A stretch of DNA of 54,803 nucleotides from Christensenellales bacterium (GTDB lineage Bacteria; Bacillota; Clostridia; Christensenellales; UBA3700), in NCBI GenBank assembly GCA_051883395.1, contig JBJETQ010000031.1, positions 1-54,803 on the forward strand, written 5' to 3'. A model generated the notes under the pieces. It searched no databases and was not told where the DNA came from. It saw nothing but the letters and a program-made list of their open reading frames with translations. The position numbers were made by a program, and so were the translations under genes. Shown here in pieces: positions 1 through 54,803 of this stretch; position 1 is the stretch's first letter, and every line of letters begins with the position of its first letter.

Positions 1-295
1 AGCGGGTATGAGTGGCAAAGAATGCGACGCCATAGCAAGACAAGAACTTTCGGCACAAGGACTTGGGGAATATTTTACTCATTCTTTGGGACATGGACTG
101 GGCGTTGATATTCACGAAGGTTTGTCTTTTTCGCCAAAATGCGAAGAAAAAATACCGACCGACAGCGTTATGTCTGTTGAACCGGGCGTTTATATAGACG
201 GACAATTCGGTATAAGAATAGAAGATATAGTGGTCGTCAAAGACGATAAAGTCGTTGATTTGACCCAATCAAATAAAAAACTAATTTTACTATAA
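1..295 (+). CDS. pepP: Xaa-Pro aminopeptidase (M24 family), 5'-truncated by window edge
   Basis: HSLGHGLG..IHE, SVEPGVY and GIRIEDIV M24 motifs; canonical position upstream of efp. Confidence 0.9.
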   Translation, partial: AGMSGKECDAIARQELSAQGLGEYFTHSLGHGLGVDIHEGLSFSPKCEEKIPTDSVMSVEPGVYIDGQFGIRIEDIVVVKDDKVVDLTQSNKKLILL

Positions 296-307
296 TTGGA
301 GGACTTT

Positions 308-874
308 ATGGCAGATTTTATACTAGCAGGTGATTTTCGTAAGGGTATGACCTTTGAAATGGAAGGAAAGGTAATGACGGTCGTTGACTTTTTGCACGTT
401 AAACCGGGCAAAGGCGCAGCGTTTGTAAGAACTAAACTCCGCAACGTAATAGACGGCGGTACGGTAGAAATGACCTTCAACCCAACCGCAAAATTCCAGA
501 CTGCTCATATCGAGCGCAAACCTATGACTTATTCTTACAGCGACGGTGGTTTGTACTATTTTATGGACAACGATACCTATGATATGATTCCGCTCAACGA
601 AGAAGTTTGCGAAGACGCTTTGCAATTTGTTATGGAAAACGGTGCGGTAACGGTATCTTTTTACAATGGCAACGCATTTTCTGTCGAAGCTCCAAACTTT
701 GTAGAATTGCTTATTACTCATTGTGAACCTGGTGCAAAGGGCAACACTACTCAGGGTGCAACCAAACCTGCTACTTTGGAGACAGGTTACGAATTGCAAG
801 TACCTTTGTTTGTCAACGAAGGCGACACTATTCGTATCGATACCAGAACAGGCGAATATATGTCGAGAGTCTGA
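308..874 (+). CDS. efp: Elongation factor P
   Basis: [14 protein letters not shown] loop, [19 protein letters not shown]; RBS GGAGG before ATG 308. Confidence 0.97.
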
Positions 875-900
875 CAATATAGCATTGAATAAATTATTTG

Positions 901-928
901 AGTGCCTTCTTGTGAAGGCGCTTTTTTT
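901..928 (+). terminator. Rho-independent terminator after efp
   Basis: AGTGCCTTC-TTGT-GAAGGCGCT stem followed by T-run. Confidence 0.85.
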
Positions 929-1159
929 ATGGATAAATTCAATCGATAAATTCAGTTAGTTCAGTAAATTCAGTTAAATTTTAATTATTTGATTTTCAAT
1001 GGAATTTTGTTTATAGTCGGCAATTTATCAAACTTTTACTCTGAGATAATAGAATTTGTTTAGTTTGAATTTCAGCGTTTTTTCTTATAAATTTAACATT
1101 ATTTTATTCTACGATATTCTATTTGGCTTTGACGAAAAACGTCGAATATTTTACTTTGC

Positions 1160-1188
1160 TCATACTGTCGCAAGGTTGTCCGTATATT
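1160..1188 (+). promoter_or_regulatory. Putative sigma-E promoter of the spoIIIA operon
   Basis: TCATACT-14 nt-CGTATATT resembles the sigE consensus; spoIIIA is a known sigE operon. Confidence 0.6.
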
Positions 1189-1203
1189 ATTTTGAGGGAA
1201 ACG

Positions 1204-2049
1204 ATGCTTGAAGAAATTTTGCCGCTTGCTATATACAACGAGCTGTTAGAAAGAAACTGGACGGACAATCTTACCGAAATAAGAATAAGGGCAGGTAAAC
1301 CAATATATTGCGCCGTCGGCGGCAGATACGTCAGAATGGGTGAAAAGGACAGTTATATAGCAACCCAAAATGACGTTGAATACGTTGTGGACAAGGCATG
1401 TTCTTCGTCTCTGTACGCCTATGACGACTGCATAACGCAAGGATACGTATCGACTCACGACGGAATAAGAATAGGTATCGCCGGCGAAGGCGTGGTCAAA
1501 TCGGGTAAGTTATGTGCCGTCAAAAACTTCAAATATCTTTGCATCAGAATTCCGCACGACGTACAAGTATTTTGTCCTAAGGTGCAGAGGGTGCTGCAAG
1601 ATTTTGACAATACGATAATTTTCAGCAAACCGGGACTAGGAAAAACTACTTTGCTCAGATATATGATCAGGCGCCTGTCAGATAACGGCAACAACGTGCT
1701 TGTTATTGACGAGAGAATGGAACTGTCGGGCGACAGTTATGATTTGGGGGAGTGTAGCGACGTTGTATGCGGCATTCCTAAAAGCGAAGTATATGCCAAT
1801 TATATCAAGTCAATGCGTCCCGACGTAGTAGCCACCGACGAGATATTTTCTTCTGTTGAAGTAGGTTGTATTCTTGATTGTATCAGGTCGGGAGTCAAGG
1901 TTATAGCTACTGTACATGCCGACAATCTGGACGTACTGCTGGGAGATAAAATATACGGCGCACTTTTGGACAGGTTCAGATATTTTATAAGGATAGACAA
2001 GATAGGTAGTGTGGACAAGGTGTATGACAAGGAGATAACAGATGTCTGA
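1204..2049 (+). CDS. spoIIIAA: Stage III sporulation ATPase SpoIIIAA
   Basis: EIRIRAGKP, GIRIGIAG, Walker A PGLGKTTLLR, IDERMEL, SMRPDVVATDEI; first gene of an 8-gene cluster; ATG 1204 after GAGGG. Confidence 0.92.
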   Translation: MLEEILPLAIYNELLERNWTDNLTEIRIRAGKPIYCAVGGRYVRMGEKDSYIATQNDVEYVVDKACSSSLYAYDDCITQGYVSTHDGIRIGIAGEGVVKSGKLCAVKNFKYLCIRIPHDVQVFCPKVQRVLQDFDNTIIFSKPGLGKTTLLRYMIRRLSDNGNNVLVIDERMELSGDSYDLGECSDVVCGIPKSEVYANYIKSMRPDVVATDEIFSSVEVGCILDCIRSGVKVIATVHADNLDVLLGDKIYGALLDRFRYFIRIDKIGSVDKVYDKEITDV

Positions 2050-2536
2050 AATTATCGTGGGCGGAGCAATATGGATAGCGTGTTTTATAGGCGGTATAGG
2101 CATAGGCAACGCTTACAAAAAACGCAAAGAATTTTTTACGGAGCTGCTCGATTTCGATACCTATCTCAACAGTTGCGTCGTCAATCTCAAAATGCCGATT
2201 TTGCAGGTAATCGACAATTATATTAAAAACAAAGACAAAATTGTCGTTCGATTTTTTCAAGGTGTGGCAGAAAGTATCGATACGGGCGATAAGGAAATTC
2301 TTAACAAAAAAATAGCGGATAGTCCGCTTTTCAAAAAGGACAGAGATATGGTTTTTTCATACTTTGCCGATATAGGCAAGAGCGGTTACGATACGCAGAT
2401 TGCACTCTTGAAGCATCATACTCAGATTCTGTCGGATGCAGCAAACAAGGCGCAAAAAGAATATGCTAGCAACGGAAAGCTCTGTTATAAACTCGGCTTT
2501 TTGCTAGGACTGGCGATTATGATTTTGGTAGTGTAG
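2042..2536 (+). CDS. spoIIIAB: Stage III sporulation protein AB
   Basis: N- and C-terminal TM segments, GKSGYDTQ, KLCYKLGFLLGLAIMILV; synteny. Confidence 0.88.
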   Translation: MSEIIVGGAIWIACFIGGIGIGNAYKKRKEFFTELLDFDTYLNSCVVNLKMPILQVIDNYIKNKDKIVVRFFQGVAESIDTGDKEILNKKIADSPLFKKDRDMVFSYFADIGKSGYDTQIALLKHHTQILSDAANKAQKEYASNGKLCYKLGFLLGLAIMILVV

Positions 2537-2543
2537 GTGAAAT

Positions 2544-2741
2544 ATGGAAATATCCGTTATATTCAAAATTGCAGGCATAGGACTGATTACCGCCGTACTC
2601 AATATTATTCTCAAAAAGAGCGACAAAGACGAAGTTGCGACTTTTGTTACGATAGGGGGATTGATATTGGTATTGCTTATTGTAGTCGATATGATAGGCG
2701 GACTTTTTGACAATCTCAAAAGTATACTGGGAATATATTGA
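2544..2741 (+). CDS. spoIIIAC: Stage III sporulation protein AC
   Basis: IFKIAGIGLITAVLNIILKKSDKDE signature; 65 aa. Confidence 0.95.
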   Translation: MEISVIFKIAGIGLITAVLNIILKKSDKDEVATFVTIGGLILVLLIVVDMIGGLFDNLKSILGIY

Positions 2742-2742
2742 T

Positions 2743-3126
2743 ATGGACATTTTCAAGGTTATCGGCGTTGCAATAATAGGAGCAATATGTTCGCTTTTGC
2801 TCAAAAACTCGTCAAGTACCTTTTCGTCGCTTGCCGTCATTACGACCGGTATAATAATACTCGTCATTGCCGTCAATTCATTGACACAGGTCATTTTGGC
2901 GTTTGAAGAGATAGTTGACAAAACAGGCGTTGACAACGCTCTGTTCGGTGTGTTGCTCAAAATCATAGGTGTAGGGTATCTGACGGAATACAGCGTAAGT
3001 TTGTGTTCTGATTTCGATTGTGCCAGCATAGGGAAAAAGCTTGCTTTTGCGGGTAAAATAGTGATATTTCTGATGGCTTTGCCAATTGTGAGAAGTCTGG
3101 TTGACCTGGTAGTCGGCTTATTATGA
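2743..3126 (+). CDS. spoIIIAD: Stage III sporulation protein AD
   Basis: LLKIIGVGYLTEY..LC.D, AGKIVIFLMALPI. Confidence 0.93.
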   Translation: MDIFKVIGVAIIGAICSLLLKNSSSTFSSLAVITTGIIILVIAVNSLTQVILAFEEIVDKTGVDNALFGVLLKIIGVGYLTEYSVSLCSDFDCASIGKKLAFAGKIVIFLMALPIVRSLVDLVVGLL

Positions 3127-4316
3127 ATAAGGATGCTATGAATAAAAAATTTTTATTCAAGATTGTTTTGATTTTGCTCTTGTCCCTGTCGTTATTTTTG
3201 CTGACGGGACAAGTTTGCGCCGAAAGCGACGACCCGATGGAAGAACTTAAAAACGACGTGGAGCAGAACGCCGCAGATCTAGACTTAGACCAACTTCAAG
3301 ATTGGTTGCAACGCTTTGACAACCAAGGCTTGTCCAATCTGAAATCTACAATAATTGTTATTGCAAACGGAGAAATGCAATGGACGTTTGAAGACGCAGT
3401 ATCAATGCTTACTGACGGTTTTTTTTCTTCTTTCAAAAGCGTCTTGCCCATAGTCGTCTGTATAATCGGTATTGCTCTGATTTGTAGTATTCTCAATAGT
3501 CTGACGGGCAGCTTCCTATCCAATCCTACCAAGGAAATTATCAACTTTGTATGTTATTGCGCAGTAGCTTTGATAGTTCTTGGCAAGACAATTTCACTTA
3601 TAACTACTACAGGCACCATAGTAGGCGATATGAAAGACTTTATGCAACTGGTTTTTCCTGTTCTTCTCACTCTGATAACTGTGCTTGGCGGAGTTAGCAG
3701 CGGAGCGGTTTTCAAGCCGATGATGAGCGTTCTTGCCACTTCGATAACGGTACTGGTGTCCGATTATATTCTACCGCTTGTCATTGCGGTAACCGTATTT
3801 ACTCTTATTTCTTCATTGTCAGAAAACATTAAGCTCAGCAAAATCACGGGGTTTTTCAATAGCGGCATCAAATACGTTTTAGGTGCGGTATTCAGTCTGT
3901 TTATTACCTTTCTTACTGCGCAGGGGCTGACGTGTGGTATTATTGACACGGTATCGGTCAAGACGGCAAAATTTGCCGTTCAGAGCTACGTTCCGATAGT
4001 GGGCGGATACTTGTCCGATGGATTTGATTTGATGATGGCTAGCTTTGTACTTATCAAAAATTCGCTTGGGTTGGTTTCTCTTACCGCTATATTTTTGCTT
4101 ATAGTTTCTCCGCTGGTAGAAATTATCGTCTTTTCATTGGGGCTGAAACTTGCCGCAGGAGTAGTAGAACCGTTGACAAATAGTCGTATTTCTAAGATGT
4201 TGTACGATTTGTCCAAAAATCTTAATGTGCTGGTGGCGATAATTCTCGGCGTAGCTTTTATGTTTATCATAACGGTCATGCTTATCATTTACGCATGCAA
4301 TCTGGGGGTGGTGTAA
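3123..4316 (+). CDS. spoIIIAE: Stage III sporulation protein AE
   Basis: Signal peptide, multiple TM segments, KTAKFAVQSYVPIVGGYLSD, IKNSLG, AAGVVEPL. Confidence 0.93.
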   Translation: MNKDAMNKKFLFKIVLILLLSLSLFLLTGQVCAESDDPMEELKNDVEQNAADLDLDQLQDWLQRFDNQGLSNLKSTIIVIANGEMQWTFEDAVSMLTDGFFSSFKSVLPIVVCIIGIALICSILNSLTGSFLSNPTKEIINFVCYCAVALIVLGKTISLITTTGTIVGDMKDFMQLVFPVLLTLITVLGGVSSGAVFKPMMSVLATSITVLVSDYILPLVIAVTVFTLISSLSENIKLSKITGFFNSGIKYVLGAVFSLFITFLTAQGLTCGIIDTVSVKTAKFAVQSYVPIVGGYLSDGFDLMMASFVLIKNSLGLVSLTAIFLLIVSPLVEIIVFSLGLKLAAGVVEPLTNSRISKMLYDLSKNLNVLVAIILGVAFMFIITVMLIIYACNLGVV

Positions 4317-4319
4317 TAA

Positions 4320-4769
4320 ATGAAACAATGGATATTGGCAATAGTGGGCATTGTAGCTCTAGGGGTGCTTGTTGACGTAATTTTACCCGAAGGTCAGAGT
4401 GCTAAATATATCAAAGGCATATTCGGTGTTGTCGTAGTAATTACGATAATTTCTCCGGTAGTAAATTTGTTGAATAACGTTTCTCACAGCAAATTATATT
4501 TTGACAGCAGCGGCATAGAGATTGAAGAAGGGACGTATTCTAATCTTATTGGCAATCTGCAAGAAATAAAAGAACAAGAAATTGCCGACAAACTTGTTGC
4601 GCAAGGTTACTCTCCGTCTGAGATTAAAATTAAATTTTGCGAAGGCAACGATTATAAAGTTGAAAGTATCTGCATATACATACGATGTAACGAAAATGAG
4701 AAGCAAAATATTACGCAAATATTAAGCGTCGACTATAAAGGAGTTAAGATAAATTTTTATGACTGCTAA
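4320..4769 (+). CDS. spoIIIAF: Stage III sporulation protein AF
   Basis: W.L.I....ILPEG..AKYIKGIFG...IISPV; synteny. Confidence 0.88.
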   Translation: MKQWILAIVGIVALGVLVDVILPEGQSAKYIKGIFGVVVVITIISPVVNLLNNVSHSKLYFDSSGIEIEEGTYSNLIGNLQEIKEQEIADKLVAQGYSPSEIKIKFCEGNDYKVESICIYIRCNENEKQNITQILSVDYKGVKINFYDC

Positions 4770-5181
4770 ACAAAACAACGAACAAAACGACAACGAAAGT
4801 CGAATAAGCGTTTTGCAAAAAATCAAAAGCGTCAAACATATAGAAATTATCGTCGCTTTTGTCATAGCGGCGCTGGCGATATTCATATACTTTATCAGCA
4901 CCGGCTATACGACGCAGGAGAGTAGCGCTCAGTACAGTTACTCAGGCGGTAACGAATTGAGCAAGCAGGTGGCGCAGGTGCTGTCAAACGTAGAAGGCGT
5001 AGGCAATTGTAACGTGCTGATAACTTATGAAGACGAAGAGCAAAATCAAATCAAGGGTGTGGTCGTGGTAGCTGACGGCGGAGACAATGTAGAAGTAAAA
5101 ATCAAAATTATCGACGCAGTCTGCGCCCTTGTGGACGTCAAATCGGACAAAATAAAAATATATAAAATGAACAAAGCATAA
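4759..5181 (+). CDS. spoIIIAG: Stage III sporulation protein AG (short form)
   Basis: TM followed by LSNVEGVG.C.VLIT and IKGVVVVADGGDN.EVK..IIDAV. Confidence 0.88.
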   Translation: MTAKQNNEQNDNESRISVLQKIKSVKHIEIIVAFVIAALAIFIYFISTGYTTQESSAQYSYSGGNELSKQVAQVLSNVEGVGNCNVLITYEDEEQNQIKGVVVVADGGDNVEVKIKIIDAVCALVDVKSDKIKIYKMNKA

Positions 5182-5193
5182 TGGAGGTATTTT

Positions 5194-5700
5194 ATGGCAA
5201 AAATCGCAATCAAACCTTTGTCGGCAAATGCAAAAAAGGTAATTATCCTTTGCAGTATGGTGGCACTTCTCGTCATTACCGGCGTACTCAACTTTGTCCT
5301 GACCCGAACGCTCGACAACGAAGATTCGGTATCGGGCGAACCAACCGAAGCAACTTTCTTTTCGGCTTATCGCAGCGACAGAGAGACGTCCAGAGCAGAA
5401 GAATTCAGCTATCTTGACGCAATAATCGCTTCTGCCGATTCTACCGACGAAATCAAAGCAACCGCAACGGCTAAGAAAATGGAACTTCTATCAAATATCG
5501 ACTGCGAACTGGTGGTTGAAAATCTGATAAAGGCAAAGGGCTTTGAAGACGCTGTGGTTACTATGAGTACCAACAACATCAACGTTATCGTTCAGCAAGA
5601 GGAGTTGACAAGCGAGCAGGTAGCACAGATTCTCAGCGTAATTCTCAGCGAAACAGACTACACTCCTTCGCAGGTTGTTATCGTTCCTTATAAAGTATAA
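5194..5700 (+). CDS. spoIIIAH: Stage III sporulation protein AH
   Basis: FFSAYRSDRETSR, ENLIKAKGFEDAVV, LTSEQVAQI; RBS GGAGG. Confidence 0.93.
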   Translation: MAKIAIKPLSANAKKVIILCSMVALLVITGVLNFVLTRTLDNEDSVSGEPTEATFFSAYRSDRETSRAEEFSYLDAIIASADSTDEIKATATAKKMELLSNIDCELVVENLIKAKGFEDAVVTMSTNNINVIVQQEELTSEQVAQILSVILSETDYTPSQVVIVPYKV

Positions 5701-5711
5701 TATAATAATAC

Positions 5712-5740
5712 TTGTCAAAACTTTGCAAATGTGCTAGACT
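5712..5740 (+). promoter_or_regulatory. Putative sigma-A promoter of asp23
   Basis: TTGTCA-17 nt-TAGACT with extended TG. Confidence 0.55.
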
Positions 5741-5761
5741 TTATAAAGCGGAGGTAAAGTT

Positions 5762-6124
5762 ATGGCAAGTAAAGGCAATAACAGCAACCAACAGGACTTG
5801 GATACCTATTTCGGAGTATTGAGTTCGATAGCGGGAAGCAGCGCTTCTTTGGTTGACGGTGTTGCTTCGGTATCATACGAAGCAGGTCTGAACAATCAGT
5901 TTTTCGATTATGGAAAAAATAAGCGAAGCAATGCGATAGACGTCAGATTTTACAAAGACAATCTCGTTACTATCGACGTATCAATCAACGTATATTATGG
6001 CTACAAAATACCTGTCGTGATATGCAATCTACAAGAAAAAATCAAAGAGGATATCGAAAAATCCACTTATTTTAAGGTCAAAGCCATCAACGTAACCGTA
6101 GTGGGAGTGGTATCCAGACACTAG
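5762..6124 (+). CDS. Asp23/Gls24 family envelope stress protein (YqhY-like)
   Basis: IDVSINVYYGYKIP...LQEKIKEDIE...V.AINVTVVGV; usual position before nusB. Confidence 0.85.
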   Translation: MASKGNNSNQQDLDTYFGVLSSIAGSSASLVDGVASVSYEAGLNNQFFDYGKNKRSNAIDVRFYKDNLVTIDVSINVYYGYKIPVVICNLQEKIKEDIEKSTYFKVKAINVTVVGVVSRH

Positions 6125-6126
6125 TC

Positions 6127-6152
6127 AAAAACCCCTTATCAAGGGGCTTTTT
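6127..6152 (+). terminator. Possible intrinsic terminator between asp23 and nusB
   Basis: AAAAACCCCTT-ATC-AAGGGGCTTTTT. Confidence 0.5.
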
Positions 6153-6171
6153 GGCATATATAGGAGATTAT

Positions 6172-6603
6172 ATGACGCAAAAGACAGACGCAATAAGCAG
6201 CAGAAGGACAGCAAGAGACGACGCATATAAATTGATTTTCGGATATTTGTTCAACAAAGAAATCGACGAGCAGACCAGAGCAATGATGCTTGCCGACGAA
6301 ACTTTGAGCGACGATGACGTAAAGTATCTCAATCAGGTAACCGACGGTGTGGTAGAAAAATACGACGAATTGATTGACGTAGTATGTCAGAATGCCAAAA
6401 ATTTTAAGCCTGACAGAATTTACAAGCCTGATTTAGCGGCATTGTTGCTGGCGATATACGAGATGAAATATATCGATTATATACCGCCGAGAGTTTCTAT
6501 AAGCGAAACGGTAGAACTGGTCAAAATTTATTCGACAGAAAAGAGCTACGTCTTTGTCAACGGTGTGTTGTCGGGCGTGTACAAACAGCTCACGCAAGAA
6601 TGA
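6172..6603 (+). CDS. nusB: Transcription antitermination factor NusB
   Basis: SRRTARDDAY, LLLAIYEM, IPPRVSISETVELVKIYS, FVNGVL. Confidence 0.93.
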   Translation: MTQKTDAISSRRTARDDAYKLIFGYLFNKEIDEQTRAMMLADETLSDDDVKYLNQVTDGVVEKYDELIDVVCQNAKNFKPDRIYKPDLAALLLAIYEMKYIDYIPPRVSISETVELVKIYSTEKSYVFVNGVLSGVYKQLTQE

Positions 6604-6615
6604 CGGGAGAAATAT

Positions 6616-7467
6616 ATGCTGATATACGGTAAGGAAGTTTCGGCAAATCTGCGCAATAAAATTGCCGAAAAAGTAGTAGATTTTCAAGATTCAGTCGGCA
6701 GACAACCATGTCTTGCCGTGATTATCATTGGCGAAGACCCTGCGTCAAAGACGTACGTAAAAAACAAAATCAACGGCTGTGCGCAAGTGGGTATTAAGTC
6801 GCTGTCTTATGAATATGCCGACGGCGAACCCCAAGAAAACGTAGCCGCTCGTATTGTTGAGCTGGCGCAAGACGACAGCGTTGACGGAATTCTCGTTCAG
6901 TTGCCTTTGCCAAAGGGTTATGACGAAAAGTATCTTTTGTCGCTTATTCCTGACAGTAAGGACGTTGACGGATTTTCTCCCAACAATCTCGGTCTGCTTG
7001 CTACCAACAATCCGAGAACGGTTTCCTGCACTCCGCTGGGAGTAATGGAACTGCTCAACAGTACTGGTGTTGATTTTAAAGGTAAAAACGCCGTTGTACT
7101 TGGCAGAAGCAATACGGTTGGCAAGCCTATGGCAATGCTGCTTCTCAACGCAGACTGTACTGTTACTGTCTGTCATTCCCGCACTCAAAATCTGTCTGAA
7201 TTTACAAGAAATGCCGATATTCTCGTCGTAGCAATAGGAAAACCTAAGTTTGTTACGGCAGACATGGTAAAGGAGGGCGCAATAGTAATTGACGTAGGTA
7301 TCAACAGAGTGGACGGCAAACTTTGCGGGGATGTAGATTTTGATTCGGTAGAACCAAAGGCTTCTTATATTACTCCCGTTCCCGGCGGAGTCGGACCTAT
7401 GACAATATCTATGTTGCTCTACAATACGCTTTGCGCAGCAGTAGACAGGGAACTTAGCAAAAAATGA
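6616..7467 (+). CDS. folD: Methylenetetrahydrofolate dehydrogenase/cyclohydrolase
   Basis: GILVQLPLP, KDVDG, GRSNTVGKP, ITPVPGGVGPMT. Confidence 0.97.
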   Translation: MLIYGKEVSANLRNKIAEKVVDFQDSVGRQPCLAVIIIGEDPASKTYVKNKINGCAQVGIKSLSYEYADGEPQENVAARIVELAQDDSVDGILVQLPLPKGYDEKYLLSLIPDSKDVDGFSPNNLGLLATNNPRTVSCTPLGVMELLNSTGVDFKGKNAVVLGRSNTVGKPMAMLLLNADCTVTVCHSRTQNLSEFTRNADILVVAIGKPKFVTADMVKEGAIVIDVGINRVDGKLCGDVDFDSVEPKASYITPVPGGVGPMTISMLLYNTLCAAVDRELSKK

Positions 7468-8648
7468 GCGACGTATTAAGCGTAAGCATTCTCAACGGAT
7501 ATATCCATCAGATTTTCGTTGCTGAAGAAATGTTGCACAACGTCAAGGTTGCGGGAGAAATTTCTCAGTATAAAGTCGCCGGCGGACATGCATATTTTGT
7601 TCTCAAAGACGAAAACTGTCAGATAAATTGCACGTATTTCAATTGTCTTGGCGCTTATCAGCCCAAAGCAGGCGAAAGCGTGGTCGTGGAAGGCAGCGTA
7701 GAATATTATGCAAAAGGCGGTAGACTGAATTTTAACGTAAAGTCAATCAAACCGCTTGGCGCAGGTTATCTTGCATTGTTGTTTGAACAACTCAAAAAGA
7801 AACTGAGCGAACAAGGCTATTTTGATTCCCAACACAAAAAACCTATTCCTGAATATTTGAAAAAAGTATGCGTCATTACGTCGGCGCAAGGTGCTGTAAT
7901 TCGTGATATAATTACTACCGTACGCAACAAAAACAACTATATAGATATAGTTGTCAAAGACGTAAGAGTGCAGGGAGAATCGTGCGCAGGCGACATAATA
8001 CGGGCGATAGAGCAAGTTGACTCTATGGGATATGACGCTATAATAATTGCAAGGGGCGGCGGTTCGATAGAAGATTTGCAAGGTTTCAACAGCGAAAATC
8101 TTGTATATGCGATTTACCATGCAAATACGCCTATTATTTCTGCGGTCGGACACGAAACAGATTTTACTCTTTGCGATTTTGTGGCTGATGTGCGTTGCGC
8201 AACTCCGACGGCGGCGGCAAATCTTATAGCCTTTGATACAAAAGAAACGGCATTGTATCTTCAATCTGTCAAAGAAAAATTGATGGAAAAGCTTGAACGA
8301 AAAGCCGAAAATTATGCGTCAAAAAGGCAATTGCTTTATACTACTTTACAAAGTATATTCACCGCCAAGGCAGAGAGAGCAAGCCACAGATGTCAGGACA
8401 ATCTGAAAAATCTCAATCAGGCTATGAGCGATAAAATTTTACAGACCAAAATGTCTATGCAGCATCTGCTTACAAAATTCAAATCGCTAGACCCGGTTTT
8501 TAGCGTAGAAAAGGGGTTGTGGAGCGTCAGTTGCGACGGCAAACCGCTCACCGAGCCTACACAAGCAAAAGTCAATCAACAAATTCAGCTGAAATCTGTC
8601 AAAGGAAAGCTGACGGCAATAGTTACGGAGGTGTCCAATGAACTTTGA
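7464..8648 (+). CDS. xseA: Exodeoxyribonuclease VII large subunit
   Basis: GHAYFVLKDE, IIARGGGSIEDL, ISAVGHETDFTLCDFVAD.R.ATPTAAA. Confidence 0.96.
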   Translation: MSDVLSVSILNGYIHQIFVAEEMLHNVKVAGEISQYKVAGGHAYFVLKDENCQINCTYFNCLGAYQPKAGESVVVEGSVEYYAKGGRLNFNVKSIKPLGAGYLALLFEQLKKKLSEQGYFDSQHKKPIPEYLKKVCVITSAQGAVIRDIITTVRNKNNYIDIVVKDVRVQGESCAGDIIRAIEQVDSMGYDAIIIARGGGSIEDLQGFNSENLVYAIYHANTPIISAVGHETDFTLCDFVADVRCATPTAAANLIAFDTKETALYLQSVKEKLMEKLERKAENYASKRQLLYTTLQSIFTAKAERASHRCQDNLKNLNQAMSDKILQTKMSMQHLLTKFKSLDPVFSVEKGLWSVSCDGKPLTEPTQAKVNQQIQLKSVKGKLTAIVTEVSNEL

Positions 8649-8835
8649 ACAATCTATGAAAGAATTGGAAAACATTATATCTAAGATGGAAAATCCCGAT
8701 ACTTCTATCGAAGAATCGGTAGAACTCTACGAAAAGGGAGTAAAACTTAGCAACAACTGCCTGAATATTATCAAAAACGCCGAAGCAAAAATCGCTTTGC
8801 TCAAAGATGACGGCAAAGAAGAGGAGCTAAATTGA
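8638..8835 (+). CDS. xseB: Exodeoxyribonuclease VII small subunit
   Basis: FEQSMKELENII.KME...SIEESVELYEKGVKL. Confidence 0.94.
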   Translation: MNFEQSMKELENIISKMENPDTSIEESVELYEKGVKLSNNCLNIIKNAEAKIALLKDDGKEEELN

Positions 8836-9707
8836 ATTATCAACAGACAATAAATAGTTATTGCGAGCGTTTTGAAAGGCTGCTGGACAAGTTTTTCGAG
8901 CAATACGACTGCAATATTGACAGCATAAGAAATGCGGTGGAATACAGCATAAAAGACGGCGGCAAGAGAGTGAGACCTACCTTGGTCTATCTCGGTGCTG
9001 ACCTATGCTCGTGTTCACCAGAAAAGGTAGATTCTGTCGCTTTGGGAATAGAAATGATTCATTCATATTCTTTGGTTCACGACGACTTGCCATGTATGGA
9101 CGACGACAGTCTGAGGCGTGGAAAGCCTACCACGCACGTAAAGTTTGGTCAGGCAATGGCTGTACTTGCCGGCGACGGACTACTCAATCTTGCCTTTGAA
9201 ACCATGCTTGCCGATTGCAACGACTCGTATTCAGCCAAAGCCATCGCATATATTGCCCAATGTTCCGGCATCAAAGGCATGGTAGGCGGGCAGGCTCTTG
9301 ACATAGTCAACGTAGACGACGATATTACTACCGAACAGGTCAATTATCTCAATTCTCTCAAAACAGGCAAGCTTATCAAAGCTGCTTTGGTTGGAAGTTG
9401 TATCAAATGCGGAGCGTCAGACGAATTGTTAGCCGACGTCGATACCTATGCGGAGTGTATAGGAATTATATTCCAGCTTGTTGACGATTTGCTAGATAAG
9501 TATTCTACACGCCAGGCGCTTGGCAAATCGATAGGCAAGGACGCTGCACAGAATAAAAAAACCTATCTCGTTTTGGCAGGAGAAGACAATTGCAGACAAA
9601 AAATCAGCGAAATGCTGGACAAAGCAATTGGAGTTATCTCAAAATACGGCGATAAAGCTAGCAATCTTATCGAATTTGCCAAGTATTTGACAGTAAGGAT
9701 AAATTAA
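8832..9707 (+). CDS. ispA: Farnesyl/geranyl diphosphate synthase
   Basis: GGKRVRP, SLVHDDLPCMDDDSLRRGKPT, FQLVDDLLD. Confidence 0.95.
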   Translation: MNYQQTINSYCERFERLLDKFFEQYDCNIDSIRNAVEYSIKDGGKRVRPTLVYLGADLCSCSPEKVDSVALGIEMIHSYSLVHDDLPCMDDDSLRRGKPTTHVKFGQAMAVLAGDGLLNLAFETMLADCNDSYSAKAIAYIAQCSGIKGMVGGQALDIVNVDDDITTEQVNYLNSLKTGKLIKAALVGSCIKCGASDELLADVDTYAECIGIIFQLVDDLLDKYSTRQALGKSIGKDAAQNKKTYLVLAGEDNCRQKISEMLDKAIGVISKYGDKASNLIEFAKYLTVRIN

Positions 9708-9715
9708 TATAAAAT
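9687..9715 (+). promoter_or_regulatory. Sigma-A promoter of dxs
   Basis: TTGACA-17 nt-TAAAAT. Confidence 0.65.
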
Positions 9716-9746
9716 TATCGTAAGCATATACTTATATGAAGGTAAT

Positions 9747-11459
9747 ATGGACATATTGGAACATGTCGCAAACAGCGACGACGTAAAAAAACTGAATAGA
9801 GAACAACTAGTAGAGCTGAGTCAATCTATCAGAAAACTCATAGTTGACACGGTATTGCAAAAGGGCGGACATCTGTCATCTAATCTCGGAGTGGTAGAAT
9901 TGGTCGTTGCTTTGCATTACGTTTTCGATTTTCCAAAAGATAAACTAATTTTTGACGTGGGACACCAATGTTATGCCCACAAAATTCTTACGGGCAGAAA
10001 GGCGGAATTTGCCAATCTGCGCCACAGCGACGGTGTATCGGGTTTTCCTAAAAGGGAAGAAAGCGAATATGACGTTGCAAATACAGGACATGCGTCCACT
10101 TCGTTGTCAATAGCATGTGGGCTTGCAAGGGCGCTTAAAGATTGCAACATAGTATCGATTGTTGGCGACGGTGCCATGACGGGCGGTTTGATTTATGAAG
10201 CTCTAAACGACGTTGCCGCATGCCGTCAGAAACAGATAATTATCGTCAACGACAACAAGTTGTCCATTTCATACAACAACGGCTATATTTCCTACTATCT
10301 TTCCGGACTTGACAAAACCGAAGGAAAGAGAAGGTTTTCGCTTGCAAAAATGGGCATAGATTTTTACGGTAGCATAGACGGACATGATTTTTCTGCACTT
10401 ATTCCTGCCTTAGAATATGCAAAACAAGCAGAATCAACTGTTATGATACACGTCAATACCGTCAAAGGTAAAGGTTACGCTCCGTCAGAAAACGACCCTG
10501 TTGCATATCACGGATACAGTACGACGTCGCCAAAAAAGACATTCAGCAACGTTTTCGGTTCTAAAATCGTAGATATTGCTAAGTCTAATCCGAACGTATG
10601 GGCAATCACCGCCGCCATGAAAGAAGGCGTCGGACTCACTCAATTCCAGCAGATTTTCCCACAACGTTTTGTAGATACCGGTATAGCCGAAGGACACGCT
10701 ATGACTATGGCAAGTGGACTGGCGTTAGGTGGCAAAAGACCGGTTTTTGCGGTATATTCTTCATTTTTACAGCGTGCATTTGACAATCTGTTGCACGACG
10801 TATGTCTCAACGATCTTCCTGTAATCGTATGTATTGACAGAGCAGGCATTGTCAGCGGAGACGGCGAAACTCATCAGGGCATTTACGACGTGTCATACCT
10901 TTCCTGTATGCCTAATCTTATCATTATGCAGCCAAAAGATTATAGAGAGCTTGAAGATATGCTTGACTTTGCAATGGAACAAAATCACCCCGTTGCAATA
11001 CGTTATCCAAAAGGCGAAATCAAGACTCAATACAATCATAACCAGCCAATATCTCTTGGCAAATTTGAGATGATAGAATATAGTCCTGACAACAAAGTTA
11101 CTCTCATAGGCTGCGGAGCTACCGTCATGGAACAGGCATATCTTGCTTCTAAACAAGCCAATGCCGACGGCTACAACGTCAACCTTGTCAACGCTCGTTT
11201 TGTAAAGCCGATAGACGCCGACCTTCTCAACAGTATAAAAGATACTACGATTGTCGTACTTGAAGACAACGTAGGCAGGGGAAGCCTTGGCGAAGTGATA
11301 GGAAATTACTACAATTCTATATCTTCCAACACGTGCGTTATTGCCAAAAATCTCGGCGACAGCACTCACGTTCAGGCCGATTGCAGCGAGATACTCAGCG
11401 ACTACGGACTGGATTGTCAATCTATATGTCGTCTGATTGCCTATATCTATGAGAATTGA
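9747..11459 (+). CDS. dxs: 1-deoxy-D-xylulose-5-phosphate synthase
   Basis: GGHLSSNLGVVEL, DVGHQ, GHASTSLS, GDGAMTGG..EALN, DRAG..DGETHQG. Confidence 0.96.
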   Translation: MDILEHVANSDDVKKLNREQLVELSQSIRKLIVDTVLQKGGHLSSNLGVVELVVALHYVFDFPKDKLIFDVGHQCYAHKILTGRKAEFANLRHSDGVSGFPKREESEYDVANTGHASTSLSIACGLARALKDCNIVSIVGDGAMTGGLIYEALNDVAACRQKQIIIVNDNKLSISYNNGYISYYLSGLDKTEGKRRFSLAKMGIDFYGSIDGHDFSALIPALEYAKQAESTVMIHVNTVKGKGYAPSENDPVAYHGYSTTSPKKTFSNVFGSKIVDIAKSNPNVWAITAAMKEGVGLTQFQQIFPQRFVDTGIAEGHAMTMASGLALGGKRPVFAVYSSFLQRAFDNLLHDVCLNDLPVIVCIDRAGIVSGDGETHQGIYDVSYLSCMPNLIIMQPKDYRELEDMLDFAMEQNHPVAIRYPKGEIKTQYNHNQPISLGKFEMIEYSPDNKVTLIGCGATVMEQAYLASKQANADGYNVNLVNARFVKPIDADLLNSIKDTTIVVLEDNVGRGSLGEVIGNYYNSISSNTCVIAKNLGDSTHVQADCSEILSDYGLDCQSICRLIAYIYEN

Positions 11460-12171
11460 TTTATATTTAGCGCAGAAACTATCTGTTTCAAGGGCAAAAG
11501 CACAGCAGATGCTCAGAGACAATATGGTGGTTTTCAATGGCAAAATCGTCAACAAGGCTGCCCTAGAAGTGAGCGATAAAGACGACGTTGTCGTAAGCGA
11601 GACCTATCGTTATGCTTCGATAGGCGGAGATAAACTCAAAAAAGCATTGGACGATTTCGGTTATTCACCACAAGGAAACGTATGTGCAGACATAGGAGCA
11701 TCAAACGGCGGTTTTACCGATTGTCTGTTACAGCACGGAGCAGTCAAAGTATTTGCAATTGACGTTGGAGAATGTGCATTTGACGAGCCACTCAAAACTG
11801 ACGACAGGGTAGTTATCATGGACAAGACCAATGCCCGCAATATTACTTGGCACGACTTGGGTGAAAAATGCGATTTTTGTTGTGTTGACGTAAGTTTTAT
11901 TTCTCTCAAATATATTTTACCTGTCGTCTTCGATTTGCTCAAAGATAACGGACAAGCAATATGCCTTGTCAAACCGCAATTTGAAGTTGGCAAAAATCAT
12001 CTTAGTAAAAAAGGTATTGTAACCGACAACAAGATAAGAAACAGAGCATTGGATGACGTGTGCAATTTTGCCGTTTCCTGCGGTTTTGAAGTGTTGAATA
12101 CCACCACAGCTCCCATAAAAGACAAAAAAAATATTGAATTTTTGATTTATATTCAAAAAATTATTGTATAA
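11449..12171 (+). CDS. tlyA: TlyA family rRNA 2'-O-methyltransferase
   Basis: S4 domain, DIGASNGGFTD, DVSFISL, LVKPQFEVG. Confidence 0.94.
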   Translation: MRIDLYLAQKLSVSRAKAQQMLRDNMVVFNGKIVNKAALEVSDKDDVVVSETYRYASIGGDKLKKALDDFGYSPQGNVCADIGASNGGFTDCLLQHGAVKVFAIDVGECAFDEPLKTDDRVVIMDKTNARNITWHDLGEKCDFCCVDVSFISLKYILPVVFDLLKDNGQAICLVKPQFEVGKNHLSKKGIVTDNKIRNRALDDVCNFAVSCGFEVLNTTTAPIKDKKNIEFLIYIQKIIV

Positions 12172-12192
12172 TTATGCAATTTAATATATAAT
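12164..12192 (+). promoter_or_regulatory. Sigma-A promoter of nadK (probably leaderless)
   Basis: TTGTAT-17 nt-TATAAT, then 6 nt to the ATG; no SD. Confidence 0.6.
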
Positions 12193-12198
12193 TGTTGT

Positions 12199-13050
12199 AT
12201 GAAATTCGGTATATTTTCCAATCCCAATAGAGATAGCGGCTGCAAGGCGTGTTACAATTTTATCGACGTTCTCAGGAGACGAGAAGTCGAATTTATGGTG
12301 TGCGACAATGCGGATAAATTTTTTGAATCATCTATCACCGACACCATAGACAAAATTGCCGAATGGTGCGACGTTTTCGTTGCTTTCGGCGGCGACGGTA
12401 CTATGCTGGAAGTAGTCAATGCCTGTGCTTTCTATGACAAGCCGTTGCTTGGCGTAAATATGGGCAAAATAGGCTTTTTGAGTGAAATCAACGCCAATAT
12501 TGACGAAATGAAGAAAGCCGTTGACGCAATATTATCGGGCAATTTTGCACTTGACAGCAGAATGTTGCTGCAAGTTGACGTACAAGGAAAGACCTTTTAC
12601 GCACTCAACGAAGCTCTGTTTGGCGGAGTTGACAATTGCCACGTCGTTACCGTAGATATAGCCGTAGACGGCAATTTTACCGACAAGATGCGTGGAGACG
12701 GAGTTATCGTTTCTACACCGACAGGGTCCACCGCATATTCTTTGGCTTGCAACGGTCCTATCTTGTCGCCTGACGTGGACGCAATACTTATCAATATGGT
12801 ATGTCCGCACAGTTTGCACAGCTGTCCGCTGGTTGTCAACGGCAACTCCGTAGTTACGCTGAGCGGAAGCAAAAACAATAGCCCTATGCGACTGATTATT
12901 GACGGTTCGATAGTGGCAAATTTCGACAAGAGCGTTGTTATAAGCATACAAAAGAGTATTCGCCATGCAAAGTTTATCACTATGAACAACGTCAATTTCT
13001 ATCAAAAACTAATCAAAAAACTCGGATATTGGGGTGAGATAAATGAATAA
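12199..13050 (+). CDS. nadK: NAD kinase
   Basis: GGDGTML, ALNE, DGVIVSTPTGSTAYSLA. Confidence 0.95.
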   Translation: MKFGIFSNPNRDSGCKACYNFIDVLRRREVEFMVCDNADKFFESSITDTIDKIAEWCDVFVAFGGDGTMLEVVNACAFYDKPLLGVNMGKIGFLSEINANIDEMKKAVDAILSGNFALDSRMLLQVDVQGKTFYALNEALFGGVDNCHVVTVDIAVDGNFTDKMRGDGVIVSTPTGSTAYSLACNGPILSPDVDAILINMVCPHSLHSCPLVVNGNSVVTLSGSKNNSPMRLIIDGSIVANFDKSVVISIQKSIRHAKFITMNNVNFYQKLIKKLGYWGEINE

Positions 13051-13492
13051 GAAACATAGACAACAATTGATTTTGGACATAATCGGTCAGTTTGAAATCG
13101 ATACTCAGGAAGAATTGGTTGCCATGCTTCAATCTAAGGGCTGTGAAGTTACCCAGGCAACGGCATCGAGAGACGTCAAGGAATTGGAGCTTGTCAAAGT
13201 ATCCGGCAGAGAAAAGCGCTATCGCTATGCTCAGGTAGGTTCGGCAGGCTATGCAGATCACACAAAATACGGCAACATTTTCAGAGAAAGTGTCGTTTCT
13301 TTGCAACGTGCTAAAAATCTTATCGTCATCAAGACGGTTCATGGCGGAGCTAACTCTGCGGCAGCTTTTATTGACAATATGGCTCTGAGTGAAGTGCTTG
13401 GCTCAATTGCCGGCGACGACACAATTTTTATCGTAACGCCCGACGACGAATCGGCGCAACGTGCAATAGAACAACTAAAAAGTTGTTTTTAA
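13043..13492 (+). CDS. argR: Arginine repressor
   Basis: TQEELV..L, TQATASRDVKEL, GSIAGDDTI. Confidence 0.96.
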   Translation: MNKKHRQQLILDIIGQFEIDTQEELVAMLQSKGCEVTQATASRDVKELELVKVSGREKRYRYAQVGSAGYADHTKYGNIFRESVVSLQRAKNLIVIKTVHGGANSAAAFIDNMALSEVLGSIAGDDTIFIVTPDDESAQRAIEQLKSCF

Positions 13493-13495
13493 TCT

Positions 13496-15202
13496 ATGCT
13501 CAAAGAACTTGTAATCAAAAACATTGCCATAATAAGTGAACTCAGGGTCCAACTCGACGTCGGACTCAACGTTTTCAGCGGAGAAACAGGTGCAGGTAAA
13601 TCAATTATTATTGACAGCATCAATTTTGTATTGGGAAAACGTGCCGACAAATCGCTTATCAGATACAACCAGCCGCAAGCCAGCGTATGCGCAACCTTCG
13701 ACATATCCGATTGTATAGCTACAAAAAAGGTACTTGAAGATATAGACGTAGACAATGACGACGACGAACTTGTCATCAAACGCACTATGACGGTTGACGG
13801 AAAAAATACCTGTTCAATCAACGGCTCAAAAATCAATCTGGCTTTGTTGAGACAGGTAACTACGACTCTCGTTGACGTCTATGGACAACACGAATCTACT
13901 GCAATGCTTGACGAGAACAATCACCTTGACATTTTGGACGAATATGGCAAGGAGCAAATATCCGCTATCAAAGATAAACAACTCAGTTTATATCAGGAGT
14001 ACAAAGGACTTGTAGCCAAACTTGACAAATATGGCTCATTGGCACAGATAAACAAAAATATTGACTTGCTGACATATCAAATCAACGAAATTGACGCCGC
14101 CAATCTCAAAGAAGGCGAAGAAGAAGAATTGATAAATAGTCGCAATATTATGAACAATTCCCAAAAAATCGTATCGGCGCTTTCAACAGCTTACAATCTT
14201 ATAGACCAGGAAGAAGGCAGCGTTTTGGAGAGATTGGCAATATCTACCAAAGAGCTTGAACGAGTGGCTGACGATGTAAGCGAGATTGATGCTTTTGTCG
14301 AGCGTCTGGACAGCTGTCAGGCGGAACTCAAAGACTTATCGTCATCTTTGCAGGAACTTGCAGAAGAATGTGAATTTGACCAGAATCAATATGACAGAAT
14401 AGAAGAAAGATTATCAACTATCAGACAGCTCAAAAAGAAATACGGCTCGTCGGTTGACGAAATACTGCAATATCAGCAACAACTGCAAGAAGAATATGAT
14501 TTTTATAGCGACGGAGAAGCGCAAATTCAGATGTTGCAAAAGCAAATCGACAAAGTCAAGGTCATGTTGATTGACAACAGTATATCTCTCAGCAATGCAA
14601 GACGTAAAACTGCGTCTGAGCTTGGCGAGAAGATAGTTGAGCAACTTCAACAGCTTGGAATGAAAAATTGCCGTTTTGAGACGTTATTTGACGTTGACGT
14701 CGACAGCGATGACTTAATATCAAAAATCAATTCTGACGGTTTTGACAAACCTGTATTTATGTTTTCTGCCAATGCAGGTCAGCCACCAAGAGAGCTTAGT
14801 AAAATCATTTCCGGCGGTGAATTGTCAAGATTTATGCTTGCCGTCAAATCTACTATTGCCGAAACAGACGGCGTTTACTGTATGATTTTTGACGAAATTG
14901 ACAGCGGAATAAGCGGACGTATTGCACAGGTAGTTGCCGAAAAACTATATGAAATAAGCAAATGCCGACAAGTACTTGCTATCACCCATCTGCCACAACT
15001 GGCAAGTATGGCTGACGTCAATTATCTGATAGATAAGCAAGTTGTGGACGGTCAGACCAATACAACGCTTGTCAGGCTGGACGAAGATAGCCTGATACAA
15101 GAGATTGCAAGACTGATAGGCGGAAGCAAAGACAGCACCCTTGCTGTTGCCCACGCAAAAGAACTTAAACAAAACGCCAATCAATTTAAAAAACTCGGAT
15201 AA
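13496..15202 (+). CDS. recN: DNA repair protein RecN
   Basis: GETGAGKS, coiled coil, SGGELSR, IFDEIDSG, ITHLPQLAS. Confidence 0.97.
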   Translation: MLKELVIKNIAIISELRVQLDVGLNVFSGETGAGKSIIIDSINFVLGKRADKSLIRYNQPQASVCATFDISDCIATKKVLEDIDVDNDDDELVIKRTMTVDGKNTCSINGSKINLALLRQVTTTLVDVYGQHESTAMLDENNHLDILDEYGKEQISAIKDKQLSLYQEYKGLVAKLDKYGSLAQINKNIDLLTYQINEIDAANLKEGEEEELINSRNIMNNSQKIVSALSTAYNLIDQEEGSVLERLAISTKELERVADDVSEIDAFVERLDSCQAELKDLSSSLQELAEECEFDQNQYDRIEERLSTIRQLKKKYGSSVDEILQYQQQLQEEYDFYSDGEAQIQMLQKQIDKVKVMLIDNSISLSNARRKTASELGEKIVEQLQQLGMKNCRFETLFDVDVDSDDLISKINSDGFDKPVFMFSANAGQPPRELSKIISGGELSRFMLAVKSTIAETDGVYCMIFDEIDSGISGRIAQVVAEKLYEISKCRQVLAITHLPQLASMADVNYLIDKQVVDGQTNTTLVRLDEDSLIQEIARLIGGSKDSTLAVAHAKELKQNANQFKKLG

Positions 15203-15214
15203 CGATATATTTGC

Positions 15215-15263
15215 GTATATTCTCCTTACTTTTTCTTAAACTAATGAAAGTAAGGAGATTTTT
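15215..15263 (+). promoter_or_regulatory. Hairpin/terminator overlapping a putative sigF/sigG promoter and the spoIVB RBS
   Basis: TCTCCTTACTTT (15221-15232) pairs with AAAGTAAGGAGA (15247-15258); GTATA-17 nt-TAAACTA. Confidence 0.6.
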
Positions 15264-16403
15264 ATGCACAATTCACTCAGAAGAAAAGCCTTGTGCTTTA
15301 CTTTATTTTTAACACTCGCATTTTGTATCACGACAGCAACGTTATTTACCCCTGTCTGCGCTCAATGCGTTTTGCAGACAACAGATGTAATCAGCGTTGA
15401 TTCAAGCGAAATATCTTGTTTTAACAATGAAGAATTTGTTCTTCCGCAATTTACAACCAATACAAGCAACAATGCGAACAAAAAGTACGTCAATATCGGC
15501 GGTTTTCCAATCGGTATCAATCTCAAAACCGACGGCTTGATAATTTTGTCCAAGTGCAGAGTAGTTACTTCAAAAGGTGTAGTTGAACCAGCAGAAAATA
15601 TCGACATCAAAAACGGCGACGTATTGCTGGCTGTAGACGATACCAAAATCAAATGTAAAGACGATATAGAAAAAGCACTTGAAAATTGCTCTGACAGCGT
15701 TTCGCTGACAATAAGAAGGGGCAATAGTGTCAACGAATATAAGATTACGCCTGTTGTTGACAGCGTAAATGGAAAAAAGCGACTGGGGCTGGTACTTCAA
15801 GACGGTGTGTTAGGTATAGGCACAATGACTTTTGTAGACGCTTCCAGCGGAAAATACGCTTGTCTTGGACACCCAATCAAGGATAGCGACAACAACGACG
15901 TCAGATGTGGCGGCGGTAATATATATTCTGCCGACGTGTCTGGTGTTAAAAAGGGACAAAAAGGCAAAGCAGGCGAACTGTCAGGCATGTTTGACTATAC
16001 GCTTACACCTATCGGCGACATTACAAAGAATAATACCTTCGGTATCTACGGCAGTTACGACCAGAAGATTACTTCAAATCTCATAGAAGTAGCCGACAAA
16101 GATAGCGTAAAACCGGGTAAAGCCCAGATTCTGACCACAATAAGCGGCAACAAACCGAGACTATACGATATAGAAATAATCAAAACCAACAAACAGTCTC
16201 AGCCTGCCGACAAGAGTATGGTCATAAGAATTGTCGATGAAGAATTACTCAAAATCACAGGCGGCATAGTGCAGGGTATGAGCGGAAGTCCTATTATTCA
16301 GAACAACAAACTCGTCGGGGCAGTAACCCATGTATTTGTAAACGATCCTACCAAAGGCTACGGACTTTATGCTCAATGGATGATTGAAGAATGTAACAAA
16401 TAA
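15264..16403 (+). CDS. spoIVB: SpoIVB signalling serine peptidase (S55) with PDZ domain
   Basis: GIGTMTF, LGHPI, GGIVQGMSGSPIIQ, GAVTHVFVNDP.KGYG. Confidence 0.96.
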   Translation: MHNSLRRKALCFTLFLTLAFCITTATLFTPVCAQCVLQTTDVISVDSSEISCFNNEEFVLPQFTTNTSNNANKKYVNIGGFPIGINLKTDGLIILSKCRVVTSKGVVEPAENIDIKNGDVLLAVDDTKIKCKDDIEKALENCSDSVSLTIRRGNSVNEYKITPVVDSVNGKKRLGLVLQDGVLGIGTMTFVDASSGKYACLGHPIKDSDNNDVRCGGGNIYSADVSGVKKGQKGKAGELSGMFDYTLTPIGDITKNNTFGIYGSYDQKITSNLIEVADKDSVKPGKAQILTTISGNKPRLYDIEIIKTNKQSQPADKSMVIRIVDEELLKITGGIVQGMSGSPIIQNNKLVGAVTHVFVNDPTKGYGLYAQWMIEECNK

Positions 16404-16416
16404 AAAAATATAATTA

Positions 16417-16442
16417 AAATCCGCTGAATAAGCGGATTTTTT
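16417..16442 (+). terminator. Terminator after spoIVB
   Basis: AAAATCCGCT-GAATA-AGCGGATTTT followed by T-run. Confidence 0.85.
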
Positions 16443-16471
16443 ATGCTTGACGAGCATTTTTGACGCATTTA

Positions 16472-16500
16472 TTGACATTTAGTATTTAATAGCGTACAAT
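16472..16500 (+). promoter_or_regulatory. Sigma-A promoter of the lipoprotein gene
   Basis: TTGACA-17 nt-TACAAT. Confidence 0.7.
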
Positions 16501-16554
16501 TTAAACATATAGAATTATATGTGATATTATAATTCTTGTGTTAAGGAGAAATAT

Positions 16555-19167
16555 ATGGAAAATAATTTGGCTAGCAAGAAATTTTTAGTACTTTTGCTTA
16601 CTTTTGCTATCATTATCTCATGCGCTTTCATGTTATCAGCATGTAATGATGATCCCGATCCAATCGAACTACCACAATTGCAATCAATAACAGCAAGATA
16701 CAAAAACGATTCGATTGATTTTAGCAGCGGAAGTGTTGACATACCATATCACGACGGCATTCAATTTCTATCTGCGGACTTTAAAATTACATTAAATTAC
16801 GACGATTCTTCCACTCAGGAAATTACGTCAGGATTTACATATAGAGTATACAAAATCGAGAATAACAATGAAATAGAAACAACCACGTTTGAAATAGGTG
16901 AGTATAAATTTCATTTTGAATATGAAGATTTAAGTTTCGATTGTTACGTTGCGATTAAAGCAGCAGAATTGCTTTCGAACGATATCGTTTGCAATCTTAA
17001 TGATAGTTATCCATTCGATCCTAACGGACAAATTACTCCTGATTTTACTTTGACATACGGCAACGTAACGCTTGAAGAAGGCGTTGATTATACCGTAACT
17101 TATGGTGAAAATAACGTGGTTGGAGAAGACACAGGCTACGTTTGTATCAACTTTATCGGTATATATCAAGGAGAAATATATTATTATTTTGATATTACTG
17201 CGATTGAAACGGGCGAAGTAGTTTTCAAAAACGTAACGACTACGTATGACGGTAACTATAAGTGGTCGCTTTGCGAAATAGACTTTTCATCAATTGAAGG
17301 TATCAAAAATATTTATTATACTTTCTACGATAACCTTGACAATTCCGTCTCTCCAATCGACGCAGGATCGTATCGTGTAGTTGCTCAAATCGAAGTAAAA
17401 GACGGCTATCAAGCAATCGAAGATAAAGAATTTACACTTACAATCAATCAAGTCGATATCAGCGAATTCGATTTAAGCGATTATGATTTGGACAATATTA
17501 GCAAATCTTTCAAAAATCAAGCGTATACTAGCCAAGATTTTGAATATGATATTTCTCAATCGTTGCAAGACGTTACCTTTGATATTTGCATGAGCACAGG
17601 TAGCAATATAGATAATTTAAATGCTTCTACTGAGACAAAACACGGTCAAATCGAAGTAACGGGTACGGGTAATTACAAAGGAAGTCTGATTATTCCGTTT
17701 ACTATTTCGCCTTACGACGTCCAATACCTATACGTTGAATTGAATGACAATTCTTATTATGTTTACAATGGCTCGCAAAAAACGATATCTAAGGTACAAG
17801 CATATTTTGATAACCAATGGGTTGATATAGAGCAGGGAGAAGATAAAGATTACACTATATCTTACAAGGACAACGTGAATTCGGGCGAAGCTTCGTATAA
17901 GATAGTTGGATATGGAAATTTCACGGGAGAATACAATGATACTTTCTATATTTACAAGGCAACAATCGATATTGACAGTAACGATTATCAATTTGTCAAT
18001 ACAACTTCTACGTATAACGGCGAAAACCAATTTGCAACGCTTACGACCTTTAACGAAGACCTTCCTGACCAGGTAGAAGCAATTTTTACAACTGGCAATT
18101 ACTTTGGTATGTCGTCTGCGTTATCTCTCGATGAGTTGCAGAATGCGGGAACTTATGACGTTTACGTAACTTTTGCACTAAAAACCGAATTCGAAAACAA
18201 CTACGATCTTTTTGGAAATAAAACATTCAACGAGAGTATAACTATCAACCCCGTTGTTGTAACTTCCGCTACCTACGATTCGGCTTTTGACGGCGGAGAA
18301 GGAACTTACGAGAACAAGTATTATTACGTTTACTCGGGCAATCAATATGCTCCAAAAGTCGTTGTAACCGCTACGTTGAACGGTCAACCTTATACGCTTG
18401 TTGAAAATCAAGACTACACGATTAGTTATTATTCTACAAGTACCGGACTTAGTGCAACACCACTCAATGCAGACGGATATGGCGTCAATATCAATTATGG
18501 TTCAAACGGCTCTGGCAATTTTGCTTATCAATGTTACGACGACGTGTACGATTATCAAGACAAAAGTCTTTTGTTTAACGTCAACAAAAAGACGATAGAT
18601 GATAGTCAAGTTACTTGGCCGACAACGTATAGAATAGTTTGGGGTAGTCTGGCATATTTAGATACCACTGATTTTACTACAACAAAAACGCAAACTATTA
18701 CTATCGAAGGCAACTTGGTTGAAGCAACCTTTGACTTAAAGACAAGCGAACTTTACGGATATTACGACACCTACGTCGACTCCAACGATCAGATAGGAAT
18801 TCAATTTACGTCGCAAAACTATCATGTAACAGACCATACTTCGATGGTACAAATTGTCAGTCTCTTTGATGAATTCAAACTCAACGGCACTGCTCTTTCG
18901 GCCGAGCAAATAGATGATTTGACGCAATTTAACCTTGACGATAGCGTAGAAATTACTTTCTCAAAATCTTATACTATAAAGTATGATAATAATACTGCAA
19001 ACTATGATGAGAAATATTTTGATAGCGATAGCGGTTTCTCGAAAGTAATGGGTAGAGACACGATAGAAGAAGAATATTGCAACGAAAATTATGCTTATTT
19101 AACTGTTTACACTGCCGACGGAGAGACTTCAATAGTTGGAAGAAATTTCACAATTGTAAGAGAATAG
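16555..19167 (+). CDS. Large acidic surface lipoprotein with Ig-like/MBG-like beta repeats
   Basis: Lipobox LSAC (Cys30); repeats of L.EG.DY.V.Y..N...G....I.G.GNY.G and TYDG...P.DAG.Y; RBS AAGGAG. Confidence 0.8.
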   Translation: MENNLASKKFLVLLLTFAIIISCAFMLSACNDDPDPIELPQLQSITARYKNDSIDFSSGSVDIPYHDGIQFLSADFKITLNYDDSSTQEITSGFTYRVYKIENNNEIETTTFEIGEYKFHFEYEDLSFDCYVAIKAAELLSNDIVCNLNDSYPFDPNGQITPDFTLTYGNVTLEEGVDYTVTYGENNVVGEDTGYVCINFIGIYQGEIYYYFDITAIETGEVVFKNVTTTYDGNYKWSLCEIDFSSIEGIKNIYYTFYDNLDNSVSPIDAGSYRVVAQIEVKDGYQAIEDKEFTLTINQVDISEFDLSDYDLDNISKSFKNQAYTSQDFEYDISQSLQDVTFDICMSTGSNIDNLNASTETKHGQIEVTGTGNYKGSLIIPFTISPYDVQYLYVELNDNSYYVYNGSQKTISKVQAYFDNQWVDIEQGEDKDYTISYKDNVNSGEASYKIVGYGNFTGEYNDTFYIYKATIDIDSNDYQFVNTTSTYNGENQFATLTTFNEDLPDQVEAIFTTGNYFGMSSALSLDELQNAGTYDVYVTFALKTEFENNYDLFGNKTFNESITINPVVVTSATYDSAFDGGEGTYENKYYYVYSGNQYAPKVVVTATLNGQPYTLVENQDYTISYYSTSTGLSATPLNADGYGVNINYGSNGSGNFAYQCYDDVYDYQDKSLLFNVNKKTIDDSQVTWPTTYRIVWGSLAYLDTTDFTTTKTQTITIEGNLVEATFDLKTSELYGYYDTYVDSNDQIGIQFTSQNYHVTDHTSMVQIVSLFDEFKLNGTALSAEQIDDLTQFNLDDSVEITFSKSYTIKYDNNTANYDEKYFDSDSGFSKVMGRDTIEEEYCNENYAYLTVYTADGETSIVGRNFTIVRE

Positions 19168-19395
19168 CCAAACCACGCATCCACTTCGCCACATTATATG
19201 GCGAAGTTAAGGAAGAATTGCTCCTACAAAAAATAGAGCTACAAATACCGTAAGTCGACCCACGGGGAGACCACATGATTCGTAAGTAGCGCAAGCGACG
19301 GAATAGCGAGCTTTTGCGAGCGTTACACACAATCTTTTGACGTAGAAGATGTCAAAATAGTGGAATCGCTACAATCAATACAAATACCATAAATA

Positions 19396-19425
19396 AAAAT
19401 CAGCCTGTTTTTCAACAGACTGATT
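19396..19425 (-). terminator. Terminator of tRNA-Trp
   Basis: AATCAGTCTGTT-GAAA-AACAGGCTGATT followed by T-run on the minus strand. Confidence 0.75.
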
Positions 19426-19499
19426 GGCAGGGGAGACGCGATTCGAACACGCAACCAATGGTTTTGGAGACCACTACTCTACCGTTGAGCCACTCCCCT
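19425..19499 (-). tRNA. trnW: tRNA-Trp (CCA)
   Basis: Reverse complement AGGGGAG...GTGGT-CTCCAAA-ACCAT...GTTCGAATC...CTCCCCTGCCA cloverleaf; TTGACA-17 nt-TATAAT upstream. Confidence 0.97.
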
Positions 19500-19566
19500 A
19501 AGACTTAATTATTATATAAAAAAAGGGCAGAAGTGTCAACAGTTTAGCAGCAATAAGGAGATTATT

Positions 19567-20349
19567 ATGCAAGAAAAATATCAACTCGGATTTATAGGTG
19601 CAGGCAACATGGCAAAAGCAATTGCAAAAGGTATTGTTGCAGGCAAAATACTTCAACCACAACAGATAATAATGACTGACGTTGCCAAAGGAAGTTTTGA
19701 AGGAATAGAAATAATCGACGATAACTCTGTTGCTTTCAACAACTGTAAATACGTCATTTTTGCTATCAAACCGCAAGTTTTTGATAGCATTTGCGACACT
19801 TTTGGCAAAATACAAGCTCAAGCCATTATCAGTATAATGGCAGGTAAGTCGGTAGCCAAAATCAAAGCCGCAACAGGTGTTGACAATGTAATAAGAGTAA
19901 TGCCTAACTTTCCTTGCATGATAGGCAAGGGTATGGCTGCTATCGCCAATAACGATTGCGACAAAGAAGTCAACCAATTTGTTTTTGATGTATTCAACAG
20001 CGTAGGAAAGGCAATTTTCTTAGACGAAGACAAGTTTGACGCTGTTACTTCAATCAGCGGAAGCGGTCCTGCCTATGTGTATTATTTTATCAAAGCTATG
20101 GCGCAAGCAGGGGTAGAAGGCGGACTGAGTTTTGATGAGTCTCTTATGCTTACGCTCCAAACCTTTGAAGGCGCTGTGAAAATGGTAGAAAATTCTTCTA
20201 TCAGCATTGATACAATGATTGACAACGTATGTTCAAAAGGTGGCACTACCATAGAAGCAATAAAGACATTTGACGAAAAGGCGGCAGATGCAGCAATAAA
20301 AGAAGGTATCAAAAATTGCAGAAATCGCAGTAAGGAGCTTAGCCGATGA
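19567..20349 (+). CDS. proC: Pyrroline-5-carboxylate reductase
   Basis: GFIGAGNMA, RVMPN, SGSGPAY, VCSKGGTT. Confidence 0.96.
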   Translation: MQEKYQLGFIGAGNMAKAIAKGIVAGKILQPQQIIMTDVAKGSFEGIEIIDDNSVAFNNCKYVIFAIKPQVFDSICDTFGKIQAQAIISIMAGKSVAKIKAATGVDNVIRVMPNFPCMIGKGMAAIANNDCDKEVNQFVFDVFNSVGKAIFLDEDKFDAVTSISGSGPAYVYYFIKAMAQAGVEGGLSFDESLMLTLQTFEGAVKMVENSSISIDTMIDNVCSKGGTTIEAIKTFDEKAADAAIKEGIKNCRNRSKELSR

Positions 20350-20792
20350 AGAACGTTACGATATATACAGACGGAGCATGCTCTGGAAACCCGGGAATGG
20401 GCGGCTGGGGCGCTGTTTTGATGTACAACGGACACGTTAAAGAGATTTCCGGTTACAACAAGGATACCACCAACAACCGAATGGAGCTGTTTGCCGTCAT
20501 ACAGGCGCTCAGACAGCTCAATCAACCTTGCTACGTGGAGATTTATACCGATTCGGCTTATGTTTGCAATGCTTTTGAAGAAGGGTGGATAAAACTATGG
20601 CAAGATAACGACTGGAAAACAGCGTCAAAATCAAAAGTAAAAAACGACGACCTATGGAAAATGCTTCTTATAGAACTCTCCCGACACGAATACAAGTTTT
20701 TTAAAGTAAAAGGACATGCTGACAACGAGTATAACAATCGCTGCGACCAGCTTGCAACGGGAGAAATCAAAGCTCATCAGAATTCAGACTAA
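20346..20792 (+). CDS. rnhA: Ribonuclease HI
   Basis: YTDGACSGNPG, TTNNRMEL, TDSAY, VKGHA..N..CD.LA. Confidence 0.97.
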   Translation: MKNVTIYTDGACSGNPGMGGWGAVLMYNGHVKEISGYNKDTTNNRMELFAVIQALRQLNQPCYVEIYTDSAYVCNAFEEGWIKLWQDNDWKTASKSKVKNDDLWKMLLIELSRHEYKFFKVKGHADNEYNNRCDQLATGEIKAHQNSD

Positions 20793-20817
20793 AAAAGCCG
20801 CTATTACAGCGGCTCTT
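20791..20817. terminator. Bidirectional terminator between rnhA and the PadR gene
   Basis: AAAAAAGCCGCT-ATTAC-AGCGGCTCTT. Confidence 0.75.
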
Positions 20818-20825
20818 AATTTTGT

Positions 20826-22097
20826 TCAATTAATATGGAAATATTTTGATTTAAACAATAAGTCATATACGACAATACTCAAAGGAATATTTATCAACAT
20901 CACCAACGGAACAATGATTGGTTTGACAGTTGTTGCCGGCTCCTGGAAATTTGCTCCGCCGGCAAAATATCCTACAATTACTATAATGACTATCAGATTT
21001 ATTACCAAAATCAATGAGTTGATAAGAGCAGTCTTAACGTTAAATGCCGCCAGCGAGCGTTTATTTGGTGCCAGCCACATTTTTATACCGACAACAATCG
21101 GTGCGGCAACGCAAGCCAAAATACACAATACCAACGGAGTAACCGACGTGTAATTGAGCGTAAAATGCGCAACCATTATTTCGATAAAAAAGAGTATCGA
21201 CATAATTGCTACGGTAAAAAACAAGAGTTTATTTGGCTTATAATATTTGCCTACGTAGTATTCGGTTGTATTCTTCTTGACGTAAGGTCTGATAGTGTAG
21301 CCTTCGGTGGCAAATTTATTTTTCAATTCACTCAGCGTCAAAAAGTCAAAATCGTCGTCGTTGACAACTGCCGTCGGTTCAATGACTGAACCGCCAGATT
21401 TGGTATAAAGACTTTCAAAGCTCGAAATATAATTTACGTTTGAATTTTCGCTCATTGTAGGCATATCAGGCAAAACGGTAGGTTCAGGTTTCTGAGCTTT
21501 TGCAACAGCGTCAAAACTAAATGATTCTTCAAAGGTATTGTTGTGCTGCGGAGCATAAGAAATCTGTGGTTGAACAGCAGGTTGAGCTTCTTGCTGACGA
21601 ACCGCTTGCGGCTCAGGCATATTTACGATTTCTTCATCTTCCGAAGAATCTTGTAATTGAGCAAAAGAATTATCAGCTATCGTCTTAGGTGCAGAAGGTT
21701 GTCTCTTTGTCATAGGTCTGAGCGCCGAAGCGTCAAATGGCGGAGCAGTATTGGGGTCGTACTTTTTGTCAGAAAGTAAATTGTCTATTATCGTACGGCT
21801 GTATTCCCATTGATACTGGTCAGTCAGAACAAAATTTTTGCCTGCTTCCGAAAGAGTATAATAGACTCTTTGCGCACCGTTTGACATTGCCCCTTTATAA
21901 GAGCTTATATAGCCCAATTTTTCTAGTCTTTTGAGACAGCTGTAAAGAGTAGGCTGTTTGAGAGTGTACAAACCTTGACTTTTTTCTTTGATTTCATTGA
22001 GAATTTCCAAGCCGTATTTATCTTCATTCAAAAGAGAACGAAGAATAATTGTATCGACGTGGCTTCTTATCAAGTCAATGTTTGCATTGTTGTCCAT
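20826..22097 (-). CDS. PadR-family wHTH protein with long polar linker and C-terminal membrane domain
   Basis: IIL..L...DKYGLEI, TLYSCLKRLEKLGYI, RVYYTLSEAG; about 4 hydrophobic helices at the C-terminus. Confidence 0.82.
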   Translation of the reverse strand: MDNNANIDLIRSHVDTIILRSLLNEDKYGLEILNEIKEKSQGLYTLKQPTLYSCLKRLEKLGYISSYKGAMSNGAQRVYYTLSEAGKNFVLTDQYQWEYSRTIIDNLLSDKKYDPNTAPPFDASALRPMTKRQPSAPKTIADNSFAQLQDSSEDEEIVNMPEPQAVRQQEAQPAVQPQISYAPQHNNTFEESFSFDAVAKAQKPEPTVLPDMPTMSENSNVNYISSFESLYTKSGGSVIEPTAVVNDDDFDFLTLSELKNKFATEGYTIRPYVKKNTTEYYVGKYYKPNKLLFFTVAIMSILFFIEIMVAHFTLNYTSVTPLVLCILACVAAPIVVGIKMWLAPNKRSLAAFNVKTALINSLILVINLIVIIVIVGYFAGGANFQEPATTVKPIIVPLVMLINIPLSIVVYDLLFKSKYFHIN

Positions 22098-22238
22098 AAA
22101 TACACCTCAACAAAATAATACATTATTTTCAACAAAAAATCAACCTTTATTATAATAATAAAGCAGAGTAGTTAAATTACTGCATCTTATTAAAATTATA
22201 TTCTATCAAAATCATCGGACAATATCGTCAAAATTGTT

Positions 22239-22268
22239 AAAAAAAGGTCTCGCTTTTGACGAGACCTT
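22239..22268 (-). terminator. Terminator of the hypothetical gene 22278-22667
   Basis: AAGGTCTCG-N7-CGAGACCTT with T7 on the minus strand. Confidence 0.75.
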
Positions 22269-22277
22269 TATATTAAG

Positions 22278-22667
22278 TTATTTTCTTGATCTTGAACCAA
22301 CCTGCTTCTTAATTCTCTTTGTTGGTATCATCAAAATGATGAAGAAGATAATGAGATATACGATTGGGCTGGTAGCCGTGCTTTGCGTAGCGTCATTGTT
22401 ATTTAAATATTCGTCGGTCGCATTGAACACAATGCCGGAACCTGCATCACCTTTTACATAAGCAATATTGATGCCTACAAAAGGAATAGTATCGTAAGTA
22501 ACTGATTCGATTTTACCGGCTTCAACAGAGTCGCCTGTGCCTGACATGTCAAAAGATGCAATAGCAATACTACCGTCATTAAATCCAATTACGTTATATT
22601 CCAATGCAAAACTTGCAACAAGTAATACGATAAGTATCAATTTGAACAATATTTTCAAAAATCTCAT
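22278..22667 (-). CDS. Hypothetical membrane protein (N- and C-terminal TM segments)
   Basis: RBS AAGGAG, own TTGACA..TATAAT promoter and terminator; two hydrophobic segments and a basic tail. Confidence 0.7.
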   Translation of the reverse strand: MRFLKILFKLILIVLLVASFALEYNVIGFNDGSIAIASFDMSGTGDSVEAGKIESVTYDTIPFVGINIAYVKGDAGSGIVFNATDEYLNNNDATQSTATSPIVYLIIFFIILMIPTKRIKKQVGSRSRK

Positions 22668-22997
22668 AATAAATCTCCTTGCTTCATTTCATATTTATAT
22701 TATAATACTATTAAAAATTATGTCAATAATCTAGCCAAAAATTATAAAAATTTTTGAACATTATGCACTATTTTTGTCGCTTTTTATCAGCAGGGTATAG
22801 AGTAAAATTCAAAAAATAATCAATTAAATAATCTTAGAATAACCTTATAACCATTAAAAGCGAAAATGAAATTGGTTGTCATAAAAATATGTATGATTAT
22901 ACTATCATTTAATAAAATTATTGACAAAATTTATTTCATTGTCAAAAGGGGACAGAGTGTTATTTGTCGTATTTTGAGAAAATAGTGATACAAATAT

Positions 22998-23027
22998 CTA
23001 TTCGCAAAACACAACCTTTGCGAATAG
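22998..23027. other. Candidate dif-like recombination site (11-8-11 perfect inverted repeat)
   Basis: CTATTCGCAAA-ACACAACC-TTTGCGAATAG in an AT-rich intergenic region about 300 bp upstream of a lone tyrosine recombinase. Confidence 0.6.
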
Positions 23028-23296
23028 TAAGTGGATAATTATTATAAATTAATCAAAATATGATAATTATTTTTCGATATTTATAATTGAATATTATATT
23101 GTTGCTTTTAATTAATATTATTGTTTGACAAGTCTATAAATGCTCTGAAAATTATTTTATTATTCATTTTACATACAATTTGCCCTTCAAATTCTGTAAT
23201 TCGATTTTATCCAAGCAATACGTTATAGTGGTCAAATTTTATGGCGTTGTGATTTGTCAAAAATTGCAATCAAATGAATAATCGGTCGTTTAGTTA

Positions 23297-23325
23297 TTGA
23301 AGTTTGACGATTGATGTGGTATAAT
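23297..23325 (+). promoter_or_regulatory. Sigma-A promoter of the recombinase (probably leaderless)
   Basis: TTGAAG-17 nt-TATAAT with extended TG, then 6 nt to ATG 23332. Confidence 0.65.
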
Positions 23326-23331
23326 TTAGCT

Positions 23332-24399
23332 ATGGACAATGATTCTTATTTTGAACAAAGAAAAATAAACACAATAACTAAGTTAAGGGAAATCAAAATG
23401 CAACTTCCCTTTATTTGCAACGAATATTTTATGGGAATTCAGAACAGCACGTCAGAACTTACTCAGTTGGGATACGCATCTGATTTGAGATTGTTTTTTG
23501 AATTTTTGACCACACAGATATTGGAATTTCAAAATGTGAATATACGTTCGTTTAATTATCAAAATCTGCAAGACGTAACTACGACACATATCGAGATGTT
23601 TCTCGAATACGTTACTTACTACGAGTCTGACGGTAAATCTCACCACAATTCTTTGAAGACAAAAGCTAGAAAATTAGCTTCTTTGAAGTCATTTTTTAAG
23701 TATAATTACAACAAAAACAACATATTTTGCGATCCTGCCGCCAAAGTTATGACGCCAAAACTACTGGAAAAACCGATAATTCGCCTTGACGTAAACGAAG
23801 TGGTCGAATTACTCAACGCAGTTGAAGATGGCGAAGGTTTGTCCCGTCAACAGCAGACTTATCACAATCGTACAGCTAAGCGAGATTTAGCAATTATGAC
23901 CTTGTTTCTTGGCACCGGAATAAGAATTTCCGAACTTGTAGGACTCAATATTGACGATATTGATTTTACCAACAACGCATTCAAAATAACCCGAAAAGGC
24001 GGCAATCAGACAATTTTGTATTTTGGGGACGAAGTTGCCCAAGCTTTGTTGCAATATCTTGACGAACGAGCAAAAAATCAGCAGCAGGACCAACAACCTG
24101 CATTGTTTTTATCATTGCAAAACAAGCGTATCAACGTACGTACAGTCCAAAACTTAGTTAAAAAATACGCTAAAATCGTTACTCCGCTCAAACATATTAC
24201 TCCGCACAAACTTCGTAGCACTTACGGCACTACCCTGTATCAAAATACCAACGATATATACGTAGTTGCCGAAGTTTTGGGACATAAAGACATCAATACT
24301 ACAAAAAAACACTATGCTGCAATAAGCGACGAAATAAAACGTGCCGCATCCAAAAAGGTTACTTTGCGTGATAACGTCGAGCAGGAAAAGAGCGAATAA
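23332..24399 (+). CDS. Tyrosine recombinase, XerS/XerC-like
   Basis: Catalytic R (GIRISEL), K (TRKGG), HKLR, LGH and Y (KHYA); about 355 aa; adjacent to lexA with no phage genes. Confidence 0.9.
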   Translation: MDNDSYFEQRKINTITKLREIKMQLPFICNEYFMGIQNSTSELTQLGYASDLRLFFEFLTTQILEFQNVNIRSFNYQNLQDVTTTHIEMFLEYVTYYESDGKSHHNSLKTKARKLASLKSFFKYNYNKNNIFCDPAAKVMTPKLLEKPIIRLDVNEVVELLNAVEDGEGLSRQQQTYHNRTAKRDLAIMTLFLGTGIRISELVGLNIDDIDFTNNAFKITRKGGNQTILYFGDEVAQALLQYLDERAKNQQQDQQPALFLSLQNKRINVRTVQNLVKKYAKIVTPLKHITPHKLRSTYGTTLYQNTNDIYVVAEVLGHKDINTTKKHYAAISDEIKRAASKKVTLRDNVEQEKSE

Positions 24400-24462
24400 A
24401 ATTTAGCTGCTTATATCACTTTGAATAAATCGGATAAAATTTTAAAATATTATAATTTTTAT

Positions 24463-24498
24463 TTGATTTTTAATCAAAATATATTGATTTTTAATCAA
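24463..24498. repeat. Tandem pair of palindromes TTGATT-TTT-AATCAA
   Basis: Identical 15-mers at 24463-24477 and 24484-24498. Confidence 0.8.
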
Positions 24499-24554
24499 AT
24501 TATATGGGTTTTAAGATAGCATATGAAAATTTTTATAATATATTAAAATATTTG

Positions 24555-24583
24555 TTGCAAAAAACAAACGTATGTGCTAAAAT
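24555..24583 (+). promoter_or_regulatory. lexA promoter with possible degenerate SOS box
   Basis: TTGCAA-17 nt-TAAAAT with extended TG; AAAC-GTAT-GTGC in the spacer vs the Firmicute GAAC-N4-GTTC. Confidence 0.55.
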
Positions 24584-24601
24584 CTGATTAAGGAGAAGAT
24601 T

Positions 24602-25234
24602 ATGGCATACTCAAAATCTGCTCAGAAATTGGAGCAAACGTATCAATTTATCAAAGATTTTGTCTCGAAAAACAATTATCCGCCTAGCGTCAGAGAGATT
24701 TGCAGCGTTGTCGGTTTTAAGTCTACGGCTTCGGCACAATATTATCTTACCAGACTCGAAGAAAGCGGTCTGATACGCAAATCGGGCGGCAAAAACCGCA
24801 CAATTGAGATTGTATCCAATGACAAAATTCACGACTCCAAAGACGATAAAGTGCCGTTTTTGGGCAATATTGCGGCAGGCGAACCTTTGCTTGCTGCCGT
24901 TGAAGTTGATCAGGCTTACTCTCTCCCAAGCGATTTTTTCCGATATGACGACCATAGTTTTTTGCTCAAAGTCAAAGGAAGTTCAATGATTGACGCCGGC
25001 ATACTTGACGGAGATATGGTGCTTATCAACGCCCAAAACGACGCTAAGAACGGCGATATAATTGTCGCTCAAATCAACAACGAAGAAGTTACGCTCAAAA
25101 GATTTTTCAAAGAAAAAGACTATATAAGGCTTCACCCGGAAAATAGTTTTATGCAAGACATCATAGTTGGTCAAGACGAACAATTCAGAGTTTTGGGAGT
25201 AATATCTGGTTTGTTGCGCAACAAGTTCAGATAA
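24602..25234 (+). CDS. lexA: SOS repressor LexA
   Basis: YPPSVREI HTH, AAG cleavage site, GSSM catalytic Ser, TLKR catalytic Lys. Confidence 0.96.
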   Translation: MAYSKSAQKLEQTYQFIKDFVSKNNYPPSVREICSVVGFKSTASAQYYLTRLEESGLIRKSGGKNRTIEIVSNDKIHDSKDDKVPFLGNIAAGEPLLAAVEVDQAYSLPSDFFRYDDHSFLLKVKGSSMIDAGILDGDMVLINAQNDAKNGDIIVAQINNEEVTLKRFFKEKDYIRLHPENSFMQDIIVGQDEQFRVLGVISGLLRNKFR

Positions 25235-25285
25235 TTTTCATTGAAGTAAATGTTTTACTTTTAGACAGACAATAAGATAGACAAT

Positions 25286-25316
25286 AAAAAATTCACCGTT
25301 CAGGTGAATTTTTTTA
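25286..25316. terminator. Bidirectional terminator lexA/ynbB
   Basis: AAAAATTCACC-GTTCA-GGTGAATTTTT. Confidence 0.85.
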
Positions 25317-25357
25317 TCATTTTTGACGCTAAATTGCAACATAACGTTATCGACATA

Positions 25358-26596
25358 TTAGCCTTTAATATTCAAAATTTTATCCAGACAATACAAAACA
25401 GCAAGTTTGCCATGTTGATACGTCAGTCCACCCTGAACGTAAGCAATATATGGCTCTTTGATTGGAGAATCGGCAGACAATTCTATGCTAGCTCCCGCCA
25501 CAAAAGTACCTGCCGCCATAATCACTTTGTCTTCATATCCCGGCATATCCCACGCATAAGGAACTACGTTGCTGTCAATAGGAGAAACTTCCTGTATAGA
25601 ACGCACAAACGCCACCAATTCATCTTCGGTATCAAATCTTATCGACCTGATAATATCGTTACATTTTGCGCTGGGTTGCGGCATAGTCTGATAACCTGCA
25701 TCACAAAAAACCTGTCCGAAAAGCAGCGAAGTCTTTACTGCTTGCGCCACGGTATGCGGAGCCATAAATAGACCTTGATAAAAATCTTTGTATCCGTAAG
25801 CATAACTGCCAACTTCCATACCGATAGACGGAGCTGTAAGTCGGCAAGCAATTTTATCGATAAGGTCGGCTCTGCCACAGATATATCCGCCTGTTGGAGC
25901 AATACCGCCACCGATATTTTTGATAAGCGAACCGGCAACGACGTCGACGCCGACGGCAGTCGGTTCGATTTTGTCAATAAATTCGCCGTAACAGTTGTCG
26001 CACATCACTACCGTATTGCTATCTATACTTTTGACAAACCGTGCCAATTTTCCTATCTGTTCAACTGTCAGAGCGTCCCGCCATTCATATCCTCTCGACC
26101 TGCCAACAAACACAAGCTTTGTCTTGGTTTGTAAGGCATTTCTGATGCCTTCATAGTCAAAATCGCCGTCATTAAGCTCAACCTGACCGTATTCTACTCC
26201 CAAATCTTTGAGCGAACCGATTCCTTCACCGCCAATTACAGTCTGCAAAGTATCGTAAGGACTACCGGTAACCGAGAGCATTTTGTCGCCTTTTGCCAAA
26301 ATTCCGAACAAAGTGAGCGATAGCGCATGTGTACCCGAAACGATGAGCGGACTTACGATTGCGCTGTCGGTATCAAACAACTCGGCAAACACTTTACAGA
26401 GCGTATCACGACCGATATCGTCGTATCCGTATCCGTTGGTTGGTGCAAAGTGTCTTTGTCCAAGATTGTTATTTTTGAAGGCTTGAAGCACTCTTGCCTG
26501 ATTGACAAAAGCCACTTCGTCTACGTATTCGAATTGTTTTTTCAGTTTTTCTTCCGCCGCCGCAACAATGCTTTTGGCTCTTTCACAAAATTCCAT
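25358..26596 (-). CDS. ynbB: YnbB-type PLP enzyme (methionine gamma-lyase family, 'aluminium resistance protein')
   Basis: GYGYDDIGRD, SGTHAL, DNCYGEF, AGSLIKNIGGG, MAAGTF..GASIELSAD; start may be 26614. Confidence 0.92.
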   Translation of the reverse strand: MEFCERAKSIVAAAEEKLKKQFEYVDEVAFVNQARVLQAFKNNNLGQRHFAPTNGYGYDDIGRDTLCKVFAELFDTDSAIVSPLIVSGTHALSLTLFGILAKGDKMLSVTGSPYDTLQTVIGGEGIGSLKDLGVEYGQVELNDGDFDYEGIRNALQTKTKLVFVGRSRGYEWRDALTVEQIGKLARFVKSIDSNTVVMCDNCYGEFIDKIEPTAVGVDVVAGSLIKNIGGGIAPTGGYICGRADLIDKIACRLTAPSIGMEVGSYAYGYKDFYQGLFMAPHTVAQAVKTSLLFGQVFCDAGYQTMPQPSAKCNDIIRSIRFDTEDELVAFVRSIQEVSPIDSNVVPYAWDMPGYEDKVIMAAGTFVAGASIELSADSPIKEPYIAYVQGGLTYQHGKLAVLYCLDKILNIKG

Positions 26597-26606
26597 AATC
26601 TTTCCT

Positions 26607-27521
26607 TTATTCATTTGCCCATTCTAAGGTGTTGTTCATCGCTTGATCATACTGAGTTTCTGCGTCGTACCATATAGCCGATTTATATCTTTTCAACCAG
26701 CTTATTTGTCTTTTTGCATAGTGTCTTGAATTGATTTTAATTGTTTCTTTTACTTCTTCAAGACTTGTTTTTCCTGCAAAATAATCTTCAAATTCCTTAT
26801 AGCCGATTGCTTGCATACTCTGACAACCAAAGTCTGCAACCGAGTTGTTGACAATATCAGCCACTTCTTTGGCAAGTCCGCACTCGAACATCTCGTCGAC
26901 ACGTTGGTCAATTCTTTTGTACAAACTTTGTCTGTCCCTGTTGATTACTACCAATCTAACGTCGTATTGGTCATTGAGTATTTTTTCTTGTTTGTCCGAC
27001 TTAATCTGACCGGTAGTATAATATATTTCCAAAGCTCTGAGCAATCGCTTAGTATTGTTTGGATGTATTTTTTTTGCTTCTTCCGGGTCAATACTCGACA
27101 AAATATCGTGCATTTTTTCAGCGCCTTCGATAGCCAGTTGCTCATTGAGACGTTGTCTTAATTGTTCGTCGCCGTTGCAAAAAAATGAAAATTTGTACAG
27201 CAATGAATCGATATATAGTCCTGTTCCGCCAACAATGACGGGAATTTTGCCTTGCGCATGCAAGTCGTCAATTATTTTTACAGCCATTTGCCGCCACTCG
27301 CTCACGCTGAAACTTTCGCTTGGCATAGCAACGTCAATGAGATGATGTCTTATTCCTTGCATTTGTTGAGCAGTAATTTTTGCCGTACCGACGTCAAGTC
27401 CCTTATAAATTTGCATACTGTCGCAAGAAATAACTTCCGTATTCAATTTCTTTGCCAACTCGACGCCAAAACCGCTCTTGCCGCTTGCAGTCGCTCCACC
27501 TACGACGATGATTTTATTCAT
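26607..27521 (-). CDS. miaA: tRNA dimethylallyltransferase
   Basis: GATASGKS, DSMQIY, GGTGLY, IGYKE, YAKRQISW. Confidence 0.97.
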   Translation of the reverse strand: MNKIIVVGGATASGKSGFGVELAKKLNTEVISCDSMQIYKGLDVGTAKITAQQMQGIRHHLIDVAMPSESFSVSEWRQMAVKIIDDLHAQGKIPVIVGGTGLYIDSLLYKFSFFCNGDEQLRQRLNEQLAIEGAEKMHDILSSIDPEEAKKIHPNNTKRLLRALEIYYTTGQIKSDKQEKILNDQYDVRLVVINRDRQSLYKRIDQRVDEMFECGLAKEVADIVNNSVADFGCQSMQAIGYKEFEDYFAGKTSLEEVKETIKINSRHYAKRQISWLKRYKSAIWYDAETQYDQAMNNTLEWANE

Positions 27522-29491
27522 ACAATCCTCTTAAACATTTTGTCCAGATCTGTGCGACTCAATCTGATGACTGCCGGTCTTCCGTGCGGACATTGCATAG
27601 GCACGCCGTCTTTCATATTTTTCAGCAAACTCTCAATCTGCTCGTTGGACAACTTGTCTCCCGCTTTAATTGCAGCTTTACATGCCGTCATGGCGAGTTG
27701 ATCTCTTATCAGGTCAGATTGTTTGCAATTGCCTACTATTTTTCTTTCGCTCAAAACCTGGTCAAAGAATTTGCCTAGGTCAATATCGTACAATATTGCA
27801 GGAACTGTATTGATTTTGAAAGTTAAGCCGCCAAATTCTTCGATTTCAAAACCAATTGCCACAAGTGAATCGGATATTTGTTCCACGTAATCGTATTGTT
27901 CAGCGCTACATTCCAGAATGTAAGGAACAAGCAACGGTTGACAACAACAATCTCCGTCGTCAATTTTTTCTTTGAGACGGTCAAACAGATACCGTTCGTG
28001 GCAGGCATGTTGATCGATAATATAAGCGTATTGTTGATATTGCAAAACCAGATACGTATCAAATAATTGTCCCAAAATCACTATATTATCTTTTATATCG
28101 TCGGATAACCCTACATTATATTGCTTGAAATCTATGTTCTTTGGCGTGTGAGAATACAAATTATCGCTTACACCATATAAAGCTTTATTATCAACAAAAC
28201 CACGTTGATTGACGACAGAATCTACCAAAGTTTTTTGATTTTCAATGATTTGACTAAGACCGTCAAGCGACGTTTGAGTTGCAAATTCGTCATGTTTTTC
28301 ATCAGACTTAATATAAGTTTTATTTATATTTTCTTTTTCTTTGTTATCTGAAAAAACATAATTTTGACTTATATTATTTGTGATGACTTCCCTTTCCGAA
28401 ATATTACTATCGCTTATATTATTTATACCGTAACTATCGGCGGCTATAAGTCCGTCATCATTCTGATTTTCCGATTTATTCCCGCCGTCAAAACGTAAAA
28501 ACGAAGTTTCAGCCTTGGCAAGAGTTTCTTCAACTGCATGATAAACGCATGAAAAAATACGTTGAGAATTGGCAAATCTAACTTCCTTTTTATTTGGATG
28601 AACGTTGACGTCAACTTCGTCAAACGGCATAATTACGTTGATTACAAACACAGGATAGCATCTGGTCATCAGTCTGTTGCCATAAGCCTGAGTTACGGCT
28701 GTTTGAATGGTAGCGCAATCTACGCTTCTGCCGTTGATGATGATTGTCTGGGCAGTTCTGTTGTGCTTATACACGGTTTTGTCGCCAATATAACCGTATA
28801 CTCTCACGTTGCCGCTGGTCTTGTCAAACGGCAACATTTTGTTGGCAATTTCGGTGGAAAATATCTCAAAAATAGCGTTTTCCAGCCCTTTATTGGTGTC
28901 AAAAACCACCTTTCCGTCGCATTTATAACAAAATTTTACGTCAGGATTGGCAAATATGAGTTCTGTCATAACTTGCGTAACGCAACTTTCTTCTGCCTTC
29001 GGTTTCTTCAAAAATTTACGTCTTACGGGAGTATTGAAAAACAAATTGTCAACAACAATTTTTGTCCCTGTGGACATACCTGTTTCGCCGCACTCTCCCA
29101 CGTTGGAGCCGCTTATTTGTATTCGATAACCAACTTCTTCATCGGCTGTTTTGCTGGCAATTTCCACCTGTGCCACAGCAGTAATGGAAGCCAGGGCTTC
29201 ACCCCTGAATCCCAAAGTAGATATTTCGTCAAGGTCGGCAGCTTTACTGATTTTTGACGTAGTGTGCGGCAGATAACAAATATTCATATCTTCCCTGTCT
29301 ATTCCACAACCGTTGTCAGTTACTTCGATTTTGGTCAAGCCACCGTCTTCAAGGGATACAAAAATCATATCGGCGCCTGCGTCGACAGAGTTTTCTACCA
29401 GTTCCTTTACTACCGAAGCAGGTCTCTCAACCACTTCTCCTGCTGAAATAAGATTGTAGACAGATTTGTCAAGTATATTTATCTTTGCCAT
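27518..29491 (-). CDS. mutL: DNA mismatch repair endonuclease MutL
   Basis: AGEVVERPASVVKELVENS.DA, GFRGEAL, DQHACHER, ACK, CPHGRP. Confidence 0.97.
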   Translation of the reverse strand: MAKINILDKSVYNLISAGEVVERPASVVKELVENSVDAGADMIFVSLEDGGLTKIEVTDNGCGIDREDMNICYLPHTTSKISKAADLDEISTLGFRGEALASITAVAQVEIASKTADEEVGYRIQISGSNVGECGETGMSTGTKIVVDNLFFNTPVRRKFLKKPKAEESCVTQVMTELIFANPDVKFCYKCDGKVVFDTNKGLENAIFEIFSTEIANKMLPFDKTSGNVRVYGYIGDKTVYKHNRTAQTIIINGRSVDCATIQTAVTQAYGNRLMTRCYPVFVINVIMPFDEVDVNVHPNKKEVRFANSQRIFSCVYHAVEETLAKAETSFLRFDGGNKSENQNDDGLIAADSYGINNISDSNISEREVITNNISQNYVFSDNKEKENINKTYIKSDEKHDEFATQTSLDGLSQIIENQKTLVDSVVNQRGFVDNKALYGVSDNLYSHTPKNIDFKQYNVGLSDDIKDNIVILGQLFDTYLVLQYQQYAYIIDQHACHERYLFDRLKEKIDDGDCCCQPLLVPYILECSAEQYDYVEQISDSLVAIGFEIEEFGGLTFKINTVPAILYDIDLGKFFDQVLSERKIVGNCKQSDLIRDQLAMTACKAAIKAGDKLSNEQIESLLKNMKDGVPMQCPHGRPAVIRLSRTDLDKMFKRIV

Positions 29492-29492
29492 A

Positions 29493-32102
29493 TCATTCCT
29501 TCAACATATTTACCAGTTCGCTCAGTTTTACCAATGCTTGCAAAGGTGTAAGCGTCTCAGTCTCTATGTCTTTCAATTCTTTTAGTATAGTAGCGGTTTT
29601 ATTTTCTTCGTCTACTCTTTTAGCTTCTGCAAGAAGCGGCAATTCTTCTTCCTGATGAGTTTTCAGCGGATTTTGTTCAAGAATTTTAGATATTTCCTTT
29701 GCTCTGACAATAACATTTTTTGGCAGTCCTGCCAGTTTTGCAACTTCTATACCAAAACTCTTGTTGGTACCGCCCCTGACAATGCGGTGCAAAAAGATAA
29801 TTCCTTTATCTCTCTCGGCAGCGAGAATTTTATAATTTTTTACGCCGTCCAACCAACCTTCAAGCTCGGTAAGCTCGTGATAATGCGTAGAAAACATCGT
29901 TTTACACCTGATTGTATTGGTTATTTCTTCTGTAACAGCTCTTGCAATAGCAAGTCCGTCAAACGTAGACGTACCCCTTCCTATCTCGTCAAGTACCAAA
30001 AGACTTCTGAAAGTAGCGTTTTGCAAAATAGTAGCAACTTCCACCATTTCGACCATAAATGTACTTTGACCATACGCCAGGTCGTCGCTAGCGCCTATTC
30101 TCGTAAATATTCTGTCCGTTATCGACACTTTTGCCGATTTTGCAGGTACAAAACAACCGATATGCGCCATAATTACAATGAGCGCAACCTGTCGCATATA
30201 CGTACTCTTACCAGCCATATTCGGTCCGGTAATAATCATTGTGCGATTCTGATTGTTGTCCAGCAACGTGTCGTTAGGCACAAAGTTTCCCCTTCCGCAT
30301 ATCTTTTCTACCACAGGGTGTCTGCCTTCTGTAATTTCGATTTGCTCTACTTTCTCGTTGATAACAGGTTTGACGTAGTTGCCTGCAATCGAAGCCTTGG
30401 CAAAACTCAGCAACGTGTCTACAACGGCTACTGCTCTTGCCGAAGCCAACATTTTGGACACAACTTCCAACAGTTTCAGCTTCAATTCTTCAAAAATTCT
30501 GAGTTCCAAAGCAATAGCCTTTTCCTGTGCACCCAGCAATTTATCTTCAATTTCTTTCAATTCCTGAGTTATGTATCTTTCGCCGTTGGTCAAGGTTTGT
30601 TTGCGCTGATATCTGAAAGGCACTTTGTCGATTTGCCCCTTGCTTACTTCGATATAATAACCAAAAACCTTGTTGTAACCGATTTTGAGAGTCTTGATGC
30701 CTGTTTCTTCTCTCTCTTTGGCTTCCAATTGGCTAAGCCATAGTTTGCCTTGCGAACCTGCGTTGCGATATTCGTCTATCTGACGATTATAGCCTGCTTT
30801 GACAAAACCGCCGTCCTTGATTACGCTAGGCGGATTGTCGTCAATGGCAATTTCTATCAGTTTTGCAATATCGTCCAGCGTATCGATATTTTCATTGCAT
30901 TCTGTAAGTATGCCCGACGTAGCGTCGTCAAGAAGCGATTTTACCGACGGCAAAGCCTGCAACGACTGCTTGATAGCGACAAAATCTCTTGGATTGGTAT
31001 TGCCGTAAGCCAATCTTGAAGCAAGACGCTCCAAATCTCTCACGTCCGACAGCGTCTGGGACAGATTGTTTCTTATCTTATTTTTTGCTATCAATTCTTC
31101 AACGCCGTCAAGACGTCTGTTGATTGCAGCGCTGTCTCTCAAAGGTTGCTCTATCCACCTTCTGAGATTGCGTGCGCCCATATTGGTACAAGTCTGATCC
31201 AATACCCACAGCAAAGTCGCCTTTTTGGAGCCGTCTCGCACCGAAGCGGTAAGTTCCAGACTTCTGCGAGTGTTGGCGTCCATAGCCAGATATTTGTTTT
31301 TGGTAACGTATTTTATTCCATCTATATGCGGCAAAGCTCTTTTCTGCGTTTCGTTGAGATAATTCAAAACCGCTCCGCAGCTGCCGACAGACAGTTTTTT
31401 GTCGTCAAATTCAAACTTGGCAAGCGTAGAAACGTTGAAGTGTTGAGCCAACAATTTATACGCTGTCTGATACTCAAAAGCCCAGTCGGGATATTCCTGT
31501 GCCTTAGGCATTTTGCCCATTCTTACGTTTTGTGAATCTCTGAGCAAATTGCAAGCATCGGCATTTGCAATTATCTCCTTAGGAGCCAGAGTTGACAAGG
31601 TATCTTCTATACTCGACAATGCGTTTTCACCGTCTTTGAGTTGATACTGCGTGGTGCAGAATTCTCCCGTAGAAATATCTACCCAAGCCAGCGCAAAAGC
31701 ATTTTTGTCAAGACAAACGCAGGCAAGATAGTTGTTGGCTTTATCCTGCAAAATATTTTCTTCGACTACCGTTCCGGGAGTGATAATTCTTACGACGTCT
31801 CTATCAACAAGACCTTTGCTGGTAGCAGGGTCAGAGAGCTGTTCGCATATAGCCACTTTGTAGCCTTTGTCTATCAGTTTGGAGATATAAGCGTCAACGG
31901 CATGATAAGGCACTCCGCACATTGGCGCACGTTGTTCCAGTCCGCAATCTCTACCCGTCAAGGTCAAATCAAGCTCTCTCGATGCTGTTTCGGCGTCTTC
32001 AAAAAACATCTCGTAAAAATCGCCCAATCTGAAAAACAACAAACAGTCATTATACTTTTCTTTGAGCGACAAATAAAACTTCATCATTGGTGAAAGTGCC
32101 AT
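29493..32102 (-). CDS. mutS: DNA mismatch repair protein MutS
   Basis: GDFYEMF, TGPNMAGKSTYMRQ, STFMVEM, DEIGRGT. Confidence 0.97.
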   Translation of the reverse strand: MALSPMMKFYLSLKEKYNDCLLFFRLGDFYEMFFEDAETASRELDLTLTGRDCGLEQRAPMCGVPYHAVDAYISKLIDKGYKVAICEQLSDPATSKGLVDRDVVRIITPGTVVEENILQDKANNYLACVCLDKNAFALAWVDISTGEFCTTQYQLKDGENALSSIEDTLSTLAPKEIIANADACNLLRDSQNVRMGKMPKAQEYPDWAFEYQTAYKLLAQHFNVSTLAKFEFDDKKLSVGSCGAVLNYLNETQKRALPHIDGIKYVTKNKYLAMDANTRRSLELTASVRDGSKKATLLWVLDQTCTNMGARNLRRWIEQPLRDSAAINRRLDGVEELIAKNKIRNNLSQTLSDVRDLERLASRLAYGNTNPRDFVAIKQSLQALPSVKSLLDDATSGILTECNENIDTLDDIAKLIEIAIDDNPPSVIKDGGFVKAGYNRQIDEYRNAGSQGKLWLSQLEAKEREETGIKTLKIGYNKVFGYYIEVSKGQIDKVPFRYQRKQTLTNGERYITQELKEIEDKLLGAQEKAIALELRIFEELKLKLLEVVSKMLASARAVAVVDTLLSFAKASIAGNYVKPVINEKVEQIEITEGRHPVVEKICGRGNFVPNDTLLDNNQNRTMIITGPNMAGKSTYMRQVALIVIMAHIGCFVPAKSAKVSITDRIFTRIGASDDLAYGQSTFMVEMVEVATILQNATFRSLLVLDEIGRGTSTFDGLAIARAVTEEITNTIRCKTMFSTHYHELTELEGWLDGVKNYKILAAERDKGIIFLHRIVRGGTNKSFGIEVAKLAGLPKNVIVRAKEISKILEQNPLKTHQEEELPLLAEAKRVDEENKTATILKELKDIETETLTPLQALVKLSELVNMLKE

Positions 32103-32103
32103 A

Positions 32104-33429
32104 TTACTCCTCAATTTTGCCGTAAAGTGCCGACATTTTTGACTTTTCTATTTTTACGTTGACAAACCTGCCTACCATATCGGGTTTGCCTTCAAAATTT
32201 ACCAATCTACCGCTATCCGTTCTGCCCATCACGTAGCCGTCCAACTTTTCGTTGACGTCTTCGCAAAGCACTTCGAAGGTCTTGTTCTCGTAACTTTTCG
32301 ATATTGCGGCAGTAACTGCATTTTGTTCTTCTATCAATCTCATAATTCTACGCTTTGCAACTTCGGGAGCAACTTGCGGCATTTTAGCGGCGGCAGTACC
32401 CCTTCTTATCGAATATACAAACGTAAAAGCTGTCGAAAAACCGACTTTTCTTACTATATCCAAAGTATCTTCAAAGTCTTCGTCTTCTTCATAAGGAAAG
32501 CCAACCATTATATCGGTAGTAATTCCGCAATCGGGTATCTTAGACCTTATATCATCAACGACTTTGAGATAATAATCTCTCGTATAGTGTCTGTTCATAA
32601 GTTTGAGTATCTTGTCAGAACCTGACTGGATAGGCAGATGAATATTGTTGCAGATGCTTTTGCTGGAAGCTATTATATCTATCACGTCCCTGCTCAAATC
32701 TTTTGGGTGAGAGGTCATAAATCTCACTCTGTGCTTGGTATAATCGTCAAGTTTTGCAATTTCTTCGAGCAATTTTGCAAAACTCTCGCCGCTACCCAGA
32801 TTGCTTCCGTAAGAATTTACATTCTGCCCCAGCAAAGTAATCTCTTTGTATCCCTGATCGAGCAACGATTTGAATTCGTCCATAATGTCGCTCATCTTAC
32901 GGCTTCTCTCTCTGCCACGAACGTAAGGTACAATGCAGTAAGTACAGAAATTGTTGCAGCCGTACATAATATTGAGCCAGGCATTTGTTCCGCTGGTGCG
33001 GTAGATGCGTTGATTTTCTATTATCTCAGGATTTTCGCTCGGGTCAATCAGCACAGTTTTTTTGCGACGGTTTTTACGTTCGATTATGCACTCTTGCAGT
33101 TTGTCAAGATTATTGGTACCCAAAATAATATCGACAAAAGGAAATTTCTTTTTTACGTCTGCGGCAGTCTGCTCTTGTTGAGTCATACAGCCCACTACGG
33201 CCACTATCATATCGGGTTTTAACTTTTTCAGTTTCTTGATTGCCCCTATATTTCCCATTGCATGTTGTTCGGCATTGTCCCTTATACAACAGGTATTGAA
33301 AACAATTATATCGGCTTCGTCGCATTCTTTACATTCGCTGTACCCCATGTATTCCAAAGTTCCTGCGATTTTTTCCGATTCATGCACGTTCATCTGGCAA
33401 CCGTACGTAATAATCTTATATTTTTGCAT
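32104..33429 (-). CDS. miaB: tRNA methylthiotransferase MiaB
   Basis: TYGCQMN, NTCCIR, CNNFCTYC radical-SAM motif, TRAM tail; start at MQKYK. Confidence 0.96.
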   Translation of the reverse strand: MQKYKIITYGCQMNVHESEKIAGTLEYMGYSECKECDEADIIVFNTCCIRDNAEQHAMGNIGAIKKLKKLKPDMIVAVVGCMTQQEQTAADVKKKFPFVDIILGTNNLDKLQECIIERKNRRKKTVLIDPSENPEIIENQRIYRTSGTNAWLNIMYGCNNFCTYCIVPYVRGRERSRKMSDIMDEFKSLLDQGYKEITLLGQNVNSYGSNLGSGESFAKLLEEIAKLDDYTKHRVRFMTSHPKDLSRDVIDIIASSKSICNNIHLPIQSGSDKILKLMNRHYTRDYYLKVVDDIRSKIPDCGITTDIMVGFPYEEDEDFEDTLDIVRKVGFSTAFTFVYSIRRGTAAAKMPQVAPEVAKRRIMRLIEEQNAVTAAISKSYENKTFEVLCEDVNEKLDGYVMGRTDSGRLVNFEGKPDMVGRFVNVKIEKSKMSALYGKIEE

Positions 33430-33435
33430 ATAACA

Positions 33436-33474
33436 AGTATAACGAAAAAAACAAAAAAATTCAAGCGGTATAAT
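33436..33474. promoter_or_regulatory. Back-to-back promoters for miaB (-) and pbp1A (+)
   Basis: Minus: TTGAAT-17 nt-TATACT, then 6 nt to ATG. Plus: TATAAT 33469-33474, then 5 nt to ATG 33480. Confidence 0.55.
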
Positions 33475-33479
33475 ATAAA

Positions 33480-35723
33480 ATGAAAGCGCACACGAAAAAT
33501 ATAATAAAAAAGACGATAGCCGCAATGACGATAACGATTATAGGCATAATTTTTATCGCATTTACGGCGTTTGCTATTTATCTCTACACAGGCGGTTCGA
33601 TAGATTTAGCCAGATTGGACTCACATTCGGGTTTTGTGGAAGTATATGACGACGACGGTTTATTGTGCAATACGCAATCACACAACTTTATCCAAAGTTA
33701 TGACGAAATTCCTACCCGACTCGTAGACGCATTTGTTGCCATAGAAGACAAGCGTTTTTTCAGCCATCACGGAATAGATTACAAAAGGATATGCGGAGCA
33801 ATAGTCAACAACCTGCAAGGCAATCGTCTTCAAGGTGCGTCAACTATTACGCAACAACTCATCAAGAATACTCTGCTCACGTCAAAACAGTCATATGACA
33901 GAAAGCTTAAAGAAGCAAAACTTGCCATCAAACTGGAAAAGATGTTGACAAAAGAAGAAATTATGGTCAAATATCTCAACGTTCTTTACTTCGGAAGCGG
34001 TCAATACGGAGTAAAGAACGCTGCGCAAAGATTTTTTGACAAATCTCTCGACCAACTCAACGTATCAGAGTGCGCAATGCTTGCAGGAATAGTCAAAAGC
34101 CCTACAAAATACAACCCGGTATATAATTACGACAATGCCGTAGGAAGAATGAACTTAGTGCTTTCTTGTATGGAGCAACAGGGATATATAAATACGAATA
34201 GTTATAAATATGATGAAATTATTATAAAAAATGAATTAAATGAGAATAATATTTATTCTGTCTATGTCGAAAATGCTCTGAATGAAGCAGCAAAAATACT
34301 TGATACTGACGTAGAACAAATTGTTTATGACGGCATCAAGATATATACCTATCTGTCTACAAAAGAGCAAAAAAATCTTGCTGACGTGATATGCGACGCA
34401 AGATATTATCCCGATTATGATTCTACCGACGCAGCGGCAATAATCCTTGACAATGCAAACGGCGGTATAAAAGCGCTGTATTCTAAGAGCAATATCAATC
34501 TTGCTACCTTCAAAAGACAACCTGCGTCGATAATCAAGCCTTTGGCAGCCTATGCTCCGGCAATTGATATGGGTTACGTCCATCCGTTGACTATGGTCAA
34601 TGACGTAAAAACAGATTTTGGTGGCTACTCTCCTTCCAACTATCACAATAATTACCTGGGTTGGACGACGCTCAAAGACGCACTCAAATACTCTCAAAAC
34701 GTTCCTGCCGTCAAATTGCTGGACGTAGTCGGCGTACAAAGAGCCAAAGAATATTTATCTGCAATGAATATCAATCTTGACGAAAAGGACAGCAATCTTT
34801 CCGTAGCTTTGGGCGGACTTACCTATGGTACTACGTTTGACCAAATTGCAGGCGGTTATCTTACTCTTGCCAATTACGGTCAATACGTCGCTCCTACAAT
34901 GATTAAGTGTATTTACAATGCTGAAAACGCATCAATTTATACCCATTCGCCAACACTAAAAAAGGTTTTTGAGCCGACAACCGGATATTTTGTTACTGAT
35001 ATGCTCAAAGAAACCGCCAGAACCGGTACGGGAAAGAAACTAAATACTCTCGATTTTGAAGTAGCATGCAAGACTGGTACGGCAGCTTACGTTGACCCCA
35101 CCAAAAATACAGACGCATACTGTGCGGCTTATACTACGACGCATACTCTACTATGCTGGTTGGGCGGAAAAGAAAATAAACCAATGAACGATAACGTAAC
35201 AGGTGGCGGCGCACCGACGCTTATGGCAAAGTCCATTCTGTCGTCGCTCTATGCCGACAAAAAGCCGCAGAATTTTACTAAACCGCAAAATCTTGTTGAA
35301 AAACGAATAGATAAATACAGTTACGACAACGATCATTCGATTGTACTTGCTGGAATTCATGCACCGCAAAGTCAGACTTTGACGGTAGAGTTTGCAGCAA
35401 ATCACCTGCCAGACACGTCAGACGAAAGCTATGAAGATCTGAGTATAAAGGACTTTAACTGCAACGTAACCAAAGACAAAATCAACCTGTCTTTTACTGC
35501 AAATCCAAGACTTAATTATGCTCTGTACTATCGCAATATTCTGTCAAAAGAAACGTTGCTGGCTCAATGGAGCGATAAGAGCGGAAAAATCAATCTGACG
35601 ATTGACAAGCTGTCCGAATCGGGACTTCTGGGAGAAAAATACACCTTGCTTGCATATTATTTTGACGATGACGGTAAAAAGATAGTCGGAATACCGCAGA
35701 CGGTTTATAAGTGGCAACTATAA
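33480..35723 (+). CDS. Class A penicillin-binding protein (transglycosylase/transpeptidase)
   Basis: EDKRFFSHHG, GASTITQQL, SIIK (SxxK), SQN, KTGT. Confidence 0.93.
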   Translation: MKAHTKNIIKKTIAAMTITIIGIIFIAFTAFAIYLYTGGSIDLARLDSHSGFVEVYDDDGLLCNTQSHNFIQSYDEIPTRLVDAFVAIEDKRFFSHHGIDYKRICGAIVNNLQGNRLQGASTITQQLIKNTLLTSKQSYDRKLKEAKLAIKLEKMLTKEEIMVKYLNVLYFGSGQYGVKNAAQRFFDKSLDQLNVSECAMLAGIVKSPTKYNPVYNYDNAVGRMNLVLSCMEQQGYINTNSYKYDEIIIKNELNENNIYSVYVENALNEAAKILDTDVEQIVYDGIKIYTYLSTKEQKNLADVICDARYYPDYDSTDAAAIILDNANGGIKALYSKSNINLATFKRQPASIIKPLAAYAPAIDMGYVHPLTMVNDVKTDFGGYSPSNYHNNYLGWTTLKDALKYSQNVPAVKLLDVVGVQRAKEYLSAMNINLDEKDSNLSVALGGLTYGTTFDQIAGGYLTLANYGQYVAPTMIKCIYNAENASIYTHSPTLKKVFEPTTGYFVTDMLKETARTGTGKKLNTLDFEVACKTGTAAYVDPTKNTDAYCAAYTTTHTLLCWLGGKENKPMNDNVTGGGAPTLMAKSILSSLYADKKPQNFTKPQNLVEKRIDKYSYDNDHSIVLAGIHAPQSQTLTVEFAANHLPDTSDESYEDLSIKDFNCNVTKDKINLSFTANPRLNYALYYRNILSKETLLAQWSDKSGKINLTIDKLSESGLLGEKYTLLAYYFDDDGKKIVGIPQTVYKWQL

Positions 35724-35726
35724 TAT

Positions 35727-36899
35727 TTATACCATCGGCGACAAATCAATTTCTTGCGTGTTTTCTATTGCTTTGACGATAGATTCTTCCAAATCAACTA
35801 TTCTTGCCTGCTCTTTTACGGCAACGGCAAGCGAAGGCTTGATAACAGGATATTTAGGCAAAAATACCGTACAGCAATCTTCATAAGGAAGTTCGCTTAA
35901 ATCGTGAGTATCGATTTCTTTGGCGGTATTCATAATTTCATATTTATCCATGCCGATAAGCGGTCTGAAAATAGGCAACTCTCTTGCTGCATTGTTGGTT
36001 ACAGTAATACTCTCGGTCGTCTGAGAAGCTACCTGCGCCAGACTTTCACCTGTTATCAGAGCGCCGCAGCCGTTTTGTATTGCCGTTCTTTCGGCGATAT
36101 CTATCATTATCCTTCTCATAATCGTAATCATATAATCGGCACGACAATACTGATGTATCTTTTGTTGAATATCGGTAAAAGGAACGACAAATAGCCTTAT
36201 CTTGCCGCAATAAGCAGTAAGTTTCTGAGCCAGGTCAATTACTTTCTGCTTTGCTAGCTCGCTGGTGTGCGGATAACTGTGATAATGAATTGCGCAAATT
36301 TCCATACCACGTCTTGCCATTCTCCAACCAGCCACAGGAGAGTCGAATCCACCGCTCAACAATAACATTCCTTTGCCTGCGCTGCCAACAGGCATACCGC
36401 CTGCGCAAGGAATGGTATCGGCAAAAACGTAAGAATATCCCTTTTCTCTTATATCAACCTTAATATCTACGGCAGGATTATTCAAATCAACCTGCAACAG
36501 CGGATTTTTATCCAAGCAATATCCGCCCATCAAAGCGGCAATCTGCATACTGTTTTTATCCAGTCTTTTGTCAGCTCTTTTTACGCTCACCCTGAACGTC
36601 GTCCTGCCCTGCGGAGTATATTCTCTCACGGCTTCGCCCATACATTGATATTCCGACTTGACTTTGGTGGCCACACTCATGCTATGCAATCCAAAAACCT
36701 TAGTCAGCCTGCTTATGATTTCTTCCTGCAAAAATTCGTCGTAATCTTCGATATAATATCTGTTTTGCGTTCTGATAAAATTATAATCTATTCCGGATAA
36801 CGCTTCTTTTATATTGCAAATAAGCTTGTTTTCAAAAAAAGCTTTATTTTTGCCCTTCAAAAAAATCTCTCCAAATCTCAGCAACAATACTTTTTTCAT
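35727..36899 (-). CDS. thiI: tRNA 4-thiouridine synthase ThiI
   Basis: RFGEIFLKGKN, THUMP domain, LLSGGFDSPVA, TGESLAQVASQT, EDCC. Confidence 0.96.
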   Translation of the reverse strand: MKKVLLLRFGEIFLKGKNKAFFENKLICNIKEALSGIDYNFIRTQNRYYIEDYDEFLQEEIISRLTKVFGLHSMSVATKVKSEYQCMGEAVREYTPQGRTTFRVSVKRADKRLDKNSMQIAALMGGYCLDKNPLLQVDLNNPAVDIKVDIREKGYSYVFADTIPCAGGMPVGSAGKGMLLLSGGFDSPVAGWRMARRGMEICAIHYHSYPHTSELAKQKVIDLAQKLTAYCGKIRLFVVPFTDIQQKIHQYCRADYMITIMRRIMIDIAERTAIQNGCGALITGESLAQVASQTTESITVTNNAARELPIFRPLIGMDKYEIMNTAKEIDTHDLSELPYEDCCTVFLPKYPVIKPSLAVAVKEQARIVDLEESIVKAIENTQEIDLSPMV

Positions 36900-36919
36900 A
36901 TTTTCTCCGTAAATCTCCG

Positions 36920-38059
36920 TTATTTTCGTTGATATTCTTTCAGACGGTCAATGACCTTAACCAGTCCGTCCACGCATACGTCTATATCGTATGTCGTTGT
37001 AGTTTCGTCAAAACTGAGTCTTATTACCCCGCCACTATATTTGTCAGACATTCCCAAAGCTTGCGGTATACGCTTACTGCCTTTACCGGCCGAGCATGCC
37101 GACCCTGTTCCGACAATTACTCCCATATCTTCCATACAATGCACGACTACTTCTCCACGCATATTTTCAAGAGCAATACTTACAATATTACCTGCGCTGT
37201 TATCCGTGTCTGTATTAATAATGCAATCAGGGATATTGACTTTGATTTTTTCAACTGTATATTTTTGCAAAACTTTAAAAGCATTGTACTTTTGTGCAAT
37301 CTTGCCTGCATTGATTTCCACAATCTCGCCAAAAGCCATGATAGACGCCACGTTTTCGGTTGCCGAGCGCACGCCGCCTTCCTGACCGCCGCCAAAAATT
37401 ATCGGGCGCAACGTCAAACCTTTGCGTACGTACAAAAAACCCAGTCCCTTAGGTCCGTGTATTTTGTGTGCGCTGGCGCTGTACATATCCACGCCCAGGT
37501 TTTTTACGTTAATAGCAACCTTGCCGTAAGCTTGCACGCCGTCGCTATGAACCAACGCCCTTGGCGACTTGGAGCGAACGAGCTGTACGATACTTTTCAA
37601 ATCGTTCAACGCACCTGTTTCGTTACACACGTGCATTACGGATACCAGCACAACGCTGTCGTCAAGCATTTGTTCAAGTTGCGATATTATTACTCTGCCA
37701 AATCTGTCGACAGGCGCAAAGCAAACATCGTATCCTTTGGTAGCCAATTCGTTTGCGCAGGCATACACAGCAGAATGTTCAACAGAGCTGACGATGACTT
37801 TGCCTTTTTTCGACTTTATGCTGCAAAGCATAGCCAGATTGTCGGCTTCGCTGCCCGAAGCGGTAAATATTATTTCAGCGGAGTCTGCACCAAGCGAGCG
37901 AGCTATCTTCGTCCTTACAGATTTTACGTCGTTGGCAACCAGCAAAGATTTGCTATACAAAGCCGACGGATTGTAAAACAATTCTTCTCCGTATTTTTTA
38001 ATAATATCTGCGCATCTTTCGTCCATTTTTGTAGTTGCGGCATTGTCAAGATATATCAT
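36920..38059 (-). CDS. Cysteine desulfurase (NifZ/IscS-type, ThiI partner)
   Basis: YLDNAATT, SAHKIHGPKG, GSACS; directly upstream of thiI. Confidence 0.93.
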   Translation of the reverse strand: MIYLDNAATTKMDERCADIIKKYGEELFYNPSALYSKSLLVANDVKSVRTKIARSLGADSAEIIFTASGSEADNLAMLCSIKSKKGKVIVSSVEHSAVYACANELATKGYDVCFAPVDRFGRVIISQLEQMLDDSVVLVSVMHVCNETGALNDLKSIVQLVRSKSPRALVHSDGVQAYGKVAINVKNLGVDMYSASAHKIHGPKGLGFLYVRKGLTLRPIIFGGGQEGGVRSATENVASIMAFGEIVEINAGKIAQKYNAFKVLQKYTVEKIKVNIPDCIINTDTDNSAGNIVSIALENMRGEVVVHCMEDMGVIVGTGSACSAGKGSKRIPQALGMSDKYSGGVIRLSFDETTTTYDIDVCVDGLVKVIDRLKEYQRK

Positions 38060-38516
38060 AAACCTTTCCTTTTATCAAACAGTATGCGTATTCGTCCAAA
38101 GCAATCACGTAGCGTTTGCCGTCATAAATCATTTCAAACAAATCGTAATTACAGCCCTTGCACACAAACTTAGTGCTTTTGTCTTTGCTATCGCATCTGT
38201 CAATTTTTTTCAATTCGTCAATTTTATCATAATCGAAACTATATTTTTTTCTTATTATTCCGCCATACTTTTCAACTTGCAGTTTTTTGTCGTCAAAACA
38301 ATATTTCCAACCGTATATCAGGGCGCAAGCGGCAAATCTTACGACAAGAAGTATCGCAAAAATCAACAGACTTTTCAATATCTCCCATATATTTGCAGCT
38401 ACTATCCCGGCAAAAAATATCCACAAATTGCAAAAGTCAACCAGCAAACAAGCGGCAAGCAATACGATTTTCAATGGTTTGAATCTGTTGCAAACTATTT
38501 CCAGCTTATGCGTCAT
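38046..38516 (-). CDS. Hypothetical membrane protein (2 TM plus soluble C-terminal domain)
   Basis: ATG overlaps the mutS2 stop and the stop overlaps the desulfurase start, suggesting translational coupling. Confidence 0.6.
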   Translation of the reverse strand: MTHKLEIVCNRFKPLKIVLLAACLLVDFCNLWIFFAGIVAANIWEILKSLLIFAILLVVRFAACALIYGWKYCFDDKKLQVEKYGGIIRKKYSFDYDKIDELKKIDRCDSKDKSTKFVCKGCNYDLFEMIYDGKRYVIALDEYAYCLIKGKVYDIS

Positions 38517-40864
38517 TTCAACTTTGCTATGGTTACACCCATATCTCCTTCGCCATAATTTCCAAGACGGAATTCGCTTACGATATTGCAAGTTTTGAGA
38601 TATTCTCCCACAGCCTTTCGCAAAATTCCGCTTCCTTTACCGTGTACAATTCTCACTTCGCTGTAACCGTGAGCCAAAGCGTCGTTGAGATATTTGTCAA
38701 GTTGAGCCAAAGCTTCGTCGCATCTCATGCCAATCAGGTTGATTTCCTGCTTAATATCGTCATTTTTCAATTCTTTTGCCACAAAACGCAAATTGCTTTT
38801 TATATCCTGACTTTTTTGCGGCTTGATTTTTATGCAATCTTTGAGTTTTATTGTCGTAGTTACTATACCAGCCTTGACTGCACACTCGTTTTTCTTTTCG
38901 TTTATCGACAGCACTCTGGCTCTGGTTTTCAAAGATTCTACGTAAACGTCGTCGCCAACAGTTATTTTGCCTTCTAGTCTCACGTAGTCGTCTTGGGCAT
39001 ACTGGGCGTCAAAAGCATTTTCCAGTTTCTTTTTGTTCTTTCTGGCTTCAAACAAAGCTTTTTCGTCGCCTTTGGCAAGATTTTCTTTCATCTCATCAAT
39101 AATATCTTCGGCAATTTCTACGTACTCAGACGTCAATTCTTTAAGAGACTTTTGTATTTTCTCATCAAGTTTGCGCTGTTTTTCTACAAGAGTTATATTG
39201 ATTTTTTTATTTTCGTTCTTTATGCTTTCCGCCTGTTCATACGCTCTGGCAATATCTGCTTTCATATTTTCGGCGTCCCTTCGTGCCTTTTCTGCCATCG
39301 ACATTATCTTGTCAAAGTCAGCCCTGTTGCCGCCAAGACGACTTTTTGCGTCGCTGACAATACAACTATTCAATCCCAGATTGGTGGCAATTTCCAAAGC
39401 CTTTGAGCTTCCCGAAATCCCTACCATCAGTTTGTATGTCGGGCGCAGCGTTACAGGGTCAAAATCCATAGATGCAACCGTTACTCTGTCGGTAGAAAAC
39501 GCATACTCTTTCAATTCGTCGTAGTGGCTGGACGTAATAGTTCTGCAATTTTTCTCCCTAAGATACTCGATTATTGAAATGGCCAATGCGCTGCCTTCCG
39601 CAGGATTAGTTCCGCCACCCAATTCGTCCAGCAAACACAGACTATTATTAGTAGCTCTGTCTACTATAGCTGAAATGTTGCTTATGTGAGAACTGAACGT
39701 AGACAGATTGTTTTCTATACTTTGATTGTCTCCTATATCGCAAAAGATATTTTCAAAAACGCACACCGACGTCGTGGCATCACACGGAACAAATATTCCG
39801 CTGCAACTCATAAGACAAACGAGACCTACAAGTTTGAGAAGAACAGTCTTACCACCCGTATTAGGACCTGTTATTACCATAATATCATAGTCCTTACCAA
39901 GCTCTACCGACACGGCAACTACCTTTTCGGGTGCAATCAACGGGTGTCTTCCTTTTACTATTTTTACTTCCAATTCGTCGTTTATGGCAGGTCGCACAGC
40001 CTTAATCGCTCTTGCATAGGCAGCTTTTGCAAACAGACTGTCAAGCACGATAAGATTGTCGTAAGTATCCTTGATAGCAACGACGCTTTGAGCGATGTCG
40101 GCAGAAAACTTTTTCAATACGTTTTCTATCTCCTTTGTCTCATCCAGCATATATCCTTTAAGTTCGTTGTTAAGTCCGACAATTGCAATAGGTTCGATAT
40201 AAATCGTAGAACCGGAAGCAGACCTGTCGTGAACTAGTCCTTCAACAGAAGCCCTACATTCGGCTTTTACCGGCAAAACGTACCTGTTGTTGCGCACAGT
40301 AATAAGATTGTCCTGCAAATACGTCGCATAGCTGCCATTTAGATAACCCGTCAGCTTTTGCCTTATCCTTTCATTACATATTCTTATCTGACGTCTTATT
40401 TCTTTGAGCTGGTGTGATGCGTTGTCGCTCACTTCGTTTTCACTCGTAAATGACTCAAAAATACTCTTTTCAAGGTTTTTGTCGGTATAAAGAGTATTAC
40501 AAATATCCCTTAAACTTTCAAGTCTGTCGTCGGAAATTGCATCTATCGCCTTTCTTAGATTATAAGAAGTGCGCAAAAGTTTACCGGTTTTGAGAATGTC
40601 GGATATGCTCAGAATGGCGTTCTTTTCGCAAGCCTTGACAATCTCTGTCATGTCGTCGAATGATATATTTACGCTTGCGCAATGCTCATAAGCCGCTATA
40701 TCCGCTTGCTCGGTCAAATCTAGCTGCATCTCCACTTCCTTACGCTCTGTTGACGGCAAGATATTGCGAACGAATTTTTTTGTAGGCTCAGACTGGGTAT
40801 ATTGAGCCAATATATCCAGAATCTTATCGTATTCCAACGTTGTCAACGTCTTTTTGTCTATCAA
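38513..40864 (-). CDS. mutS2: Endonuclease MutS2 (RqcU-like, with Smr domain)
   Basis: TGPNTGGKT, LSTFSSH, DELGGGT, IVHGKGSGILR Smr. Confidence 0.96.
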   Translation of the reverse strand: MIDKKTLTTLEYDKILDILAQYTQSEPTKKFVRNILPSTERKEVEMQLDLTEQADIAAYEHCASVNISFDDMTEIVKACEKNAILSISDILKTGKLLRTSYNLRKAIDAISDDRLESLRDICNTLYTDKNLEKSIFESFTSENEVSDNASHQLKEIRRQIRICNERIRQKLTGYLNGSYATYLQDNLITVRNNRYVLPVKAECRASVEGLVHDRSASGSTIYIEPIAIVGLNNELKGYMLDETKEIENVLKKFSADIAQSVVAIKDTYDNLIVLDSLFAKAAYARAIKAVRPAINDELEVKIVKGRHPLIAPEKVVAVSVELGKDYDIMVITGPNTGGKTVLLKLVGLVCLMSCSGIFVPCDATTSVCVFENIFCDIGDNQSIENNLSTFSSHISNISAIVDRATNNSLCLLDELGGGTNPAEGSALAISIIEYLREKNCRTITSSHYDELKEYAFSTDRVTVASMDFDPVTLRPTYKLMVGISGSSKALEIATNLGLNSCIVSDAKSRLGGNRADFDKIMSMAEKARRDAENMKADIARAYEQAESIKNENKKINITLVEKQRKLDEKIQKSLKELTSEYVEIAEDIIDEMKENLAKGDEKALFEARKNKKKLENAFDAQYAQDDYVRLEGKITVGDDVYVESLKTRARVLSINEKKNECAVKAGIVTTTIKLKDCIKIKPQKSQDIKSNLRFVAKELKNDDIKQEINLIGMRCDEALAQLDKYLNDALAHGYSEVRIVHGKGSGILRKAVGEYLKTCNIVSEFRLGNYGEGDMGVTIAKLK

Positions 40865-43152
40865 TTTACACCCCTTTTAAGATGTCCTGCCGTGCCGTTA
40901 GCCATCTTGTATCCGGTCTTTCCAATATAATTTTTTACAATTTCATCAATGTCCTGCCCGTCTCTTTCTATTGCACAAATATAAAATTGATAATCAATTT
41001 TGTCAAATTTATCTCTCAAATCAAGCGGATTTGGATTGTGCAGGGCAAAATAACAATGATTTGTTTTGTATCTCAAAACCATATAGTTGGCTACATTGTC
41101 CTTATAAAAGAATTTTCCGTTGTATTTGCAGTCAGAACCATCACAACCTGTATTGAGCTGAATCGGACAATGCGTCAGAGTCATCACCTGCGGATAACCA
41201 TAGCCGAATATCATAATTTTGTCTTTGTCAAAACTTTTCAATTGCCCCAGATTGAGTTCTAACGATGCTATCGAATAATCCAGTTTCAATTCTTCAATCG
41301 CTTCACGATTGTACACGTTCAGTCCGTATCCGCCTATTTTTGCCAGACCAAATTTGTCGCAAAGAGCTACCGCATACAGATTGTCGCATATCAGCCCCTT
41401 GATATTTGATTTCATTTCCGCAACAAAATTCGTGATTATGTCTATATCTTTTCCACGTGCTATTCTCGGAAGTCTGATATATCCGTTATTTATAAATTTG
41501 TCAATATTATTATAAAATATCTGATTATTTAGAATAATATTGGCAGTATTTTTGTCGATTGTCTGTGGATAAATTACAAAATTGGTATTTTGAAGTACGT
41601 AATCTGTCAGTTCGTTTACGTCGGATACTTCGACAAAAGGTCTGGTATTATCTACTACAATGCCTGTTCTCTCACACATATCCGCATGGCTGAACACTAC
41701 TTTTTGCATGTTGCTCTCGTACTTATTCAATATCTCGTCTTGTAGTCCTTGCAGGCAACGTCTTCTCATATCGTTGACAAGCGACGCAGGTAAAAAAGCC
41801 TTTTCGTCAAATTGTGCGTCAAAACCACTCAACTTAAACGGAGTGCCGCCCAATCTGTCAATCATATTTTTTAGCGTTGAATAGTCCAAAGTATATTTTT
41901 GAGATTGTTCAATACAACCACCGCTTACCGTATAGGTAGAACTACCGCATTTTGCACTTATGCTCAACGGCTCCCCTATCAGCGCTCTCACGCTCATATC
42001 CACTTTTAGCTCAGGATTGACTTCTCCGTACGTTTTTGACTGCATACTGTCAAAGGTGAGATATACTTTGCCTTGTCGCAATGTTTTGTCGTACGGTATG
42101 ATTATTTTATTTTGCTTTACGTCTGCCTTTTTTACTGTCAGACCGTATTGCCTGTCGCCGTCAACGATTTTCAGTCCGTCTCCGACGTTAATTGTTGTGT
42201 TGCTGTTGACAACAATTTTTCCGTCAATATAATCGGATATATCCCCGATATACTCTCCCATATTGTTCTGTATATCCACGCTCATAATCTTTGGCGTATC
42301 GGAATAATTGTATCCTTGACTAAACCCGCCCCTGTTGTAAGCTCTGAGCAAGCCGGAAATTATCTCGTCGTTTATCTTTGACTTTTTGTCCATCACTTGT
42401 CTGTAAGCATGCACAGTCTGTCCTACGTAATGGGCGCTTTTCAATCTGCCTTCAATCTTAAAGCTATCCACCCCAAGACCTGCCAACCTGTCAAGTTGGC
42501 TTATCAGACATTGATCTGCGGGAGACAAGAGATATTTTGGTTTTTCATTGTTGAGCGTAGTTGAGTAGCGCAATCTGCAAGGCTGATTACATCTTCCCCT
42601 GTTGCCGCTGTCGCAACTCATAAAGGAAGACATCAGACATCCACCGGAAAAACTTACGCACATAGCGCCATGAACAAAGTATTCTATTTCCAGATTAGTA
42701 TTATTCTTGATGTCGATTATGTCGCTCTCCAAAGTTTCTCTCGATACCACAACTCTGCAAAAGCCCAGTTCTTCCAATAATTTGGCTCCAAGAAGATTAT
42801 GCACGCCGAGCTGAGTGCTGGCATGTAGCGGCACGTCGTATCTACGAAATATACCGAGAGTTCCAAGGTCGGTAACAATAAAGGCGTCGGCTTTGCTCTC
42901 CACGCATTTTTCAACGTACTTTTCCAAAGTAGCCTTCTCATTGTTTCTGACGTTGGTATTAAACGTAATATAAACCTTGACGCCAAACAGATGCGCAAGG
43001 TCTATATATTGTTTGATGTTGTCAAACGTAAAGTTTTCAGCTTTAATTCTTGCATTAAAGGCGTCCAAACCCAAATATACTGCGTCGGCTCCCCAGTATA
43101 TTGCTGCTTTGAGAGCGGAGATATTTCCTACGGGCGCCAATAATTCTGCCAT
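40861..43152 (-). CDS. U32-family Fe-S RNA hydroxylase-like protein (RlhA/DUF3656 type)
   Basis: ELLAPVG, GADAVY.G, HASTQ, EYFVHGAMCVSFSGGC..GNRGRCNQPCR, KIEGR. Confidence 0.88.
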   Translation of the reverse strand: MAELLAPVGNISALKAAIYWGADAVYLGLDAFNARIKAENFTFDNIKQYIDLAHLFGVKVYITFNTNVRNNEKATLEKYVEKCVESKADAFIVTDLGTLGIFRRYDVPLHASTQLGVHNLLGAKLLEELGFCRVVVSRETLESDIIDIKNNTNLEIEYFVHGAMCVSFSGGCLMSSFMSCDSGNRGRCNQPCRLRYSTTLNNEKPKYLLSPADQCLISQLDRLAGLGVDSFKIEGRLKSAHYVGQTVHAYRQVMDKKSKINDEIISGLLRAYNRGGFSQGYNYSDTPKIMSVDIQNNMGEYIGDISDYIDGKIVVNSNTTINVGDGLKIVDGDRQYGLTVKKADVKQNKIIIPYDKTLRQGKVYLTFDSMQSKTYGEVNPELKVDMSVRALIGEPLSISAKCGSSTYTVSGGCIEQSQKYTLDYSTLKNMIDRLGGTPFKLSGFDAQFDEKAFLPASLVNDMRRRCLQGLQDEILNKYESNMQKVVFSHADMCERTGIVVDNTRPFVEVSDVNELTDYVLQNTNFVIYPQTIDKNTANIILNNQIFYNNIDKFINNGYIRLPRIARGKDIDIITNFVAEMKSNIKGLICDNLYAVALCDKFGLAKIGGYGLNVYNREAIEELKLDYSIASLELNLGQLKSFDKDKIMIFGYGYPQVMTLTHCPIQLNTGCDGSDCKYNGKFFYKDNVANYMVLRYKTNHCYFALHNPNPLDLRDKFDKIDYQFYICAIERDGQDIDEIVKNYIGKTGYKMANGTAGHLKRGVN

Positions 43153-45542
43153 TATCTCAACGTTGCTCCCAATTCTGCATCGAGTTTTTTGAGTATTTTG
43201 TCAATTTTGGCATTTACTTCATCTTCCGTCAATGTCCTATCGGCAAGTCGGAATACAAGATTGATTGCCACGCTCTTTTTATTTTCTCCAATTGCGTCTT
43301 TGTTGCGATAAATATCGAATATCGAGCAATCTACCAACATATTGCCGCCGGCTTTTTTGACCACTTTGATAATATCGGCAGCAGCCTTGTCTTCATCTAA
43401 AACTACCGCAATATCTCTTTCGACAGGCGGATATTTTGCAATTTCACAGAACTTGTATCCAAGGTCGGCAATCTTGTTGACAAAATCGACGTCTATCTCT
43501 GCAACGTACATTCTTTCCTTTACGTCAAGAGCCGCAGTTACGCTCGGATGTACTTCTCCCAAATATCCGAGTCTGTGGCTACCTGCCATTACATCTGCGC
43601 CACGTCCGCTATGCAGATAAGGCAAAGCACTTCTGACAAAATCTGCTTTGATTCCAAAAGCTCTCAAAATTATCTCAATCACACCTTTTATCGTATAATA
43701 GTCGCAGCCGTTGCCATACATACCCATAGCCATCATTGTAGTTTCGGAAGGCTGAACGTTGACGTCGTCGGAAGGCTGATAAACGTGAGCTATCTCAAAC
43801 AGCTTTGCAGATTTATTGCTTTTCAGGCAGTTTTTAGTCAGCGTGGCAATCATGCTATATGCCAAGGTCGTTCTCATTACAGACATATCTTCACCGAGCG
43901 GATTGAGAAGTCTGACTGCGTTTCTCAGCTGACTATCCATAGGCAATCTCAACACGTCAAATGACTTTTGGGAAGTAAAGGAATAGGTCAAAATTTCGTT
44001 CATTCCCTGACTTACGGCTATTTCTTTGAGCTTATCCACGTTGATTTGAGCCTGCGTTTTTCCGCCACTTGTCTGATGTGCGCCGTCCATAAGCGTACAA
44101 TTGATATAGTCGTAGCCATAAAGTCTGATTATTTCTTCCGCCAGGTCGTTTGCGTTTTCTATATCGTCTCTGAAAGACGGCTGAACACAATGCAAAACGC
44201 CTTCGTTGAGAGTGGTTTTGATTTGCAAGGAATTGAGTATGTCAACCATAGTCTGCTCAGGAACTTCAATGCCCAGAATATCGTTGATTTTTGCACAAGG
44301 AACGTCAATCGTCTTTTCTTCCAGCGTTACGCTCTTTCTATCTATCGTATCTCCGACGATTCTACCCAATCCATATTGGGAAATAAGCGACAATGCCCTT
44401 CTCAATCCCATGGACTGGCTTTCAAAATCAATACCCCTTTCATAACGGAAAGAAGAATCGCTTCTGAGATTGAGTTTTCTTGACGTGCGTCTTATATTGT
44501 CTCTCAAAAATTTTGCAGATTCAAACACGATATCCCTGGTGTTTTCGTTGATACCGCTATATTCTCCGCCCATAATTCCTGCTACGGCAACCGGTTTGTC
44601 GGCGTCGCAAATTGCAAGCATAGTGTCGTCAAGCGTATATTCATTGCCGTCCAAAGCCACGATTTTTTCATTTTCAGCCCTTCTTACAACGATTTTTTTG
44701 CCGCTAAGCAAGGCAAGATCGAATGCGTGCATAGGCTGTCCGATTTCTATCAGAACATAGTTGGTTATATCAACAATGCTGTTGATTGGTCTCAACCCAA
44801 CCGCTTTGAGCCTTTTTTGTATAATTTCTGGGCTTCGAGTTATTTTTACGTCCTTGACCATCTGCGCCATATATCTTGGGCAAAGGTCGTCGGCTCTTAC
44901 TTCAACTTCAACTTCACTCTTGCCGCTTTCGCTTATTTTGTAATCAAAATTAGGCATTTTGAGCGGTACTCCAAGCACGGTGGACACTTCTCTTGCAATA
45001 CCCAGTACGCTGTTGCAGTCGCTTCTGTTGGCAGTTACGCCCACGTCGAGAATTACGTCGTCATATCCCAGCACCTTGGTTATGTCCGTGCCGAGCGGAG
45101 CGGTTTCTTCGTTCATAATCAGTATGCCGTACACCCCGGCGCCTTTATAATCGGCTTCGGTGAGCATAAGTTCTTCTCCCGAGCAAAGCATACCGTTTGA
45201 CTCAACACCCCTGAGCTTACCTTTTTTGATAACTTGTCCAGTAGGAAGCAGCGAATTGTCGAGCGCAACAGGCACGATATCTCCTTCTTTGATATTGTCT
45301 GCACCTGTAACAATCTGAACGTTTTGCTCGGCTCCGACGTTGACAGAACAAATTTTGAGTTTATCGGCGTCAGGGTTCTTTACAACCTTATCGAGTTTGC
45401 CAAGTACGACGTTTCTGAAATTTTTGCCCTGTTCGATTACTTCTTCTACTTCAAATCCTGCGCTGACGAGTTTTTGACAAAGAACGTCAAGGCTTACATT
45501 TATATCTACAAAATCTTTTAACCAATTGAGTGAAATTTTCAT
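43152..45542 (-). CDS. pheT: Phenylalanine--tRNA ligase beta subunit
   Basis: MKISLNWL, QIVTGA, NRSDC.S..GIARE, GQPMHAFD, FDX-ACB tail. Confidence 0.97.
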   Translation of the reverse strand: MKISLNWLKDFVDINVSLDVLCQKLVSAGFEVEEVIEQGKNFRNVVLGKLDKVVKNPDADKLKICSVNVGAEQNVQIVTGADNIKEGDIVPVALDNSLLPTGQVIKKGKLRGVESNGMLCSGEELMLTEADYKGAGVYGILIMNEETAPLGTDITKVLGYDDVILDVGVTANRSDCNSVLGIAREVSTVLGVPLKMPNFDYKISESGKSEVEVEVRADDLCPRYMAQMVKDVKITRSPEIIQKRLKAVGLRPINSIVDITNYVLIEIGQPMHAFDLALLSGKKIVVRRAENEKIVALDGNEYTLDDTMLAICDADKPVAVAGIMGGEYSGINENTRDIVFESAKFLRDNIRRTSRKLNLRSDSSFRYERGIDFESQSMGLRRALSLISQYGLGRIVGDTIDRKSVTLEEKTIDVPCAKINDILGIEVPEQTMVDILNSLQIKTTLNEGVLHCVQPSFRDDIENANDLAEEIIRLYGYDYINCTLMDGAHQTSGGKTQAQINVDKLKEIAVSQGMNEILTYSFTSQKSFDVLRLPMDSQLRNAVRLLNPLGEDMSVMRTTLAYSMIATLTKNCLKSNKSAKLFEIAHVYQPSDDVNVQPSETTMMAMGMYGNGCDYYTIKGVIEIILRAFGIKADFVRSALPYLHSGRGADVMAGSHRLGYLGEVHPSVTAALDVKERMYVAEIDVDFVNKIADLGYKFCEIAKYPPVERDIAVVLDEDKAAADIIKVVKKAGGNMLVDCSIFDIYRNKDAIGENKKSVAINLVFRLADRTLTEDEVNAKIDKILKKLDAELGATLR

Positions 45543-45560
45543 ATCTTACGCTCCTAATTA

Positions 45561-46586
45561 TTACTTGAATTCTTTGAGAAAACGAACGTCGTTGTCAAAA
45601 AGAATACGCATATCGGGTATGCCGTATTTTATCATAGCTATTCTTTCTATGCCCAAACCAAAAGCAAAACCTGAATATTCCTTACTGTCTATTCCGCAGT
45701 TTTCAAGAACCTTAGGATTGACAATACCTGCACCCAAAATCTCTATCCAGCCCGTACCTTTACATACCCTGCAACCTTTGCCGTGGCAAACAGAGCAAGT
45801 TACGTCAACTTCTACGCTTGGCTCGGTAAAAGGAAAATAAGACGGTCTGAGACGAGTTTTTGTATTGCTGTCAAAAAGCTGCTGAGCAAACTTTTCCAAT
45901 ATGCCTTTGAGATCGCACAACGTGATGTGCTTGTCAACAACAAGTCCTTCTATCTGCTGGAACATAGGACTATGAGTTGCGTCGTCATCAGGTCTGTAAA
46001 CTTTGCCCGGACATATAATTCTTATAGGCGGCTTTTGCGTTGTCATAGTATGCACTTGCACAGGCGAAGTATGGGTACGCAACAGCATATCGTCAGTAAT
46101 ATAAAAAGTGTCCTGCATATCTCTAGCCGGATGGTCCTTAGGAATGTTGAGCGCCTGAAAATTGAAAAAGTCAAGTTCGATTTCAGGTCCTTGCGCTATG
46201 CTGAATCCAAGTCCTGTAAATATGTCGATAATTTGATTTTGCACCAAGGTTGTAGGATGCAAACTTCCCCTTTGCACGATTCCGCTGTCCAGCGTAACGT
46301 CAATCGCTTCTTTTTGCATCTTTTCTTCCAATTCTTTTTGAGCGAGACTAGCCTGTTTTTCTTCTATCATCTCGCAGATAGCGTCTCTGGCAACGTTGAC
46401 CATTTTGCCTATTTCCGGTCTTTGGTCGGCTGGAACGTCTTTCATACCTTTGAGTAAAGCCGTCAATTCTCCGTTTTTACCCAAAAACTTGACTTTTGCA
46501 TTGTTGACGTCGTTTAAGCTCTTAAAAGCGGCAACGACTTGTTTTGCTTTTTCGATGAGCAAATCAATTTTCTCTTTCATATTCAC
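45561..46586 (-). CDS. pheS: Phenylalanine--tRNA ligase alpha subunit
   Basis: [37 protein letters not shown]. Confidence 0.98.
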
Positions 46587-46984
46587 CTATACTCCTGATT
46601 TTCTATTTGAGTTTTATAGTATTTTTGATTTTGTTGCTATGCAATTAATTTTCTATTTGCACCTTGTTTGACTCTTATACACGATTCATACGACACTGCT
46701 TGATAGTTACAGTCTACGCAGATACAGCCGTTGCCATCTTCAACTACTTATGGCATATCTACAACTTCTATGTAGTCAATGCGAATTATCAATCTACGTA
46801 CTGTGCATTCTGTTGCAATACGCCAATCTGCACGCTTTTAGCTGACGTAAGATATACGGCGATTACGTCTGTTTGCCGTCTGCAACCGTAATAACCTACA
46901 CTACTACCAGCCTGCATATATTTTGCACTCCGACGTAAAGTCAAATTACTAGCGGCGCAACGTAAATTACTTAGGCTTTTGACT

Positions 46985-47220
46985 ATAAATAACGGCGCCC
47001 CAAATATTAGGGCGTCGTTGACGCTGTACCACCTAACTTCACCGCAAAATACGGCCTTGTTACGCTATAACGGGCTACCCGTCCTTGCTTACTCTTTGCA
47101 TTTAGGCAAGGCTGCTCCTAGGTGAATTGGGTCAATGCACTCGTCAGTCATTCTTTCAGCCCACGAAACGACCTCTCTGAGACTATGCCAAAGACTTACT
47201 TGTCCTTATCTACGCTTTGA
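46985..47220 (-). ncRNA. T-box riboswitch (Phe specifier)
   Basis: Minus strand: stem I AGAGA/GCTGAAA motifs, specifier TTC (47124-47126), T-box AAGTTAGGTGGTACAGCG, terminator AACGACGCCC..GGGCGCCGTT; promoter TTGCAA-17 nt-TAAAAT at 47225-47253. Confidence 0.93.
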
Positions 47221-47339
47221 ATTAATTTTACCACCAAAAATACGCAATTGCAAGTTTTTATGACAGCTATTTTTTATTAATACTCATCAAAACTATAAAA
47301 AATAATATTTTAAATAAAAATGATTACTCTGACTTTATG

Positions 47340-48026
47340 TTATGTCAGTCTGAGCAGACTATCGGAGTTTTGCATATAAAATTCGGGAACTACGCCAACG
47401 ATTACGTTTTCTGCCACCATAATTGACGTTTTGATATACAAATCTTTGACGTATAGCGGCAAAATCATCTTTACTCTTGCAGTTATATCGACGTAAATTC
47501 TGTGTCTAGTCTGGTTTATAGAAAGTCCGTCGAATTTTGAAGACAATTTACACTCAACGTGTCCGATAGGTTTTACTTCGATTTCTATGTTTTTGCCAAG
47601 CTGCGCCAACATCAGACTGCCTGTAATTGCATAAAACGGAATATTGTAGACCTTTTCTTTGCACAGATTGTTAACGTTTATTTGTGTTTGTTCTGTCAAA
47701 TCACACAGTAGCAGATTGACCATAAGCATATTTGCATTAATAAGCGTTACGTTACCTTCACTATCACGAGAAATCTCAACAAAATTGTCATAATCGCCGT
47801 ATGAATCGTTGTCGGATAAGATACGTAATACTGCCGAATTGATACCGTCGACAAGTTCGGAATTGATATTGGCGGTAGTATACTCGTCCACAAAGTCTAT
47901 GAGATTGCTTCTGGCAACATTGAAAGCATAGACGCTCAGAACAATTGTCGTAACCACCAGTATTATATAAACCAAAGTCAGTCGTCTTACTCTGCCTTTT
48001 TTCTTTTTATTTGCGCATTTATTCAC
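47340..48026 (-). CDS. yunB: Sporulation protein YunB
   Basis: N-terminal TM, IP..AITG, I.VKPIG.V, INQTRHRIY, ILPL, IVGVVPEFY; CATATAGTA mother-cell-type -10 just upstream. Confidence 0.9.
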   Translation of the reverse strand: MNKCANKKKKGRVRRLTLVYIILVVTTIVLSVYAFNVARSNLIDFVDEYTTANINSELVDGINSAVLRILSDNDSYGDYDNFVEISRDSEGNVTLINANMLMVNLLLCDLTEQTQINVNNLCKEKVYNIPFYAITGSLMLAQLGKNIEIEVKPIGHVECKLSSKFDGLSINQTRHRIYVDITARVKMILPLYVKDLYIKTSIMVAENVIVGVVPEFYMQNSDSLLRLT

Positions 48027-48395
48027 GTTATACTATATGCCGACGTCAAAATTTAGTTGAGCAAAATAAATATATAGTCGGTTGAAACCACATAACGCCA
48101 TATAAAGTAACGTATATACTATAACAATACGCCAAGCCCAAGAAAGCTAAAAAATAGTCGTCAACAAATTTCTTTTGCATACTTGCAGAAATTATATATA
48201 ACAAAATGAGCGCCGACTGACGCTCAAAAAGCATTAAACCAAATAGTATAAACATAAGTATTATAATCAATAAAATTATTATAATATTTTTGCTTATTTA
48301 TAATAATTTCGAAATAAATACTCGTAATTTTACTGACGAAGTTACTAAGCAAGCCGTTTAAATATATTATTTGCAGAATATGCGTATGGTATATT

Positions 48396-48764
48396 TTATC
48401 GTTTATTTGGATGTGATTTGAAGATAAGAGCAAAAATAAATCCAAAGACAATTGCAGCCGTAAGACCACCGCTCACAGCAGCTAAGCCGCCCGTGCATGC
48501 CTGCAACAGACCTTCCTTAGCGCCTTCGATAGCTCCTTTGACCAGCGAACTTCCAAAGCCTACTATAGGTACGGTAATACCTGCTTTGCCAAATTCTTCG
48601 ATGTATTTAAACAGTCCCACCGCTTCCAGAAATGCTCCCAAAAGCAGAAAACTGACCAATATTCTTGCCGAAGTTATCTTTGTCTTGTTGATGAGTATCT
48701 GTCCGATAAGACAAACTATTCCACCCACAAGGAATACTCTGAGATATAATAAAACGTGTTCCAT
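48396..48764 (-). CDS. spoVAE: Stage V sporulation protein AE (SpoVAEb)
   Basis: FLVGGIVCLIGQILI.KTK.T.ARILV, AG.TVPIVGFG. Confidence 0.93.
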   Translation of the reverse strand: MEHVLLYLRVFLVGGIVCLIGQILINKTKITSARILVSFLLLGAFLEAVGLFKYIEEFGKAGITVPIVGFGSSLVKGAIEGAKEGLLQACTGGLAAVSGGLTAAIVFGFIFALIFKSHPNKR

Positions 48765-48936
48765 ATTTTCTCTCCGTACAAAATCTTGTTATTGCAAATA
48801 ATATATGATTGTTTACATATTTGACCATCAAAACGCTATTTTTGACTTGTCGCAATACATTTACGCATAGCATAAAATGAACTTTTTCAGCAATATTTTG
48901 TTGTAATTACATTGTTCGTGCTGTTCAAGGACTATT

Positions 48937-49983
48937 TCAATTACTATTGCCATCAATTGCATTATCTGTCTGATTTTCGCCCTGACATTCACTTTCAATT
49001 ACTACTGCGTGTGCAATTGCAGGTATACTCTCACCTTGCAAAGGAGAATCTTTGGACAAAAGTGCGCCGGTAGGTACAAACAGAATCTTATGCAGTTGAC
49101 CACAGCACAGCAATCTGTAAAAATACGAGCAAAATACCAACGAACAGCAACCGGCACCCGAACCGCCTTGTCCAACCTTTTGTTCCTTACTGTACACTAG
49201 CGAACCGCAATCGTTGAGATTATCCGCCTGTATGCCTTCTCTTGCCAGCAGAAAATGTAGCGTTTCCCTGCCAAACTTGCCCAAATCACCTGTAATAATC
49301 ATGTCGTAATCAGACGGCTGAGTATTAGTTGATTTGAGATGCGTGTATATCGTATCAAATGCAGCAGGAGCCATAGCTGCGCCCATATTGTTTACGTCAG
49401 TACATTTCAGGTCTACGATTTTGCCTACCGTGTAAGCGCTGATATACGGCTTATCACACGGTTTGTCGGTGAGCAGAACGCAACCGCTGCCGGTAACCGT
49501 CATTTGAGATGATGGCGTAGGTTGGGTACCTAGTTCAAGCGGATAGCGATATTGTCTTTCTGCCGTGGCAAAATGAGAACTGGTAATAGCAATAATCTTG
49601 CTCATATCGTTGACGATGAGATTGCTTGCAACTATCAATGCTTCGCCAAATGTAGCGCAGGCATTGTACAACCCCATAAACGGGACTTCAAACTCTCTTG
49701 CGCTGAACGTCGTTGGAACAATCTGATTGATAAGGTCGCCGCCGACAATGCAATCTACGTCGTGCTGAGTCAACCCTGCTTTGTCAAGACAATTTTTGAT
49801 ATTGGTCTTTTGCATTTTAATTTCTGCCATTTCGTGAGTTTTGCAGCCCCACATATCGTCTTCGATAATATAGTCGATAAATTCTCGCAGATTGCCCTTG
49901 GCTTCATAGCTTCCCGCTATGCTTGCGACGCTGTCGATATAGACCTTTTTGTCAAGTATATAAGTAGATTCTCCCTTTCTCAT
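48937..49983 (-). CDS. spoVAD: Stage V sporulation protein AD
   Basis: GDLINQ, SSHFATAERQYRYPLE, MGAAMAPAA, TGDLG, GGSGAGC, GESIPAIAH. Confidence 0.96.
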   Translation of the reverse strand: MRKGESTYILDKKVYIDSVASIAGSYEAKGNLREFIDYIIEDDMWGCKTHEMAEIKMQKTNIKNCLDKAGLTQHDVDCIVGGDLINQIVPTTFSAREFEVPFMGLYNACATFGEALIVASNLIVNDMSKIIAITSSHFATAERQYRYPLELGTQPTPSSQMTVTGSGCVLLTDKPCDKPYISAYTVGKIVDLKCTDVNNMGAAMAPAAFDTIYTHLKSTNTQPSDYDMIITGDLGKFGRETLHFLLAREGIQADNLNDCGSLVYSKEQKVGQGGSGAGCCSLVFCSYFYRLLCCGQLHKILFVPTGALLSKDSPLQGESIPAIAHAVVIESECQGENQTDNAIDGNSN

Positions 49984-49995
49984 AATTTCACCTGA

Positions 49996-50442
49996 TTAAA
50001 ACAGCCCGATAATATAATAGATAATGCCTACGGCAACAGATACCCCGACGCCCGATACGATTATAGGTCCTGCAACCAAAAACATTTTTGCCATAGTGCC
50101 GAAAATAATTCCTTCTTTTCTGAATTCTATGGCAGGTGAAACGACAGAATTGGCAAAGCCTGTTATAGGAATGATGGTTCCTGCACCTGCATATGCGCCG
50201 AGTTTATCATACCAGCCCAGTCCCGTAAAAAACGAGCCTAAAAAAATCATAGTAATACTCGTGAGCGACGCTACGTCTTTTTCTTCCCATTTTGGAAAGA
50301 GATAGGTATATAAGTCGCTGAACCCCTGCCCTATCATACATATAATCCCGCCTACGACAAAGGCAACCGTCAAAGTCAGCCATTCGTTGCTCTTTTGGGC
50401 GTTGCTGTGTACATACTCCTGATATTGTTTGCTGTCTATCAT
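49996..50442 (-). CDS. spoVAC: Stage V sporulation protein AC
   Basis: AFVVGG.ICMIGQ, YDKLG..AGAG..IPITGFANS. Confidence 0.96.
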   Translation of the reverse strand: MIDSKQYQEYVHSNAQKSNEWLTLTVAFVVGGIICMIGQGFSDLYTYLFPKWEEKDVASLTSITMIFLGSFFTGLGWYDKLGAYAGAGTIIPITGFANSVVSPAIEFRKEGIIFGTMAKMFLVAGPIIVSGVGVSVAVGIIYYIIGLF

Positions 50443-50540
50443 TATTTTCCCTCTCTCTCTCCAGGAACGATTCTCCTGATTTCTACGTCTTCCAAGTTAT
50501 CCCTTGCGATAAGATTTTTTTGCTGCGGAAATTTGTGCAT

Positions 50541-50582
50541 AAAAAAACTCCTACACATATTGTTGCCGTGTAGAAGTCTTTT
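50541..50582 (-). terminator. Terminator of the spoIIA operon
   Basis: ACTTCTACAC...GTGTAGGAGT followed by T7 on the minus strand. Confidence 0.8.
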
Positions 50583-50587
50583 ATTCA

Positions 50588-51304
50588 TCAGCTGAGTGCA
50601 TTTCGCAATTCTTTGATTACTTTACTCTCAATTCTCGATATTTGCACCTGCGATACGCCCAATATTGTCGCAATCTCACTCTGAGTTTTGTCTCTGTAAT
50701 ATCTCAGAACAATTACGTTTCTTTCTCTCTCGGGCAGCGATTTGATGATGTCTTTGAGCATTATTTTGTCCAGCATGTCGTTTTCGCCTTGTCCGTCGGA
50801 TAACTTATCCAGCACACACCCCTTGGAATCATCGTCGAATTTTTCATAAATAGACACAGGATATTTTGAACTGTCGAGCGCAAAGACTGCTTCGTGTACG
50901 TCCACTCCAAAATGCTCGGCAATTTCTTCAATGGTCGGTTGTCTATCGTTTTGCTGACAAAACTCAGATATATAATTCTGCATTTTTGAATTGAGCAATT
51001 TGACCATTCTGCTGACTTTGATTGCTCCGTCGTCTCTTATATACCGCTTTATTTCACCGGCAATCATAGGAACAGCATAGGTGGAAAATCTTACGTTGTA
51101 ACTGCTGTCAAAATTGTTGACAGCCTTGATAAAGCCAAGTGAACCCAGTTGCAACAGGTCGTCGTATTCTATTTGACGGTTTTTGTATCTCTTGGCTACG
51201 CTCTTGACGAGCGGCATATTGTTGACAATAAGCTCTGTCAAAGCCTGTTGATCGCCGCTTTGAGCCTGCTTTATTAGCCTTAGAGTTGTGTCATGGTCGA
51301 GCAT
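50588..51304 (-). CDS. sigF: Forespore sigma factor F
   Basis: FSTYAVPMIAGEIKRYIRDDG.IKVSR, TQSEIA..LGVSQVQISR; third gene of spoIIA. Confidence 0.95.
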   Translation of the reverse strand: MLDHDTTLRLIKQAQSGDQQALTELIVNNMPLVKSVAKRYKNRQIEYDDLLQLGSLGFIKAVNNFDSSYNVRFSTYAVPMIAGEIKRYIRDDGAIKVSRMVKLLNSKMQNYISEFCQQNDRQPTIEEIAEHFGVDVHEAVFALDSSKYPVSIYEKFDDDSKGCVLDKLSDGQGENDMLDKIMLKDIIKSLPERERNVIVLRYYRDKTQSEIATILGVSQVQISRIESKVIKELRNALS

Positions 51305-51729
51305 CACTTCTCCTCTTTTAACGATTTTGTCATCAAAACTTGCGTGCCGCCGCCAAGTTGCGACGTTACCTTGACGCTGTCCATAAAGGTATTCATGAGA
51401 GTAAAGCCCATACCGCTACGCTCTTGCTCCGGACGAGTTGTATAAAACGGTTGCATAGCCTTTTCTACGTCTTCAATACCTTTGCCCCGGTCTTGTATAA
51501 GTATTGACGCAACGTCGTTTTCTAAACAAACTTCTACCGTGATTGTTTGATTTTCGTCCGGTGAATAGGCATGCACGACGCAATTGGTAAAGGCTTCGGA
51601 AACCGCCGTCTTTATTTCGTCAAGTTGTTCTATCGTTGGGTTGAGATGCGCACAGAATGCCGATACCGTACTTCTGACAAAGCCTTCGTTAGATGACAAC
51701 GCAGATATTTGCATACTAAATTTGTTCAT
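51304..51729 (-). CDS. spoIIAB: Anti-sigma F factor / kinase
   Basis: KTAVSEAFTN..HAY, D.G.GIEDVE.AMQP.YT, ERSGMGFT.M. Confidence 0.97.
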   Translation of the reverse strand: MNKFSMQISALSSNEGFVRSTVSAFCAHLNPTIEQLDEIKTAVSEAFTNCVVHAYSPDENQTITVEVCLENDVASILIQDRGKGIEDVEKAMQPFYTTRPEQERSGMGFTLMNTFMDSVKVTSQLGGGTQVLMTKSLKEEK

Positions 51730-51736
51730 AATTACC

Positions 51737-52048
51737 TCACTTTGCTATCTTATTGATGATTGTATAAATTCCTGCGGTATTGAGAATTTTGTCAATATGA
51801 CCGCTTGCGCCCGTGATATGGACGTACATTCCTTTGGCTTTGAGCTTTTTGTATCTGCCAAGTAACACTCCGATTCCTGTGCTGTCCATAAAAGTAACCG
51901 AGCTGAAATCGAATATAAAATTTTTGACCACGGCAAGGTCTATTGCCCAGTCAAGTTTTTTTCTTACTTCTACTGCCGAATATTCGTCCAATTCGCCCGA
52001 CAAACGGGCTATCAGCACGTTGGGCTGATGAATTATCTCTACCTGCAT
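51737..52048 (-). CDS. spoIIAA: Anti-anti-sigma F factor
   Basis: LSGELD, FMDSTGIGVLLGRYK STAS motif. Confidence 0.96.
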   Translation of the reverse strand: MQVEIIHQPNVLIARLSGELDEYSAVEVRKKLDWAIDLAVVKNFIFDFSSVTFMDSTGIGVLLGRYKKLKAKGMYVHITGASGHIDKILNTAGIYTIINKIAK

Positions 52049-52140
52049 ATTCTTCTCCTTGTGATTGATAGATAAATTATATCCCTGACGTGTTGTCGCA
52101 AAAAAAGAAGGTTTGGTATGATATGGCAGATTTTGACAAT

Positions 52141-52165
52141 AAAAAAGCGACGGACATTCCGTCGC
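52141..52165 (-). terminator. Terminator after the NERD gene
   Basis: GCGACGGA-ATG-TCCGTCGC followed by T6 on the minus strand. Confidence 0.75.
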
Positions 52166-52205
52166 ATTGCGTGTTAATAAAAGAATATTAAATATATATC
52201 AAAAT

Positions 52206-52958
52206 TTAGATTTCTTTTGTAAATTTACATTTAGGATAATTCGAACAACCATAAAATTCACCATATTTTCCTTTGCGTACAACTAATTTACCGCCACATC
52301 TTGGACAAATTCCTACTGCAAGTCTATCTTGCATTTTCTTAATATTTTTAATATGTTCACGTTCGCTTAAATTAGAATTTGACTTAATTTGTATAAGATT
52401 GTTGTAATAAACTTTCATCTGCTCATTTGTCAAATGAATATTACTTTGTTGAGTTTTAATATTTACAATGTCAAATTTATTATAAACGTATTTTGAAGTG
52501 ATTTTTGATAGATCAGCATTGCCAATAAACACTACTACATTGTGAAAAATATTCTTTACACCCAATAGTTTAGATAGACAATAAATATGCGTAAAATTTT
52601 GCTTTACAGGATTATAAAATTTAAAATTTTTTTGTCCGTAATCATATACCTGTGTCCATTCTCTTTTATCTTCAGTTCCATAAATAGTACCTGAATAGTT
52701 CTTGGTTTCAATCACCCAAATACCATATTGATTAATGTAAATATGATCTATCTGTCTTGATTTTCCAGATATATCTTTAAATATAAAATTATTGATTACA
52801 TACTGCTTATCTGGTATATTTTTTCCTAAAATATTTGCAATTATTTTTTCACCTTCCTTTCCCTTTTTTTTAGCTCGATAAATAGGCGCTATCATGGCAA
52901 TGATTACAACAGCGACTATAAACAAAACAGTAAATAATATATATAAATAAAAATCCAT
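52206..52958 (-). CDS. NERD-domain nuclease with N-terminal TM and C-terminal topoisomerase-type C4 zinc ribbon
   Basis: KG.EGE, QIDHI...GI.VIETKNYSG, NP.KQN; CPRCGG.LV.R.GKYG.FYGCSNYPKC. Confidence 0.88.
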   Translation of the reverse strand: MDFYLYILFTVLFIVAVVIIAMIAPIYRAKKKGKEGEKIIANILGKNIPDKQYVINNFIFKDISGKSRQIDHIYINQYGIWVIETKNYSGTIYGTEDKREWTQVYDYGQKNFKFYNPVKQNFTHIYCLSKLLGVKNIFHNVVVFIGNADLSKITSKYVYNKFDIVNIKTQQSNIHLTNEQMKVYYNNLIQIKSNSNLSEREHIKNIKKMQDRLAVGICPRCGGKLVVRKGKYGEFYGCSNYPKCKFTKEI

Positions 52959-52965
52959 AATTTGC

Positions 52966-53397
52966 CTAATTATTTAAATATTTTAGCATTTTAACGTGAA
53001 GTACGTGTTCTTCATAATACGTATCGTCGGTAGCTGAATACCCGCATTTTTCATAAAACCCTTGGGAGCGGACTTGCGCCGAAATAAGCAGCACCTTAGC
53101 GCCCCGAGCTATTGCAATACTTTCAAGTTCTTTGACAACATGTGCGCCTAAACCATGCTTGCGGAATTCCTTGACAACAGCAATTCGACCTAGCTTGTAG
53201 ATGTCGCTATCTCGGTCGTACAAAAACACTCTACCGGTAGCTATCGGAAGTTCGTCGTCATACAAAACTATCGTATCTGCCCATTCGTCTATTTCGTCAA
53301 ATTCGTCCTGAAAGCCTTGTTCTATCTCAAATACCTTGTGTCTGATGTATCTGCTGTCATTGCTTGCGCCGACAGTTCTTTTGATAGTGTAGTTCAT
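52966..53397 (-). CDS. GNAT acetyltransferase (YjcF/ElaA-like)
   Basis: IR.KVF..EQG, GRIAV.KEFR.HGLG, SAQ..SQGFYEKCGY; start at MNYTIK. Confidence 0.9.
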   Translation of the reverse strand: MNYTIKRTVGASNDSRYIRHKVFEIEQGFQDEFDEIDEWADTIVLYDDELPIATGRVFLYDRDSDIYKLGRIAVVKEFRKHGLGAHVVKELESIAIARGAKVLLISAQVRSQGFYEKCGYSATDDTYYEEHVLHVKMLKYLNN

Positions 53398-53506
53398 AGG
53401 TTGATTGTAGCATATTTTGGGGAAAGTGTAAATATAAAACGACCGCATATAATAGCAGTCGTAACCGTAATGAACATATATTTTATTTAATAATCTTATA
53501 TTAAAA

Positions 53507-53728
53507 TTACTTTTCTTTGTTAGTAATCCATTTGCCTTCTTTATCGGTAAATTTGCCGCAAAGTATGACAATAAAATCAACTAAAGCACCAATGCCAAGT
53601 ATTCCGCCGGTCAGCAGCCAAACTACGCCCGATCCGGTCTTGCCTACGTAAAAACGATGAACTCCCAAAACTCCTAAAAAGAAACTGAGTAGCATCGTAA
53701 CTAACCAATCTTTATTTGATTTCTCCAT
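53507..53728 (-). CDS. TM2 (NINE) domain small membrane protein
   Basis: [31 protein letters not shown]; RBS AAGGAG. Confidence 0.9.
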
Positions 53729-53768
53729 AATTATTCTCCTTCGTTAAGTTTGTTGTTGCATCATTACG

Positions 53769-53834
53769 ATTGAGTATATTATACCACTCAATATATTGAG
53801 TGTCAAGATATTTATTAAATTTATTGAGTATAAT
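53769..53834. promoter_or_regulatory. Divergent promoter/operator region between TM2 and XRE
   Basis: Minus-strand TTGACA-17 nt-TATAAT (53778-53806) containing perfect palindrome CACTCAATATATTGAGTG; ATTGAGT half-sites at 53769 and 53823. Confidence 0.8.
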
Positions 53835-53840
53835 AGAGCT

Positions 53841-54047
53841 ATGAAAGTATTTGCTGAAAGATTGTTGGAACTGAGAACAATGAAAAAAATCAGTCAGGCA
53901 GCGCTTGCAAAGAGTCTGAACGTAAGTTATGCTGTGATTTGTTATTGGGAAACTGACAGAAGTGAGCCAACAGCACCAAATCTTGTAAAAATTGCCGATT
54001 ATTTTGACGTCAGCGTTGATTACTTGTTGGGAAGAAGCGATTATTAA
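53841..54047 (+). CDS. XRE/Cro-CI family HTH regulator
   Basis: FAERLLELR..KKISQ..LA..LNVS...I.YWE....EP, LVKIADYFDVSVDYLLGR; start at MKVF. Confidence 0.92.
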   Translation: MKVFAERLLELRTMKKISQAALAKSLNVSYAVICYWETDRSEPTAPNLVKIADYFDVSVDYLLGRSDY

Positions 54048-54118
54048 TAAAATAACAAGTATTTCTTTGACACTCATTATAACGCAATTGAAGCGATAAC
54101 TAATTATTGGGCGTACTA

Positions 54119-54152
54119 GAAAAAGGGCGTTGATTTGTATCAACGCCCTTTT
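54119..54152. terminator. Bidirectional terminator
   Basis: AAAAGGGCGTTGAT-TTGT-ATCAACGCCCTTTT. Confidence 0.85.
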
Positions 54153-54184
54153 ATCAAAAATCAATAAAATCATTTCAAATTATT

Positions 54185-54535
54185 TTAGCAACAATCTACA
54201 AGGTTGATTTTGTTGAAAAATATTGTCAACGGCAAAGAATATTCCGAAAGTACACCATCACTTATTTCAGCATCTTTGGAAAATTCTTTGAGTATATCGA
54301 TATAATATTGTTTTTCCTTAGGGGTAATATCGCCGTTGTACGAGATTTCAGCAAAACAGTCAAATTCTGCAATTTCCAATGCCGAACAGACAGTAAAAAC
54401 AACCTTTTTGCCAATTGTCTTGCCAAAATCTTTTAATTTTTGCGTAAGTTCTTCATGATGATCAACGGTCAAATCATTAAATTCGCAGCATTCGATAGCG
54501 TTGCGATATAATTTTATTATTACGATATCTTGCAT
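54185..54535 (-). CDS. Hypothetical protein
   Basis: RBS AAAGGAG before ATG 54535; 116 aa; no recognised motif. Confidence 0.6.
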   Translation of the reverse strand: MQDIVIIKLYRNAIECCEFNDLTVDHHEELTQKLKDFGKTIGKKVVFTVCSALEIAEFDCFAEISYNGDITPKEKQYYIDILKEFSKDAEISDGVLSEYSLPLTIFFNKINLVDCC

Positions 54536-54722
54536 ATAGTCTCCTTTACGTATCCAATACATTAATAGATTTTTATCAAGCTTGATTGACGATTTTATTG
54601 TAACATAACGGAGTGTAAACTTCAAGACTGAGAAAAGTAAAATTTATCGACTGGTTATCAAATAAGAGCACAAAATATATCGTCGTTTAAATTGTATAAA
54701 ACTCAACAAATACATCTTTATA

Positions 54723-54750
54723 AAAAAAACAAGCACTATTCGTGCTTGTT
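54723..54750 (-). terminator. Terminator of tRNA-Tyr
   Basis: AACAAGCAC-GAATA-GTGCTTGTT followed by T-run. Confidence 0.75.
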
Positions 54751-54803
54751 GGTGGGCAGAGATGGATTCGAACCATCGTAGACAGAGTCGGCAGATTTAC
54801 AGT
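54750..54803 (-). tRNA. trnY: tRNA-Tyr (GTA), 5' part outside the window
   Basis: Reverse complement ACTGTAAATCTGC...long variable arm...GGTTCGAATCC...CACCA. Confidence 0.92.

Follow-up and report, generated by a model that had tools for sequence, protein, structure and literature searches.

A Xer-type recombinase and a near-symmetric dif-type site as a probable single-recombinase module at the replication terminus of a Christensenellales bacterium

A 28-bp palindrome at positions 22999–23026 and a tyrosine recombinase gene beginning 304 bp downstream of it were found together at the replication terminus of a Christensenellales bacterium, in a 54,803-nucleotide stretch of DNA that was analyzed as a whole (hereafter the window). 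The palindrome is best explained as a dif site and the gene as the source of the single Xer-type recombinase that would act on it, a reading to which we give a probability of roughly 85%. On this reading it would be a known type of system reduced to one enzyme, and one that is common among gut Clostridia. An earlier note on this DNA had proposed that one recombinase and one dif-type site form a single terminus module, and this core proposal is supported by the conservation of the site, by its uniqueness, by its position at the GC-skew switch and by searches that found no canonical XerC/XerD pair in this genome or in most relatives. The recombinase also retains its catalytic residues, a second Xer-type gene was not detected in the 89% complete genome assembly, and the site is used by a microvirus in a relative.

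The dif-type site, which has no strand, is composed of a left arm (22999–23009), an asymmetric center (23010–23015) and a right arm (23016–23026), and reads TATTCGCAAAA-CACAAC-CTTTGCGAATA. It is contained in a perfect 11-8-11 inverted repeat, CTATTCGCAAA-ACACAACC-TTTGCGAATAG, located at 22998–23027, exactly where the earlier note had placed it. When up to three mismatches were allowed, the window gave a single hit for the inverted repeat and 100 shuffles gave 0. The repeat is present as a single copy in the whole assembly (1,286,230 bp in 51 contigs, 89% complete), and either 11-mer arm is likewise confined to that spot. The palindrome was described as standing alone in about 650 bp of AT-rich non-coding DNA, which agrees with the 664-bp gene-free stretch delimited here (22668–23331; G+C content of 23.3% vs 40% for the window). 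This stretch is flanked by two diverging genes, a 129-aa ORF on the minus strand (22278–22667) and the recombinase gene on the plus strand (from 23332).

The recombinase has an orthologue in 36 of 41 relatives, always one per genome, and its amino acid identity falls from 73–84% within the genus to 54–68% within the family and 48–56% within the order. No orthologue was found in the other five relatives (G003, G013, G014, G035 and G038), three of which (G014, G035 and G038) are 95–97% complete. Counting one genome per species, at least 598 relatives were confirmed, and the estimate for the collection is about 5900 stored stretches; the titles among the matches listed include Christensenella and Christensenellaceae, Oscillospiraceae, genera of Lachnospiraceae and many Clostridia without finer classification. 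When the class was sampled evenly, 74 of 301 genomes matched at E <= 1e-60, and these comprise 44 close orthologues (E <= 1e-111) and 30 second-tier, distant homologues.

The palindrome is conserved upstream of the orthologues across genera, families and orders. The site was searched for with no more than five mismatches in its 22 specified positions, and it was recovered in 84 of 105 loci, a count whose units are not independent because the 110 loci from which they come share ancestry and were drawn from two species collections that overlap (five loci with <150 bp of upstream DNA were left out). In all 84 loci the site lies upstream of the gene, at a distance of 40 to 2702 bp. The same search gave 10 hits among 1100 shuffled control loci. 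The remaining 21 of the 105 loci have no site at this threshold, and several of them hold recognizable palindromic variants at six mismatches. Within the genus, this intergenic spacer has diverged except for the recombinase promoter and the site together with the bases next to it. At the level of whole genomes, the site pattern has one match in 24 of the 31 relatives having any and two in the other 7, and no match was found in 10 of the 41 relatives. Four distant homologues (G333, G288, G046 and G051; 31–35% identity) showed no comparable palindrome within 2.5 kb upstream.

The sites of the family follow the consensus TATTCGYAAAA-N6-TTTTRCGAATA, in which arm positions 3, 5, 6 and 9–11 are nearly invariant among the 84 sites. 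The spacer is always 6 bp in an 11-6-11 register, a geometry shared with classical dif sites (PMC5357621, consulted here and below in excerpt), and none of the 84 centers is palindromic. The two arms are identical in 30 of the 84 sites and differ by one base in another 25. The innermost base of the right arm is T in 72 sites, and the mirror position in the left arm is A in 83. In the genus studied here, the innermost right-arm base is C instead of T, so that the repeat looks like 11-8-11; the 8-bp, loxP/FRT-like core proposed in the earlier note therefore gives way to the 6-bp center of the relatives and is an accident of one base in this genus. Taken as a whole, the anatomy of the site fits the core of a tyrosine recombinase. 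The inner A run of the arms resembles that of the difSL arm TTTCCGAAAA and the difH arm AGTTATGAAAA, as printed in PMC5357621. The left arm had also been said to resemble that of difSL, and here the likeness proved loose: the difSL left arm as printed in the excerpt of PMC5357621, TTTCCGAAAA, matches ATTCGCAAAA of the present site at 7 of 10 positions.

The position of the site was examined against three signals in the window. The GC skew changes from +0.13 at the left end to values between −0.10 and −0.19 on the right, and the change of sign falls at 22–25 kb. The cumulative G−C curve reaches its maximum at 21966 and forms a plateau until about 25000. Long ORFs lie on the plus strand up to 20.8 kb, and from 25.3 kb almost all of them lie on the minus strand. 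Together, these signals define a replication terminus zone at 21966–25000 (no strand), and the switch in skew and the convergence of the ORFs place the site at the meeting point of two replication arms.

Relatives assembled as a single contig allowed the distance between the gene and dnaA to be measured along the chromosome. Expressed as a fraction of the chromosome, this distance is 0.519 in G009, 0.483 in G218 and 0.521 in G280, and about 0.52 in G028 and about 0.51 in G033, the last two being based on rounded chromosome sizes. It is 0.505 for the more distant homologue in G333. Furthermore, in 400 kb of G009 centered on the gene, the sole site with at most four mismatches is located at 1,472,363, and the cumulative G−C curve peaks at 1,472,558; the palindrome is thus found at the skew switch in the window and within 200 bp of it in G009. 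The general criteria for a dif site are uniqueness, a location opposite the origin and a location at the skew switch, and all three were observed.

Short oriented motifs were observed in the surrounding DNA. Copies of GAAGAAG, a known FtsK/SpoIIIE guide motif, point toward the site in 15 of 17 cases in the window and in 78 of 108 cases in G009; for GAGAAGGG, another such motif, the figure in G009 is 10 of 14. An unbiased search of G009 returned purine-rich 7- and 8-mers with skews of up to 100:5. Because such skews are confounded by gene orientation, and because the known motifs are not transferable to this genome of 40% G+C, no guide motif is claimed.

The gene at 23332–24399 on the plus strand encodes a Xer-type tyrosine recombinase of 355 amino acids, for which the ATG at 23332 is favored as the start because the orthologues align from residues 1–5. 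The protein matches PF00589 with 123.8 bits (cut-off 27.1) and also contains an N-terminal SAM-like domain. When 14 members of the family were aligned, six residues did not vary: R198, K222, H292, R295, H318 and Y328. With PF00589 and the R-K-H-R-H/W-Y residues both present, the protein has the defining features of the tyrosine recombinase superfamily, and the description of a recombinase of about 355 aa with all catalytic residues, about 300 bp downstream of the palindrome, is confirmed. An AlphaFold model of the protein (mean pLDDT 84.7) shows a two-domain fold. When this model was used in a Foldseek search, the matches were XerA, XerH, XerD, Tn1549 Int, lambda Int and Cre; XerA had the best E-value and XerH the highest query-normalized TM-score (TMq 0.58 over 357 columns). 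Among sequence matches in the PDB, XerA was the best (E 3.1e-20), XerD was also among the best, and XerH was weak (E 4.4e-7).

Curated family models were compared with the protein as well. Its top NCBIfam score is for the XerA model NF040815 (176 bits vs a cut-off of 220), and it scores 173 bits with the XerS equivalog NF003462 (cut-off 267), 172 bits with the XerC model TIGR02224 (cut-off 335) and 159 bits with the XerD model TIGR02225 (cut-off 330). Over the 14 members scanned, XerS is the curated family with the best E-value (best E 1.4e-61). Since the protein falls below the curated cut-offs of XerS, XerA, XerC and XerD, it appears to represent a separate family set apart by these cut-offs, and it would be expected to work like XerS, XerH or XerA. 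Of the earlier description of the system as XerS-type, the module layout, with the gene beside its site at the terminus, is borne out; curated XerS membership is not, given 173 bits against the 267 of the cut-off.

A canonical xerC/xerD pair was found neither in this genome nor in most relatives. The genome has two PF00589 genes, the second of which encodes a 405-aa phage-type integrase on contig C50, beside a gene for a cI/RstR-like repressor, and a profile search of the assembly revealed no other Xer-type recombinase. Among the 41 relatives, the curated XerC cut-off was exceeded in none and the XerD cut-off in two (G025 and G029). For many relatives with a completeness of 93–99% (e.g., G004, G005, G019, G032 and G036), the recombinase is the sole Xer-like match at E <= 1e-20. 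This bears on the best-surviving alternative, in which the dif site is real and a second recombinase or accessory protein, unrecognized or unassembled, takes part in the reaction, in the way that XerC and XerD cooperate. Because the assembly is 89% complete, the unassembled remainder could hold another xer gene, and a further Xer-like gene of about 300 aa is present in six relatives (G001, G002, G006, G021, G031 and G040), three of which (G001, G002 and G006) belong to the same genus and encode a protein of about 302 aa that scores about 220 bits with the XerD model. A second recombinase-like frame also lies between site and gene in G280. However, the arms are identical or one base apart in 55 of the 84 sites, which fits one binding specificity, and so many nearly complete relatives with a sole Xer-like match argue further against a partner. 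We therefore consider a hidden partner unlikely, and the single recombinase acting on its dif site remains the preferred reading.

Copies of the site are also found in viral DNA. One record of 8661 bp (L157/L159) is a piece of a host terminus that contains ynbB, lexA, an orthologue of the recombinase (55.6% identity) and the site at 3571. Beyond the site lies a 4.9-kb segment with microvirus-like replication-initiator, pilot and major-capsid genes, and a second site with two mismatches, at 8478, closes this segment. Such an arrangement, seen in a relative and outside the window, is the mark of an element that lacks an integrase and was inserted by the Xer system of its host. Furthermore, exact copies of the consensus pattern are present on 18 viral contigs, compared with 0 for a one-base variant and 0 for a scrambled palindrome of the same make-up. 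The site variant of this genus, with C at position 18, was found on 0 viral contigs. Position 1 of both arms is T in all 18 viral copies, although the pattern left it free. A recombinase gene lies within 4 kb of the viral site copy at one of the 18 loci, that of L157. In tailed phages with the site, the copy lies just upstream of the terminase genes. Tyrosine recombinase genes were found in three and serine recombinase genes in none of the five such phage records examined, four of these being incomplete.

The recombinase gene is preceded by a promoter at 23297–23325 on the plus strand, which has the −35 element TTGAAG, a 17-nt spacer and the TG-extended −10 element TATAAT, and matches the consensus at 10 of 12 positions in addition to the TG. 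It is kept in six species of the genus, while the remaining spacer has diverged. No SD-like motif was found before the ATG; because the −10 element ends 6 nt before this codon, the mRNA is probably leaderless, judging from the predicted start of transcription. Downstream, the recombinase gene is followed by lexA (24602–25234, plus strand; TIGR00498, 199.9 bits, above its cut-off). A lexA gene on the same strand lies downstream in 70 of the 105 loci, counted among those with at least 700 bp of downstream DNA, and ynbB is a neighbor in 39. The linkage to lexA was also seen at two of the four distant homologue loci examined. We regard lexA as a conserved downstream neighbor of the recombinase gene and as no more than that.

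Given a palindrome between two diverging genes, one could suppose that it is the operator of a dimeric regulator of these genes, with the recombinase as an autorepressor, or with the neighboring PadR-like protein or LexA as the regulator. An isolated half-site abuts the −35 element of the recombinase promoter in 14 of 105 relatives, so that the recombinase may also regulate itself. The full site, however, behaves otherwise: it lies anywhere from 40 to 2702 bp away from the gene in the 84 loci, and the far sites are separated from the gene by genes for seryl-tRNA synthetase, enolase or a PP-loop ATPase. It keeps to the GC-skew switch, from which it is less than 200 bp away in G009, and serves as the insertion point of a prophage in L157. 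It also does not appear to fit GAAC-N4-GTTC, the LexA box of Gram-positive bacteria. A function of the site solely as an operator is therefore very unlikely.

It is about equally improbable that the gene and the site are an integrated mobile element, made up of either an integrase plus attachment site or an invertase plus target. The protein does match a phage integrase profile (phrog_1, 139 bits), and copies of the site are carried by viral contigs. Nevertheless, there is a single copy of the site instead of two flanking ones, and each genome with the orthologue has one such gene, whose identity declines with taxonomic distance. The neighbors lexA and ynbB are kept, the gene lies opposite dnaA in each of five closed genomes, and profile searches of the window detected no phage genes flanking the module.

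That the palindrome acts at the RNA level, its hairpin serving as a terminator or as a regulatory stem-loop, is exceedingly improbable, because the fold (−13.9 kcal/mol, z = −4.3) and a simple scan that flags the minus strand as terminator-like are outweighed by a T-rich tail on either strand at only 28 of the 84 related sites, by the conservation of the arm sequence itself, beyond its pairing, across orders, by Rfam matches in 22000–25000 that comprise two sub-threshold hits, neither at the palindrome, and by an ORF map of the window with no gene end near the palindrome on either strand. The terminator was rejected on the tail and the gene ends, and the earlier note, which had dismissed it for want of both, was right about the gene ends and wrong about the tail, since a weak one, ATATTTGTAT, follows the palindrome on the minus strand.

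For the preferred reading, a dif site served by one recombinase, the mechanism can be outlined from knowledge of the family, from which the binding, the positions of cleavage, the dependence on FtsK and the dimer-resolution phenotype are all drawn by analogy. One monomer of the recombinase would sit on each 11-bp arm, as expected from XerS, XerH, XerCD and tyrosine recombinases in general. In a chromosome dimer, the two copies of dif would meet at the division septum, an encounter probably driven by the FtsK translocase encoded in the genome (FtsK with a gamma domain, at G000:C33). Tyr328 would then cut at both edges of the 6-bp center, and two pairs of strand exchanges, passing through a Holliday junction, would convert the dimer to monomers. 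With arms this similar, only the non-palindromic center, plus one right-arm base in this genus, would give the site its direction.

The XerC/XerD model of Bacillus has been taken to apply to chromosome-dimer resolution in Clostridia as well, and the module presents a testable alternative to XerC/XerD for a large set of gut bacteria, most of them uncultured. We suggest only tentatively, as a possibility that is still doubtful, that it is the sole dimer-resolution system in a large share of Clostridia and represents a third bacterial lineage of single-recombinase Xer systems, whose near-symmetric dif is exploited by microviruses and tailed phages. If so, the copies of the site in phages perhaps let the host enzyme circularize or resolve phage genomes, in the way that Cre acts on loxP in P1. 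The site would mark the replication terminus in fragmented metagenome assemblies and account for the insertion point of integrase-less phages in these hosts. In addition, a single 355-aa enzyme with a short, near-symmetric target of 28 bp is a candidate tool for the site-specific insertion or removal of DNA in Clostridia, a group that is difficult to engineer.

No description of a single-recombinase Xer system in Clostridia was found in the literature searched outside subscription journals. None appears in the available portions of Kono 2011 (PMC3025954), Le Bourgeois 2007 (PMC1914069) and Castillo 2017 (PMC5357621), nor in those of Smyshlyaev 2021 (PMC8138268) and Garcia 2021 (PMC8136486). 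The known systems nevertheless offer several points of comparison, taken from the portions of the sources cited. XerS/difSL is alike in that the gene for its single recombinase, a protein of about 356 aa, lies beside the site in one terminus module (PMC1914069, PMC5357621), and in the inner A run of the arm, TTTCCGAAAA in difSL and ATTCGCAAAA here. By contrast, difSL is 31 bp long with unequal arms and an 11-bp center (PMC5357621), whereas the present site is 28 bp long with near-identical arms and a 6-bp center, and the hosts of XerS are Streptococcaceae (streptococci and lactococci), whereas the present host belongs to the Clostridia. XerH/difH of Helicobacter and Campylobacter likewise has a single recombinase, of 354–362 aa, with its site near the gene (PMC5357621; PDB 5jk0, 5jjv), and the difH arm ends in GAAAA, similar to the inner A run found here (PMC5357621). 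It differs in its unequal arms (PMC5357621), in weak sequence similarity of the recombinase (E 4.4e-7) and in belonging to another phylum. The archaeal XerA/dif system also uses a single recombinase on a 28-bp dif (PDB 4a8e, 5hxy; PMC5357621), but XerA is archaeal, has about 280 aa and was reported to be independent of FtsK (PMC5357621), whereas FtsK with a gamma domain is present here. Finally, the dif of XerC/XerD, the pair used by most bacteria, has the same 28-bp, 11-6-11 geometry, is also hijacked by integrase-less phages, and is also located at the GC-skew switch (Kono 2011, PMC3025954). That system relies on two paralogues and differentiated arms, whereas in the module proposed here one enzyme would act on symmetric arms.

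A putative promoter for the recombinase gene can be recognized on the forward strand of the window (23297-23334, a region that includes the start codon), in which a 17-nt spacer separates TTGAAG from a TG-extended TATAAT and the 3' end lies 6 nt before the ATG. Because the promoter stops 6 nt short of the ATG and no Shine-Dalgarno motif precedes this ATG in the window, the recombinase mRNA is probably leaderless. Among the 105 related loci with upstream DNA, a −10-like hexamer lies 3-15 nt from the recombinase start in 47, a count that does not include the window's own promoter since an earlier ATG was taken as the start there. A Shine-Dalgarno-like motif is found ahead of the gene in 22 of the 105.

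At 14 of the 105 loci (L010, L034, L039, L043, L052, L058, L080, L081, L085, L089, L090, L099, L102, and L105), an isolated half-site of the dif-type palindrome (CTATTCGYAAAA) adjoins or overlaps the −35 element from which the recombinase gene would be transcribed, as compared with 0.7% of control windows. The placement of these half-sites suggests that the recombinase may be autoregulated in the lineages that carry them. No half-site is evident at the recombinase promoter in the window. About 70 bp 5' of the recombinase start, the window has a block (GCGTTGTGATTTGTC, 23245-23262) that is kept within the genus, and its genus version is GCGTTGYSATTTGTC in five species. A neighboring gene (20826-22097, reverse strand) encodes a 423-aa protein with a PadR domain confined to its N-terminus. 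Homologs of this protein were found near the recombinase in 31 loci, upstream and on the opposite strand in 26 of them.

More distant recombinase homologs (31-35% identity) occur in other families of the class, among them those at L134 (genome G333), L137 (G288), L138 (G046), and L139 (G051). Two of the four loci examined have lexA adjoining the homolog, and the homolog of G333 lies at 0.505 of the chromosome from dnaA. Within 2.5 kb upstream of these four homologs, no palindrome like the site was recognized. A variant arrangement is found at locus L136 (G280:C1:110000-121000; 4122-6656), where the site reads ATTGCGCATAA-TATATA-ATATGCGCAAT; a second recombinase-like frame (26% identity) was observed between this site and the orthologue.

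For three relatives with genomes that are 95-97% complete (G014, G035, and G038), the searches yielded neither an orthologue nor, at E ≤ 1e-20, any Xer-like match. Either binning dropped the contig that carries the terminus, or these genomes do not have the system. Several assemblies have a contig end no more than a few hundred bases from either the site or the recombinase gene (G008:C7:38, G032:C1:569, G011:C140:233, G011:C119:1, and G039:C11:94, and loci L040 and L077); differences between strains, or elements inserted at the site, could account for this. Second matches to the family site pattern were observed far from the recombinase gene (G015:C8:59891, G020:C1:144303, and G028:C1:1776192), and one of them is shared unchanged by two congeneric species.

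Exact copies of the site are carried by 18 viral contigs. In four large AT-rich ones (L140, L144, L152, and L155; 89-126 kb, 30% G+C), the site is flanked on one side by a very large ORF (917-1187 aa) and on the other by a dUTPase gene. In 11 of the 18, it lies just 5' of a tailed-phage terminase large-subunit operon (L141, L142, L146-L151, L153, L154, and L156), and phage replication genes flank its other side in L142 and L151. Three of the five tailed-phage records examined encode a tyrosine recombinase of their own elsewhere.
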